Shown piece after piece: positions 1 through 64,000 of a stretch of DNA of 64,000 nucleotides (positions are counted from its first letter, which is position 1; every line of letters starts with the position of its first letter). A program made the translations under genes and the position numbers. The DNA is taken from the NCBI GenBank assembly GCA_965246715.1, contig CBDFFH010000009.1, forward strand, positions 1-64,000. Direction: 5' to 3'. This stretch comes from Chamaesiphon sp. GTDB taxonomy: Bacteria > Cyanobacteriota > Cyanobacteriia > Cyanobacteriales > Chamaesiphonaceae. The notes under the pieces are model-generated. The model ran no database searches and was not told the DNA's origin. It was given only the letters and a program-made list of their open reading frames with translations.

Positions 1-219
1 AATTTTTGGAGGAATTAATGCTCGAAATTTGCGAGTCATCTCATGACGATCGCCAAGACTATTACCACTCCGATCCTCAATATTAATTGCCGATCGTTCA
101 CCTATTCCGATGATTACCGAGCGTGTCTTTCTGTCTCTGATGTCCGAATACTGATTTCAATAAACCTTGAGTGCGAGGCAGCTACTTCGCACTCAAACAT
201 CTCAATAAAAACAAATTTC

Positions 220-756
220 ATGATAGCACTACCTACTCCTCAAAATTGTTATGAATGCCCAATGGCGCGACCGCTGTACGAAGACCGATTTTACTGTGGC
301 AACAGCCTATCCAAAGTAGTTCGCGGTCATTTCCCGGCCACCGCAGAATGTCATGATGCACTAAGCGACCTTTCTCATCGCTGTCTTGTCACACACAAAG
401 TCGAGGAAACCTCGACTTCGATGCGCCGCTATTTCCAGCCGCTACCGCTGCCCGATCTCCAAGGACTAGATCCAGAGTGGGTTTGCGATCGGATTCGGTT
501 GACTTTGAATTGGCTCGATGTCTTTGACGACGCGCCAGGAGCGAAAGATGGTGAGATTGCCATCGAAGTCTGCCACCAAGACTTACGCATCGCCTATTTG
601 CGGCGCGATGCCAATGCCTATTATTGCATTCGACTGGATGGACTGCGATCTTCCGACCCTTATTGGCTGGCATTGCATCTGGTTCATCCTGACTATTTAT
701 ACCAAATACCTGATGAGATCGTAGCCGATCGATCGCTCATTCCCAAATACTTCTAA
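220..756 (+). CDS. Hypothetical plasmid/ICE protein with N-terminal Cys/His motif; paralogue of 32881-33435
   Basis: The ATG at 220 aligns with the start of the paralogue. CxxC..C..H..C pattern; long identical stretches shared (HKVEETSTSMRRYFQPLPLPDLQGL). Confidence 0.75.
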   Translation: MIALPTPQNCYECPMARPLYEDRFYCGNSLSKVVRGHFPATAECHDALSDLSHRCLVTHKVEETSTSMRRYFQPLPLPDLQGLDPEWVCDRIRLTLNWLDVFDDAPGAKDGEIAIEVCHQDLRIAYLRRDANAYYCIRLDGLRSSDPYWLALHLVHPDYLYQIPDEIVADRSLIPKYF

Positions 757-858
757 GTCTTTGACAGTTCCAAATTACGAGGAAGTCATCGGCAAAGCCG
801 AATTTAGATGAGCGTTTTGTGGCTCATAGCAATCTTTAGCCTTCCAGGAGAAATCAAT

Positions 859-981
859 ATGTTCGCACGCCTAATTACTGCCTACCGCCACTTCATTTGT
901 TTGCGTTCTGGCGAGTTTGAATCTCGCCAATTTTCAGTTGGTGAAGCAATTATCGAAGTCTATTACGAATTATTTGCTTAA
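859..981 (+). CDS. Small 40-aa hypothetical protein (MFARLITAYRHF...ELFA)
   Basis: AGGAG RBS 8 nt upstream of the ATG; co-oriented with neighbours; below the ORF-track cutoff. Confidence 0.5.
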   Translation: MFARLITAYRHFICLRSGEFESRQFSVGEAIIEVYYELFA

Positions 982-1093
982 CCCATCGTTCCTCAATAGT
1001 TCGCAGCTCCCTCGATCTGCGAACTGTTTTTTTACGTGTCCTCGGCAAAGCCGAATATATCTGACCGATCCAATATCTTTAGGAGTTGTTATC

Positions 1094-1930
1094 ATGACTA
1101 ATTCTCAACCAGTCCGCGATCGCTTTGCCTCACCCGAATATTGCAATCCCCACGCCAAACTGCCTTATATTCAAAGCCTCCGAGGAGAGCATCCTAGCGA
1201 GTGTGGATTCTTTATTTCCTTGGAGCAGATGACAAAAGCTAGTTGGGTAAATATGCCCGACCAGCTCGATAGCTATACCTTCTCCAGCGGTGCCGTCGAG
1301 CGCGGTCTATTATTGCGCAAACCGCGAATGCTGGTGGTACCTAAGTCCGCATTGCTAGCAGCACGGACTGTCAAAACCGATAGTGGCATCCCAGAGCTAG
1401 AGTTACTGGGAAAGTACTACGACTATAAAGGTCGAGCTGGAGTTACTAACGTGCAGATCTTTGAAGTGTTGCTACTCGACAGTCACAATCAGCCGTTGCA
1501 TGAGATCCCATTGCAGTATGTCGCTAAAGGTGCTACGCAAGCAACTTTCGCCGCCCGTTACCAGCAGTTACTCCTCCAAGTAACGCTCTGCCATGCCCAG
1601 GCTAACGGTATCTCCGCGCGTCCCAAAAACCTCGAATTCAATGCCCTGTGTGTGTTTGAGTTTGAAGTAGCGCGCGAACTGGCTGGTAACAGCGGTCAAA
1701 AGGCTCCAGCTTGTAAAATTGTCAGTCACACCATTCCCACGATGGCTGACTGGACAGACTTCTTTCTCGGTCGCAACGACGAGCTGGCAGATCGTGTGCT
1801 GCTATTACTGGGAATCTCTGTTAGCGATGCCGTTATCGCCGCTGCGAAGCCCATCGCCCAGATCGAACCTGTCGTCGAACTCCTTGGCAATGAAGATCTC
1901 GATGACAACGACTACGATATCCCGTTCTAG
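1094..1930 (+). CDS. DUF5895-like cyanobacterial plasmid protein with acidic DIPF C-terminus
   Basis: AGGAG RBS before ATG 1094. FASPEY..LPYIQSLRGE..GFFIS..RMLVVPKS resembles the cyanobacterial plasmid family (recognised by eye). Confidence 0.65.
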   Translation: MTNSQPVRDRFASPEYCNPHAKLPYIQSLRGEHPSECGFFISLEQMTKASWVNMPDQLDSYTFSSGAVERGLLLRKPRMLVVPKSALLAARTVKTDSGIPELELLGKYYDYKGRAGVTNVQIFEVLLLDSHNQPLHEIPLQYVAKGATQATFAARYQQLLLQVTLCHAQANGISARPKNLEFNALCVFEFEVARELAGNSGQKAPACKIVSHTIPTMADWTDFFLGRNDELADRVLLLLGISVSDAVIAAAKPIAQIEPVVELLGNEDLDDNDYDIPF

Positions 1931-1953
1931 CGATCGAATCAACGCATCATCCA

Positions 1954-1989
1954 GCCTCCAAACTCACAGCGAGTTTGGAGGCATTTTTT
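1954..1989 (+). terminator. Stem-loop plus U-tract after the DUF5895-like gene
   Basis: GCCTCCAAACTC-acagc-GAGTTTGGAGGC followed by ATTTTTT. Confidence 0.55.
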
Positions 1990-2006
1990 ATTCTTGGAGT
2001 TTGTTT

Positions 2007-2411
2007 ATGTATCCCGTTACAGCCGGAGTCGGATCGAGTTTGCAAAGCCTAGAAAGATTTCCAGACTATCAACAAGACCAGCTACTAATTTTGGCAGGTT
2101 TGGAATTAACGATCGCTTATAACCTACTGGAAGCTCGATGGAAAATCGCCAATTGTATCTTTTGGAAACGCAGCAATGCAGCGACCAAATATAGCGTGCG
2201 AGCTAAGTTGGACGGTATCGCATTCGACGCTAATTCATCGATTATCAAAGCTGGCAGACTACTCAATCGATATTACGACCTGCATGGAATCGACGAAAGA
2301 GATCGAGAGGCTTGGAGTCAGGTTATTCGGTCTTTAACAAATGGTCATCGCTGGCTTAATGAGGAATTTGGTATCGATTGTACTGCCAAACAATTAAAAA
2401 TAGACCTATGA
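2007..2411 (+). CDS. Hypothetical protein
   Basis: GGAG RBS before ATG 2007, within ORF 1719-2411. Confidence 0.6.
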   Translation: MYPVTAGVGSSLQSLERFPDYQQDQLLILAGLELTIAYNLLEARWKIANCIFWKRSNAATKYSVRAKLDGIAFDANSSIIKAGRLLNRYYDLHGIDERDREAWSQVIRSLTNGHRWLNEEFGIDCTAKQLKIDL

Positions 2412-2566
2412 ATCCACCTGTCCTGTCAATTGTCGATGTTATCGATCGATATTATCCTCTGGCGATCGAAGCATCGCATTCAATGTCGATTTACCATTTT
2501 CTCTATTGCTACTGAATTTCTAATTCAGTAGTTTTTTATGGTCTCTATTCACTATTTACTAAAATT

Positions 2567-2893
2567 ATGGCAATTATTACGCTTCGAGAAATTCATGAAG
2601 TCAGACGAGTAATGACTGACATCTTGTTAGGCGGAAAATTAGAACGTCATAAATATACAAGATACAATTTGTACTCGTTAAGAGATGTGGTGTATTTTCG
2701 TGTCTCTGTATATTCTGTCAATCCCAGTTTTGAAGATCTTCCTGCTTACTTCTGTGCTAGTGAAAATGATGAAATTCTCGTCCATACTCCAAATGGTATA
2801 TCCAAGAGATTCATTCATCAAAATCTGTTGGAAACGCTAAGTGTTGTTAAGACTGAGATGATAAATCTGAAGGCTGAATTGAAAAATTTTTAA
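2567..2893 (+). CDS. Hypothetical protein
   Basis: ATG-started 108-aa ORF co-oriented with the gene train. Confidence 0.55.
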   Translation: MAIITLREIHEVRRVMTDILLGGKLERHKYTRYNLYSLRDVVYFRVSVYSVNPSFEDLPAYFCASENDEILVHTPNGISKRFIHQNLLETLSVVKTEMINLKAELKNF

Positions 2894-2996
2894 CCAATGG
2901 TGACTTAGCTGTCTAATTTATATTACAAACCATTGCCGCCAAATCTAACTAGGCTTGGCGGCTTTTCATGTCAACTCTCTTAAATCTTTGGTAGTC

Positions 2997-3467
2997 ATGC
3001 TCGATTTCTACATTGGTTGGCACCAACTTAATAGCGGTGAAAGTGGTACCAAGCATTTTCACCACTGCTCGATTTCTGCCCCCAGGCTGCTCTCTCGATG
3101 CAGTCCTTTTCCAATCCAAAATTGGATTTTGGATTCTGGAGCTTTCACTCAATTCCGTTCGCACGGTGGGCATTTACTGTTTGCGAAGCGTCCGCCGTGC
3201 GGAATCGATACATACATCAACCTTGTCAAGACTTGGCAAGAGCATGGCTCTCTCAAAGCCTGAGTGAGCCAGGATTGGTTGTGCAAACGGGCAACGTTGA
3301 AAATTAATAACCGATCGATCTACCAACATCAACAGTTAACTATCGATCGCTACGATCTCCTCCGTGCATTCAATCTATCCAGCTATTTGGTGCCCGTTTT
3401 ACAAGGCGTTCGTCCCATCGATTTTGGATGTCATCTCGAAGATTATGGCGATCGATTATGCCACTAA
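2997..3467 (+). pseudogene. Queuine tRNA-ribosyltransferase-like / DpdA-like deazapurine transglycosylase, disrupted
   Basis: FYIGWHQ, WILDSGAFT, VSQDWLC and VPVLQG motifs of TGT-fold proteins. In-frame TGA at 3261-3263, a 24-nt repeat insertion near 3180, and premature end. Confidence 0.6.
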
Positions 3468-3626
3468 TCTCCGTCCACCCGATCGGCCCAGCATTTTTCG
3501 ACAACTAGCCAACGTTCGATCGATAGAAGCTGCGTATGCGTAGCGACATCGAACGTCGGCAAAGCCGAATCCTGCTGAAGCATTTAGCTTCATTTTCGCC
3601 CACTCATCATTTGGAGGATTTTGCTC

Positions 3627-3908
3627 ATGCTAGTTAATATTTCCGGTTGCATCGGTCGTGCTCCTCAATCTTTACCTAATAACGCTGATGGTTTACCAGT
3701 TGTCGAAGCTGCTTTAGGAGTCACTAACAGCGATGGTAAAGATTGGTATGCCATCCAATTTATTGGTGAAGCTTGGGTTCGATCGGCCCAGCAAGTTCAA
3801 AAGAACGGCACGATGGCTGTCACTGGCGAGCTAACCTTCGAGCCATCGGTATCGGGCAATGGCTTCAAGCCTGTAGTTGCTGTCTCGGATTTGCAACTGT
3901 TTCCCTAG
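3627..3908 (+). CDS. ssb: Short single-stranded DNA-binding (OB-fold) protein lacking the acidic tail
   Basis: VNISGCIGRAP..WYAIQF.GE..KNGTMAVTGEL pattern; GGAGG RBS. Confidence 0.65.
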   Translation: MLVNISGCIGRAPQSLPNNADGLPVVEAALGVTNSDGKDWYAIQFIGEAWVRSAQQVQKNGTMAVTGELTFEPSVSGNGFKPVVAVSDLQLFP

Positions 3909-3986
3909 ACCGTAACAGCCTCAAACTCTTGGGGCTATGCTTTCTTTCCACGTTCGCCCACCCACTCACCCATTGGAGGATTTCTC

Positions 3987-4382
3987 ATGAACACTGCTAC
4001 TGCCAATCTCATTATCGTCACCGCTGTACTTGCAGGTGACAAAATCGCTGGTACGGCGATTGATGGCGACATCCGCGTACCGTTTACTGCGGAAGCGAGC
4101 GCAGTCAATCAGCGGGTATTCGTGCCCGAAGCCAACCTTGTCGTTACTGGCAAGTTCCGGCTCCGCCAAAGCGAAATCTGCTCGGTTGGCTTGTGCATCA
4201 ACAGCGTTCTTGCTATCGTCGCCTTGCCTGCCGCCACGCCCGTTGATGTTGTCGCCCCTGTCTTGTCGCACTCTATGCCAGAGGAAACCTCCGGCTCGTG
4301 CGCCGCTGCTGCAACCAAAAAGCGCAAAAGTTCGACAACCCGCAGCAAGAACAAAGCCGCTACCGAACTTGTTGCTGCTTGA
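3987..4382 (+). CDS. Hypothetical protein with basic C-terminal tail
   Basis: GGAGG RBS and ATG; co-oriented. Confidence 0.55.
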   Translation: MNTATANLIIVTAVLAGDKIAGTAIDGDIRVPFTAEASAVNQRVFVPEANLVVTGKFRLRQSEICSVGLCINSVLAIVALPAATPVDVVAPVLSHSMPEETSGSCAAAATKKRKSSTTRSKNKAATELVAA

Positions 4383-4616
4383 TACTGCGTCGATGGCGAC
4401 GCAAATAGCCCCAGTTATCAGTTGATAACTGGGGCTAGACGATGCGACCACCCCTGGGGGGTGCGCTTGCGCGATCGATGTGTCGATATTCGGTACCTAA
4501 CGGCTCGACCCAGGCGCGGCAAGCCGCAGCAAAATGACGGCTCGAACGTTGCTGCCAAATCTACTCAGATTTGGCGGCTTTCTCATATCTATAACCACTA
4601 CCCCAGGATAAAAATC

Positions 4617-5663
4617 ATGAAAACTGGCTTAACTCTCGTCGAACTCGCTCAAGAACTCACCGCTCAGCAACAGTCGAAGCGGGATTTTCACGCTCCAACT
4701 TCTAGCTTGAGTATGCTCGATTCTGGCGAGTTTCACCTCGAAACCAACAATGGCAGTGAAACCATGCCAGCCACGCCCTACGCTCACGCACAGATGGCCA
4801 GCCGCTTATCGATCCCCAAACCCTATTACGATCGGATGCGCTCGGAATCTCCCGATCTGCTATCGGCTAACGTAAACCACTGGCTCGGTGCGAAACAGAA
4901 AGAAACCTCTCTCATCCGCACTTTGCGCGGACAGATGCGAGCGTTTTTAAGCAATCGCTATCGCATTGTCGATAATGCTGACATCTTAGCCGTCGCTCTA
5001 CCCGAACTTGCTGACAACAACAGTCTGAAAATAGTAAGCTGCAACGTCACCGACCAAAAAATGTATGTCAAAGTGGTTAACACCAACCTCGAAGCGGCTA
5101 TTGCCGTCGGCGATACCGTTCAGGCTGGGTTCACCCTTAGCAACGGCGAGTTGGGCAATGGGTCGATTTGTGTCGAACCATTTATTTATCGCCTGATTTG
5201 CACGAATGGTATGAGCGTACCAGACCGAAAGATTCGGAAGAATCATGCGGGTCGCGTTACCGAGAATGAAGATCTCTATGCCAGCGACACCCAGCAAGCG
5301 ATCGATAGTGCGTTCAAGCTCAAGGTTCGCGATCTCATCCGTAGCGCGATCTCGATTAGCACCTTTCACGAGATCGTCGCCGATCTGCAAGCCGCAAAAA
5401 ATGACCAGATTGTCGGTTCGACCACAAAGGCTGTTGAGGTAACTGCTAAAGCGATTGGGCTAAACAGTGATGAGTCGAGTAAGGTTCTCGAACACTTAAT
5501 TCGCGCTGGCGATCTCACTCGATTTGGGATGCTCAATGCTGTGACCCGCTCGGCGGAGGATATCGAATCTTACGACCGCGCGACTGAAATCGAGCGGCTT
5601 GGTTCGAGCGTCCTCTACCTACCTCCAAGCACCTGGCGCGAAGTAGCAACCGCTGGTAATTAG
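4617..5663 (+). CDS. DUF932 family phage/plasmid protein
   Basis: MKTGLTLVELAQEL start; RAFLSNRYRIVDN, LSNGELGNGS, YRLICTNGM motifs. Confidence 0.8.
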   Translation: MKTGLTLVELAQELTAQQQSKRDFHAPTSSLSMLDSGEFHLETNNGSETMPATPYAHAQMASRLSIPKPYYDRMRSESPDLLSANVNHWLGAKQKETSLIRTLRGQMRAFLSNRYRIVDNADILAVALPELADNNSLKIVSCNVTDQKMYVKVVNTNLEAAIAVGDTVQAGFTLSNGELGNGSICVEPFIYRLICTNGMSVPDRKIRKNHAGRVTENEDLYASDTQQAIDSAFKLKVRDLIRSAISISTFHEIVADLQAAKNDQIVGSTTKAVEVTAKAIGLNSDESSKVLEHLIRAGDLTRFGMLNAVTRSAEDIESYDRATEIERLGSSVLYLPPSTWREVATAGN

Positions 5664-5967
5664 CAAAAATGGAGAAAAGTCCCTGTAAGTAGCATTACAG
5701 AGACTTTCCAACGATCGGTCAAGGTCGCACTAATAAGATAACATCATGTCAACTAGTTCGTAGCTTTCCTGTCACTTCTTGGTGCAACGCACGCTGAGGA
5801 GCGAGTGAAAGCACGCGGAGGAACCCTGGTGCATGTGTTTCACTCAAGACAGACCTCAGCTTGAAAAGCATCCGCAATCTCTCATCCCATTTAGCACCAG
5901 TCACTTTTGAAGACTGGTGCTTTTTTGGATTCTTACTCACATTGCCAATCTCTGGAAAATAAGCACT

Positions 5968-6231
5968 ATGTACGAATCGAACAATAAAAAAGTTGAGAAA
6001 ATTGTCAACCTCATTCAATCTGATGGCTGTATTGTTGAAGGCAAGAAAATTAGCTTAGAAGATCTACCGCTACTTTGTCAGGATCTAAATGACTCGGACA
6101 AAAAAGAGATTGTAGAAATAATTCAATCCATTGATGATGAATTATGTGAACTCTATAACGATCGTCAATATCTAGATAAGCAAATTCAGTCTCTAGAACC
6201 AGTCAAAGAGAAATTAGCTCGGTTAGTGTAA
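5968..6231 (+). CDS. Hypothetical protein
   Basis: ATG-started acidic, coiled-coil-like ORF in the gene train. Confidence 0.5.
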   Translation: MYESNNKKVEKIVNLIQSDGCIVEGKKISLEDLPLLCQDLNDSDKKEIVEIIQSIDDELCELYNDRQYLDKQIQSLEPVKEKLARLV

Positions 6232-6251
6232 ACGATTTCACTTTTAGAACT

Positions 6252-6578
6252 ATGAAACTCGAAACCTACCATGTTACTGTCGATGAATATCTCGTTCGGC
6301 TCAACTATGCTGTCATTCATGACGAAGGAGTACATAAGTTAATCCAATTGAAAAACCTTAAATTGGTTTTGGTTGAGGCACTCGATAACCACAAGTATAT
6401 CGTCCAAGAAGTTACCTTGGGTGAGGCAGGGCAGCGATGGGATAATATCGATGCCTCAACAGCAATCGCCCATCTTCAAATGCTAGAAGGTGGTAACGAT
6501 ACTTTCTACAAAATCTGGCATACCGATGATCTCCTCTCGCTCGCTCCTCAATTAAGTCGTCGGAACAATCTCCTATAG
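6252..6578 (+). CDS. Hypothetical protein
   Basis: 108-aa ATG ORF, 20 nt after the previous gene. Confidence 0.6.
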   Translation: MKLETYHVTVDEYLVRLNYAVIHDEGVHKLIQLKNLKLVLVEALDNHKYIVQEVTLGEAGQRWDNIDASTAIAHLQMLEGGNDTFYKIWHTDDLLSLAPQLSRRNNLL

Positions 6579-6807
6579 AAAAGTTAAACCCTCATGAAAA
6601 ATGGTATAGATTCAACTCACTGCCCTTCGAGATTCAAGAATGTATATTAAAATTACTTTCGATCGCACGAGGGGATGGACTCGAACCAATTATTGCCAGA
6701 GCAAAATTAGATAAGCTACACAAGATGACTGATGCCGAGATCGTCTACTCACACCAAGAGCGAGTACTTAAATAATTAACCATCTCTTTAACTTCCTAAC
6801 TTTAATT

Positions 6808-7230
6808 ATGCTAAACACTTCAAATGACAATAGTACTCCTTCCCGCCATTGGTTCGTTCACAACTGGGAATCGGAGAATTTCTTCCCCACCCAAGCAGAA
6901 GCAATCGCTCAAGCAACTTCCGATCTCGAATATTGTCAAGATCCAGATGATGGTTCTTGGGCAGATTTCGTTGAAGATATTTATGTTGGCTTTGTCACGC
7001 ATCAAGTCAAGCCCAGTGCTAGCGGATATTCATTGCACTCAACTTTGGATAAAGATTCACCAGAGGCGAGGCTTTGCCAACGAACGATCGCGACAGTTTT
7101 AGCAGCTTTACGCTTGTTTCAATCTACTCCATCTGAGTCGATAGATTCTGCATTTTCCGACTACTTTGAAGATTATTCTCAATTGTCATCTGAAGAAATT
7201 GATGAACTGTGCGAGACGCTTAATTGCTAG
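6808..7230 (+). CDS. Acidic hypothetical protein
   Basis: 140-aa ORF; the C-terminus EEIDELCETLN is typical of small plasmid proteins. Confidence 0.6.
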   Translation: MLNTSNDNSTPSRHWFVHNWESENFFPTQAEAIAQATSDLEYCQDPDDGSWADFVEDIYVGFVTHQVKPSASGYSLHSTLDKDSPEARLCQRTIATVLAALRLFQSTPSESIDSAFSDYFEDYSQLSSEEIDELCETLNC

Positions 7231-7291
7231 AGATTGACATTATCACTATTCAAATAACTTGCCGATCGAGTGAATAATAGCTAATTAATAG

Positions 7292-8440
7292 CTATTTTTT
7301 TCTCTGCTTGTGCTGCCAGTAAGACTGAGTAACTATAAGAATGTCCTGCTCCCACAAACATTGCACGTCAGCAAATCGGGACTGTAATTCTTGGGGAATG
7401 AGTGTATCTTTTGGATACTTTAATCCACCATGCAGATATAGTCCTGAGTGATCTTTGTCGGGTAGATTGGGTAATCGATCGAAATGAGCTATTATCTGAC
7501 GCTCGAAAATTTTCCCGACACCGCCACCAAAAACAATCTCATCTATTTGCGAGAATTGCACTGTCAGCCACTGCTCGAAGGCACCCCAGAAACTAGCTTT
7601 AGCTGAAGAAATTGCCTTGAGCAACGTATCAAGCTCCCTCGCTCGCATTTCTCGATCGTTACGAAGTAATATCTGCTCTAGCGGTTTTTTGTCTTCTTCA
7701 TTACCGAGCAAATATTTAGCAACGGCAGGAGTAAGATCTTCATCCTTGTACGCTGATGTTGCTTCTTTGATGTCGGTTACAATCGCCGAGAAGCCCAAAT
7801 CTGTAGAGCGAAACTTTTGATAAACTTTGCCTTTGACAGTGAAACAGCTAGCGTTTCTGTGACCCATCATAATCACGCCCAGAGATCGATCTTCTAAGTT
7901 GCCACGATGTGACTCGTAAAAAAGAGACAGTCCGCCGCCTTCAGGATGACAGTTAAAGTAGCATAAGTTAACCTGAAATGTTCCAGTCGGAGTTTTAAAC
8001 TCCTTGAGTGATTTTCTGATATTTTCTGCCAAGATAGCTTTGTCTAATAATTCTCCTGGGGGGAGTAGGCAAGAAATAAATAACTTAAATGATGTTTTAG
8101 AGCGAGTTAGCTGAGCTGCTACGGCTACAACAGCCAGAGTTCGTTGAACGGCGTAATTAGATTTAGGCTCGACCAGATTTAATGTCGAACGAAAAGCTTG
8201 TCGCGCCAATTCCCCAACAGCATAATAACGATCGTCGATTCCTACAACACAGTATTTAGCCGGATCGACTTTAAATGCACTACGATACTTCTCGATCGCA
8301 TCTGCTGAAACCTCGATTACTTCTGGACTCATGGTGAAATAGTGAGGATTTTCAGATTTAGGATGTTCGTTAATTTCTTTGGTAAAAGCTACTTTTAATG
8401 ACGAACTCCCGTAATCTATAACGGCATACAGATATTCCAT
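7292..8440 (-). CDS. parM: ParM/StbA actin-like plasmid segregation ATPase
   Basis: IDYGSSSLK (phosphate-1), HPEGGG, MMGHRN and VFGGG actin-fold motifs. Confidence 0.85.
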   Translation of the reverse strand: MEYLYAVIDYGSSSLKVAFTKEINEHPKSENPHYFTMSPEVIEVSADAIEKYRSAFKVDPAKYCVVGIDDRYYAVGELARQAFRSTLNLVEPKSNYAVQRTLAVVAVAAQLTRSKTSFKLFISCLLPPGELLDKAILAENIRKSLKEFKTPTGTFQVNLCYFNCHPEGGGLSLFYESHRGNLEDRSLGVIMMGHRNASCFTVKGKVYQKFRSTDLGFSAIVTDIKEATSAYKDEDLTPAVAKYLLGNEEDKKPLEQILLRNDREMRARELDTLLKAISSAKASFWGAFEQWLTVQFSQIDEIVFGGGVGKIFERQIIAHFDRLPNLPDKDHSGLYLHGGLKYPKDTLIPQELQSRFADVQCLWEQDILIVTQSYWQHKQRKK

Positions 8441-8444
8441 CGGT

Positions 8445-8861
8445 CTAATCCTCTAACTTCATAATTCTCTCGATCGTTACGAATGGTGGCTCATCATCGA
8501 ATACATCCTCCTCTAACTCATCGCGATCGTCAAATCGCTCGGTGTTTGCTCGATTACCCTGCTGTCGATCGATGCTTGGTTGTAGTTGTCCCTCAACGCT
8601 AGTAGTCACATTTGCATCCACACCCCTTCCTGCATCGAGCGACATGATTCTTACTCTCGATCGGAGAATATCGATCGACCTTTGATATGCTTTCTGAATT
8701 TCTAAAGGTGAAGCATTGATGTGTTCGAGAGCGTAGGGCAAATAGAATGCCTCTAATGCTTGCGTTATTTTGTCTTTCATCCGACTCAGGCTTTTCAAGT
8801 ATTGGTAGAGTTTCACATCTAACTCATTGCTATCGTAAATCGTCCACGACCACTTAGGCAT
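8445..8861 (-). CDS. Putative ParR-like adaptor / DNA-binding protein
   Basis: Small gene directly upstream of and coupled to parM (positional inference). Confidence 0.55.
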   Translation of the reverse strand: MPKWSWTIYDSNELDVKLYQYLKSLSRMKDKITQALEAFYLPYALEHINASPLEIQKAYQRSIDILRSRVRIMSLDAGRGVDANVTTSVEGQLQPSIDRQQGNRANTERFDDRDELEEDVFDDEPPFVTIERIMKLED

Positions 8862-9228
8862 GATATTAATCTCAATTTACTACTGTTTTCGGGTGTCTAA
8901 TAACCACCTGATAGTAGGGTTAGCAGTTAGTTAGTAACTGCTTATCGACCACCTAATAGTTAGTTATTGGGTGACTATACTATCATCGATACTCAAAACA
9001 AGAATTTTATCGGGTGGTTATCGAACGGTTATTAGGTGCTTGTTAAAAGCTCAGAATCTTATTCTCTTTAACGCACAGTACGCATTTACTATAATAGCTG
9101 TAAGTTGGGCAATAATAACAGGAGTGAGTGAAATTAATGCCCAAAATAGTTTCAAGTAATGCTCAAAATAGTTTCAAGGTGAAGTTAAAAGTAGTGAAAA
9201 TAAAACCTAAAATGTTACAACAGGACAG
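8862..9228. promoter_or_regulatory. Divergent promoter region, probable oriT and/or parC
   Basis: Lies between the par operon and the relaxase. Direct repeats ACCACCT(G/A)ATAGT x2 with inverted TATTAGGTG, and CAAAATAGTTTCAAG x2 (9142-9178). nic not identified. Confidence 0.45.
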
Positions 9229-10518
9229 ATGCTAACAGCCAAAAATTGTCAAGCTAGTACGGCGGTGCAGTATTTCACTGACGATTACGATCCAGGGCAG
9301 ACGCGATGGTTTGGGAAAGGTGCCGCCGAACTGGGATTAGTCGGTGAAATCGAGCGAGGAGAATTTGAAAATGTCTGCTACGGTCGATCGCCAAATGGGA
9401 CTAAATATCTCGGTACTAAAGGCGACCCTGACAAACGCCGTGCGGGAACGGATTTTACCTTTTCCGCCCCGAAATCTGTGAGTTTGACTGCGTTAGTGGG
9501 CGGGGATGCTCGGTTGGAAGTCGCCCATCGTACTGCCGTTGAGAAAACTTTGGCACTCATCGAAGCCCGTTATGCCCAAACCCGCATTACTAATAACAAG
9601 CATGTAGCGGAAGTCAAAACAGGAAATCTTGTCGTCGCCCAGTTCGACCATATCGAGAGTCGCGAACTCGATCCGCATCTACACACTCACGCCCTAGTTT
9701 TGAACCTAACTCAAGCAGAGAATAGAAAGTGGTACGCGAACGACAACGATCTAATTTTTCAGAACAAGAAACACTTGGGTACGATTTATCAGGCTTACCT
9801 AGCAGCCGAAGTCGATCGACTGGGTTATGAGATCGAGCCTCGTCCCCACGGGATGTTTGAGATTAAAGGTTACAAGCGGGAGAATTTAGTCGAGTTTAGC
9901 AAACGCCGGATGCAGATTCTCGCTCAGTGTCCAAGTAATAGCACTTGGCAGACGCGGGAGGATAGTTGGGAACGCACTCGCAAGCATAAAGAACGCATCC
10001 CCTCAACTGAGTTAAAAGCACGATGGCAGCGGGAAGCTAGCGATTTAGGCATTGAAATCGTCAAAGCTGGAGTGCTGCCAGTTGCCCAGTCGATTCGGCA
10101 GAGCCGACGCTTCGCGAACGATTCAGAAAAAACGGAACGGTTCATCAACGATGCGATCGCTCATTGCTCCGAGCGGAGCGTTGACTTTAGAGTTGAAGAC
10201 ATTGAGAAATTCATAATCGCCCAACGATTGCCGCTCGATATTGCTGAGATTAAATCTCTGTGCGACACTCGATCGGATTTAATTAAGATCGATCGGCACT
10301 ACACCACTTTGAAGGCACAAATACAAGCTGAAGTTGGCGAACGGATTCAGGTTGAGCCGTTGCTAGATCGTGTAAATGAAACAGAGGATGAATTAGCTCG
10401 GCAAGAAAGTGTCAAGGTTCCTACTCATGGTGGCAGTGTGAGGGTTCCTATTCAAGGAGGAGATGTATGCGTTCCGACTTCTAGAAATCTCGATAACTCC
10501 TACTACCAAAAGCACTAG
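9229..10518 (+). CDS. MOBF (TrwC-type) relaxase without the helicase domain
   Basis: N-terminal YF..DY, DFTFSAPKSVS, FDHIESRELDPHLHTHA (3H motif), FSKRR. Confidence 0.9.
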   Translation: MLTAKNCQASTAVQYFTDDYDPGQTRWFGKGAAELGLVGEIERGEFENVCYGRSPNGTKYLGTKGDPDKRRAGTDFTFSAPKSVSLTALVGGDARLEVAHRTAVEKTLALIEARYAQTRITNNKHVAEVKTGNLVVAQFDHIESRELDPHLHTHALVLNLTQAENRKWYANDNDLIFQNKKHLGTIYQAYLAAEVDRLGYEIEPRPHGMFEIKGYKRENLVEFSKRRMQILAQCPSNSTWQTREDSWERTRKHKERIPSTELKARWQREASDLGIEIVKAGVLPVAQSIRQSRRFANDSEKTERFINDAIAHCSERSVDFRVEDIEKFIIAQRLPLDIAEIKSLCDTRSDLIKIDRHYTTLKAQIQAEVGERIQVEPLLDRVNETEDELARQESVKVPTHGGSVRVPIQGGDVCVPTSRNLDNSYYQKH

Positions 10519-10521
10519 TTA

Positions 10522-10725
10522 ATCGTCCGCACTGACACTCAAATCCTTTTCCGGCAAAGGTTCTGCGAATGGACGATAAGTGGGCGATGGTGCGGGGGTG
10601 GACGATACTCGTTGTGGAGTGGACGATAAGTGGACGATGAAAATCGGTCTTATCGTCCACTCCTAAATCCTTGCCCCGATTGATTTCTGGCTCTCGATCT
10701 CGATCGGTGGACGATATGGACGATA
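10522..10725. repeat. Iteron-like array of GGACGAT/ATCGTCC (about 8 copies)
   Basis: Direct and inverted heptamers; same motif as 11565-11795. Confidence 0.7.
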
Positions 10726-10829
10726 CTTTTATCATTTTGTCTAACACGATCGCTCTTGGCTCTTTATTGCTGTCTCCGACTCCTTCCCTAACCTCGATAA
10801 TCATCCGCTCGTCGCCAACTCATCAATAG

Positions 10830-11495
10830 TTACCCCTCCTCTAAATACCTCAGAGCCGCGACCTTCACCCAGTCAGACCTACTACCATCATCTAGCTCGA
10901 CTATTGCCTTTGTGCGACCTCGATTCCACTGCCCTAATACGCCCCACTCGCTCGTAGAGACAATTTCGACCCGCTCGCCGAGCCTTAACTCTCTTGTAGT
11001 TAATGGTGGTGGCAGTGGTCTAATACTGCCGATTGCCCCCAGATCCTCAAACCTAATCCAGCTAGTCACCCGTCCGTCAGGCTTGAGACAGGCATAACCA
11101 TCGCCACACTTGGAGATCTCCCAGACTTCTAGCTCGCCTGAATACTGCCGCTGAAGGTTGGGATCGGTGCCGATGTACGTGACGCGTTCGCGTAGCGGAT
11201 GAAATCGCGCTGAGGTTCCCGTCTGGCGACACGTCTCGCTTCGCTCGCCTACAGCGTGCGTTTCACCAAGCAGCGTCCCCTTTGGGGAATCGCCTAGCTG
11301 GAATTGGGCGATTCCGCCAAGCGGAGGCTTCGCCAACGGCTTGGGTGGTTCGACACTCAGAACCCGATCTATAGAAGTTTTTCTTTGACCGCTGGGGGTT
11401 TCGATGGTAATGGTATCACCATCGATCGCTAGCACTTTGCACCCTACCCCAGCCAACCCGTAAACAACCGATCCGAGCGTTACCTTAGAATTCAT
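10830..11495 (-). CDS. Hypothetical protein with tandem SH3/KOW-like segments, carrying compound mini-repeat insertions
   Basis: Overlaps the primase stop. LGSVVY/ERVTY/LGERVEI repeats; the inserted peptides match dispersed repeats. Confidence 0.6.
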   Translation of the reverse strand: MNSKVTLGSVVYGLAGVGCKVLAIDGDTITIETPSGQRKTSIDRVLSVEPPKPLAKPPLGGIAQFQLGDSPKGTLLGETHAVGERSETCRQTGTSARFHPLRERVTYIGTDPNLQRQYSGELEVWEISKCGDGYACLKPDGRVTSWIRFEDLGAIGSIRPLPPPLTTRELRLGERVEIVSTSEWGVLGQWNRGRTKAIVELDDGSRSDWVKVAALRYLEEG

Positions 11496-14220
11496 CTTCG
11501 GTAGCCTCTGGGATGTCGTCTAAATTAGAAACTTTTTCTGGCTGCTTAGACAATGGCAATTTTTTATCGTCCATATCGTCCATACCTTCCGACACAGGCT
11601 GAACTCTTTGCCCTGGTGGACTTTGGGGGCGGACGATCTCACAATTGGGTATCGTCCGTGGATCGTCAGTATTTGTATTATCGTCCGCTAGATCTTCCGT
11701 AGTATTGAATATCGTCCGTGGATCGTCCGCATTCAAATCATTGCCCTGACTGGCTTCACTACCATCTATGGACGGTATGGACGATATGGACGATATTTTT
11801 ACGACTTTCTCCAGGCAGATAAGTCTATTTCGATCTTGCCCTTCTCGGAAATACCCAACTTCTATCCCTAATGCCTTGAGGTCGGGAGCCAATCGAGTGA
11901 GTTGACGGCTGAGGCTGTTGGAAGCCTTGGGGAAATATCGCGATCGATAGGTGGCTTCGTCGGTATGCTGTTCTAATTCATTCAGAAGTTGCGAAGCTGT
12001 ACCCTTCCAAACTAGGGGGGTGTTCTCCATCAGTTGGATAATTGCCTCACCTACAGGCGACGACTCGATTACCACCTGGCGAGATTCTTCGCGGCTCTGG
12101 CTGAAGGCTTCCATAAACTCACCCTTTCTCAATCCCAAGGCTTGCTCACTGGCGATCGCAAAGAGCGCGTAGTCAGCCATCCGAGGCAGTTTATCTGGCT
12201 TAATATTCGGTAACGCTGCTAATGTCTGACTCAGTGCCGTCAACAGTGCCCCCAGGATGCGCGGACGCGCCGCTTCGATTTTGGCAGTTAATTCGGCTTG
12301 GGGTAGTCGTTTTTCTTCAGTTATTTCACCCAGTTGTACCATCAAGACTCGATCGGCTAAGTCATCGCGAGTCACTAAAGAATCGATCGCTGTGATAATC
12401 TGGGGGCGAGCAAACTCAAAGGTAGTTTCTTCGTCAGTGCTAAAGAGAGTGCGAGTACTGTAGCCGAATCCAGTTGCAATCCGACACAGATCGTCCGATT
12501 GGTCTGCACTAATATGTCCCACGTTATCGTAGACCATCAATAGCCGACGGGAAGCCGAAACCGCGAGCTTATGGGTATCTCCTTGTAGCTTGATGAGTGG
12601 GGCTTTGCCAGGATCGATTAAACCTTTGAGCATTTCTGCGGCAACGGTCTTGCCGCTCCCTCTGTGTGCAGATAGTACTAATACCGGATAGGTTTTATTC
12701 GGACAGAAGCAGAATAATAGGAATGTGATAATCAAAGTCCATCCAGCTCCATCTACATTTAGTAATTCCCGTAATTCTGCCAGATTTCCCCCAGCGATGG
12801 GATAAGGGAGCGGACGCAGCGAATCCGGTCGCCAAAATCGCACGGGTGGATCTACGATCGTCCGCCAGCCAATAGAATCGATCTCGATCGCTTTCCAGTC
12901 TGGAGTACCCAAGTCGAGATAAATTTTCTCCCGATCCTGGGCGATGCGGAGATGGACTTCACGAGTTATTGAATCCTGACCGTACAAAGCGATCGCTTCG
13001 AGCGTTGAGAGCGTATCTTGCATCGTCTGGGAGCCGATCCCTTTACCCTCGATATTGAAATATTCACCTGAGAGCCACATCCTAAAAGCTCTGGAGCGCA
13101 CTGCATAAGTGTGACGGGTGCCTGAAATAGTTATATCTGCATAAGCAACTCGATCTGGAGTTTGGAAGTAAGTAGCAGTTCTGCCGATCTCCAGCAACCT
13201 CTCTGCAACTGACTTCTGTGGCTTTTTTCCGCCGGAGGCTGGATCGTCTTCATTGCTGTCTATTTCCGCTGTTTCGATCGGTTTGGCACTGTCGATAACG
13301 CGATAAAATGCCTCGACTCCATCGTTAAAGATTAAATCGTCAATGCCTTTACCTCGATCGCTACTCCAATCAGCTAAATACACTTGACAATCTGCTGCTA
13401 TTAATAAACCAGCGAATCTTTTAGTTGCAGCACGAACCATATTTATGGTTTTAGGTTTGCTGTCCTTATCAAATGCAATAGTTATTCTTCTGCTAGGAGT
13501 AGAAATTAACTTTAAATCGTTAATTAATGTGTAATCCTTTTCGCCTTTATTCTGTTCGGGACAGCCATTCCAAACCCCAGTTAACGAGATACAAATCTCC
13601 CCAGTACTAACCCCACTCAAAGCTTTCTTAGCCCCTTCAGTGATAGAGACTGGGATTCTTGAATTGTCCAGAATCCAACGTAAAAACTCCAAGCTGAGTC
13701 GTTGGCATTCAGCTCGCCATTCGTTCGAGCCGATATCTGTTAATTGCCATTGCCTAGTAACTAGCTCGCTGGGTAAATCTACGTCTACACGCACTGATAT
13801 TGCTTGCCATGTTTCCAAATCGATTATCGGCAGGAATGCCTTACAAGGCTTTTTTGCTGGATGCTCGTATTTAATCGATTTGCCTTCTTTATCTAGTCGC
13901 GGCTGGAGCGGCTTAAAACTAGTACAGCTTCCAATACGTTGGCGGAGCCTATCGGAACGATAATCGTGTTCGATATCGATGCCAGTATAAGATGTACCGC
14001 CATGTTCGACGATCGATGCGTATGTATCCCGATATCCCTTCTTTAACGTCCCGTTATTATTGTGGATCTTCACTTCCCCCAATAGTTCGCTAATTGCTTT
14101 GTCACCGTTGAGAAACTCAGCATTGAGCAAACACAATCTGGGATCGATCGCACTAGCATAAAATTCTTCAATGACACTTTCGGGGAAGTATTCGGTCAGA
14201 ATCGAGTAGTCATAATTCAT
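11485..14220 (-). CDS. DUF3854 (TOPRIM-like) primase fused to a P-loop ATPase/helicase; replication protein
   Basis: KYEHP, ITEGAKKA, IAFDKDSK, KGIDDL TOPRIM/DUF3854 motifs; Walker A SAHRGSGKT, Walker B MVYDN. Confidence 0.85.
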   Translation of the reverse strand: MNYDYSILTEYFPESVIEEFYASAIDPRLCLLNAEFLNGDKAISELLGEVKIHNNNGTLKKGYRDTYASIVEHGGTSYTGIDIEHDYRSDRLRQRIGSCTSFKPLQPRLDKEGKSIKYEHPAKKPCKAFLPIIDLETWQAISVRVDVDLPSELVTRQWQLTDIGSNEWRAECQRLSLEFLRWILDNSRIPVSITEGAKKALSGVSTGEICISLTGVWNGCPEQNKGEKDYTLINDLKLISTPSRRITIAFDKDSKPKTINMVRAATKRFAGLLIAADCQVYLADWSSDRGKGIDDLIFNDGVEAFYRVIDSAKPIETAEIDSNEDDPASGGKKPQKSVAERLLEIGRTATYFQTPDRVAYADITISGTRHTYAVRSRAFRMWLSGEYFNIEGKGIGSQTMQDTLSTLEAIALYGQDSITREVHLRIAQDREKIYLDLGTPDWKAIEIDSIGWRTIVDPPVRFWRPDSLRPLPYPIAGGNLAELRELLNVDGAGWTLIITFLLFCFCPNKTYPVLVLSAHRGSGKTVAAEMLKGLIDPGKAPLIKLQGDTHKLAVSASRRLLMVYDNVGHISADQSDDLCRIATGFGYSTRTLFSTDEETTFEFARPQIITAIDSLVTRDDLADRVLMVQLGEITEEKRLPQAELTAKIEAARPRILGALLTALSQTLAALPNIKPDKLPRMADYALFAIASEQALGLRKGEFMEAFSQSREESRQVVIESSPVGEAIIQLMENTPLVWKGTASQLLNELEQHTDEATYRSRYFPKASNSLSRQLTRLAPDLKALGIEVGYFREGQDRNRLICLEKVVKISSISSIPSIDGSEASQGNDLNADDPRTIFNTTEDLADDNTNTDDPRTIPNCEIVRPQSPPGQRVQPVSEGMDDMDDKKLPLSKQPEKVSNLDDIPEATEDEF
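11565..11795. repeat. Iteron-like array inside the 3' end of the primase gene (putative ori)
   Basis: About 9 GGACGAT/ATCGTCC heptamers bounded by inverted doublets TATCGTCCATATCGTCCA / TGGACGATATGGACGATA. Confidence 0.7.
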
Positions 14221-14455
14221 GATCTATTCTCTTTGATAATGTCAAGGTTTATACTTATTGAATTCTCAAAGCAGCGTGCCAATAGTTAGCACGTATCTAA
14301 TATTTGTTGATTTTTCTTGCAAAAAACAACCATCCGGCTGCCTCTCAGAGTATTGGTTCGCAACGCAAAATCACACAGATTAGATTAGAGTTTCACAAGC
14401 TTAAAACCACTAATTTCGGATTTGTAGATGCGAATTTATCAGAGCAATGCGATCG

Positions 14456-14488
14456 CCCCATTAGTAATTTTTAGATCTACTAATGGGG
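14456..14488. terminator. Stem-loop just downstream of the xis-like gene
   Basis: CCCCATTAGTA...TACTAATGGGG inverted repeat. Confidence 0.45.
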
Positions 14489-14495
14489 TATTGTT

Positions 14496-14762
14496 TTAGC
14501 CCACTGATGGCAACGTTGCCAAGTACTCTTCAACTAAGATTTGATGTTCTGGTCGATCGCCAGACGTTAAGTAATCAATCAACAATATTAGGTTCCAGAG
14601 GATCTTCCCCCGTTCTACTGGCTGAATCCAGTAGATCCCTTTGGGTAACTTGGCTCTTAACTGGGCTGATTGCCAAGTAGAGATATCGAAACGCTCTTGT
14701 CTAATTGCTGCCTCAGACAGAAATTTGAAGCAGCGGGATTTGGCTTTGGATGATGTTTTCAT
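14496..14762 (-). CDS. Small excisionase-like / winged-helix DNA-binding protein
   Basis: 88 aa between integrase and primase; LPKGIYW..ILWNLILL pattern of cyanobacterial integrase-adjacent proteins. Confidence 0.5.
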   Translation of the reverse strand: MKTSSKAKSRCFKFLSEAAIRQERFDISTWQSAQLRAKLPKGIYWIQPVERGKILWNLILLIDYLTSGDRPEHQILVEEYLATLPSVG

Positions 14763-15476
14763 AGCACTGAAGATCGTGAGATAATAGTGGTGTTTTGTTT
14801 TTAGTCTTAATCGGAAGACTTAATTTAATTTTGTCTTTCGATTAATTCTTTTCTATTGCAGTACTTGACGAAAAAACTGTTAAATTCAGTTAATTCGCAC
14901 AGGCTTCGGTGACGGTAAAGTCACGGTTATTTAATATTTAATCTTTGACTAGAGACAACTAGAGATTCTTGTCAAGATCGGCTTTTGCTGTTTTACTTGC
15001 GGGAGGGGTTAGTAACAAATAAGCTTGGCAAGGCTGATAAATATACTTTAGTACAGATCTACTATATTGGCAATGGCTATCTATTTGCTTTCCCGTTCTG
15101 GCATAAGATTTTATAGATTGTATTGAAAAAGACTTGACAATTTAGGTTGCTATCGATCGGCACAATTGCGATCGTTTATACGCACAAATAAGATTTCTCG
15201 ATCGATCGCATGGGCGTATGTAGACAGTAGAACGCGCTTATCGTGTCCTGTCTGTTCTGCCAGCGCGATTGGGTTCGCTCCTTGAGCGAGGGCGTGAGAA
15301 ATGGCTGAATGTCGCAAGTTGTAGGGCGATTACCTCCGGTAGGCTTCGCCAACGATACTCGCTCTGACAACTGGCTAAAATCGTTTTCCAAGCTCGCGCC
15401 CTAAATCGGTGGTTGTAGATGGCTAGCCCCCTCGGACTGGGGAATACTAGATTGAAAAATAAAAACTAATTTGGAT

Positions 15477-16616
15477 TTATTCTGTGATTTCTACTGTTCC
15501 AATATCCACAAACAAACATTCACTGCCAATAGCATGAGCGTAAGTAGATAACATCATGCGCTTATCGTGTCCAGTCTGTTCCGCCAGTGCGATGTAATTA
15601 GCACCGTTATGAAGCGCATGAGAGATGGCAGTGTGTCGAAGATTGTATGGCGAGCGATATTCGATCTGGCAGCTTTCAAGTATGGTTTTCCATGCTCTTC
15701 TTCTGAACGTGTGGTCATTGATGGGCAAACCTTTAGGACTGGGAAACACCAGATCGTCCGGCTGTGGGGATAGTCGATTGAATCTGGCTACCAACATCGA
15801 TCTCACATTCGGCGGTAACTGGATGGTGCGATGCTTTCCCGTTTTGGTGCCCTTTTGGTTTTGATGGCCGCGCGAGATGGATTCCCCGATCCATACTGTG
15901 GTGTAGCCCGAACCTAGATGCTTCCATCGTAACCCCGCAACTTCCCCAAATCTGCAAGCAGTAGAGGCGAGAAAGAGGATGAATTCAGTGTAGTGAGAGT
16001 AATATGGATTGTTCGCGAACGCTGAGACAATCGCTTGGAGTTCGGCAATAGTAAAAGGTTTCTTCTGTTGTCGATTTGGGGCTTTGTGACCCCTGGTAAT
16101 CGCACTGGTTAGACAACACTCCCAGGGATTAGATTCTGTAACGTGGTATTTACCCTGTGCCCAATCCCAGCAAGCTTTTAAATAGTAAAGATAGGATTTG
16201 ACTGTCCTGCTCGATGCCGATTCCAACCATTTAGCGATCGCGTCCTTCGCTACAGGCTCAGTAACTTTCTCGGCAGGTTTATCACCGAGTAACCGATCGA
16301 GTTTGGACAGGATCGCTTTAAGTCTTAGCCCCGATCCGTGAGTTAGCCCCCGCTCTTGTTGATGGTGGGGAATATATTTCTCAAATAGTTCGACTGCGCT
16401 AATCGCTGTGGGATCGTTCCCAAGCTTGCGAGGTTTGTATCTGAGTAGAGTAGTATCAAAGTTCCCGTAGTTGATGTCTTTCTCGATCTGTGCCATCTTC
16501 ATCTTGGCGGCAGACATCCCCACCGGATTATTGTGTTTGGGCAGACTGAAGCTATAGGGCTTGCCATCGTGCGAAAACCTGATGAGTAGGCTATTGCCGC
16601 GTTTTTCAATGTGCAT
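15477..16616 (-). CDS. int: Tyrosine recombinase/integrase with N-terminal arm-binding domain
   Basis: TACRFGEVAGLRW (R), TKTGK (K), YNLRHT (HxxR variant), TGHD (H), STYAH (Y); adjacent to the tRNA 3' end. Confidence 0.9.
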   Translation of the reverse strand: MHIEKRGNSLLIRFSHDGKPYSFSLPKHNNPVGMSAAKMKMAQIEKDINYGNFDTTLLRYKPRKLGNDPTAISAVELFEKYIPHHQQERGLTHGSGLRLKAILSKLDRLLGDKPAEKVTEPVAKDAIAKWLESASSRTVKSYLYYLKACWDWAQGKYHVTESNPWECCLTSAITRGHKAPNRQQKKPFTIAELQAIVSAFANNPYYSHYTEFILFLASTACRFGEVAGLRWKHLGSGYTTVWIGESISRGHQNQKGTKTGKHRTIQLPPNVRSMLVARFNRLSPQPDDLVFPSPKGLPINDHTFRRRAWKTILESCQIEYRSPYNLRHTAISHALHNGANYIALAEQTGHDKRMMLSTYAHAIGSECLFVDIGTVEITE

Positions 16617-16760
16617 AAAAACAGTGGGTGAAATGGTGGGCGACCGACCAGCCAAACCACGCAAAACAGCACATTATTTTGAGTGTATAGACACGAAAAA
16701 GCGGCTGTTAAGAAATGGTTTGTTTCCTAAAAGCCTTGCCAGCAATATGTTTCAATCAAA

Positions 16761-16834
16761 TCGGAACGAGAGGATTTGAACCTCCGACCCCTACTACCCC
16801 AAAGTAGTGCGCTACCAAGCTGCGCTACGTCCCG
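16761..16834 (-). tRNA. trnP: tRNA-Pro (GGG)
   Basis: The reverse complement folds as a cloverleaf: acceptor CGGGACG/CGTTCCG, D arm GCGC, anticodon stem CTACT/AGTAG with loop TTGGGGT, T loop TTCAAAT. CCA not encoded. Confidence 0.95.
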
Positions 16835-17106
16835 TTGCAGCTTATAATCGTAGCAAATCTCGATCTATTTAGCAACCCCTTGAATTATAAGGGATAACTC
16901 GCAGAGCTAAAACACACAATTTCTTAACATTGATGCGGGTTTGAGCTTAAAAACCTCATAAATTAGCCGATATTCGAGAAGGGATAGATATAAAGAAGGT
17001 AGAAAAGGCTCTAGTTGTTATGCAGAGAGGGCTAGAGCGATAGACAGATACACAAAACCCGTGGTAGGGTTGTGTTACCACACAGCAAACTTACCACGGG
17101 CTTATA

Positions 17107-17793
17107 GTGCCTATCAAAAAGACAGATAAAACTTCTGCCCCTATTCTAGCTGACAAATCCAAGCAATCCAACAGTGCGGATGCACCAAATCTCTCTGACC
17201 TTTCATTAAAGGATAAACCCTGGGATAAACATCGGGGATTTGCCGATCGAGTCCAGTCGCATTATGCTGGATCGAAATTCAAGTATCCGACTCACCGCTG
17301 GTTGTTTATGACGCTAACTCAAAAGAATGTGCCAATAACTGAGTTGAGGGAGACTTTGACTCAGATGAACAAGGGCTTTGAGCGGATGGTTAAGCGAAAG
17401 ATGTTCCCTGCTATTGGCTGGTTGCGATCGATGGAAGTTACCAGAGGTCGAGATGGGAATGCTCACCCACATTTTCACTGCTTACTGATGGTGCCAGCTA
17501 GCTACTTCGGGCAGGGTTACATCAAACAGCATGAATGGGCTGCGCTCTGGAAAGACTGCATGAGATATGACTATAACCCAGTGATGGACATTCAGGCTGT
17601 GAAGAAGGGATCTAGTCCAGCTAGCCTAGTTCCCGAATTGCTAAAATACTGTACGAAGGAGAGCGATATGGTGGTCGATCGTGAGTGGTTCTTGGAGTTG
17701 ACTACTCAATTGCACAAGATGAGAGCGATCGCGACAGGTGGAATCCTGAAGGACTATCTGCGAGAACTGAAAAGGCTAAATCAGAGTTGTTAG
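17107..17793 (+). pseudogene. rep: Rolling-circle replication initiator (Rep_1, pC194-like family), internally deleted and C-terminally truncated
   Basis: FMTLT (motif I), HPHFHCLL (HUH), KYCTKESD (Tyr). The Cys-rich segment expected before motif I is missing. Upstream hairpin at 17058-17100. Confidence 0.8.
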
Positions 17794-18206
17794 TTACTCC
17801 AATCCTGGCTCACGCAACAAAATTGTCTGGGGGAAGGGTAAAACTATTTTCTGGAGAAGAGTTTAATGTAGACCAGGAGCGGGGTCTAAATGGGTTTTGT
17901 GATTTTTTATTTAGCAGATCTGCTAATCCTTATACTATCGATGCTCCGGTATTAATGTTAGTTGAAGCTAAACGAGGTGAGATTGAATTTGGGCTGGGTC
18001 AATGTGTGGCTGAAATGATAGCGGCACAGCTTTACAATCAAAATCAGGAACAAGCGATTTCAGTCATTTATGGCTGTGTAACTAGTGGTAGATTGTGGCA
18101 GTTTCTTAAATTGGAAGGTGATAATGTGACGATCGACCCAGATAATTACCCACTAATGCCAATTCAAAAAGTTCTCGGTATCCTCAAGTGGATACTAAGC
18201 CAGTGA
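17768..18206 (+). pseudogene. N-terminally truncated PD-(D/E)XK (HsdR-N-like) cyanobacterial protein fused to the rep remnant
   Basis: EKAKSELLVTPIL..GFCDFLF..VEAKR..GQCVAEM..YGCVTSG; no start codon of its own. Confidence 0.65.
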
Positions 18207-18260
18207 GTCACTGGTAACTCATGTATGATATACTTGATGAGTTGTTACTGAGCTGGTTTT

Positions 18261-18794
18261 GTGTCAACAACTAAACATCGGATTGCTGCTTATTTACCGC
18301 CAGAGGTTAATGACAAGTTCCAGGCGTTTAAAGAGGAGAGGGGGCTTGGTGATTCTCAAGCTTTAATCCAGATTTTGACTGAATTTCTAGAGGTGAGTCA
18401 ACAAGTGAGTTATGGTAGCTCATTAGATATTGAAGTTCTAAAAAGTGAACTACTTCGTGAGCTATCAAATGAGTTAGAATTCAGGTTTAACGAGCTAAAA
18501 AGTGGCTTACTAAGTAGCTCACTAAAATCTGTGAAGATAAGCCAGGAGTCTTTGAAGGGGGTAAGGGTCAGCCAAGAGTCGCTAGATGCTGTAGAGTTAG
18601 ACAGTGAATTTATTGAGCGTCTGACGACTGCTCAACTCTCAGCGCGTTTTGGTTGCGATTCGGCTTTGACCAGGAAGCAGAAGAGTAAGTATAAGGATGA
18701 GCCTGATAAGTTTATTGCTTGGAGTAAGAGTAGAGATCCAGATGGTTGGGGTTGGCGGTTTGATGAAATAGATAGGGTATTCGATCGTCAATAG
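18261..18794 (+). CDS. Plasmid-type DNA-binding protein (RHH-like N-terminus)
   Basis: RIAAYLPPEV..FQAFKEERGL and C-terminal WSKSRDPDG.GW pattern. Confidence 0.6.
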   Translation: MSTTKHRIAAYLPPEVNDKFQAFKEERGLGDSQALIQILTEFLEVSQQVSYGSSLDIEVLKSELLRELSNELEFRFNELKSGLLSSSLKSVKISQESLKGVRVSQESLDAVELDSEFIERLTTAQLSARFGCDSALTRKQKSKYKDEPDKFIAWSKSRDPDGWGWRFDEIDRVFDRQ

Positions 18795-18833
18795 ACAACA
18801 AACAAGCTTCGAGTAAATTAATACAAATATGAC

Positions 18834-21800
18834 ATGAAAGAATTTATAGAATTACCACCATACGAGGGAACTGAAAGTAGAAATGAAGATATCATTTATA
18901 GTTACTTTAGACGTGTTTTAAACCATAACGGCTACTCTTTTAAAGTTAAACGGACGGGATTTCCTGAGATTGATGCAATTGTACCCTCTCATAGTTCTGG
19001 CAACAAGGGTAAAGGTAGTTGTGACGGTTATATGTTCTCATCTACAAATTATCAATCTTTTTGTGGATTGATTGAGTTGGAGACGACAGGAAAGATAAAT
19101 TTAGGTATAAGTCAAATTCAAACTTATATAAAGGGTTTTAATTCAAAAAAACTCAGTGACGAAGAAAAAGATTTTGTAAAACGAATTGAATCCCGAAATA
19201 TATCACTCATAGTTTATGATGGGCAATTAATATATTTATCTATTTATAACTTAGACACAGAAAAAGAAAGCGTAGTTTTTGATAAGTTAAGTATTGAGCA
19301 AAATCGCACTGAAATTTCTACTAAAATCTATGAAATATTTAAAGGAAAAGAACAAATCGATAGAGAGGATGATGAGAAAAAATTAATAGAAGTAATTGCG
19401 ACTATAATTAGAGGTCACGAAAAACTTCAGAAAAATCAAGCTTTGTTAATGACTATTTTATCTTCGATATATGGGGTCACTAAAAAGTTTTCATATCTCG
19501 AAGCTAGAAAGAATCTGGAATCATCACAATTAGATTATGACACGAAACTTGCAGAGACATTGAAAGCATTTCTAGCAGATATTACTGAAATTAATGATGT
19601 TGCTAAGATTTCATTATTGTATGAAAGAGCTGCTCCAAAATTATTTGAGATGTCTCAAGACAAGGGAATAGACTTGTACGGTTTTATATATGAAGAATTA
19701 GCTAGCAAAGAAAACAAAAAGGAGCAAGGTGAGTATTATACTCCTAGAAATACAATTAGACCTTTTATTAGATCTGTATATACAAACTATTTAAATTGGA
19801 CTGTTGACGAAATAGAAGATAAAATTGTGTTCGATCCTTTTTGTGGTTCAGGTGGATTTCTTTATGAATATATACAATTAATTAAATCGCTATTTGACCT
19901 TTCAAAAAAAGAGATCGACAAAATTGCTAAAAAGACTATATGGGGCGCGGATAAAAGTAATGTTCTAGCAGCCTATTTAAACTTATTTCTCGCTGGAGAT
20001 GGTTCTGCAAATATTCAACGAGTAAAGACATCAATTAACTGGAAAAAGCAATTTTGTTATGAGAATAACACCAGGGCTATTTCATTCTAAAGAGGGTCTT
20101 AAGTGTGCTAAGACCAAAACCAGCGTTTCGTTGTGATTGAGCCATGTTATGGGAACCGTCATCGCGATATAAATTGAGGGCGAAGTTACGCGCAATTGCC
20201 CAGATTTGAATCAGTGGATTTGTGCGAATGCGGCAAGCATCCTCCCCTTGAGTGACATCGCGAACATAATGTACTTTATTCTCAACGCCCCAGTCACCAC
20301 GAATGCGAGTCGCAAAAGCGTTAGCAGTATCAATAAAAGAAGCAACATAATAGCGGGTTTCATGTGTTAATTCAAACATCCCCGCTCGGTTAACTTGACG
20401 TTCTGAATAGACTCGAATTAAGGTTTTCAGCCCTGGGAAATCAGGAATCCCTTTTAGATCGTGACTGATACTGACGGTACGTTTTTCAATGCGACCATGC
20501 CCTTTATCAATATGCTGTGTTGTTGCTTGCGGTTGAAAATTAGCTATGACTGCTTTGAGTAATCCTGATTGATTGCCTTTGAGTGCGCCTAGATAGTCGT
20601 TATTACTATCGACGATCGTTTGTGCAGTTGCTTGGTGCAACGCACGCTGAGGAAACCTCAGCGCGATTGCATCCGCTTTTTTTGGGTACTAATCGCATCA
20701 AAAGCAAACACTACTCCCTGTAATGCCATCTGTTTGATAAATGCAGGTATCGCCGTAATTTCGTTTGTTTTGGCATCTACTTCATAGGGTTCGAGAATCA
20801 ATATAGGGTTCGAGAATCAATCCTCGCTCTACGATATATGCTGTCACCAGCATAATTGCTGGATGTGAGTCCACTTTTGGATCGTGACTGATGGATTCAT
20901 CGGAGCCTCGCAGTACCTTCCCGTCCACGGCGATTGTTTCCCCTGCTAATGGCTCAATCCCAAAAAATCTAGCTAGGCAAGCTGAGTAGTCTTGTTCCGT
21001 CAGCCTTAGCAGCGCACGTCGAATCGTACTGTAAGATGGTAGGCGTTCTTTAGCTGGTTTAAACAACTCCATTAATTCCGTCTCATAGGCTTTTAGCCAA
21101 TCTCCAATCGCCAGGAATCCTCGATTTCCCGCTGTCACCGCCAGCGTAAATAAAGCTAAACACAATGCTTGTTGATGGCGTTGTCCTGCCGTTCTTCTGG
21201 TGTCTGGCAGGTTCATAAACGCTTCGACAATGGCAAGTTGAGACATCAGGGCGGATCGCTACATTCAAAATCACTCCCATACCATATCAGTTCTTCGATT
21301 AGAATGAAATAGCCCTGGGGGTAACACAGTTCAAAAATTTAAAATAAATAAAATAACAGATCAAAATTTAATCTCACAAAACTTAAAATTCTCTATATCT
21401 GATATACAATTTTTAACAAAGTTATATGTTTCTACTGAATTTAAATTTGATTTAGAAGATATTGATATTTACTTGAGTAATGAATCAACAAATCCTTTAG
21501 AAGACTTAATAATTAAACAATTAAATTATCATAAAACAGGTAAAACTATAGATAACTTAGGGAATGTTGACTTGTTAGTTACTAATGTACCTTATGGAAA
21601 AGTAACTGAGGCTAATGAACAAGTAATTGAAAATGGAGAACCAATTTATAAGAACTCCTTAGAAGCAAATGGATTAAGAGAATGTATAGATTTTTTAAGA
21701 CCTGCTGAGACAAAAAATGGAAGAGAAATTAAAGAAGGCGGTATTGCAATTGTCATAGTTCCAGATTCCATTTTAGAAAATCCTTCAAACAAAGTAATTC

Positions 21801-22143
21801 GTGACTATTTAGTATCTCGGTGCAATGTACTGGGTATTATTGGATTACCTCCATATACATTTTCTCCTTATGCAATGGAAAAAACCTATGTTATTGTTTT
21901 TCAGAAAATTGCGCCTGAAAAATTTGATATTAATAGAAACCTAGATTTGCCGTGTTTTATGCACTATTCCTTGTGTGATGGAAAAGCTAATTCACAAAAT
22001 AGATTCATCACAGATTTAATAGAAGAAGTTAGTATTAAAACCAAGGATGGGAAAGAAAAAAAGGTTTTGCAATATATTCACAATGATTTTGAATCTTGCT
22101 TTGACACATTTGATTCAAAAAGTTGGATTTACAAGTCTAAGCT
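18834..22143 (+). pseudogene. N6-adenine MTase with N-terminal nuclease-like domain (type IIG/I-like), split by ISAs1 and truncated by ISKra4
   Basis: GEYYTP, FDPFCGSGGF (motif I), TNVPYG (motif IV). Removing 20072-21327 restores one continuous frame. Confidence 0.85.
20072..21317 (-). mobile_element. ISAs1-family IS, damaged
   Basis: TIR CAGGGCTATTTCATTCTAA; IAVDGKVLRG, WGVENKVHYVRD motifs; 19-bp tandem duplication near 20784-20820; 48-nt insertion at 20628-20675; TAACAC duplicated in the flanks. Confidence 0.9.
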
Positions 22144-23369
22144 GGGAGCATCCCACTTTTTATTAGTTTTATGTAGATAAAGCGTATGTACTAGTATGGC
22201 GATCGAGAAATCTGGTGAAAATAGCAGCAGAGGGAGCATAATCTTGAGATAATGGGGTCAAGTAAACTAAGGTAGTGTAATGAGTCCAGAAGAGCAAAAA
22301 GAACTCGATCGACACACAAAAGCTATTGCCAAAATATTGTATAAAAATACACCAAAAGAAGAACTAACAAGCTTAGGAAAAATCGAAGAAGCGGTGAGAG
22401 CGAGAATGCAAGAGTATGTGATGCCATCCGTCGGAATTTTTTTATCGAAAATGTCACAGTCGAAACTGGAGGATATAAAAGACAGATCCAAAGCATAATT
22501 GGAGAATTAGCAATCACAAGCAAACAGGCAGCCAAGCTAAATATCAAAAGTCATACCCAAATCAGTCCGTATTTGGAAGCTTGTTGCTTGCGTATAAGTG
22601 CATCAATTTCTTACGAAAGGACAACAGAGGAAGTCAAATATTTAACTGGAGTGGAGATATCAAAAAGTGCCCAACAGAGGTTAATTCACAGACAAGAATT
22701 TGAATTGCCTCAAGCTGAGACACCCGTGGCAGAATTGAGTGTAGATGGGGGGAATATTCGAGTGAGAACCCCAAAGGGAGAGGTGTGTAGCTGGAAAGGA
22801 TACAAAGCAACAGTACTACATCAACAGCAAAAAATTGCATCATCATTTCAAGAAAATGAGACGATCGTTAATTGGGTAAATAGTCAAGAATTAGCTCCAG
22901 TTGTTACTTGCTTAGGTGATGGCCATGACGGGGTATGGAATATCATCAAGGAATTTGTACCTATTGGTGAAAGAAGAGAAATTCTCGACTGGTTTCATTT
23001 GATGGAAAATCTCCATAAAATTGGCGGTTCCAACCAAAGATTATTTGCAGCCAGAGAATTACTCTGGTACGGAAAAGTTGATGAGACGATTAAGTTGTTT
23101 GGTGATTGTAATCTCAAGCAAGCTGAAAACTTTTGTGCTTATTTAGAGAAACATCGTCATCGGATAATTAATTATTATTATTTTCAAGCCGAACAAATCT
23201 GCTCTATTGGTTCTGGTTCCATTGAGTCTACAATTAAACAGATCGATCGCCGGACTAAAATTTCTGGAGCGCAGTGGAAATCTGAAAATGTTCCTCAAGT
23301 ATTAGCGCATCGCTGCGCCTACCTCAACGGGTTAATTTGCGACCGCTAAATAAAAAGTGGGATGCTCCC
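22144..23369 (+). mobile_element. ISKra4-family IS, copy 1 (1226 bp)
   Basis: TIR GGGAGCATCCCACTTTT; ELSVDGG, LGDGHDGVW, IGSGSIES; two-ORF frameshift organisation; no TSD. Confidence 0.9.
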
Positions 23370-25305
23370 CTCGGTAATCGGCTGGGTTGGTGAGAATACC
23401 GACGGTGATCGTGCTGTTACTAATTTTAGGCTTTGTCAAATAGTCCCAAGACTTAATACTTATACCTAGAAGTACTAACCCAACTAAAGAACCTATTATT
23501 TTAAAATTCTTGGTTTGTAGTTTTTCTTTTAACCGTTCAGCTTCAGCTTGTTCTTGTAACCTTATAACTTCAGCTTGTTCTTGTAACCTTATAACTTCAG
23601 CTTGTTCTTGTAACCTTATAACTTCAGCTTGTTCTTGCAACCTTATAACTTCAGCTTGTTCTTGCAACCTTATAGCTTCAGCTTGTTCTTGCAACCTTAT
23701 AGCTTCAGCCTGTTCTTGCAACCTTATAGCTTCAGCCTGTTCTTCTGTCTCTAGAAGCATCAATGCTTCGAGAGCTTCACCAGCACTTGCATACCGCTCC
23801 CTAAAGTCATATTCAACCATCTGACTTAATATATTTTTTAGATCCAAACTAATATCTGGCGCAAGATCTTGCCAAATGAGATTCTCATCATGGTCGAACG
23901 AAAGTTGAGGTAGAGCGATACCAGTAGATGCTTGAATCGCAATGACACCTACTGCATATATATCGCTACTCATTTTTGGACGACCGCTTATCTGCTCGTG
24001 AGGCATATAGCCTGGAGTGCCAATTGTCGTTCCGGCTTGACTAGTTGCTTGATTGACTACTTCCTTTACCGCCCCAAAATCAATTAATGAGATCTTGCCA
24101 TCAACATCACGTCGAATTAAGTTATCTGGCTTTAAATCTCGGTGAATAATATTTTGTTGATGGACATAGGCTAGAGGCATAAGCACATCAACAAGTAGTT
24201 TCCTAATGTACTGCTCATTTTTCTTGTCTCCGGCTTTTAATTCTTGGGAAAGGGTTACTCCTACTACTAAATCTTGAACTATATAGAAATGACCATTCTC
24301 CTCAAACTGAGCAGATAACCTGGGGATAAAATCATTAGTAAGTCTGGCTAAACATTCGGCTTCTTGCGTGAATTTAGTTCGTGCAATATCTATGCTCTTT
24401 TGCTCAATATTTACAGGATTGAACTGTTTAATTACGAATTCTTTTTGACCTGGAAAGTCTCTGTTTTTTGCAATATAAGTAACACCAAAGCTACCTATGC
24501 CGAGCTACTTTACTATTTCATATCGATCGCGTAGTAATGTACCAACTTCTAACGCATCAATTTTAACTCGTGCCATGATATTCTCCTCTTGTTGGTGCGA
24601 TCGAATAATTGTTGCTTGTTTCTCGGTTGGAGTCATCCGAATAGCCTGTTGTTCTATTTCTTCAAGTCTTTTGGTAACAGCATCTTTTTCTTGTAGCTCT
24701 TGCTCCAGTAGCTGTTTTAACTCTTTGATTTCCGTAAGTTGTCGATCGACATCAGCTCTTTCATTATTTTCTACTGATAATAGGTAAAGCTCTTTTTCAT
24801 TTAGTCTATCTGCCAATGCTTGATTTACTTCCTTAATAGAAGATAACTCTTGAGCCGTTTTCTCCCATTCAATTACTGGATCTGGCGGCAGCACAAATGG
24901 ATTGAGCTTGCATTTGTCTACATAGGTGTGATAGAACCAGCAGGCTAGCTGATGAGCATATTTCAACACTCTTAAAGCTTGGCTATAATCGTTTAGACCG
25001 TGATGATTAGCACGATTACCTTCTTTTCTGATCTGATGAAAAAGATCGCTTGAATTCTGCTTCAAAAGACCATTAAGGCTTAATCGCCGAAGCAAAATCT
25101 CTTGAGATTCACCTCGATCGATCGACTCACCATTTCTAGCAGCAATTTCCTGCGCTAGTAACTCACCAAACTGACGGAGCTTGATCAGACAACTGTTCGG
25201 ATCTGAATGTAGGTATCTCTCTGCTTGATGTGCAAAGCAATGCAGAAGATCCAAGTCGGGAGCAACATCAGCCAAGAAAGAGAAGTTAACTGAGCGATTA
25301 GTCAT
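23370..25305 (-). pseudogene. DUF4145/HsdR-N-like + coiled coil + Ser/Thr kinase + tandem repeat + TM + truncated extracytoplasmic domain
   Basis: One reading frame broken by a single TAG at 24505-24507. LGIGSFG, VIKQF, HRDLKPDN, IDFG, GTPGYMP kinase motifs. 3' end cut by ISKra4. Confidence 0.8.
23542..23743 (-). repeat. 27-bp coding tandem repeat x7 (AE[A/V]IRLQEQ)
   Basis: Directly visible unit TTCAGCTTGTTCTTG(T/C)AACCTTATA(A/G)C. Confidence 0.95.
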
Positions 25306-25459
25306 CTGCGGAAGTAGTCAATAACTAGACACTACGATATACTCGCTCCCAAGCTCTAAATCAGGACAAAACCAAGCGAGTATTAGCTGTACCAATCGGT
25401 CTCAAAGCGATATACTGGGTAGATCGTTGCTACGAGCGTCCCTGTTTCTATTAATCACA

Positions 25460-26413
25460 GTGCAAAAATCGATATTCTCCGCCGCTTTGACAGCAGCAGC
25501 CATCTTCTCCGTCGGATTCAAAGAGCCAGAAATACCAGCCCCGCTAACTCAGCAGCAGCTTAACGAGCAATCCATGCTAGCAATTAACTGGGTTCAGTAA
25601 TCTGGTGAATATGCCGCACTGACTCACCAAGCATTTAATACAGCTAGGACGATTTTTGACTATGCACGCTCTCAAAAAATCTCTAATCTGGCAGTTATTG
25701 TCGATATCGATGAGACAGTACTGGATAATAGCCAATATCAAGCAGGATTAATTGATACTAATAATCGTTTTACTTCGAGTAGTTGGAATCAATGGATTGC
25801 AGCTAAAAAAGCTGTAGCGGTACCAGGAGCGATCGAGTTTGTTAACTATATTAATACTCATGGTGGTAAAGTATTTTTTATTACCGACCGAGCCAAATTT
25901 AGCCAAAAAGATGGTATAGGAAACGATCTAGAAATTTTGACAATCGACAATCTGAAATCTCTAGGTTTTACTGGTGTAGATCCCACTACCGTCATCCTCA
26001 AAGGCGAATTCACCAGAACGATCGCAGGTAAAATCGATACCTCGAAAGAATGGCGTAGATTAGCCGTAGTTAACGGTCAAGCAGATGATAAGCCGCATAA
26101 TGTAGTGGCAACAATCGGCGATAATCTTAACGATCTTGACGATCGCTCTGGGAAAACTAATTCAGAGCGACGAGCCTATGTTGAGAGCATCAAAAACCGC
26201 TATGGCTCGATCGGTAAAATCGTCGATCGGCAGATCTTAGAGCCAGCATATATTACCCTCCCCAATCCCATGTATGGAGCTTGGGAGCTGGGCATATATA
26301 ATCCTCAAGCACTAGGTAAACAGCAACTGAGCGAACTTAGCCCATCTCAACTCAATCAGCAGCGAAAACAAGCATTAAGCCGCTGGTTACATCCTGCCTC
26401 TAAACAGCCTTAG
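25460..26413 (+). pseudogene. Class C acid phosphatase / 5'-nucleotidase e(P4) family, nonsense-disrupted
   Basis: WVQ*SGEY (TAA at 25598-25600), VDIDETVLDN, IGDNLND, LPNPMYGAWE motifs in one frame. Confidence 0.85.
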
Positions 26414-26417
26414 CAAG

Positions 26418-26621
26418 TCACTTGAGATACTTCTCTATAACTCTGGCAGAGACGCGACCATCCTCACTCAGAGTAGGTTTATCGATCGGGTGCAGGGCTA
26501 GCTCCATGATTTTATCTAGGTGAATGCCCCAATCAGGCCCCGCAGTGATATCACAACCACATTCCTCCTCTAATCTAGCCATTTCCCGCGCTTCCGCTTC
26601 AGTAATTCTAAATTCCATCAT
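26418..26621 (-). CDS. Small hypothetical protein downstream of abiEii
   Basis: Overlaps the abiEii stop. Confidence 0.45.
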   Translation of the reverse strand: MMEFRITEAEAREMARLEEECGCDITAGPDWGIHLDKIMELALHPIDKPTLSEDGRVSARVIEKYLK

Positions 26622-27666
26622 TTATCCCCTTATCATTAACCAGTAACTCCAACTCAGCCAAGCTCCTCACAATATCCTCAAACGCAGGCACATCCCCAGT
26701 CATCATCTCCTGCATCGCCAGATAGTCTCGCTGTACAATCGCCAATAATTCCCCAGTAGGCACTACAAACAACGAACCTGGCACAGCCTCATCAAATTTC
26801 TTCCAAGCCGCATTAAAGAAATTCAACTTGTGCTGGCGCACCTTCTCCCGCAAATCATCGTTACTTACAGCCAGCTTCCCAATCTCGGAGTTATAAATCT
26901 TCGCCACATCATAATAATGCCGTGACGATCGTTGTGGATCGCTAGTGAAGGAATGCTTGTCTCGATACCCACAGTACCAGCCATGTAGAATAAACACCTT
27001 ATCCCAGAACGTTCTCTGAGCATCAATTGTAATCACATTAGCAACTGAGAAATTCCAAGCTGGCAGAGTGTTAGCAATCAAGGGTTTAATCCGATGAGCC
27101 TGATGTGGATCGACAGCGGAACGACCACCACCTTCGAGCTTAACTTTGGGCTGAACATAAGCCCTGGCATCTGGAGTAAATAGGCTGGGGTATGAAAATA
27201 GCAACGTCGATCGATCCTGAACGTCTGGATCTACAGCTACCGAGCATCCTGCGAACAAATCGACTACTATTTTGTCAATATCTTCCTTCAATTGCTGGGA
27301 GATGTAGTCACCTGTTTTGGACTTAATTTCCTCAGCCAATTGCTTCTTTTTCTTACCCGACAAATTTGATGCCGCTAACTCCGTCTCACCAGGAAAACCC
27401 AGATCCTCAGCAAAAATCGTAAAGTCCACATCCTCAGAGAATCGATCGATCAGACCATAAACTTTAGACAGCGAAGTACCACCTTTAAACAAGATGCGTG
27501 GATGCTCTGGTGGCAAACCGTTGTAGAGAATATCCAAGACACAACAAACCCAGAAATCTTTCTCTACATAACTTGCTAGGGTACCCAGTTGTGTAGCTTC
27601 CGCCTCAAAAATATCTTGACGGTCGATCTCAGATAAGTTTAGAAACTTCTGAAATTCCTGATTCAT
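26608..27666 (-). CDS. abiEii: AbiEii/AbiGii nucleotidyltransferase toxin (type IV TA)
   Basis: VEKDFW, FKGGTSLSK, RFSEDVD, RHYYDV motifs. Confidence 0.9.
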   Translation of the reverse strand: MNQEFQKFLNLSEIDRQDIFEAEATQLGTLASYVEKDFWVCCVLDILYNGLPPEHPRILFKGGTSLSKVYGLIDRFSEDVDFTIFAEDLGFPGETELAASNLSGKKKKQLAEEIKSKTGDYISQQLKEDIDKIVVDLFAGCSVAVDPDVQDRSTLLFSYPSLFTPDARAYVQPKVKLEGGGRSAVDPHQAHRIKPLIANTLPAWNFSVANVITIDAQRTFWDKVFILHGWYCGYRDKHSFTSDPQRSSRHYYDVAKIYNSEIGKLAVSNDDLREKVRQHKLNFFNAAWKKFDEAVPGSLFVVPTGELLAIVQRDYLAMQEMMTGDVPAFEDIVRSLAELELLVNDKGINDGI

Positions 27667-28286
27667 ATAGCTAAATCCGAATCACTACAGACCTTTCTGG
27701 CGATCGATGCCATCCAACCAGGTAAAAGATCGAGATCTTGCTGAAGGTCTTGCTTCACATCATCAGGCAGCTTTGCCCGCATTAAAGCGATCGTATCTGG
27801 CGCAGACGCGATCGCCTTGTCCAACCACAAAACCGCCGCCACAAACTGTCCACCTGGACGATCTGCCCAAGCCATCGCCTTTTGACTAACGTGCTGGAGA
27901 TAAACCTTGCGGTTGCCCACTTGCACCGTTTTAGTCTTACCACTACTGATATAAGACGGTCTGGCAGGCACAGCATTAGTCAAGCCCAGAGCATTGGCAA
28001 CTGCAATCCCATTGGGCATCAACTGAATTCGATCGCGTCTGCTAATAGCTTCGATCGTCGCATCCAGATTCGGTGGTGCAGAACCCTGCAAAATTTTGCT
28101 CTGGCGGGGAAAGTCGTAAAAACCTCGCCCAATTCGCCGTAGTTGCCCACTCACGACCAATCTAGACAATGCTCGATCGATTGCCGCACGACTACCCAAA
28201 TCGAGGAAATCTTTGGGCGTAAATACCCCATTTCCGCGACCTCGCACTCGAACTTTGTCCATAACTCGATCTGCTGTACTCTTCAT
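27663..28286 (-). CDS. abiEi: AbiEi-like (DUF6088) antitoxin/regulator
   Basis: VFTPKDFLDLGSRAAIDRALSRL wHTH; ANALGLTNAVP; 4-nt overlap with the toxin. Confidence 0.85.
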   Translation of the reverse strand: MKSTADRVMDKVRVRGRGNGVFTPKDFLDLGSRAAIDRALSRLVVSGQLRRIGRGFYDFPRQSKILQGSAPPNLDATIEAISRRDRIQLMPNGIAVANALGLTNAVPARPSYISSGKTKTVQVGNRKVYLQHVSQKAMAWADRPGGQFVAAVLWLDKAIASAPDTIALMRAKLPDDVKQDLQQDLDLLPGWMASIARKVCSDSDLAI

Positions 28287-28440
28287 GCTTGCTGAATTAA
28301 AGCAATCTCTTCTGTCAGAATAATACTGTATTTTTAGGGGCGGTGGCAAGCGTGTAATTACGGTCTATTTGCTACCAGCTTGGTAGCTTTAGCCTGTGGT
28401 CGTGGGCATATTAAGACTACATCGCTACAAGAAGCCCCTC

Positions 28441-31400
28441 ATGCTCGATATCTTCGCTCTTCGCAATCAAATTATCGACGACTATCATTGCTATATCAAG
28501 AGCTTTCTAAATATCAAAGATCCGAAGGTAACGGGCTTTGTACATGAAGAATTAGTCAAAGGCGAACTCTGGAAAGACCCGCTCATCCAACTAAACCCAG
28601 CCTACCAAAGGGGCGCAAGTATCGGGGAATTAATCGATCGAGATATCCTCCATCCTGACTGCGGTAAATACTTCAACAACTTCCAATTTTATCAGCACCA
28701 AGCTCAAGCCTTCGTCGCGGCTCAAAGTCAAAAGCCCTACGTTCCTACCACCGGAACGGGTTCGGGCAAAAGTTTGAGCTACGTCGTCCCAATTATCGAT
28801 GATATCCTCCGCAACCCAGAGATTAAGGGCGTGCGGGCGATTCTAGTCTATCCAATTAATGCCCTGATTAACTCCCAAAAAGAGGAGTTTGATAAATTCA
28901 TCAAACAGGTTGCCAATTCTCCCATTCGTGTCGAGCAATATACCGGACAAGAGAGCCTGGAACGCAAAACCGAGATTCAAAATAATCCACCCCAGATTAT
29001 CTTGACTAACTACGTGATGTTGGAATTGATGCTGACTCGCGTCCATGAAGCAAAATTTGTTGAGTCAGCAGATCTGAAATTTCTAGTCCTCGATGAACTC
29101 CATACCTATCGAGGCAGACAGGGTGCAGATGTCGCCAGGCTAGTGAGAAAACTCCGACAGCGCAGCGGACAAGATTTGCTCTGTATCGGGACTTCAGCCA
29201 CGATGTCCACCGAAGGAGATCGAGAGCATCGTCGTCAAACAGTTGCGGGAGTAGCGAGTAAGTTATTTGGGGTAGAGGTGACAACAACAAATGTCATCGA
29301 TGAAACCTTGGAACGGGCAATTAAACGCACTAGCTCAACGACGGAAGAGCTGCGGGATTTTATCCTAAGAAGGGCAATATACAACGACTAACGATCGACT
29401 CCTCTATCCTCTAGTTTTCTGTCGGGAATGTGGTCAAGATTATTATGTGGTTAAATTCGATCGAGATCGCGAATTAGTTACGCCATTGCTGCCTAACTCG
29501 ATCGATGCAGATGATGATGCGGCTGATGTTCAAGAAGGCTATTGAGTAGTGAAGGTAGAAGTACCGCAACTACCTTATTATCGATTTCCACTGTCAGCAA
29601 ACTCAAAGCCACTCTCCCTTCAGGCTCAACCGCAGCCAAAGTTCTCAGCTTTACCGATAGTCGTCAAGATGCTTCCCTCCAAGCCGGACACTTTAATGAT
29701 TTCGTTCAAACATCCTTCCTGCGAGCGAGTTTGGATGGAGCATTAAAAACATCAGGAGCATTAAATCAGAGCCAATTAGCGGCGGCGGTAGTCAAACAGA
29801 TGAGTTTAGCTCAAGCAGATTATGCCGAACAACCTGCTGAGTTTGGAGTTGGTAAGAAGAGAAATCAAGAGGCTTTCACACAATTAATTGAATATCGATT
29901 GTACGAAAATTTACGTCGTGGCTGGCGGATCGTTCAGCCTAATTTAGAACAGTGCGGGTTATTGCAGATTAATTATTTAGATCTGGAGTTAGCTTGTGCA
30001 GATAAAGATCTGTGGTTGAAACATAGCGATCCAATTCTGCTCAAAGCTACACCCGAAGAACGGTATCGAGCGATCTTACCCTTACTTAATTTACTCCGCA
30101 AAGAACTAGCGATCGATGCTAAATTTCTCCAAGCTGACGGGATTGAAGAACTCAAACGTAAGGTCAATCAAGCCCTCAAAGAACCTTGGACGATCGGTGA
30201 AACCGAAAATCTCCCCTCAGCATCTTGGGCGAGTCTGACTAAAGGCGAACCGAAAGATCGGACTAAAAATAAAGTCAAATTAACAGCTACCAGTAAAATT
30301 GGTAAATTTCTCCGTTCTCCTGCTGCTTGGTCATGGTTAAATGAGCCACTGAAAAACGATGTTTACGATCGACTAATCCACAATTTAATTAATGCGCTAT
30401 GCGATTCTGGCTATCTCACTCAACAAGGAACTGATGTCCAACTAAGGAGTGATTCAATCGTGTGGCAAGGCTGCAAGATTGATGCGATCGCACCAGATTT
30501 ACTAGAGAATAGATATTCCGCGATCGAACAGGTTGAATCCCGCCCAGTTAACAAATTCTTCCAAAAATTCTACATCGAAACTGCCAGCCAAATTCGCCAC
30601 ATGCGCGGACGCGAACATACCGGACAAGTACCAAATGACCTCCGCCAAGAACGGGAAGAAGATTTCCGCAAAGGTAAGCTTGCTACCCTATTTTGCACCC
30701 CCACAATGGAACTAGGCATCGATATTTCTGACTTGAGTGTAGTCCATCTGCGAAACGTCCCACCATCCCCCGCAAACTATGCCCAACGCAGCGGTAGAGG
30801 CGGGAGAAGCGGGCAAGAAGCAATGGTCATCACCTACGCCGCCGCAGGGAGCGGACACGACCAATATTTCTATCGCCACCAAGCTGCAATGGTAGCCGGA
30901 GCGGTTGCGCCACCAAAGTTAGAGCTAGCCAATCAAGATCTGATTAAATCCCACATCTACTCAGTCTGGCTGGGTTTAGCTGGGGTGCAATTTGGCGATT
31001 CGATGAATCAAATCCTCGATCTCGAACAACCCAAATATCCCCTCAAGGTAGATCTCCGCGCTCAGCTAGAGCGGATGGCACAGCCCATATTCCACCACAA
31101 TTGCGTCAACGCCACTCGATCGATCCTCTCCGATACTTTTTGTCAAACTGACCTAAATCGTGTCTCCTGGTACAATCCAGAGTGGTTAGAGCGAACGATT
31201 AGCAATGCCCTGAATGAGTTCGATAATTCATGCGATCGCTGGCGAGATCTCTATGATGGTGCTGTGAAGCAAAAGGCTGAGGCGCAACGAGTTCTCGATC
31301 GAGTCACCTCTGGAAAGGAAGCCAAAGAGGATAAAAATCGGGCAGATCGATCGTTTCAAGAAGCAAAAAATCAGATCGATCTCCTCGTCGGGCAAGGTGC

Positions 31401-32756
31401 GGGTAAAAACAACAGTCAGTTTGAATTCTATCCCTATCGCTACTTCGCTTCTCAAGGATTCCTCCCTGGCTTCAATTTCCCTCGTCTTCCCATCCACACC
31501 TATCTTCCCACTGGCAAAGATCGGGGTGAATATATCTCTCGTCCCCGTCATTTAGCGATTCGAGAAATGGCTCCCCAGAATATGCTCTACTATGAGGGGA
31601 ATAAATTTAAAGTCGATCGCACTAAACGCTATACCCAAGGCATTGACAGTCGCTATCAAACATTAGTTATTTGCGATCGATGTGGTTATTTTCACACTAA
31701 ATTAATCGATGTCTGTGAAAACTGCGGCAATAAACCAACTAGCGATCGCAGTGGCAAACCCGCTGTCATCATGAGAGCATTGGAAATGGACACGATGTTC
31801 GCCAGACGGAAGGAGCGAATTACCTGCGACGAGGAAGATCGCCTCAAAAACGGTTATCAAATTAGCACTTGCTTCCAGTTTGCCAATGGACGAAAAGAAG
31901 TAGCTACCGTCATCGCCGCTGATGGCACACCATTACTCCGACTTACCTATGGCGAAACTGCCAATATCATGCGAATCAATCGTGGCTTGCGAAGTGAAAA
32001 AGGCAATGGTTTCAGACTCGATCCCACCAGCGGACAATGGGAACCGCCAGCCAATAAAACCGACCCACAAACGAATATTCAAGCTGATATTCATCTCACA
32101 GTCAAAGCGACTACTAATCTACTCTCGATCGAACCATTAGATCTACCAGAACACGAGCGAGAGTCATTCATCACAACCTTCCAATACGCCTTAGAGCGAT
32201 CGATTCAAACAGTATACAAGCTCGAACAATCCGAACTAGATTCCGAACGGCTGGGGCAAAATAGCGACCGCTTACTATTCTGGGAAGCGGCGGAAGGTGG
32301 CGCGGGAGTTCTCTCCCAAATCGCCATACAATTGGAGATTTCTTGAATCGATTACGGGGGAGTAAATTAGAGCGGCACTCGATTGGGTTATCTCGCGAAC
32401 AGCAATATCAAAAACTACTAGCCAAAACCGATCCCAATTCTGAGTTTGAACGGGTGGTATTAACAGCGATGTTCGATCGAGGGTTGAAATTACCCGATAC
32501 TGCTCAAATGTATATTCCTGAAGCCAACTGCAAACCAGATTTTGTCTATAACAATGGTGTCAAAATTGCGATTTTCTGCGACGGTTCGGTTCATGATTCA
32601 CCAGAACGAAAACGACAAGATAAGATCGATCGGGATAATTTGCAGTATGTAGTCGGTTACTCGGTGTTATCGATTCGGCAAAGCCGACGCGATGCGATCG
32701 GTTATGAAGAGGAGTTAGAGTTGGGATTGCAACATTTGGCAGCTCTATTGGCGTAA
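28441..32756 (+). pseudogene. Large DEAD/DEAH SF2 helicase (DUF1998/YprA-like) with C-terminal endonuclease-like domain, internally deleted
   Basis: TGTGSGKS, LDELH, TSATM, TPTMELGIDI, YAQRSGRGGR, EGGAGVL, PDF..AIFCDGSVHD. Breaks near 29370, 29540 and 32325. Confidence 0.85.
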
Positions 32757-32838
32757 TTCATAGCTGATAAAATATGCTTATAGCCAAGTAATAATTACTT
32801 GGGCATACTTTTGTCCGAGTTAATACAGTTTTCGCTCG

Positions 32839-32878
32839 ATTAATGCAGTGCCCAGTAATTATTGGGCACTGCATTAAT
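32839..32878. terminator. Bidirectional stem-loop between convergent genes
   Basis: ATTAATGCAGTGCCCA...TGGGCACTGCATTAAT. Confidence 0.65.
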
Positions 32879-32880
32879 AA

Positions 32881-33435
32881 CTATGAATAATTCGGCATCT
32901 TCGCACGATCCGTAGTAATCTCATCCACAATCGGATAGAGATAATCGGGATGAACCAGGTGCAGTGCCAACCAATAAGGATCGGGCGATCGCATACCCAC
33001 TAGCCGATCGCAATAATAGAGATCGGCAGAGCGGCGCAGATAACCGATGCGTAGATCGAGATGGCAGACTTCAACGGCAATTTCACCGTCTTTTGCTCCT
33101 GGCGCGTCGTCATAAACATCGAGCCAGTTCAAAGATAAGTTGATGCGATCGCAAACCCACTCTGGTTCTAGTCCTTGGAGATCGGGCAGCGGTAACGGTT
33201 GGAAATAGCGGCGCATCGAAGTCGAGGTTTCCTCGACTTTGTGTGCGACAAGACAGCGGTGGGAAAGATTGCGAACGGCATCGTGGCACTCGGCGGTACT
33301 AGGATGATGACCGCGTACCACTTTAGTCAAGCTGTTACCACAAAAGAAGCGATTCTCCAGGGGAGAGGCTACGCCAACGCGATCTAAATGACGTGCCATC
33401 GGACAATCTAAGCAATTTGAGGGTAGTGCTGTCAT
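32881..33435 (-). CDS. Hypothetical protein, paralogue of 220-756, with a 24-nt repeat insertion
   Basis: High identity to ORF 43-756; extra VGVASPLEN peptide. Confidence 0.75.
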   Translation of the reverse strand: MTALPSNCLDCPMARHLDRVGVASPLENRFFCGNSLTKVVRGHHPSTAECHDAVRNLSHRCLVAHKVEETSTSMRRYFQPLPLPDLQGLEPEWVCDRINLSLNWLDVYDDAPGAKDGEIAVEVCHLDLRIGYLRRSADLYYCDRLVGMRSPDPYWLALHLVHPDYLYPIVDEITTDRAKMPNYS

Positions 33436-33539
33436 GTTTTAATAGTTACGATCGATTAATTGAAAGTATTTTGAGAAACAACTGAGGGTAAGGTGCAAAC
33501 TCTCAGTTGTTTTTGTGATGGGAAATAGATAACTAGCGA

Positions 33540-33686
33540 TTAATATTGGGGATCGGAGTGATAATAATCTTGGCGATCGTTATGAGATGACTCGCAAATT
33601 TCGAGTATTAATTCTTCCAAGAATTGCAAGTATTCTGTGGATTCGAGCGGCTGGTCGGTGGTTAAATCGGCTTCGATGTACATGAT
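33540..33686 (-). CDS. Small acidic hypothetical protein
   Basis: MYIEADL... ORF flanked by hairpins; resembles the gene ending just before ORF 220 at the window start (LEEL.LE.CESSH.DRQDY). Confidence 0.5.
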   Translation of the reverse strand: MMYIEADLTTDQPLESTEYLQFLEELILEICESSHNDRQDYYHSDPQY

Positions 33687-33842
33687 GGTTATAAATAAAT
33701 GAACGAGGTAGCACAATTTCACTTGTGCTACCTCGTTTAGATGCGGCTATGCCGCCCAATAAATTAGTTAACTCCTCGTCCGAGAAGCTCGAATTAACAA
33801 AATGGGAACTCGGAAGATCGCCTTAGAGTAAAGTGGTAATTT

Positions 33843-34062
33843 TATCGTCAGTATCGTCAGCCGAGCGTGATTCTCCACCAAAAACTAGTCAGGGCAACGC
33901 TCTTGGGGCTGACGATAATGCTGACGATATTTTAATGGCTGACGATATTGACGGTAAGGCTGACGATATTTTCAATGGCTGACGATCGGACTAAAGATAT
34001 CGTCAGCCATCGAACGACATAACAGCAGTGGGTTTCAAGGTTGGCTGACGATACTGACGATA
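33843..34062. repeat. Iteron-like array of CTGACGAT/ATCGTCAG (about 10 copies)
   Basis: Bounded by inverted doublets TATCGTCAGTATCGTCAG / CTGACGATACTGACGATA. Confidence 0.75.
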
Positions 34063-34252
34063 AAAATTCCTGCTCGACCTGTTCTAATAATCGTCCGCGC
34101 TGATTTAAAATTGGGAATTTAGTCAGGTAAGCGACAAAAGTGCCAACCTCAAGCAGCAACACGCTGGAAACCTGACAAGCTGGATCGAGTTTGTGGCGGG
34201 TTGAGACTGGCGATCGAAGATCTATTTATTAGTAAAATGTCACATCGAACGA

Positions 34253-37200
34253 TTACCTCCGGTAGGCTTCGCCAACGATATTTTCAGTTGGCGATCGTTC
34301 TACTACGATAGAATTCTTCGCTCTATTAACGGGTACGATTACAGTAGGTTCTTGAGCTATAGATATAGAGGGAGTTTCAATTATTTCTTGTTCGGGCACA
34401 GGAATTTCTACAACCCAATGAGAAAAATCATCCGGTGCGCGATCGCCATCGGGGTAAACGTCATTGAGCAGTACTCCCAAGCTCTTTATCTCTGCCATCT
34501 TCGCAACATCTCCAGCCAGCTCCGAAGCTTGATAGAGCTGCGGCAGCTCTCCTGCTGTTGGCAAGTAGCGTCGCTGTGATGAAGGGGCTGGATCGACCCG
34601 CTCCAGTGGTGTAGATTGCTGCGGTAGTGGCATGAGTTCCCCGCGTTCGCGAAGCGCGCCGAGGCGGTCGATACTGGCGACAGGCTGATGGTCGATGAGG
34701 GATCGAACTTGAATCTCAAGAATTTTCTCGTTCGAGCCACGCGATAACGTTCCTTTGAGTAGATGAGTGCCACTGTTGAGCTTGGCTTTGGACTCTTTAT
34801 TGATTAACTCTCGACCTAGCAACCCGATCGGTATCCGTCGTCCCCCAGAACCAAGATAATCGGCTGAAATCTCCTTGCCCTGACGATTGAATGCAAACTT
34901 ACCTGTAAAGTCTTCGATCTGAATCTGGCTAATAGCGGGATTAGGATTGACAACAAATTCTCCTAGCTCGGTGCGGATGTGAATTTTCAGATCGAGGGGT
35001 CGAACGATTTTAGCAGCTACCACCGTGCCAGGAGCCAGCAGCGGTGAGTCGCCATAAGTACTCAGACCCAAGTCGATCGTGCGGCCATCTGGTTCGATCG
35101 CGCTCACACGTAAATCGCGCTCGAATCTAATTGCCAGTTCCGCTCCATCTCGTAACTCTAACGCTGCTGCCATAGGACGATTGAGCGCCATCGGCGGTAC
35201 GTTATCCAGGTGTTGGCTAATTTCGTTAGCAAAGATTTTGGTAGCCATGCCCATCCCCGCGCTGGAATGCCATGCGGCAGACACATACTGTATTCGCTTG
35301 TCATTGGCAATGTTTTCCAGTTTGCTCAGTACCTTATCTGCACTAGCAAATACCGCATCGACATCGTTTTCTAGAGTAAAGGGTGGATGAAATTCGAGCG
35401 TCGATCTGGTAATTCTCGATACAGTCGATCCTGAATTTGCCCGATCGCCCTAGTACAATTACGATATTGCCGAGCGAACTCGTCTACGACTGCTTTTTGA
35501 TCGTCATTATGAGTAATCGGTATCAGCGAGCGAAACCGTTTGTTTAAATCTTCTGATTCGATTTCTTGTAATTCATGCTGCTGCCCACCATTGTAAAATC
35601 GGTTGGCAGTCTCCACCGCCCAACCGATCGGCTCTTGAGTATTCGTGGGGAGGTCGCGGGTGAGGTAAATATCGGGCTTTTTGACATTCTGACGGAGTTG
35701 GTGAGACTTGTACTGAATGCGTTCGCCAAATTCGTGAATAGTTTCATCGATCCCAACGCTGCTTTTGGCTGTATCGACAGCAGTTTGCAGGTTTTTTGCC
35801 ACCGCACTGTCACAATAGCCTTTGAGAAGCCGATTGACACTACCTAAATTCTGCTCGGCAAATGCCAGTCGCTCTGCCGCTGGGAATTTATCGAGCTGTT
35901 TACTCGCCTGGACGATCTTCTCGATCTTCTCTGCTAGCTGCATTGGGGGCAACCCACGCTCGACTAGATACTCATCGCTGGGAATCTCTTCAATTGAAAT
36001 CTCACTATAAGCTGCGCCAACTTGCTTGAGCAAACCGATCTTCCGCTTCGGTTCGATGTAGACTGTTTCGGATGCGAGGGATTGTAAGATTATCGACTGG
36101 TTGGCAACTTTGCCCGTCGGGTTGTTAGCAGTAATATCCCAGGCTCGCCAAATAGCTTGAGTTAGTGACTCGCCTTCATGCCAAAGGTGGTCTGCTTTTT
36201 TGGCTTTGGCGATTCTCCAAGGGAGAGGCTTCGCCAACGGTAACGGCTTGCGATCGGGAGTATTAGCTTCGATAAATTCCTTAACTGACAGCGGAAATTT
36301 CCCGCGTTCTAAATCTGGCTGAAGGATTATTTGAGCGATAATATCTCTACCTGCTTCATACCGATTGCTACCTGTAAGGGGTAAATTGCCTAACTGCTCG
36401 CGGAGTTGGTGGGGGAGATTATCATTTGCTAGATAACCGACGAAGAAACCATTGCGATCGCCATCAAAATCGGTAATTGCAATGTGTTTTGCTGTCCAGG
36501 GATTCAGATAGACTACGCCGCGTTTATCGAAGGCTTCGGGGTCGCGATCGCGCAACACTTCTAAGTTATTAATCGCAATCGCCGCAGCACCGACATTGGG
36601 AAAGGGCGATCGATAGTAATCAATGATCGCGCCGTGGGGTAAGTCACGATTGCAGATCTCCCAAGGTTCCAGCTTGCTATGGTGCTGGGCGATCGCAGCG
36701 GGGACGACGATTCCACTAGTCGCTACATCCAACCTGTCGCGCCTGAGCGATTTGTTAAGCTGGCGGCTGATATTTGGCATGGTTGAGCTGTCCGTACTTG
36801 TCAGCTTTGAGCAGCGCGGCAAGTGTCGATCGATTGTTGCGCGGTTCGTCATCGTCTACACCATCGATTCCTTCCGGCGTGTCGATAACTAACTCGCGAT
36901 CGCGTCTTGCTTCTTCTTTTGCTACGAATTTAGCTGCCACCTGCCAATTGTCGATCGCAACATCGGCAAGTTCGGCGGCTTTGGCTGCCATTATCGGATT
37001 GAGTTCGTTAAGAGTTGCCTCTGGAATCGTACTCTTGACTTGGGCACCCACTGATTGATTGGAATACTCGGCTTTAATTTTCCGATTGATCCACCAAAAA
37101 CTCTCTAATTCTAAGATTCCTGGCTGCTTGAGTCTGCCGTCATCGCCCTTGATGTCGTTGGTTGAGACGATCGCATCCACACCCAATCGTTCGCACCAGG

Positions 37201-38107
37201 AGCTAGTAGCTACAGTCCCTTTAGCAATTCCAGGTAAATCTGGCGTGGCGGCACGAAATTGTAGTACGGCACTCCGAGCGATCCTGTCGATCTTTTTCTC
37301 GATTGTTTGGGCAGTTTGCAAATCTACAAAATAGTTGGCGATTCTGCCCGTATGCTTGAATTCTTCCAGCAACTTTCCGGCTAATTCTGGATCTAAACTA
37401 TCGCCGAATGCTACATCGTTGGCGAAGCCTCTCCTTTGGAGAATCCACTCGCCCAAGTCACCTAGCTCGTCATCATTAATATCTTCGGTCTGTTGCAATC
37501 CACGATCTATGGCAAGTAAAACCTCTTTATCCAACAACAGCCCGCGCAAGAGCTGAGTCGATGCCAACATCGTCCCGTCGCCCATTTTGTCGTAGAGAGC
37601 GTCTAGCTGTTTGGTAGAAATTTTGCGCCCATCGCGGTCTATGAGTGGAGCTGCACCACTCGCTCTTTGCTCGTCATCGATAATCAAGATTCGAGTATTG
37701 CCCGATTTTGTCTGAGCCGCAGCTTTCCCGTCGCTGACGATTAGCGAACCATAAGCAACTGCATTGTGGGCACTGCGCTTACCGTCTGCGTAAATTGGTC
37801 GAACACCACGGCTACTGTCGCCTTTGGCAATTAATTCGGCAGTAAGTCGATCTGTGAAATATCCAGACTTACCACTGGTACAGATCAAATATTTGCCTTT
37901 GGCTTCCAAGCGAAGGCGATCTGAGTCATTGACTCCGTTATAAAAGTTAGCTACATGTAAACTTCGTGGCCCGATCCGATGCGTCTGGAGCCACTTTTCT
38001 AAATAGCAGTTCTCGATCGATTTCAACTTTGGCGTTCGCTTGCCCTCTGGATTAAAGTCGGTGAGGTGTTTACCAGTCTTTAAGTCAAATTCTTGGAACT
38101 GAAGCAT
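34253..38107 (-). pseudogene. RdRP/YonO-like single-subunit two-barrel nucleotidyl polymerase, frameshifted
   Basis: Ordered motifs MGDG, LQFR..PGIAKG, YRSP, TDFDGD across three overlapping ORFs; frameshifts near 36785 and 35402. Confidence 0.7.
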
Positions 38108-38119
38108 GAAATTCGGTTC

Positions 38120-38452
38120 CTAAAAAGGAATTCTTTCTACATCGTTGTCGGATTCATTCTGTATAAAGATAGTAGGAGGTCTAGATACAGCTTTTTGCTT
38201 ATTCCCCTTCGTATAGTAAGACTCAGGAATATCGTCGATATCGATGCCGTTGGCAAGCATATCACCTAAATTGTCATAGTCTTCATGTCGATACGATCGC
38301 TCGTATGCCCATCCTTCCATGTCAACTTCAGCCATTAGTTTCTCATCCTCAATATTTTGAGCTTCTTCTTCCTCGGTGTAGGTGCGTGGTGGCGGTGGGA
38401 TGATATCGCCTTCTTTGTAGAAAATGTCTTCGATCGAATTTATTTTAACCAC
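38120..38452 (-). CDS. Acidic hypothetical protein ending in IPF, upstream of the polymerase-like gene
   Basis: 110 aa, very acidic; stop is 12 nt before the polymerase ATG. Confidence 0.6.
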   Translation of the reverse strand: MVKINSIEDIFYKEGDIIPPPPRTYTEEEEAQNIEDEKLMAEVDMEGWAYERSYRHEDYDNLGDMLANGIDIDDIPESYYTKGNKQKAVSRPPTIFIQNESDNDVERIPF

Positions 38453-38652
38453 AATTTTACTCTGAATATAAGATTGCTGCTTTTAGGGTAGCAAACTTCT
38501 TCATGGTTTCATTTGCAGCGGAGCTAGCTGGTGACATTTTATTCAACATTTTTTGTAGTTCGCGATTGACTGCAAATCTAAAATAGCTACGCCTTGGTTG
38601 TGGGTGTAGAGGTAGAAAGATTGAGAGAGACATTACCATCAGAGGGGATGGC

Positions 38653-38835
38653 GTGAAGTTGGAGCCGATTCGGTTGTGTGGGGATTGCTATGGGGATTGT
38701 TATGGGGAGTCGTCTTATCATCGGATTGAGTGGCAATTGAAAAGTGTCGATCGGTGTCAACGACATCAGTTGCGGTTATTGCCAAAATGTCGTAATTGTC
38801 AGGCTAAGTTTCCGATGCCAGCATGTCAATTTTAA
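38653..38835 (+). pseudogene. tniQ: TniQ fragment (Tn7-like / type V-K CAST type)
   Basis: KLEPIRLCG.CYGES..HRIEWQ.KSV.RC.RHQL.LL.KC.NCQAKFPMPA zinc-finger segment; internal 12-bp duplication. Confidence 0.7.
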
Positions 38836-39567
38836 TACAGCATGTTTGAAACTAACCATCATGGCATTGAGGGAAAATAGCTAATGGAGGCTTTTGCTGG
38901 GCTGGGATTTTAAAGACAGCATCGATCTCTCTAACTTGGCAGAGATTAGGATTAGCTGAAGAGATCGCATGTCACAAGCAAGTCGCTGTATAGATCGCGT
39001 GGCGATAGGTGTTCACGATTGTGACACTCAAAGCATTGGAAGACACTTGTAGCCATATTTTATCTGGAATCTGACGAAGCTCAATAATCGAGAGTTTCTA
39101 ATGCAGCAACAAACCTCGCTCTGAATAAGTAGAACGAGGTGGATAAATTTGCTATTTGGGTCGATTACCTATGGCAAGCGAACAGACCAAACAGTCCCTA
39201 CTTATGTGAGTCGATCCGGTTAAAGTATCAATCTCTCAGTAGGAACCAAGTTCAAATTTATGCACTGATTTTACTAAAATAGTTTTATTTTAAAATATTT
39301 TTATTGGCAATAATGGTATTGCGATGACTGTCGTTACAAGACTTGTTTCATTTTGTCTTGTTGCAACATATTAATCGATCTTATGAGCAATAATTTACTA
39401 GCTATTAGTGGCTATTGTGATACAATATGGATGAAATTAAAATGCACCTTTGTCTCTAAACGCCAATTAAGAGATAAGGTGCAATCATTCATTAGTTTTA
39501 TTTTACTAGTAGTGCTTGGGATTCTAGCCCTTGCACTGCTCCATAGCAATTAGGAGAAGCTGTATCT

Positions 39568-40113
39568 ATGCCTATAGTACCAGATTCAAATCGATGTGAA
39601 GGGGTGCAACCTCTCCCATTTCATTCGTATTCTTACGACAGTATCATAAAGTTACAGAACCTCATCCTACCACAGGAACCGCTCCTATTGTGGTTTGCCA
39701 AGCGAGCTGCTGAGTACAAAGATGTGCAGGAGTTCTGGCAAGAGCATAAATATTTGTTGCCAGGGACAATCGAAAGCAATTGGCGAGGGTACGAATACGT
39801 TCGGATTTTTTGCCATGCAATCAATGTCGAAATCACCGCCTGCTTCTTTCCTTCTGGTTCTTACACAGATGTCCACGATCACGATGGTTGGAATTGGAAC
39901 TTCTCAATCGTTGGAGAACTACTGCTAGACATAAAATATAAGGTCAGCAACAACAAATTTAAAGAAGTTGAGTGCATAAAAATGACCGCATCGCAGCCGC
40001 AAGGCTGCATTCTCAAACCACACCAAAGTCATGAAATGTTTGTTCCGCACTGGGCACAACCCAGTATCTCCTTTAACTTCCATTACCCCGCCAGACCGCT
40101 AGATTTAAGTTAA
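39568..40113 (+). CDS. Cupin-fold, cysteine-dioxygenase-like protein
   Basis: GGAG RBS; TDVHDHDG (HxH) and a distal HEM histidine. Confidence 0.65.
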   Translation: MPIVPDSNRCEGVQPLPFHSYSYDSIIKLQNLILPQEPLLLWFAKRAAEYKDVQEFWQEHKYLLPGTIESNWRGYEYVRIFCHAINVEITACFFPSGSYTDVHDHDGWNWNFSIVGELLLDIKYKVSNNKFKEVECIKMTASQPQGCILKPHQSHEMFVPHWAQPSISFNFHYPARPLDLS

Positions 40114-40300
40114 AGCGGTGGACTATTGCTTTACAACAAAAATTTTAGAAGCTTACGTAGTCCAACTAAGCTTTGTCTTTTAAAAGCTGGATGAAACCTG
40201 TCATTCAGCTTTTATTTTGGTGAGAGCATTGGGTTCGCCCTTGATTATATTTCCTGCTGAAATGCAGGGAACGCCGTAGGGCTAAATATTGTGATATTAG

Positions 40301-40615
40301 TTACGATCGAGCGGTAGTTGGCAAACTGATACGATCTATATTGTTGTGAAACTTCCACTTATTTGCCTTTTCCCAAGCTTCCTCAAACTCGTGGCGGTCG
40401 ATCTTATGCTCCTCTTTTATTTTGAGCCGAGACAGAGACTGATCGCACATCCGCAACTTGTCTTTCATGCTACTTTCGGCTCCACAAGAAAACCATTCTT
40501 GCTTATCTGGGTATTGTTCGACCTGTCGATTAGCCCAGTCATCAATGAACTCAATATACTGAACGATCCTTTTCCCTGGTTGCTCTACCGTGAATTTATA
40601 ATACTGAGTAGTCAT
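40301..40615 (-). CDS. Putative immunity protein
   Basis: Directly downstream of the ART-like toxin; RQVE...I...EFEEAW pattern. Confidence 0.5.
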   Translation of the reverse strand: MTTQYYKFTVEQPGKRIVQYIEFIDDWANRQVEQYPDKQEWFSCGAESSMKDKLRMCDQSLSRLKIKEEHKIDRHEFEEAWEKANKWKFHNNIDRISLPTTARS

Positions 40616-40648
40616 AAAATTATTGTGTTTATATTTTTTATGTATAGA

Positions 40649-41056
40649 TCACAAAAGTGTATCTTCAGTTTTTCCATGTATTGAATCTCCAATTTTCAGA
40701 CCTACATTAGTCTTGAAAAGACTAATTCTCCTAATGTCTTCTGGATCTGGATCTTCTCCTATTATTTCTAAATATAGCTGTCTAAAATCGGAAACTTCAT
40801 TTTCTGGTAAAATCAACTGAAAATAATAATCGAGCGTATCTATGTCTACGGCTGTCCCAAACAATTCAATTGGGACATCCATGTTGCCTACTTGAATTGC
40901 TCTAGCAACTTCTATTGGTTCAATCGTTGTTAAGTAGACACCATCACCAAAGGTTGCATCCTTCCTTCCGCTGCTTTTGAGTGATGGCTTAATGATACCC
41001 GTTTCGAGAATACCTTCATATCCCTCTTTAGAGGTATAGTGACGATAGGAGCGCAA
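40649..41056 (-). CDS. Tox-ART-HYD1-like ADP-ribosyltransferase domain protein
   Basis: HYTS..G..GI...G.I..S..FGDGVYLT signature; TTG start uncertain. Confidence 0.65.
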   Translation of the reverse strand: MRSYRHYTSKEGYEGILETGIIKPSLKSSGRKDATFGDGVYLTTIEPIEVARAIQVGNMDVPIELFGTAVDIDTLDYYFQLILPENEVSDFRQLYLEIIGEDPDPEDIRRISLFKTNVGLKIGDSIHGKTEDTLL

Positions 41057-41517
41057 AATAAACTTAATTTACATCACATAATTTAGTTGCTCAAGTTTAA
41101 CACTCTATTTTTTATCTTAACGAATCATTATTTGATTTTCTATAAATTACTATTGAAATAATTTGTTTGATAAATTATCACAACCTAGCTAAAACAAATT
41201 ATTTTATCAAATGAAACGAAAATATTTTTGCTTTAAAAGACATTCAAGGCAAATTGTATGTGGTAAAAAGATTGTAATCTACAGTCAAGGTTCGATCTCG
41301 TAAGCGCGAACGGATGAGGATTGGTGCGCTGCTAGAAGAACGACAATACACCCTAACGCTTAGATCTCGTCAGGATCGATGTCTAGCGATCGAAACCTAG
41401 CGCGTAATCGCTCGTTTCTCAATTGGCAAAGCCAGTAATCTCGATATCTCGATCGACATTCCGATCGTGGTGCTGGCTTTGATCATAGCAAGATTTAGCT
41501 CGACCGAGGATTGATCG

Positions 41518-41754
41518 ATGGTATATCTAATTCCCGAAGTAGCCAAGCTAACCAACGATTTAATCGATCGAGGTGAAGACATCATCATGGAATCAGATCC
41601 CAGCACCAAAGATATTTCATACTGGCATTACGGCAACATCATTATGCCCTGCGGCGGTACTCATGTCCGCAGTGCCAAAGATATTGGCGTAGTAAACATT
41701 CGGCGGAAGAGTCATGGCAAGTCGCTCGATCGAATTTATCTCACCATTGAGTAA
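41518..41754 (+). pseudogene. C-terminal remnant of an AlaX-like alanyl-tRNA editing protein
   Basis: MPCGGTHV..IG.V.IRRK..GK..DRIY; the N-terminal HxxxH part is missing. Confidence 0.7.
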
Positions 41755-41899
41755 ATGAACTAATTTCTTTGGTATGGCCGCTTGCGGTCGATCTCATGCC
41801 AGATCGCTGAGGGCGGAACTTGCTAGCCAATTTCACGTCAAATGCGAACATATGAGCTAATGACAGACTTTAACTTTACTTTGTGGTTAATATATTTTA

Positions 41900-41914
41900 G
41901 CTTTAAAAGACATT
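41900..41914 (+). promoter_or_regulatory. Putative operator GCTTTAAAAGACATT, identical copy at 41230-41244
   Basis: 15-bp perfect repeat in two promoter regions; adjacent to a TG-n-TATGAT extended -10-like element. Confidence 0.45.
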
Positions 41915-41969
41915 TATGCTATGATGTTATTGTAAAATATTTTAGTGCTATAGTTTATAGCCCAAAATT

Positions 41970-43073
41970 ATGAATGAGCCAAAAAAGCGGGGACGACCGC
42001 GAAAGGATGGTGAATCAGAACAGCCGGAATTGGCAATTTCAAACGGTTATCCAGATTTCCTTGACGTTATCGAGAAGTATCTGGCTGAAGCCAAGTGGAC
42101 TAAACGAGAGTTGATGACAGCGATCGGTTTTGGCGAGACACAACTATATCGTTGGAGTCGTGGCGAGAGCGTCCCACGCAAAGCAACGGTTAATCGAATC
42201 GCCATTCAACTGGCAAATAGGCTAGATGCGATTTATGGCAATCGTCTGAACGATCCCTCTCCAGCAACAGATGCGATCGATAGCTTGCTCAACGAGTTAC
42301 TGGGAGCCGCCGGATTTGCTGCTTCGGTTAGAGGTATCACTGGTGATGATTGCTGGAACAAAATCGCTCAGAATCAATGCTGGACACTGGGCTATACAAT
42401 GGTTTCAGAGTTGGCTATCCCACCAGAACGACGTGGTGGTAAGCCCACAGGAAAAGCTATAGAGTACGCCGAAACGATCGGACGATTACTAGGAATAGAA
42501 ACTCTCTGGGAATATCTTGACTTCAACGTCATGCCAGGTGCGATCAGGCAAAGACAAGTCGATGGCATTGCTCCAATTATGTTGGTGCTGCCAGGAAGAT
42601 TATTCGACTACAGTTTTTCAAATCGATGTAGTGAGACACCCTTCACTTTGACAGCGATCTCCGATCGTCAGCTTATTGATGGTGCCGATTGTTTGGAAGC
42701 CCTGCCAGCAAATAAAGTCGAGCTACTTTTTGTAAAGGGTGAGTTGGGTGATTGGGGTGCAAGTGTCTTATCTAACAAGTATCTTCTCAGACAGAGTTTT
42801 GCTAATGCTGACGAGGCGATTAGTTATATGCAGGGGTTAATCGAGCGGCAGGAGTTAGACAAAATACCCGTATTACTCATTGACAATAGCACTGGCGGAT
42901 ATCTAGTCGATCGAGAAAATGATAGAGGTCAACCTAAGCTATTGCAGATTGAAATCAAAAGCGTCAACCTAACAACGTTTAATTCTTTTGCATTTCATCC
43001 AGATGAGAAAATGCTGGTTAATGCAGTCAACCAGTCCATTCCACTTACTCCATATATTCAAATCAAAAACTAG
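41970..43073 (+). CDS. Transcription regulator: AT-hook + XRE HTH + family-3 solute-binding domain
   Basis: KKRGRPRK; ELMTAIGFGETQLYRWSRGESVP; G.AIEYAETIGRLLG..DF..M..AI....VD SBP-like segment; no signal peptide. Confidence 0.7.
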   Translation: MNEPKKRGRPRKDGESEQPELAISNGYPDFLDVIEKYLAEAKWTKRELMTAIGFGETQLYRWSRGESVPRKATVNRIAIQLANRLDAIYGNRLNDPSPATDAIDSLLNELLGAAGFAASVRGITGDDCWNKIAQNQCWTLGYTMVSELAIPPERRGGKPTGKAIEYAETIGRLLGIETLWEYLDFNVMPGAIRQRQVDGIAPIMLVLPGRLFDYSFSNRCSETPFTLTAISDRQLIDGADCLEALPANKVELLFVKGELGDWGASVLSNKYLLRQSFANADEAISYMQGLIERQELDKIPVLLIDNSTGGYLVDRENDRGQPKLLQIEIKSVNLTTFNSFAFHPDEKMLVNAVNQSIPLTPYIQIKN

Positions 43074-43084
43074 AGGGTAACAAA

Positions 43085-43777
43085 ATGAGCCAGCAGATCG
43101 ACATTCAAGAGCTAATTTCACTGATCCTAAATTCCGAGAAGCTATTTATAAACACCAAGATTCGTGAAGAATTGATTGCATGTATCTTGAATTCAAGTAA
43201 ATTGGTTGAATTTGGTGAAGGCTTTTACTTCATTAGACATGATTTTTGCAAGCTAAATTTCATAGTTGGTGCAAGATGTTCTAATGATGAAATGCTCTGG
43301 TCTGGCTTGGCTAAGAATTTAGTGGAAGAGCTAGGCGGCAAGAGCGGTATCAGTCACAACAAACTCTATTGTGACTTTCTAAAGTCTATTGGAGCCAAAA
43401 CGGAAAATGAATTAGACTGCCCTACCTTCGCTCAAGAATTTAATGATCGCTGGGAAGAATTTGCTAGAACCGCCCCTCTAATGGAGGCTTTATCGGCAAT
43501 AGCTATCTACGAAATTTTTGACGTTCCAGATTACCAGATGTTTTTAGAAATACTAGAACGAGCGAAAGTACCAAAAGAAGGACTAATATTCTTCAGGGTT
43601 CATGCAAATGCTCACCACTTTGAAATGTTTGAAGATACGGTAGCTTGGATACTCACTCAAGAAAGTGGTCAAGAAGCATTCGATCGAGCCAAAGATTTTG
43701 TATTTGATACTCAAAGAAAAATGTGGATTGGCCTAACAGAATTCCTCCAGTCAAAACAATTAGTAGCCGCAAATTAA
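43085..43777 (+). CDS. Heme-oxygenase-like diiron enzyme (PqqC/CADD/TenA-like, HDO)
   Basis: NLVEELG..SH..LY..FL, AIYE and FFRVH..AHH metal-ligand pattern. Confidence 0.75.
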   Translation: MSQQIDIQELISLILNSEKLFINTKIREELIACILNSSKLVEFGEGFYFIRHDFCKLNFIVGARCSNDEMLWSGLAKNLVEELGGKSGISHNKLYCDFLKSIGAKTENELDCPTFAQEFNDRWEEFARTAPLMEALSAIAIYEIFDVPDYQMFLEILERAKVPKEGLIFFRVHANAHHFEMFEDTVAWILTQESGQEAFDRAKDFVFDTQRKMWIGLTEFLQSKQLVAAN

Positions 43778-43799
43778 AATCTAAAACGGGAGAGATAGA

Positions 43800-44672
43800 A
43801 TGTTAAAAAAATCACTGCTCAGGTATGTATTGCTAGGGTTGTCCCTATTTAGCGTACTCATCTTTAATTTAGCTGGATGCACCAATAGTAATGTGGCACC
43901 TCCCACAGCTACTGCTAGTGCCTCCGTCATGGATCGGGTAGCAACCGATAGCAAAGTCAAAATCGGCTACTTAGTCTTCCCGCCAGCGATTACCAAAAAT
44001 CAAACTAGTGGCGAAATTGGCGGACATCTAATCGATACCATCAAAGAGATTGCCCGACTCAGTAAATGGACACCTGAGTTTGTCGAAACAGATTGGGCGG
44101 GATTTACAACGGGATTAGATTCTGGTCGGTTTGATATTTCCGTCGTGCCAACCTTTGTGACAGTCCCTAGAGCATTATCCATCTACTTTACCAAACCACT
44201 ATTCTTCGCTGGTAACAGTGCGATCGTCCGTGCTGGTGAAACTAAAATTACCACCCTTGCCAGCATCGACAAACCCGAAATTAGAGTCGCCGTCACCCAA
44301 GGTGAAGCGGGGGATGAATACGCTAAGGCAAACTTTAAAAAAGCGAAGATTACCAGCTTTCCAGGTAGCGATCAATCCGCCGCATTCCAAGCTGTAGTCG
44401 CTGGACGCGCCGATATTGCCTTGGGGGATGCTTATGCTACCGCTCAGTTCGCCAAAGCCAATGCAGCCAAGGTCAAAGACCTATTTGCCGCTAATCCCTA
44501 TAACCTCACCCCCGTATCCTGGGCAGTGAGAAAGGGCGACGACAAATTACTCAACTTCCTCAATAGCAGCATTGAAGCCCTCGATTATCAGGGACGCTTA
44601 CGCGAGTTCGAGCAAAAAGCAGGTGCTAACTGGTTGCACCCTAAAAAAGTCTTGGAATTCACTAAAGGCTAA
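43800..44672 (+). CDS. Polar amino-acid ABC transporter substrate-binding lipoprotein
   Basis: Signal peptide with LAGC lipobox; W.GF..GLDSGRFD, AVVAGRAD. Confidence 0.9.
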   Translation: MLKKSLLRYVLLGLSLFSVLIFNLAGCTNSNVAPPTATASASVMDRVATDSKVKIGYLVFPPAITKNQTSGEIGGHLIDTIKEIARLSKWTPEFVETDWAGFTTGLDSGRFDISVVPTFVTVPRALSIYFTKPLFFAGNSAIVRAGETKITTLASIDKPEIRVAVTQGEAGDEYAKANFKKAKITSFPGSDQSAAFQAVVAGRADIALGDAYATAQFAKANAAKVKDLFAANPYNLTPVSWAVRKGDDKLLNFLNSSIEALDYQGRLREFEQKAGANWLHPKKVLEFTKG

Positions 44673-44678
44673 AACCTC

Positions 44679-45353
44679 ATGGGCTGGAACTTTGCGGTCA
44701 TGTGGAATAGTTTTCTACCCCTGTGCCTTGCCATGCTCACCACCATTTGGATTAGCATTGGCACGATTGCCATCGGCACGACTTTAGGGGTGCTGCTGGG
44801 GATTCTATCCCTCACCTCAAATCAATTTGCCTCCAGACTCGCACAGGCATTTATCGAACTATTCCTCGCCCTCCCAGCCCTAGTGATTCTCGTCTGGCTC
44901 TACTATAGTTTGCCGCTGATTTTCCCTGGCTTCATCTTGAGTGGCGATGCCTGTGCTGTGCTGGGGTTAGGATTGAGTTTATCCGCCTTCGTTGCCGACA
45001 TTATCCGAGGTGGCATCAACGCCATCCCCCCAGGGGAACTGGAAGTTGCCTACTGTACGGGAATGACTCGGCTCCAAGCAATTCGCTACATCCTCATCCC
45101 CCAAGTCCTCCAGCGATCTTGGCTGCCGCTGATGGGGCAATATATCACCACCTACAAATTTTCGACCCTAGCATCAGTCATCGCCGTTCCCGAAATCCTG
45201 CATACAGCTAATGCAATCATCGCTCAAACCTATCGCCCATTAGAGATTTACTCGATCGTCGCCTTCATGTTCGTCATCACAATTATGCCGCTCAACCTGC
45301 TCCTCCGCAGACTTCAGCGAGTGAGCAACCTTGGTGGCATGGAGAAAATATAG
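44679..45353 (+). CDS. Polar amino-acid ABC transporter permease
   Basis: Hydrophobic; DIIRGGINAIPPGELEVAYCTGM EAA-like loop. Confidence 0.9.
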   Translation: MGWNFAVMWNSFLPLCLAMLTTIWISIGTIAIGTTLGVLLGILSLTSNQFASRLAQAFIELFLALPALVILVWLYYSLPLIFPGFILSGDACAVLGLGLSLSAFVADIIRGGINAIPPGELEVAYCTGMTRLQAIRYILIPQVLQRSWLPLMGQYITTYKFSTLASVIAVPEILHTANAIIAQTYRPLEIYSIVAFMFVITIMPLNLLLRRLQRVSNLGGMEKI

Positions 45354-45358
45354 TCCCT

Positions 45359-46039
45359 ATGGCAGAAGTACTCCTCCGACTCGAAAACATCCAAAAAAAA
45401 ATCGCTGGCAATACGATCCTCGATAACGTTAGCTTGACACTCGATCGCGGTGAAAGTCTGCTAATTCGCGGTAAGAGCGGCTGCGGCAAAACCACACTGC
45501 TCAGATGTATCGCCCTGCTAGAACAGATCGATCGAGGACAAATCCTGTTCGATGGCAAGGTAGTATCTGAGAAGGGTGTACTCGATCGCACCAAGTACAA
45601 GCCCGAAATCGGGATGGTATTCCAGCAACTCTACCTCTGGCCGCATCTAACCGTCTTAGATAATGTCTCCCTCCCCCTCCATTTGCGCCAAGGCGGACAC
45701 AAAAAACTAGCTGACGGGCTGGCGATCGAAAAACTATTCCAACTCGGCGTAATCGGCAAAGAAACCGCCTATCCCCATCAACTCTCCGGCGGACAAAGAC
45801 AACGAGTTGCCCTCGCCAGAGCCTTAGTCCATTCCCCCAGCCTCCTCCTCCTCGATGAAATCACCGCCAACCTCGATCCCGAAACCGCCAGCGTCGTCCT
45901 CGAACTCGTCGAAAAAATTATCCTCTCCGGTACCACCGTCATCATGATTTCCCACCTACCCGTCACCTCTTCCGTCTGGATGTACGAACTAAACGCCAGC
46001 AACTGGGAGTTGGAAAAAAGACAACAGCGCAATAGCTGA
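45359..46039 (+). CDS. Polar amino-acid ABC transporter ATPase
   Basis: GKSGCGKT, GMVFQ, LSGGQRQR, LLLDE, ISH. Confidence 0.9.
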   Translation: MAEVLLRLENIQKKIAGNTILDNVSLTLDRGESLLIRGKSGCGKTTLLRCIALLEQIDRGQILFDGKVVSEKGVLDRTKYKPEIGMVFQQLYLWPHLTVLDNVSLPLHLRQGGHKKLADGLAIEKLFQLGVIGKETAYPHQLSGGQRQRVALARALVHSPSLLLLDEITANLDPETASVVLELVEKIILSGTTVIMISHLPVTSSVWMYELNASNWELEKRQQRNS

Positions 46040-46476
46040 AATTAATGAGTCCGCGCAATACTAATTTACAAAGGTATTTAACGGCGATCTTCCTGTTATT
46101 CCAAGATATATTCGACTGCTATTGGGCGGTTGAGGTAGTAATTTACCGATATCTCAGCTTCGTAACATGATACTTCTAGAAGCTAGAATGGGTATACTTG
46201 CTAGAGGAACCGCTTAAATTGCTTAGTTAAGTACACATTACTTCTCAATTCCCCAGGCTATGTGTAAAATTGAGGTAAGTTAATAATCTGTCAAAAAATA
46301 TATTTCATAAATATACATAAAAGATATACATTCTCAGTGACACATCCAAAACCTTGTGTACCTTTCGGGCAGAAGTTTTTAGTCATTGTATATATCTAAG
46401 CCACAGACCTAGTTATTATTTAATTAGTAAACATGTTCTTACATATTAAGCTTGAACGGTTTCCCATAGATGAACA

Positions 46477-47238
46477 ATGACATTCTCTAATCCACCGATT
46501 GTTGAAGCCATATTCCATGTAGTAGTAGAGCGTGACAGTGAATTTAATAATGAAACATTAAATGATTATGCTAAGTACATCACAGAAAAATTTCCTGCTT
46601 TCGATCGACAAGAACAAAGATTTCTAAAAAATGACATATCATTTCATTCTGACAATCCACACAACATAACTTCTTCTATTAGCAATATTTTACAAGGATA
46701 TCTTTTAGCATCCAATGATAACCCCAGAGTTATTCAAGCTAATATAGACAACTTCTCCTTTAGTAAATTGCCTCCTTATGGAACATGGGAATCATTCTAC
46801 AAAGAAGCAAATGAATTCTGGGAGAAATACGCTGAGATAACTTCAGTCGATCGAGTCAAACGCCTTGGATTACGCTATCTAAATCGGATTGAAATTCCTT
46901 TTGATAATAGATCTTTTAAGTTACGAGAATACATCAAGATATTCCCTGAAGTCACTGATGATTTATCAGTAACAATTTCTGGACACTTTATGCAAATGTC
47001 TCTTGACTCTGAGCTTTATAAACCGTCCAGAGCAATTGTAAATCAAGCAGTTGGCAATGTAGGCGATATGAAGTCCACTCCTTTAATATTTGATGTTGAA
47101 GTTTTTCAAGATGTAGACCTTACGCATCAAAACAATTCCAAAGAAATAGAATCAATTTTTATTAATAACTTACGAATATTCAAGAATAGTATATTCTTGA
47201 ATAGTATCACTGAAAAATCACAGGAGCTTTTCAAATGA
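46477..47238 (+). CDS. TIGR04255 family protein
   Basis: NPPIVEAIF, PYGTWESF, RLGLRYLNRIEIP, IFDVEVF motifs. Confidence 0.8.
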   Translation: MTFSNPPIVEAIFHVVVERDSEFNNETLNDYAKYITEKFPAFDRQEQRFLKNDISFHSDNPHNITSSISNILQGYLLASNDNPRVIQANIDNFSFSKLPPYGTWESFYKEANEFWEKYAEITSVDRVKRLGLRYLNRIEIPFDNRSFKLREYIKIFPEVTDDLSVTISGHFMQMSLDSELYKPSRAIVNQAVGNVGDMKSTPLIFDVEVFQDVDLTHQNNSKEIESIFINNLRIFKNSIFLNSITEKSQELFK

Positions 47239-47810
47239 TAGTTTCAGAACGTCAAACCATCGCAAAAAGTCCTATTCAAACAGTAACAAAATCAGGTAGT
47301 TACAATGTTATTGCAAGCTCTAGCAAAGGTGAAAGCTGCGAATACAAGCGAGTTGAAGCACAGATAAAGTGTCAAGATCGTACTGAGGTTGCTCACGTAC
47401 TTGAAAGTCCTGATGTTGCTGAATTAGAAAAAAGAGCAGAGGATTTAAGAGACTTATTACTTGAAAATCGTACTGCTTTGTCAGAGCAGGAAATGCGTCT
47501 ACTCAAAGGACTTTTTAATAGTAACAAGCAACTCATTGCTCTGAACAAAAAAACATCTCCATTAATTTTAGTAGCATTAGCAAGTCTTTTAGAGCCACTA
47601 ATTGAAAATCCTGCCTATGCTCAAGACATAGAGTCTATCGTCAAGAGCTTACTAAAATCACCATCAACAAGTTTAAGATATGCTGCTCTAGACATTATCA
47701 CTGCTGGATTAGGAATAGTTCCTGTTGCAGATTCATTACTAAAAGAAGCGAAAATATTGCTAAAAAATGAAGAGCCTGGGTATGTTCTCGAATACTTGGA
47801 GTCTCTTTAA
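47235..47810 (+). CDS. Hypothetical protein (helical C-terminus), middle gene of the cassette
   Basis: ATGA overlap with the TIGR04255 gene. Confidence 0.7.
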   Translation: MIVSERQTIAKSPIQTVTKSGSYNVIASSSKGESCEYKRVEAQIKCQDRTEVAHVLESPDVAELEKRAEDLRDLLLENRTALSEQEMRLLKGLFNSNKQLIALNKKTSPLILVALASLLEPLIENPAYAQDIESIVKSLLKSPSTSLRYAALDIITAGLGIVPVADSLLKEAKILLKNEEPGYVLEYLESL

Positions 47811-47813
47811 TTT

Positions 47814-49788
47814 GTGGAGCAATTTCTTTATTATCGAAGTTTGAGTAAAAGTGCAGATATCTGGAGAAAGGGGAAAAAAATCAGGTTCTACCGAACTTAC
47901 TATGCTAAATCAAGGATTGAAATGCCATGCTAGCAAACTTCTGATCTGAAAATTCTCAAAATTTCTAAACCCATATCCCATTCTTTTTATTAGCTTGAGT
48001 TTATTGTTAATTCCTTCGACGACTCCTTGAGTTGTTCTATTATCAAAATAGGCAATTATTTCACCAATCCATCTTTTAATAGTTCCACAACTCTTGGGGA
48101 ATTTCCCACAAGCATTCTTGAGCCAGTCACACAAGCTTATTAGCCCATTTCCCCAATCTGTTTTTGATTCAAATATATCTCTAAATAACTCTTTTGTTTT
48201 GTGCATTGCTGCTAATTCTGGAAAAACGTCTCCAATCTCTTTCAACTTCTCTTTTTGCAATTCATTCAAATCCGCTTCGTTTTTGAGTATTGCATATTTA
48301 CTGTGAGTTAATGCTGCTAATTTCTTGTTCTTTTCATCTTTGTTCTTCACCCTCTCAGCCTCTCTTTTGATTTTAATTCTCTCTCGATCTAACTCTTCAT
48401 TTATCTGTTTCATTACATGAAATCTGTCTCCAACCACTTCAGCATTTGGTATCAATTCATTTACCAGACTTTTGTATGATGAAAATAGATCGATACTTAC
48501 TTCTGTAATTTGGTTCAAAACCTCCGAACCCCAAGACTTCAAGCACTCACCAATACATTCTTGAGTCCTTTTTGGTAAGATGGCTATTAACTCTCTTTTT
48601 TCTAGATCTACTAACACCGCACAATAGTTTTTTTGCCCTTTAACAAAGGCAATTTCATCAATTCCTAGTCTGGTTAAATTCTCTGGCTTTTTTTGCACTA
48701 GATTTACCCCAGCTTTTTTGATTATTGTCTCCACTTCTTGCTCACTTAATCCATTTCTTTTGGCAACACTTTTAATATCACTAGCTAGACTCTCTTCGAC
48801 AATCTTCTGCTTCATTCGCTCGGTGAAATGACTTCTCTTTTTGATGAAATTTAATTCCTCACTGAATTTTCGACCACAACTCATACACTTGAATTGACGA
48901 CGATTAATTTTAAGGTAAACATCATGTTCACCGAATGGTAGATCTCTCACTGTTAATTGGTGATTCTCATGAAGTTTATTACTTTCAGTTCCACAATGAG
49001 GACACACTGCTTTTAATTGCTGATTTTCTAGATAAATAAAATAACCGATTTCATCTAAGATCTTATAAGCAGTGACGGTCATTCCGTCGATATTAAGAAT
49101 TTCATTAATGGTTTTTAGTTGCGATTTGGATGACATAATGCAATTCAAGCTTATTTGTTGCCAGAAATCAAGATCTTACTATTCTATAATAAAATCTGTC
49201 ATTTATGCTGCACCAAGCTTCCATAACTCAAAATTATCAATTTTGTCAATTAAACTTGATTCTTATCCACTACTTAGCATAGCAAGTTCGGTAGAGCCAA
49301 AAATCAAAGCTTTTCCCCCTGATGTTGAAAAAGAGACATACTTGAGCCACATGACAATGGGAAAAGGATTTCCTTCGATATGGATGTCATCAAACAATGA
49401 AGATCTAGAAAGAATTGCTCTTGGGCTTATGCTATGCAAAGGAAGTCTTGACAGGATAGAATTTGTCGGATTAAATCTATGCTGTTTTGAAAAAACACAA
49501 GTCAAAATTATCCAATCTTCTAATCCTCAATTTCCATTACCTTCGGTTGGCAATCTTCATCATGAATTACACAGCTATAATGACGACAATATTACCGAAT
49601 CAATTGAAATATTCCTATATTGCAATGGAAAGATCGAGAAATTTCCAAAAGTCTCGAATTCAGACACAGAGACAAGTATGCTAAACATAGCAAAGAAGTA
49701 TATCGATGAAATAAGTGGTGAAGTTTATATAAAGAAAGCTAGGGACTGGATTGAAAAATACGGAAAATCTCAAGTAACTGGGAATTAA
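47814..49788 (+). pseudogene. ART-fold (CmdT-like) putative toxin interrupted by ISL3
   Basis: Removing the IS and one AAAAATCA copy joins MEQFLYYRSLSKSADIWRKGKKI to KAFPPD..PSIW..ERIALGL..DRIEFV..HHEL in frame. Confidence 0.6.
47884..49298 (-). mobile_element. ISL3-family IS with intact transposase (47910-49148)
   Basis: TIR GG(T/C)TCTACCGAACTT; 8-bp TSD AAAAATCA; CPHCG, GIDEIA, DRFHV, EGINNKLK. Confidence 0.95.
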
Positions 49789-49840
49789 AAAAGACAGTTG
49801 AATTAAATGGAGTTATTTCTCGATCTACTATAGACGTTAG

Positions 49841-50364
49841 TAGATCTAGGACAAATCCTCTTCGATGGCAAAGTAGTATCAGAAAAAGGTGGACTCGATC
49901 GCGCCAAGCACAAACCAGAAATTGGCATGGTATTCCAGCAACTCTATCTATGGCCGCATCTAACCGTCTTAGATAATGTCTCCCTCCCCCTCCATCTACG
50001 CCAAGGCGGACACAAAAAAATAGCTGATGGACTCGCGATCGAAAAACTATCCCAACTCGGCGTAATCGGCAAAGAAACCGCCTATCTCCATCAACTCTCA
50101 TGCGGACAAAGACAGCGAGTCGCCCTAGCCAGAGCCTTAGTCCATTCCCCAAGTCTTCTCCTCCTCGATGAAATCACCGCCAACCTAGATCCCGAAACCA
50201 CCAGCGTCGTCCTCGAACTCGTCGAGAAAATTATCCTTTCCGGTACCACTTTCATCATGATTTCCCACCTGCCCGTCACATCTCCAGTCTGGATGTACGA
50301 ACTAAACGCCACCAACTGGACATTGGAAACAAGGCAACAGCATCAAGAATTTGAGAATCGATGA
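49841..50364 (+). pseudogene. 5'-truncated diverged duplicate of the ABC ATPase gene
   Basis: Near-identical to about 45525-46030; lacks Walker A; signature changed to LSCGQ. Confidence 0.85.
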
Positions 50365-50697
50365 ATTAGCCTATCCAGGCATGGCAATTATCCCTGAAGG
50401 AGGGCGGATATTGAAATTCGTCGAAATCACCCAACAAGGCATCAGCATCGTGTTAGTAGAACAAAAGATTCATCCGAGTTTTATTAAGTGACAGCGACAT
50501 TGGCAATCGCCTCCCCTGTCACCGATCCGGAGAAATGAGAGTACGATATCGCGCTTTTTCGCTTTATAGTTATTTTAATTAAGAATGATACAACTACCGT
50601 TCAATCGAACCGCTGTTGACAATGGATTGAGCGAATCAGGCTGTCTCAAACTTATTTGGAATGACTATACCAAGGCAAAATAGCGATGCTGACAGCA

Positions 50698-51231
50698 TCA
50701 ACCCATCATCAATCTGATATCTTTGAGCAACTTATACATAGTCAGTGGCGATGCTGGAAATGGCTCGAACCCAAAATGACCATAAAACTTGCCCGCACTC
50801 TCATCTTTAGCATGAACGAGAATCGCCCTAATTCCAGCAATGTCAGCGGCATTTACGGTTCGACGCAAAGCGTCCAACAATAAACCTTGTCCGAGCTTTT
50901 GCCCTTGAAAACGATTATCTACAGCCAACCGCGCCAAAACCATCACGGGGATCGGGTAACGTGCCAACCCTTTACTCAACCCTTCAGGTGACTCAGAATG
51001 CGTGACTTCTCCCACCGTGAGGGTGTAATAACCAACCACCCGTTCGCCAATTAACGCCAGCCAAGTTTGGGCACTGTCTTTCTTCTGATTTTGGGATGCG
51101 TATCGGTGTAAAAACTGATTTAGTGCCTCTACCCCACAATCGAATTCGGCGATCGGTTGCCCAGATGTAAGTTTTTCGATCCGTGGCTGAGAATCGTCTG
51201 TGGCTATGGACATCGTTCGCGTAGCGTTCAC
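50698..51231 (-). CDS. GNAT acetyltransferase toxin (TacT/AtaT-like)
   Basis: FDCGVEALNQFL, LARLAVD..QGQKLGQGLL, VHAKD..FY.HFGF. Confidence 0.9.
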   Translation of the reverse strand: MNATRTMSIATDDSQPRIEKLTSGQPIAEFDCGVEALNQFLHRYASQNQKKDSAQTWLALIGERVVGYYTLTVGEVTHSESPEGLSKGLARYPIPVMVLARLAVDNRFQGQKLGQGLLLDALRRTVNAADIAGIRAILVHAKDESAGKFYGHFGFEPFPASPLTMYKLLKDIRLMMG

Positions 51232-51509
51232 TTTGTGAAATCGAACACACTGGGTGTATTTAGCAGTTGTTGCAGACGGGGATGAGTGCGAGGCGGAGCA
51301 TCAAGAGCTGCCTGGAAAGCATCCCATTGTTCATCGTTGAGACTAAATTGCCGCCGTTCGGCTAGGGTACTTTCTGCTTCTGTCAGAGCGGTATCCAGTA
51401 CGAATTCACTGAGGGTTTTATGACGAGATTGTGCCGCAGCCTGCAACAACCTCTTCGCAGTTGGGGAAAGGCGAATATCTAGCCTTTCTGCCCGTAAATT
51501 AGAAGACAT
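51228..51509 (-). CDS. DUF1778 antitoxin (TacA/AtaR-like)
   Basis: RLDIRL..LQAAA..TLSEFVL..F.AALDAPP; overlaps the toxin. Confidence 0.9.
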   Translation of the reverse strand: MSSNLRAERLDIRLSPTAKRLLQAAAQSRHKTLSEFVLDTALTEAESTLAERRQFSLNDEQWDAFQAALDAPPRTHPRLQQLLNTPSVFDFTK

Positions 51510-51727
51510 ACTCGATCTCTCAGCTATTTAATCTTATTTTACCATAACGTGTGTACGTTGGCGACACAAACCCGATCGCTTGAAATCTTACAACTATGCC
51601 CTCACGAGCATAAAAGCGATTCGACAGCGGATGGAATCGCGCTGAGGCTCCCGCCTGCGGCACGTCTTCGCCTACAGCGTGCGTTCCACCAAGCAGAGCC
51701 GACGCTACGCGAACGAAATAACGAAGC

Positions 51728-52372
51728 TTAATAATGAAAAAAAGGTTGAAGTTGACAGAGCGTTGATAAAAGCTCGGCAACCTTAGCATTAGTATATCGA
51801 TCGGAACGGGGATAAATCAGACAACTGCGTATCTGTCGATTGCGATCTGTATAATTGAGTTTTTGAAGATCGATATCGGGTAGTCTAACTAGGGTATTTT
51901 TTTGACCGATCGTTTTTAGAGTCAGAGAATCGACCATAGTAAAAATTGTCTTCCAGATTTCTGCTGCGTAAGCTTGACTCAGTAAAAAACTATATTTTAA
52001 GTTCTTATACTTAGCAGTAAATCCTGCTACTAACGAAACAATCTTTTGTAACTCCCGATGACATGGGGGTAAAACCTGCCACCAGTGAGCGCGAGTATCG
52101 ATACTAAGAGGTAGACGTTCGAGATAAATATTAAATCTTACAGGATCGCACTCAGACACGATCGCGTGAACTTGGTGGTCACACATCAACTCATCTAATT
52201 GCCAATCTGCAATCGTGTCAAACATGTACCGTTGATATGAGGCTCCATAACACGTTAGCAGAGTTTGTAAGGCGCGATTCGGCAGAGCCGACGCTTCGCG
52301 AACGACTAATTCTCCTCCCGATGATACATAATGAATCAAGGTAAATACCCCGTATTCCGAAAAGATTGCCAA
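51728..52372 (-). CDS. Hypothetical protein
   Basis: 214-aa ORF downstream of the ATPase; start uncertain; contains a 24-nt repeat insertion. Confidence 0.55.
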   Translation of the reverse strand: MAIFSEYGVFTLIHYVSSGGELVVREASALPNRALQTLLTCYGASYQRYMFDTIADWQLDELMCDHQVHAIVSECDPVRFNIYLERLPLSIDTRAHWWQVLPPCHRELQKIVSLVAGFTAKYKNLKYSFLLSQAYAAEIWKTIFTMVDSLTLKTIGQKNTLVRLPDIDLQKLNYTDRNRQIRSCLIYPRSDRYTNAKVAELLSTLCQLQPFFHY

Positions 52373-53169
52373 TTATCCTCCAACCATTTATCTATTTTAA
52401 GTTTCACGATCGGATTGAGTTGCTTCCCTTGCTGATATCCATTCTTGACAATTTCATGTAACGGAGTACCGAGATCTACAGCTTCAAGAATTGCCGGATC
52501 TGCAAGCCAGGGCAGGATGTTAGCAATTTTAACTTTACTATCCTGCGAAAATTTGTCTAGCAGAGGTAACGGATCGAATCTATCCCAGTTAGGAACCGCA
52601 CTAGTAATTCCTAAGTTAAATACACATACATGCTGAATATTTGGATATTTGGTGACAAAATCGACGAACATCTGCTGGGAAGTACCGCTCCCAAAGCTAC
52701 ACCACCAATTTACAACTTTAAACGGTGACGATTCGCTCGCCATTAGCCCATTAATATTATTACTGTCCAGCCAAAGTTCGATCCCATCATTTGCTGGTAG
52801 AGAGACGATAATATCTTGCTTCAATCCATAGATAATATCCAATAATCGATCGCCTAAATAGCTAAACTTAGCATCTTTAGAGAAGATAATTTGTTCGCTC
52901 ATCAGATTTGAATCTACTTGCAATTTAAGTTCTTCTTTATCTGCTAACGATCGACCGAAGCGACTGCCGATTCCCAAAAGGGGACGCTCCGCGATCGAGC
53001 TGACCAAGGACTTAACATCCTTGTGTTGCCAAAGAGCCACGGTTTCTTTATCATAAGCACGAGCTACATTATAATTAGGATCGGCATCAATTAATGTAAA
53101 CGATCGCCCCAGCTCGATCGACCGTTCGCAAAACAGACGTGCGAGAGTAGATTTCCCCACTCCCCCTAA
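52336..53169 (-). pseudogene. ParA/MinD-like P-loop ATPase, 5' end removed by IS5
   Basis: GGVGKSTLAR deviant Walker A directly abutting the IS end; LIDAD. Confidence 0.7.
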
Positions 53170-54086
53170 GAAGCTGTTTGAAAAGTATTGAGAACGCCTC
53201 TGAGCCTCTGTGACAAGGCAATTGTAAAGTAAAAGGGTCTAAAAACAGACCCTTATAATGACACGACTAGCATACGACACAGACCTCACAGATGACCAGT
53301 GGCAAATTTTAGAACCGTATATTCCGGCGGCCAAACAAGGAGGTCGTCCTCGGAGCTTAGAGATGAGAGAAGTGCTCAATGCAATCTTCTATCTGCTGGC
53401 TAACGGGATTAAATGGCGAGCAATGCCCCATGACCTACCAAAATGGCCGAGTGTTTACACCTATTTCCGCGCATGGGAGGCAGATGGGACATGGCAGAAA
53501 CTCAATCATGAATTACAAGTAAAGGTGCGACTAGCAGCCGGAAGAAATGCCCAACCGAGTGCAGGGAGCGTGGATAGTCAATCGGTGAAAACAGCCAGTG
53601 GGGGTGAGGAGATCGGATTTGATGGTGGCAAGAAGGTTAAAGGACGTAAACGAACCATCTTGGTCGATACAATGGGTCTGCTGCTGGGTGTCTGTGTGCA
53701 TAGTGCTGGACGCTCCGACCATGCGGGGATGATTTTACTAGCCACGTTCTGGGCTTGGTTATGGCAGTGCCTGCAAGTGATTTGGATCGACAGCACCTTT
53801 GCTGGTAAGGAATTTGTGGCAAAGATCGAACGACAGTTTGGCTGGAAGTTGGAACATCTCAAGCGTACTGATGAGAAACCTGGTTTTCAGGTTATTCCTA
53901 AACGTTGGGTGGTGGAGCGGACTTACTCCTGGTTTGGACATTATCGGCGTTTAAGTAAAGACTATGAATTTTTGCCCACTACCAGCGAAATGATGCTGTT
54001 TGCTGCTATGGTTCATTTGATGGTTCGTCGATTAGAGCCTAAAACTCATGCTGGGTAAGCTATCCTCAAACTTTTCAAACAGGTTC
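53170..54086 (+). mobile_element. IS5-family (IS1031 group) element, transposase 53258-54058
   Basis: TIR GAA(G/C)CTGTTTGAAAAG; TAA on both sides; YDTDLTDDQW, VDSQSVKT, KRWVVERT. Confidence 0.95.
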
Positions 54087-54332
54087 TAAGGTTCCGTTCT
54101 GATTTTCAATGCCTCGAATCGAAATTGATGTTGTACTAGAGCTACCGTTAACTCGACTACATCTGGCGGATAAAAACCTTTTGTAAACCTGAATATTCCG
54201 ACAAGAATTTTGATAACTGCTACGAGATGTGGATTCTGCCACAGCATCATTAGGGATTGCCGCCAGCATTACAACGCAAGCGATCATAGTTATTAAACTT
54301 GACAACTGACTTAGTTTTGGAAAATAAGACAT
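54087..54332 (-). pseudogene. Secreted cyanovirin-N-like (CVNH) lectin, truncated by IS5
   Basis: Signal peptide; SYQNSCRNI..LSARC..G..IENQNGTL single CVN repeat. Confidence 0.7.
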
Positions 54333-54591
54333 AAGTGTTTTCTGATGGTAAACAAAGATTTATTTTTAGAAATGGAGATAGAAGACGCAGGGCAAATCGT
54401 CGGAACGACCTTGACGGACTTCGATCTTACAGATGACTGAGATCTAAATAACTAATAGCTTAATTTTGCCTAGTAAGCTATCAGCGTCTTCTGTAAGTAA
54501 ACAAAGTTTGATTTCGATTGAGAGGAAGGTGCAAAAATAGAAATAGTGAATTATTATTTAAATCTAAAACTTTCGCAAAGGACAAACTTCG

Positions 54592-56120
54592 ATGAAACGA
54601 TCTATAGCTTGGATCTCAATTATTAGTGCTTATGTCTTAGGAATTGCTACAGGGAGCATCCCACTTTTTATTTAGCGGTCGCAAATTAACCCGTTGAGGT
54701 AGGCGCAGCGATGCGCTAATACTTGAGGAACATTTTCAGATTTCCACTGCGCTCCAGAAATTTTAGTCCGGCGATCGATCTGTTTAATTGTAGACTCAAT
54801 GGAACCAGAACCAATAGAGCAGATTTGTTCGGCTTGAAAATAATAATAATTAATTATCCGATGACGATGTTTCTCTAAATAAGCACAAAAGTTTTCAGCT
54901 TGCTTGAGATTACAATCACCAAACAACTTAATCGTCTCATCAACTTTTCCGTACCAGAGTAATTCTCTGGCTGCAAATAATCTTTGGTTGGAACCGCCAA
55001 TTTTATGGAGATTTTCCATCAAATGAAACCAGTCGAGAATTTCTCTTCTTTCACCAATAGGTACAAATTCCTTGATGATATTCCATACCCCGTCATGGCC
55101 ATCACCTAAGCAAGTAACAACTGGAGCTAATTCTTGACTATTTACCCAATTAACGATCGTCTCATTTTCTTGAAATGATGATGCAATTTTTTGCTGTTGA
55201 TGTAGTACTGTTGCTTTGTATCCTTTCCAGCTACACACCTCTCCCTTTGGGGTTCTCACTCGAATATTCCCCCCATCTACACTCAATTCTGCCACGGGTG
55301 TCTCAGCTTGAGGCAATTCAAATTCTTGTCTGTGAATTAACCTCTGTTGGGCACTTTTTGATATCTCCACTCCAGTTAAATATTTGACTTCCTCTGTTGT
55401 CCTTTCGTAAGAAATTGATGCACTTATACGCAAGCAACAAGCTTCCAAATACGGACTGATTTGGGTATGACTTTTGATATTTAGCTTGGCTGCCTGTTTG
55501 CTTGTGATTGCTAATTCTCCAATTATGCTTTGGATCTGTCTTTTATATCCTCCAGTTTCGACTGTGACATTTTCGATAAAAAAATTCCGACGGATGGCAT
55601 CACATACTCTTGCATTCTCGCTCTCACCGCTTCTTCGATTTTTCCTAAGCTTGTTAGTTCTTCTTTTGGTGTATTTTTATACAATATTTTGGCAATAGCT
55701 TTTGTGTGTCGATCGAGTTCTTTTTGCTCTTCTGGACTCATTACACTACCTTAGTTTACTTGACCCCATTATCTCAAGATTATGCTCCCTCTGCTGCTAT
55801 TTTCACCAGATTTCTCGATCGCCATACTAGTACATACGCTTTATCTACATAAAACTAATAAAAAGTGGGATGCTCCCATTGCTACATTCGTTGGCGGAGC
55901 CTCTCCTTTGGAGAATCGAGTTAACCTCAAAGCTGTTGCAACTGCACCAAATCTTCAGCCAGAATTGACTAAACTTGGTAGCAAATCTTATTTACTCACT
56001 TGGACAGATAATTCTGTTGTCTATGTCTCTTGCTATCCCACAGTTAAACCCAGCATGAAACCTGCACCAATTAAACAAACCCCAAATAGATATGTCATCA
56101 CCTGTAAAAACAGATCGTAA
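54592..56120 (+). pseudogene. Small secreted protein interrupted by ISKra4 copy 2
   Basis: MKRSIAWISIISAYVLGIAT joins in frame to ..RVNLKAVATAPNL..CKNRS across the TSD. Confidence 0.65.
54652..55877 (-). mobile_element. ISKra4-family IS, copy 2
   Basis: Identical ORFs to copy 1; 9-bp TSD ATTGCTACA. Confidence 0.95.
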
Positions 56121-56176
56121 ACAACACTGACAGTGCTGAAAATAAAATATTTATAGGGCGTTAGTGAATGAGTTGG

Positions 56177-57358
56177 CTAAACGCCCAGCCCAAATGTTTC
56201 AAATTCAGTAGATACCTGCTGAATAAATCGATGAGTAACATACTCCATTACCACAGGCGGCAACCAGAATAACCCATCTGTTTTTTCGACGATCGATCGC
56301 CGCATCAATGAGTTTAGTTGTTTGGGTACACTTTGCTCAGGGGGCAAACCGACAATATTTTCACGAATTTTGGCAATTGATACTGGCTCACGATGAATCG
56401 CCAAGCAAAACAATACTTGCTGTTCGGCTGTGAATAACCGATTCTCATTCTGTTCGCGAAGCGTCTGCCTGCGCAGAGAGGCTACGCCAACGAACTGTCG
56501 ATCGAGCAAATCGCTAATGTCTGCAAATACCGAAATTCCGCAGTCGAGATCGGCGATAACCTCGGCGATGTTGCCATCGAACAGTGTTTGGGTGCTGGCT
56601 GCTACCATCTTCAGCATCAGCGGATTGCCACCATAGTGATGAATTAGCTGCTGCCAGTGGGCTGTCGTACCTGTAAATTCGCCTTTTTGGTCAAAGATGG
56701 CGCGTCCATCTGCGGGTGTGAGTCCCTTCAATGACAACGCGGCACAAGTGCTCTGTCTATCTTCCATCAGGGTGATTTCGCTGGGCTGTTCGCGACTGGT
56801 AAGCAATAGACAACTCTGGTGAGGAGTTTCGCCGATCGTTTTGAGTAGTTGTCCATAGGCTTCATAACCCGCGCTCCATTGTCCCACCCGCTGGGAATCT
56901 AAAATAACTTCAGCACTATCTAGCATCAATAGACACCGACGCGATCGCAGGTACTCCATCAACTTAGAAAACTTTTCATCAAGCATGGAGGGAATCACCG
57001 GATCTTCCCCATAGAGTGGCATCAGGAATTTCAACAGACTCGATAGCAGCTCTGCCAATGTTGGTGCATGAGTGAGACTGCGCCACACGACAATCTCAAA
57101 CTCGGATTGCATCTGGAGCGCAGCCTTAACAGCGATCGCACTTTTGCCAATCCCCTCCATTCCCATTACCCCAACCACGCGACAGCGATTGCAAACAATC
57201 CACTGCCACAGTTGCGCCAATTCTCGATCGCGCCCGTAGAAAACCGATGTATCGACAGCATTATCCCAATCCTGATGCGAATTTGGCTGTCTGTTGTTAT
57301 CCTCTTCATATATGGCGATTACAGATGTATGATCTGCCTTGGTTAATTCCAGCCCAAA
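56177..57358 (-). pseudogene. NB-ARC/NACHT STAND NTPase remnant
   Basis: QDW..VFYGR..EL, GMEGIGKS, LLTSRE, YGGNPL. N-terminus cut by IS; no WD40 tail. Confidence 0.8.
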
Positions 57359-58584
57359 GGGAGCATCCCACTTTTTATTTAGCGGTCGCAAATTAACCCG
57401 TTGAGGTAGGCGCAGCGATGCGCTAATACTTGAGGAACATTTTCAGATTTCCACTGCGCTCCAGAAATTTTAGTCCGGCGATCGATCTGTTTAATTGTAG
57501 ACTCAATGGAACCAGAACCAATAGAGCAGATTTGTTCGGCTTGAAAATAATAATAATTAATTATCCGATGACGATGTTTCTCTAAATAAGCACAAAAGTT
57601 TTCAGCTTGCTTGAGATTACAATCACCAAACAACTTAATCGTCTCATCAACTTTTCCGTACCAGAGTAATTCTCTGGCTGCAAATAATCTTTGGTTGGAA
57701 CCGCCAATTTTATGGAGATTTTCCATCAAATGAAACCAGTCGAGAATTTCTCTTCTTTCACCAATAGGTACAAATTCCTTGATGATATTCCATACCCCGT
57801 CATGGCCATCACCTAAGCAAGTAACAACTGGAGCTAATTCTTGACTATTTACCCAATTAACGATCGTCTCATTTTCTTGAAATGATGATGCAATTTTTTG
57901 CTGTTGATGTAGTACTGTTGCTTTGTATCCTTTCCAGCTACACACCTCTCCCTTTGGGGTTCTCACTCGAATATTCCCCCCATCTACACTCAATTCTGCC
58001 ACGGGTGTCTCAGCTTGAGGCAATTCAAATTCTTGTCTGTGAATTAACCTCTGTTGGGCACTTTTTGATATCTCCACTCCAGTTAAATATTTGACTTCCT
58101 CTGTTGTCCTTTCGTAAGAAATTGATGCACTTATACGCAAGCAACAAGCTTCCAAATACGGACTGATTTGGGTATGACTTTTGATATTTAGCTTGGCTGC
58201 CTGTTTGCTTGTGATTGCTAATTCTCCAATTATGCTTTGGATCTGTCTTTTATATCCTCCAGTTTCGACTGTGACATTTTCGATAAAAAAATTCCGACGG
58301 ATGGCATCACATACTCTTGCATTCTCGCTCTCACCGCTTCTTCGATTTTTCCTAAGCTTGTTAGTTCTTCTTTTGGTGTATTTTTATACAATATTTTGGC
58401 AATAGCTTTTGTGTGTCGATCGAGTTCTTTTTGCTCTTCTGGACTCATTACACTACCTTAGTTTACTTGACCCCATTATCTCAAGATTATGCTCCCTCTG
58501 CTGCTATTTTCACCAGATTTCTCGATCGCCATACTAGTACATACGCTTTATCTACATAAAACTAATAAAAAGTGGGATGCTCCC
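57359..58584 (-). mobile_element. ISKra4-family IS, copy 3
   Basis: Identical ORFs and TIRs; no TSD. Confidence 0.95.
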
Positions 58585-60992
58585 TTGCGAATTCTCCTAT
58601 CTCCGGTAAGTTGGTTGCTAGTCTGAATTCAGTTCGTTCTTCTAAATCGCAATAATTAACAATTCTGCACTCTACCGCTTGGGTATGGGTCATGGGCGGG
58701 TGTCCCGATTCGTGACAAGTTAAGAAAAACCGAGGGTTGTCAAGGGGAGAAAGAAAAAATGTCAAACTGTTACTAGCAAAGAGTTAGAACCAAATTTGAC
58801 ACATGCCTAAAAAGCGGACAACAAATCGCGACCACGCCAAGCGACAACAACGTCCGATGATGGAAGAGGAGGTGATAGCAGCACAATTAGAACAGCTAGT
58901 CACGCCAGCAGTACTAGCACAAGAAAAGTACTATCGCCAACTCGGAATGAGGGATAGAATACTGAATCTGCCGCTGATGGTAGCAGCAGTGCTGACACTA
59001 ATTTGGCGAGACGTAGCTGGAGTCAGAGAACTCAGCAGAATACTCGCCAGAGAAGGATTTCTCTGGTGCGAACCAACACAAGTCAGCCAACAAGCATTAT
59101 CACAGAGATTTTTGACATTTCCCGCTGAAATATTTGAGCGAATATTTAGAGAATTACTGCCAGAATTCGAGCGAAAATGGCACAGTCGCAACAAAAGACA
59201 ACTACCCTCCAGTATTCAATTTGCCCGAACTAAATTTGCTAGAGTTTGGGCTAGTGACGGTTCAACATTAGAAGCAATCTTCAAGAAATTAGAAAGTCTG
59301 ACAGATGTGCCAAAAAATCAATTAGCTGGAAAAATAGGAGTAGTCATCGATCTAGTAACCCGACTACCAGTAGAAATTTGGTTTGAGTCGAATGCCAAAG
59401 CTAGTGACATGAAGTTTGAGGCAGATATCCTAAAGCTAGTCAAGCCCCAGACATTAATTTTACTAGATCGAGGATTTTGTCATTATCTGTTTTGGCAACA
59501 ACTAATCGAAAGGAATGTTCATGTAATTACCCGCCTAAACAACAAAGCATCATTTACCGTCGAGAGCGCATTCACGAATAGTTACAGCATCCGCGACCGA
59601 ATAGTAACAATGGGTGCTGGTAATAAAACAACTCCATGTATCACGATGAGATTAGTGGAAATCAAAATGGGTAAAGCTTGGTACTCTTATCTAACTAGCG
59701 TGCTTGACCCATTAATTTTACCACCCTACGTAGTTGCCGATTTGTATGGTAGAAGATGGCGAATAGAAGAGGCATTTAATATTGTCAAACGATTGTTAGG
59801 ATTGAGTTATATCTGGACAGGCTCACTTAATGGTATTAAGTTGCAACTCTGGGGAACTTGGCTATTTTATATTGTATTAGTCGATCTTGGCGATGCGATT
59901 GCTGATGAGCTATCTCTTCCTTTTGACCGCATTTCTTTAGAGATGATTTATCGTGGTCTTTACCATTTTTATGTTGCCCATCACAAAGGTTTAGCTACCG
60001 ACCCCATTAAATATTTTGCAGCTCCTGAAAATAGAGATTTAGGTATTATTAAATCTATCCGAAAGCCATTCAAGAAATTAATGATTGACCCCTTTCCCGA
60101 CCAAGCGAGCAGGGAAGGCTCATTCTTTTTTGAGCCTTCCGCTCAACCCGGCTTGACAACTGCGCTCGCTCCTTAACTTGTCACGAATCGGGAAACCCGA
60201 CCGACCCAACTCCGCTTTTTCGTTCCTGTTCCTACTAAAAACTTACCATTTTCTTGCATCTGTAAACTCATATCATTCTTTATTCTCAAGACAAAGTATC
60301 GCTCTTTATCTTGAATTAGATCCTTGATTCTTTCCAGCTTACAAAATCCTCTATCCATTATGTTGACTCCATTCTTCGGTGTCGCTGCTATGGTTTCTTC
60401 TCCATATTTACTGTCATGTCCTTGTCCAAAATGAATTAATATTCCACCTGGCTCTGCTGTTAATAAATTAATACCGCTAAATAGTTTAACTTGCGGATGA
60501 AATCGCGCTGAGGTCTCCTCAGCGTGCGTTTCACCAAGCAGGTGATATCCTTCTTTCCATAGCAATTTACTAGTCAAGGATATAATCGTTGAATCAATTG
60601 GAAATAATACTAGAGCTTTCGGGTCAATGTTTTTCTTTTTATTCAGCTCACTTCTTAATCTTAAAAATAAATTATGAAATACAACTGGATCTCTATTTTT
60701 GCTAGCCTTCGAGAAAGTTGATATGTCCATATCTATTCCTCTAACATTCAACCTCTTGAATAAATCTCTCATACTGGATTGACTTTGATCCATTACAAAG
60801 CTCAACCAGCATGATCCAAACTTGAAGGTGTCCAGCACTGGATAATCATCTTTGGGAAGGTCGCCCAAGAATTTATTGATTATATTCGGAAAATTTGATA
60901 ACATGCTAACTAGTTTTTTGTTTTTAATCACCTCCATTTTATCTGAATGGGGGTCATTTTTTACCAGTTGTTACTATCATTCAACACTTCTG
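58585..60992 (-). mobile_element. IS4-family element (CAGAAGTGTTGAATG end), interrupted by a second IS4 and truncated by ISKra4
   Basis: FPIDSTIISLTSK, MDRGF; continuation ECRIVNYCDLE..FRLATNLP at 58585-58680. Confidence 0.85.
58704..60192 (+). mobile_element. IS4-family (ISH8-like) element, transposase 58803-60176
   Basis: TIR CCCGATTCGTGACAAGTTAAG; DGSTL, LDRGF, YGRRWRIEEAF (YREK-like). Confidence 0.9.
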
Positions 60993-61070
60993 ATATCGAC
61001 CATCTGCACTCTGACTTGAAAATTAAATAAACATAGCTATTATACCCCTCATAAATTCTCTGGCAATCGA

Positions 61071-61307
61071 TTGGCAGCTTATGCGAAAAAAATTGCCGAG
61101 CGAGATAGTGTCGATGCGGGGGTGGTGATTTGGAACTATGCTTGGACGAAAAAAGAATGGGCAGTAGCTCAAAATGCGCTCAAAGTAGTAGAAGGTGCGA
61201 GTAAAGCTAACGAAATTATCGATCGATATCTTCAGGATCGACTAGATTGGGAGCGGTTGAGTGATGATAATCAAGATTATCTATCACTGATGTTGCGATT
61301 GGATTAG
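61071..61307 (+). pseudogene. C-terminal gene fragment upstream of the PIN-like gene
   Basis: Open frame without a convincing start; 5' part replaced by the IS4 end. Confidence 0.4.
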
Positions 61308-61317
61308 GGCAGAAATT

Positions 61318-61963
61318 TTGAGTGCGATCTGCTTTTTAGATAACGATGCAATTCTCAAGTTGACTGCTTGTAATTTACTGGCAGAAGCGATGCTCTGTTT
61401 GGGTGTGGAGCGGGCTGATATTTATGTACTGGAATCAGCCCAGCATGTTTTTAGATCGAATCAGAGACTGCGCCGCAACTATTCAGAGCAAACTTGCAAT
61501 CTGGCGATCGAATTTGTCCTTGGCTGTCAAGTAATTACACCACCAACCGATCTGAGTGAATTGGATCTATTGAACCAGATTGTGAATATCGATCGTGGTG
61601 AAGCATTATTAATCTCTGCTACTGCAAATGTTGATGTATTTTGGTTGACTACTGGTGATAAACGCTGTATCAATGCGGTTGCTAGTTCGGGTTTAGAAGA
61701 GATCGAGCGACGATTAGCTGGTCGGGTTGTATGTCTAGAGCAAGTCATACTCAAATTAATCGATCGAGAGGGGTTTGAGTTAGTACGCGATTACCTCCGG
61801 TAGACTTCGCCAACGAGTTATCCCAGGTAGAGATTGCGACAAAGTTCTCAAATCTGCGTTTGGTTCTGGGAGATATGCAGAGTAAAAAAATGTGGTAGAG
61901 ACGTTGGAAAGTTACGTTCTAGATTTGCGGAATAGTTCGCAGGGATTACTGGCAAATTTTTAA
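61318..61963 (+). pseudogene. PIN-like domain protein frameshifted by a 22-nt repeat
   Basis: FLDNDAILKL, IDRGEA, TGDKR. Removing 61792-61813 restores VRDRVIPGRDCD; a further TAA lies downstream. Confidence 0.7.
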
Positions 61964-62073
61964 ACGCGAACTGCTGTGCTGGTCTACCATAATGAGAAAC
62001 AAGGATGACCTCAACCCGCTCATCAGTAGTTATCGTCTGCCATAATAATAGATAAATTAGCGCAATCTCAGCT

Positions 62074-62307
62074 ATGGAAGCGATCGCTCTCGAACAACAA
62101 ATCTTAGTAAGTATCCGCACCTTGCCCGTACAGCAACAGCATGAGGTGTTAAACTTTGCCCAATTCCTGCATCAAAAAGCAGCAGTCAAGCCCCCTCGTC
62201 GCAGTCTCAAGGGTTTAGGTGCTGATTTGAAGGTTCAGATTACTGAAACCGATATTGATGAAGTCCGTCAGGAAATGTGGGGTAACTTTCCAAGGGAGAT
62301 CGTTTAG
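62074..62307 (+). CDS. DUF2281-like VapB antitoxin
   Basis: LP..QQ.EVLNFAQFL..RRSLKG; directly upstream of vapC. Confidence 0.75.
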   Translation: MEAIALEQQILVSIRTLPVQQQHEVLNFAQFLHQKAAVKPPRRSLKGLGADLKVQITETDIDEVRQEMWGNFPREIV

Positions 62308-62309
62308 GG

Positions 62310-62734
62310 ATGGCGATTGTTGCCGATACACACGCCATCATTTGGTATTTGGTTGAGCCAGAGCGATTATCTCAAGTAGCCCTAGATGCACTAGAAGGAG
62401 AGATTGCGGCTGGAGAACCAATATATATTTCTGCAATCTCTTTGATTGAAATTTGTTATTTAATTGAAAAACGTAGAATAGCCAGCGATTTACTTCAACG
62501 GATTCTAGCAGTACTGAATGAGCCAGATCCTAGCCTAATCGTAGTGCCGATCGATCTGGCAATTTCCATCGCGGTTCAAAATATCGTTGGCGTAGCCTCT
62601 CTTTGGAGAATCGCGATACCGTTCCCGATATGCCGGATCGAATTATTGCCGCAACCGCCTTACATTTGAATTTACCACTGGTGACTCGCGATCGAAAGAT
62701 CCAAGCCGAACGATCGATTATCACAATTTGGTAA
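62310..62734 (+). pseudogene. vapC: VapC PIN toxin frameshifted by a 23-nt repeat
   Basis: ADTHAIIW, SAISLIEI. Removing 62587-62609 restores IDRDTVPDMPDRIIAATAL..LVTRD. Confidence 0.85.
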
Positions 62735-62775
62735 ACATGCCTATTCGTACTCAGCAGCCATTCTCTAATGAGGGG

Positions 62776-63190
62776 CTACACCAACGGCCAATTCGGAATA
62801 GCCGCATCGATCGCCTCCATCACCTCGATCGTTTCTCCCAATGCGGCGACAATCCCCTGATAGTGGGCGATATCCGCTGCACTCAATATCCGCCCTTTGC
62901 GATCTTTGAGCCACTTGTGACAGACTTGATAACCCCCAACATGGAACTTCCACACCGCTTCGGGGACATTAATAAACCCTTCTTCCTGTTTGTTGATGGG
63001 GTGACTTTGCCCGATTCATACTTGGGATAACCCGCCCCAACTTCTGCGGAACTATTACCACCTAAGCCACTCTCCCAGTCGCCTCCTCTCGCTGTCTCTA
63101 CAGATTTCATCAAGTGTAAGTTAACCAATCTCTCGCCGAAGTTGGCTAGTTTCTCGAACAGTTCGTTATTGCTGGTGAGGGGTACGCGGG
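62776..63190 (-). pseudogene. C-terminal fragment of a type ISP-like restriction-modification enzyme
   Basis: FHVGGYQVCHKWLKDRKGR..DIAHYQ.IV.AL.ETI in an alternate frame; cut by ISAs1. Confidence 0.65.
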
Positions 63191-64000
63191 CAGGGTGAAC
63201 GCACTTAAATTTCCTACTATTTAAAATCCTCGCAAATCAGTTGCAGATTTGAATTACGAAAAGTATGAAAGCTTTAATGGTAAACAAGTATAGCCAGTTA
63301 ATTATGTTATATTTATTGGAAATTCAGATCGCGTCAAATGAAGCTAAAGCCAAGGCATAGTATCGCAGAACACTTTGGTGACATAAAAGACATTAGAATT
63401 GAACGGGGGAAAAAACACAAACTAATCGATATTATCACGATCTCGATTTGTGCAGTAGTATGTGGAGCAGATGGATGGGAAGACATAGAGCTGTATGGCA
63501 TCACCAGAAAAAAATGGCTGGAGGAATTTCTAGAATTACCGAATGGGATACCATCTCACGATACATTTGCACGGGTATTTTCACAAATTAATCCTGAAGA
63601 ATTCAATAAATCTTTCCTGCATTGGATTAAAGGAATAAGTAAAATAACAGCAGGAGAGATAATCGCATTTGATGGAAAACAATCTCGAAATTCAAGAGAC
63701 GAAAAAAATGGTAAAGGAGTAATTAATACGGTCAGTGCTTGGGCAGCAAGTAATAGATTAGTATTAGGACAAACAAAAGTCGAGAGTAAATCAAATGAAA
63801 TTACTGCATTGCCTGAGTTGATTAATGCCTTAGATCTAGCTGGATGTATAGTGACAATTGATGCAATGGGATGTCAGCGAGAAATAGTCAAGAAAATTGT
63901 CAAAAAAGAAGCAGATTATGTAATTGCTGTCAAAAAGAATCAACCAAGTTTATATGAAAGGGTAGAACAGCTATTCAAACAGGCGATTAAAACTCGTGGT
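63191..64000 (+). mobile_element. ISAs1-family IS (different from 20072-21317); transposase from 63338 runs off the window
   Basis: CAGGG end; MKLKPRHSIAEHF, GIPSHDTF, AFDGK, KSNEITA, VTIDAMGCQ. Confidence 0.9.

Follow-up and report, generated by a model that had tools for sequence, protein, structure and literature searches.

A rare cyanobacterial operon encoding an XRE-SBP3 sensor, an HDO-fold metalloenzyme and an amino-acid-type importer

The window, a stretch of 64,000 nucleotides from Chamaesiphon sp., harbours a five-gene cassette which is a genuine conserved operon, rare and intact across several cyanobacterial lineages (Table 1). Tentatively, we favour the reading that it may constitute a ligand-inducible uptake-and-oxidation module, which acts on a modified amino acid and whose accessory genes can be swapped. 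According to this model, the modified amino acid is predicted to enter through the ABC system and to be oxidised with O2 by the HDO-fold iron enzyme, while the cytoplasmic XRE-SBP3 protein would bind a palindromic operator and likely repress it until substrate or product binds and releases the repressor. A divergent slot would hold exchangeable accessory genes that handle the ligand, the products formed from it or the stress which it signals.

Layout and distribution of the cassette

The intact, tightly spaced operon reported in the earlier note is confirmed by open reading frames, common strand and intergenic gaps of 11, 22, 6 and 5 bp. In run X1, which may be the source sample, a single contig of 6,824 bp spans positions 38844-45667 with 0 differences.

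Table 1. Positions of the features in the window
Feature	Position	Strand	Remarks
Operator-like site	39328..39344	.	240 bp before cupin; rank 2 in 6.1-Mb genome
Cupin-like ORF	39568..40113	+	strain-specific; possible regulon member
104-aa ORF	40301..40615	-	downstream of ART-domain ORF; weak DUF6881 match
Tox-ART-HYD1 domain ORF	40649..41056	-	strain-specific insert, between cupin and alaX
alaX 3' remnant	41518..41754	+	74 of 245 codons; orientation opposite to that in relatives; CGGTH kept, HSATH lost
Degenerate operator-like palindrome	41897..41913	.	73 bp before regulator start, just upstream of TGcTATGAT -10-like box
XRE-HTH/SBP3 regulator	41970..43073	+	gene 1 of cassette; 94-cluster family at E<=1e-10
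HDO-fold metalloenzyme	43085..43777	+	gene 2; PF14518 match
Lipoprotein family-3 SBP	43800..44672	+	gene 3; SBP_bac_3 match, lipobox
Polar amino-acid ABC permease	44679..45353	+	gene 4; Pfam/NCBIfam profiles
ABC ATPase	45359..46039	+	gene 5; Pfam/NCBIfam profiles

A neighbourhood search reveals that regulator, HDO and ABC genes co-occur as a unit elsewhere; 9 of 11 enzyme-bearing genomes (the window, loci L001-L006, L009 and L021) have them in this order on a single contig. At L007 the regulator is located on a contig separate from that carrying the other four genes together; at L008 enzyme and importer are present and a regulator was not found in the genome search. In five short metagenome loci whose enzymes are distant relatives (40-53%), neither a regulator nor an SBP is seen. 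Among 401 genomes of the phylum, the regulator profile and the SBP profile match the same two. For 14 of 41 regulator matches the longest contig equals in size that of one of 53 HDO matches, and two of the 41 are regulator-HDO fusions, the L001 locus being fused. The core includes an importer, and both an exporter and a second biosynthetic enzyme are absent from it. Gene trees of nine loci group by lineage with inner branches left open, and do not address co-evolution. Mobile DNA (ISL3, toxin-antitoxin genes) abounds in the region. Carriage by plasmids or viruses was rejected since no match occurs among plasmids or viral contigs. In the open-access literature we found no description of the cassette architecture, though the AlaX neighbourhoods listed in the supplements of PMC13149037 may include this module.

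Sensor, operator and importer

The regulator consists of a disordered basic N-terminus, an XRE-type HTH (about aa 28-115; Pfam HTH_26 at E 4.5e-4, below cut-off) and a family-3 binding domain (about aa 125-365; SBP_bac_3 at E 5.6e-5). Its structure model resembles binding proteins of family 3 (E 7e-14), and profile comparison with the importer SBP yields 19% identity (E 2.6e-5), in agreement with the earlier proposal that both share one fold. A signal peptide is absent from the regulator; the importer SBP possesses a lipobox (LAGC27). This combination of HTH and cytoplasmic ligand-binding domain, a one-component XRE layout, recurs in distant relatives. R210, E258 and D305 are conserved, R210 and D305 being invariant in 38/38 regulators. 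Of the proposed fusion of AT-hook, HTH and SBP3 domain, the latter two parts stand, whereas the KKRGRPRK "AT-hook" is present but disordered (pLDDT <50 in the model), partly conserved (G in 22, R in 31 and P in 29 of 38 regulators) and without a Pfam match.

The regulator gene is preceded across lineages by the palindrome (C)TGTC-N7-GACA(G), an observation which is new here, as is the correct prediction of an unseen regulator gene from it. A matrix built from four Nostocales sites, with L001, L002, L003 and L004 held out, gives its top matches upstream of the regulator in all four (three sites in L002). The strict pattern occurs in 1 of 201 phylum genomes, and in the held-out genome G430 its single site led, 538 bp downstream, to a regulator gene which had not been located before. 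The conservation of the palindrome together with this prediction suggests that the sensor likely autoregulates via the putative operator. At L005 two copies precede the SBP gene. At the three Chamaesiphon-type loci the copies are degenerate (8-10 bits), that of L021 ranking only fourth; in the window genome the top operator-like sites elsewhere point to unrelated genes, and a weaker copy (41227-41243) is found in the strain-specific insert by the Tox-ART-HYD1 ORF. A genome-wide regulon was rejected as in 9 of 10 genomes the loose pattern is no commoner than the reversed pattern used as control, and a sigma-70 promoter scan gave nothing above chance.

The importer corresponds to the polar amino-acid ABC system previously assumed: one operon encodes a family-3 lipoprotein SBP (SBP_bac_3, 69.5 bits), a HEQRo-type permease (TIGR01726, 65.3 bits against a cut-off of 42.2) and an ATPase (ABC_tran, 119 bits). 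The best sequence matches of both the SBP and the sensor domain belong to the AncCDT/cyclohexadienyl dehydratase clade, as do the nearest solved relatives of the SBP (AncCDT-1/CDT). Its key residues are R124, D210, E169, F60, W99 and F119, with R124, E169 and D210 invariant in 8/8 SBPs. In contrast to the AncCDT clade, the amine-site Thr is replaced, a Glu is added and one of the two copies is a cytoplasmic domain fused to an XRE HTH. Since the carboxylate-binding Arg and the amine-binding Asp are kept while the usual Thr has become Phe/Leu and a Glu is added, the ligand is probably a non-standard amino acid. EhuB likewise carries Phe at the amine-site position. As the pockets of sensor and SBP differ (V145/F60, L205/F119), the two need not share a ligand.

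It is rather unlikely that the cassette comprises just a conventional importer of one of the standard amino acids (Lys, Arg, Trp or similar) plus a local repressor, an enzyme making or breaking a simple derivative and neighbours that are incidental island cargo. In favour of this reading, the nearest solved SBPs (AncCDT-1, 3K4U and the Trp-bound 9E2B) bind amino acids, BesC, the closest fold to the enzyme, acts on lysine derivatives (excerpts of PMC13108848), and mobile DNA is abundant around the cassette. Yet all NCBIfam equivalogs (Lys/Arg/Orn, Gln, cystine, His, ectoine) remain far below cut-off (best 73 versus 256 bits), all eight or nearly all SBPs have VPTFVTVPR for the AncCDT-1 motif SGMTITPER, GEAG takes the place of GTTS, and the patchy distribution (2 of 401) is unlike that of a housekeeping importer.

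The HDO-fold enzyme

About a dozen enzymes of the HDO superfamily have been validated, and new chemistry is common among them. The enzyme matches PF14518 (48 bits, cut-off 28.9), and its model (pLDDT 92.6) adopts the seven-helix heme-oxygenase-like fold, with a Z score of 22.0 to BesC over 212 residues, followed by CADD (20.8), FlcD (20.3, fifth), PqqC (16.3), AetD (15.4) and B. subtilis TenA (14.4). It is thus closest to BesC/CADD; an ordinary PqqC/TenA orthologue is rejected because metal-dependent HDOs match at Z 20-22 and no TenA or PqqC model in Pfam or NCBIfam matches. While the HDO fold of the "HO-like diiron protein" proposed earlier holds, a diiron site is not assured, since only five of the six ligands of the canonical E-H-E-H-(D/E)-H motif are found. 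E81, H91, E143, H173, H178, D146 and D149 are invariant; the +4 ligand position varies among 44 members (H in 19, E in 10, N in 9, others in 6), as does the +7 position (E in 33/44), and an invariant His sits at +5 instead. D146, which like D149 is located on alpha2, may be a substitute metal ligand. Altogether 38 positions, those of the likely pocket among them, do not vary across 44/44 members, which argues for one chemistry.

BesC is also the best PDB sequence match (E 1.8e-5), though at 14-18% identity and with 20.6 bits against an equivalog cut-off of 500. Excerpts of PMC13149037 present the bes cluster as precedent for an HDO and an AlaX-family deacylase (BesG) in one amino-acid pathway. 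Unlike bes, the cassette core has no halogenase or PLP lyase but an importer and the XRE-SBP3 sensor, and its AlaX belongs to a cysteine module. CADD shares the HDO-like spacing of E81, H91, E143 and H173, and fol_rel_CADD is weakly matched by 28 of the 44 members; however, the score is 20.5 versus 200 bits, the last two ligands differ and no folate genes are found near the cassette. FlcD, a mononuclear HDO variant, resembles the enzyme in its deviant alpha3 ligand set but, according to passages of PMC11363339, is devoid of both terminal ligands (E-H-E-H-V-R), whereas the cassette enzyme keeps the +5 His and the two Asp residues on alpha2. AetD/SktA-type cyanide release with cyanoalanine detoxification (excerpts of PMC11869266) was dismissed as nothing positive complements the low AetD score, and so was a guanitoxin or BMAA link, the only indications being a weak GntB match in L004 (36 versus 380 bits) and an SbnA match below cut-off (182 versus 350).

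A quorum-like signal circuit, in which the HDO modifies a standard amino acid, the product exits and is re-imported by the ABC system, and the sensor activates variable cargo, with specificity types of sensor and enzyme, seems improbable to us. In its favour, characterised HDOs are biosynthetic as far as covered by the excerpted PMC13108848, the genes for regulator and enzyme lie side by side or are fused, and heterogeneous cargo lies behind the operator. Moreover, L003 and L004 differ by an apparent block swap: at the amino-acid level the sensor domain agrees to 64% (four-fold divergence 0.55) and the enzyme to 73% (0.45), while the loci are close elsewhere (HTH 96%, SBP 99% with 0.06, two flanking genes 0.14 and 0.15). 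This swap, however, is confined to that pair. For the window and G401, the idea of a generally hypervariable "pherotype" block is rejected, as their regulator and enzyme divergence (0.48-0.66) equals the genome background (median 0.54, 51 genes). The invariant enzyme positions and the lack of a core exporter also speak against a signal circuit. Its fullest form, a new-build cyanobacterial cell-to-cell signalling system in which a non-canonical-iron HDO would make the modified amino acid, the importer return it and the SBP-derived transcription factor read it at TGTC-N7-GACA, switching on exchangeable cargo, with sensor and enzyme co-swapped, we consider quite improbable.

As regards the uptake-and-oxidation module, gene order, co-occurrence, fusions, fold Z scores, an importer without exporter, operator predictions and invariant pocket residues were counted in its favour, and the biosynthetic roles of known HDOs, L008, the five metagenome loci, the pocket differences and the degenerate operators against it. 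Three parts appear unstudied: the widespread XRE-SBP3 sensor family with its predicted operator, the HDO subfamily with unusual ligands, and the two binding proteins, either of which, if its ligand co-purified, would reveal the enzyme substrate. Were the enzyme catabolic, HDO functions would reach past the biosynthetic ones reviewed so far; were it to make a signal, a new communication system of mat-forming cyanobacteria would be at hand.

The divergent slot

The divergent slot contains cysE-JAB-cysK-alaX, a GntB-like desaturase with DUF2000 or, in the window, the cupin-like and ART-domain ORFs. The lack of an obvious common chemistry among these accessory genes counts against the uptake-and-oxidation model.

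The AlaX remnant recognised earlier is indeed present (78 aa, tRNA_SAD above cut-off). AlaX editing as self-protection could not be upheld: of the zinc motifs HxxxH and CxxxH, both of which occur in the full-length L001 copy, the remnant retains just the latter and, being catalytically incomplete, cannot confer such protection here, while AlaX of relatives belongs to a cysteine module which most cassette genomes lack. At L001, L003 and L021 the search for full-length alaX disclosed such a gene in a divergent cysE-JAB-cysK-alaX operon adjoining the cassette; these are 3 of the 10 enzyme loci outside the window. L004 is flanked by DUF2000 (a PTH2-like match), of which L003 has a fragment; at the remaining loci a deacylase was not found. 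In this strain the cysteine/AlaX module is deleted and the core intact.

A sulfur-centred module, in which the enzyme would cleave an S-substituted cysteine or related thiol adduct as ligand, cysE/JAB/cysK would re-fix sulfur or the leaving group on O-acetylserine and AlaX would edit the resulting mischarged tRNA, strikes us as very doubtful. In its favour, besides the adjoining operons, JAB was found only in cassette genomes (2/27 in the genus, 1/144 in another family), and in a third lineage regulator, enzyme and CysK are all on contigs of 10,486 bp. Excerpts of PMC11363339 describe FlcE/FlcD as acting on cysteine derivatives, and FlcD ranks fifth by fold; in Pseudomonas aeruginosa, PA2101-2103 are raised by N-acetylcysteine (excerpts of PMC9431628). 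Cysteine-linked AlaX clusters are known elsewhere: parts of PMC13149037 count 1,562 AlaX genes located together with genes for cysteine, and passages of PMC9866376 place JAB, cysteine synthase and AlaX together in P. aeruginosa PA2101-PA2106. Unlike the Pseudomonas cluster, the cyanobacterial module has no MoeB or EamA gene and is attached to the HDO-importer cassette. However, with the queries used it was not found in the genomes of L002 and L004-L007, nor of L008 and L009 (searched for AlaX only), the core has stayed intact here despite its deletion, the CDO_I profile does not match the cupin and the SBP scores 71 versus 312 bits for cystine binding. A hitherto uncharacterised cysteine-linked AlaX module is now tied to a specific enzyme.

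The supposed CDO-like cupin displays cupin-like His motifs only and has no Pfam, NCBIfam, PDB or CDO_I match, the CDO_I profile finding nothing at E<=5 in this genome (control: matches in 2 of 14). It was rejected as a conserved cassette member, being found in 0/26 other genus genomes and at none of L001-L014. The site upstream suggests that this ORF possibly belongs to the operator regulon.

Composition and distribution of the cassette

The five-gene set described in the earlier note is present in the window, with intergenic gaps of 11, 22, 6 and 5 bp. By domain profile search it encodes a regulator (XRE HTH plus family-3 binding domain), a PF14518 enzyme, a lipoprotein solute-binding protein (SBP), a permease and an ATPase, and structure models back both the HDO fold of the enzyme and the family-3 fold of the regulator's binding domain. 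The reading we tentatively prefer is an import-sense-oxidise module that controls its own expression and has interchangeable accessory genes: the importer would bring a ligand in, the regulator would sense it and the enzyme would oxidise it, the operon being under its own regulator's control and the genes beside this core being replaceable. The circuit logic is itself already known in kind; our searches of open-access literature found no description of the sensor family, of the operator or of this enzyme variant.

Features of the window and of related loci
Feature	Location	Strand	Remarks
Three large ORFs	34253-38107	-	No Pfam matches; like fragments of one long gene; part common to L021 (cassette locus of genome G401)
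Operator-like site	39328		16.8 bits, 240 bp before cupin; rank 2 in 6.1 Mb (matrix without Chamaesiphon-type sites)
Cupin	39568-40113		
Tox-ART-HYD1 domain ORF, then 104-aa ORF	40301-41056		Operator-like copy 170 bp upstream
ART-domain ORF	40649-41056	-	
alaX remnant	41518-41754		
Cassette	41970-46039	+	
Regulator	41970-43073	+	
Enzyme	43085-43777	+	
TIGR04255 protein, 191-aa ORF, third ORF	46477-49811		Downstream of cassette; common to window, L001 and L021
Truncated second copy of ATPase 3' end	49843-50341		90.6% identity to 45530-46028; L021 has one too
Split desaturase, DUF2000 protein	L004:5572-7426		Weak PTH2 match in DUF2000 protein
GTPase/DUF697-like gene	L021:5329-6462		Between cysK and alaX; G401 only
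Candidate 2OG-Fe(II) oxygenase-like ORF, then AlaX	L029:645-2160		Second AlaX of the L003 genome
Cupin fused to CADD-like HDO	L020:886-2058		Genome G420; stop interrupts the fusion
Operator-like site	G000:C15:234405		Genome's top site, 20.8 bits; between divergent cassette-unrelated genes

Eleven enzyme loci were compared, nine from a GTDB genome scan with the enzyme alignment, one from a genus search (G401) and the window. The predicted co-occurrence of regulator, HDO and ABC genes is borne out, the complete order lying on a single contig in nine of them, window included. The L007 contig begins at the enzyme, its regulator standing at the end of a different contig; L008 (Acidobacteriaceae) has the order SBP-permease-ATPase-membrane protein-enzyme, and a search there for the regulator found none. 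Neither regulator nor SBP was seen in five short metagenome loci with distant enzyme relatives. The cassette is rare across the sampled genomes: of 401 phylum genomes, regulator and SBP profiles each match 2, and these are the same two; the enzyme has strong matches in 3 of 27 genus genomes (one more match is weak and stop-containing) and is matched in 2 of 144 genomes of another family. The protein collection has 41 regulator matches, of which 14 pair with one of 53 enzyme matches by same-size longest contig and two are regulator-enzyme fusions. The regulator architecture reaches well past the cassette set, with 199 clusters at E<=0.001 and 94 at 1e-10. Two distant XRE-SBP3 regulators, P0237 and P0244, are fused to a C-terminal domain of about 240 aa with His/Asp/Glu motifs and no Pfam match, possibly another enzyme replacing the HDO.

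The window forms the beginning of contig C9, and the nearest named relative of its cassette is L001, from a Chamaesiphon MAG. The surroundings in the window are mobile-looking, with an ISL3 transposase, a GNAT toxin-antitoxin pair and the duplicated ATPase 3' end; the third downstream ORF is broken by ISL3, many near-identical copies of which exist in the genome. Between close relatives, sensor domain and enzyme are far more divergent than the transporter. Judged against 51 background genes (ORFs of at least 60% identity, at least 70% coverage and at least 25 four-fold sites), their divergence between window and G401 lies at background, and a block swap of the two is rejected for this pair, in which the transporter is the part exchanged recently. 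Only in L003/L004 have sensor domain and enzyme truly been swapped together, judged against two flanking genes.

Candidate operator

The starting motif lies ahead of the regulator in three Chamaesiphon-type loci. Perfect TGTC-N7-GACA palindromes precede the regulator in L002, L005, L006 and L009, with two further copies ahead of the SBP gene in L005. With a matrix built from four Nostocales sites, the top matches in the held-out loci L001 to L004 fall upstream of the regulator, and the corresponding site of L021 ranks only fourth. Four Nostocales genomes, three of them training genomes, have a single strict 17-mer apiece; it is absent from the genome of L002 and is found in 1 of 201 phylum genomes. 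In the held-out genome G430 the sole strict site lies on a previously unseen 6.3-kb contig, 538 bp ahead of the regulator gene. Between 38.8 and 41.97 kb of the window, an interval picked post hoc in which two of the sites seeded the search, the matrix trained without Chamaesiphon-type sites gives five sites of at least 8 bits, compared with 0.24 expected; none of 1,906 fixed tiles holds more than four. The loose motif shows no genome-wide enrichment, and we therefore regard the regulator as local.

Ligand pockets and enzyme

Among solved structures, the SBP is nearest to the AncCDT/CDT clade, 3K4U and a Trp-bound SBP; its scores with all substrate-specific models stay far below the cut-offs. 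The Arg and Asp of AncCDT-1 are conserved as R124 and D210, whereas its SGMTITPER and GTTS are replaced by VPTFVTVPR and GEAG; these positions have established roles towards carboxylate and amine. In the sensor domain, 19% identical to the SBP, this Arg, Asp and G-E-x-G recur (R210 and D305 in 38/38, E258 in 37/38). These residues would fit an amino acid whose amine or side chain is unusual. That the cassette is an ordinary amino-acid importer seems improbable to us, and a signal circuit equally so.

Fold neighbours of the enzyme model are BesC (Z 22.0), HrmI (21.6), Npun_F6505 and CADD (both 20.8) and FlcD (20.3); PqqC (16.3) and TenA (14.4) rank lower, so that the enzyme is no ordinary orthologue of either and the 'PqqC' label automatically given to many of its matches is misleading. 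The HDO motif E-H-E-H-(D/E)-H is present in about 85% of groups, according to PMC11363339. E81, H91, E143 and H173, its first four ligands, are invariant in 44 of 44 members, but residues vary at the positions that normally carry the carboxylate and the His, the invariant His being H178 instead. Two Asp residues of the second core helix, D146 and D149, are likewise invariant, and the metal site may be either a rearranged dinuclear one with D146 as substitute ligand or mononuclear. Further invariant residues (R51, N58, W72, N78, Y142, Q210, W214) suggest a single substrate throughout the family.

The putative accessory slot

The full-length alaX sought near the cassette stands beside it in L001, L003 and L021, within a cysE-JAB-cysK-like-alaX operon divergent from the regulator; this AlaX has 245 aa and both zinc motifs. 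The window has lost the module; of alaX it keeps 215 bp, which together with a 97-bp piece are all that is left, both inverted. The module JAB was found only in cassette genomes (2 of 27 genus, 1 of 144 other family); the module CysK was found in 0 of 401 phylum genomes, a sample without positive control, and in a third lineage regulator, enzyme and CysK lie on contigs of identical size, an indirect association. The module resembles Pseudomonas aeruginosa PA2101-2106 (PMC9866376, PMC9431628). The queries used gave no copy of it in the genomes of L002 and L004-L009. A sulfur-centred role of the cassette is the least likely reading. PMC13149037 reports 1,562 AlaX genes adjoining cysteine genes, which it assigns to primary metabolism, and shows that BesG, an AlaX, gives protection from one of the products made by the bes pathway; the pairing of HDO and AlaX thus has precedent.

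At the chromosomal site of the L003 module, L004 instead carries a GntB-like desaturase broken into two ORFs and, after it, a DUF2000 protein, possibly a second type of tRNA-linked hydrolase. The L029 arrangement, its oxygenase assignment being probable, has the layout of tRNA-deacylase-marked amino-acid clusters. In the window the gap is now occupied by the cupin, the ART-domain ORF and the 104-aa ORF. The cupin, earlier thought CDO-like, matches no CDO profile and has no counterpart in the other genomes among 27 of the genus; the two ORFs resemble a toxin-immunity pair inside a strain-specific insert.
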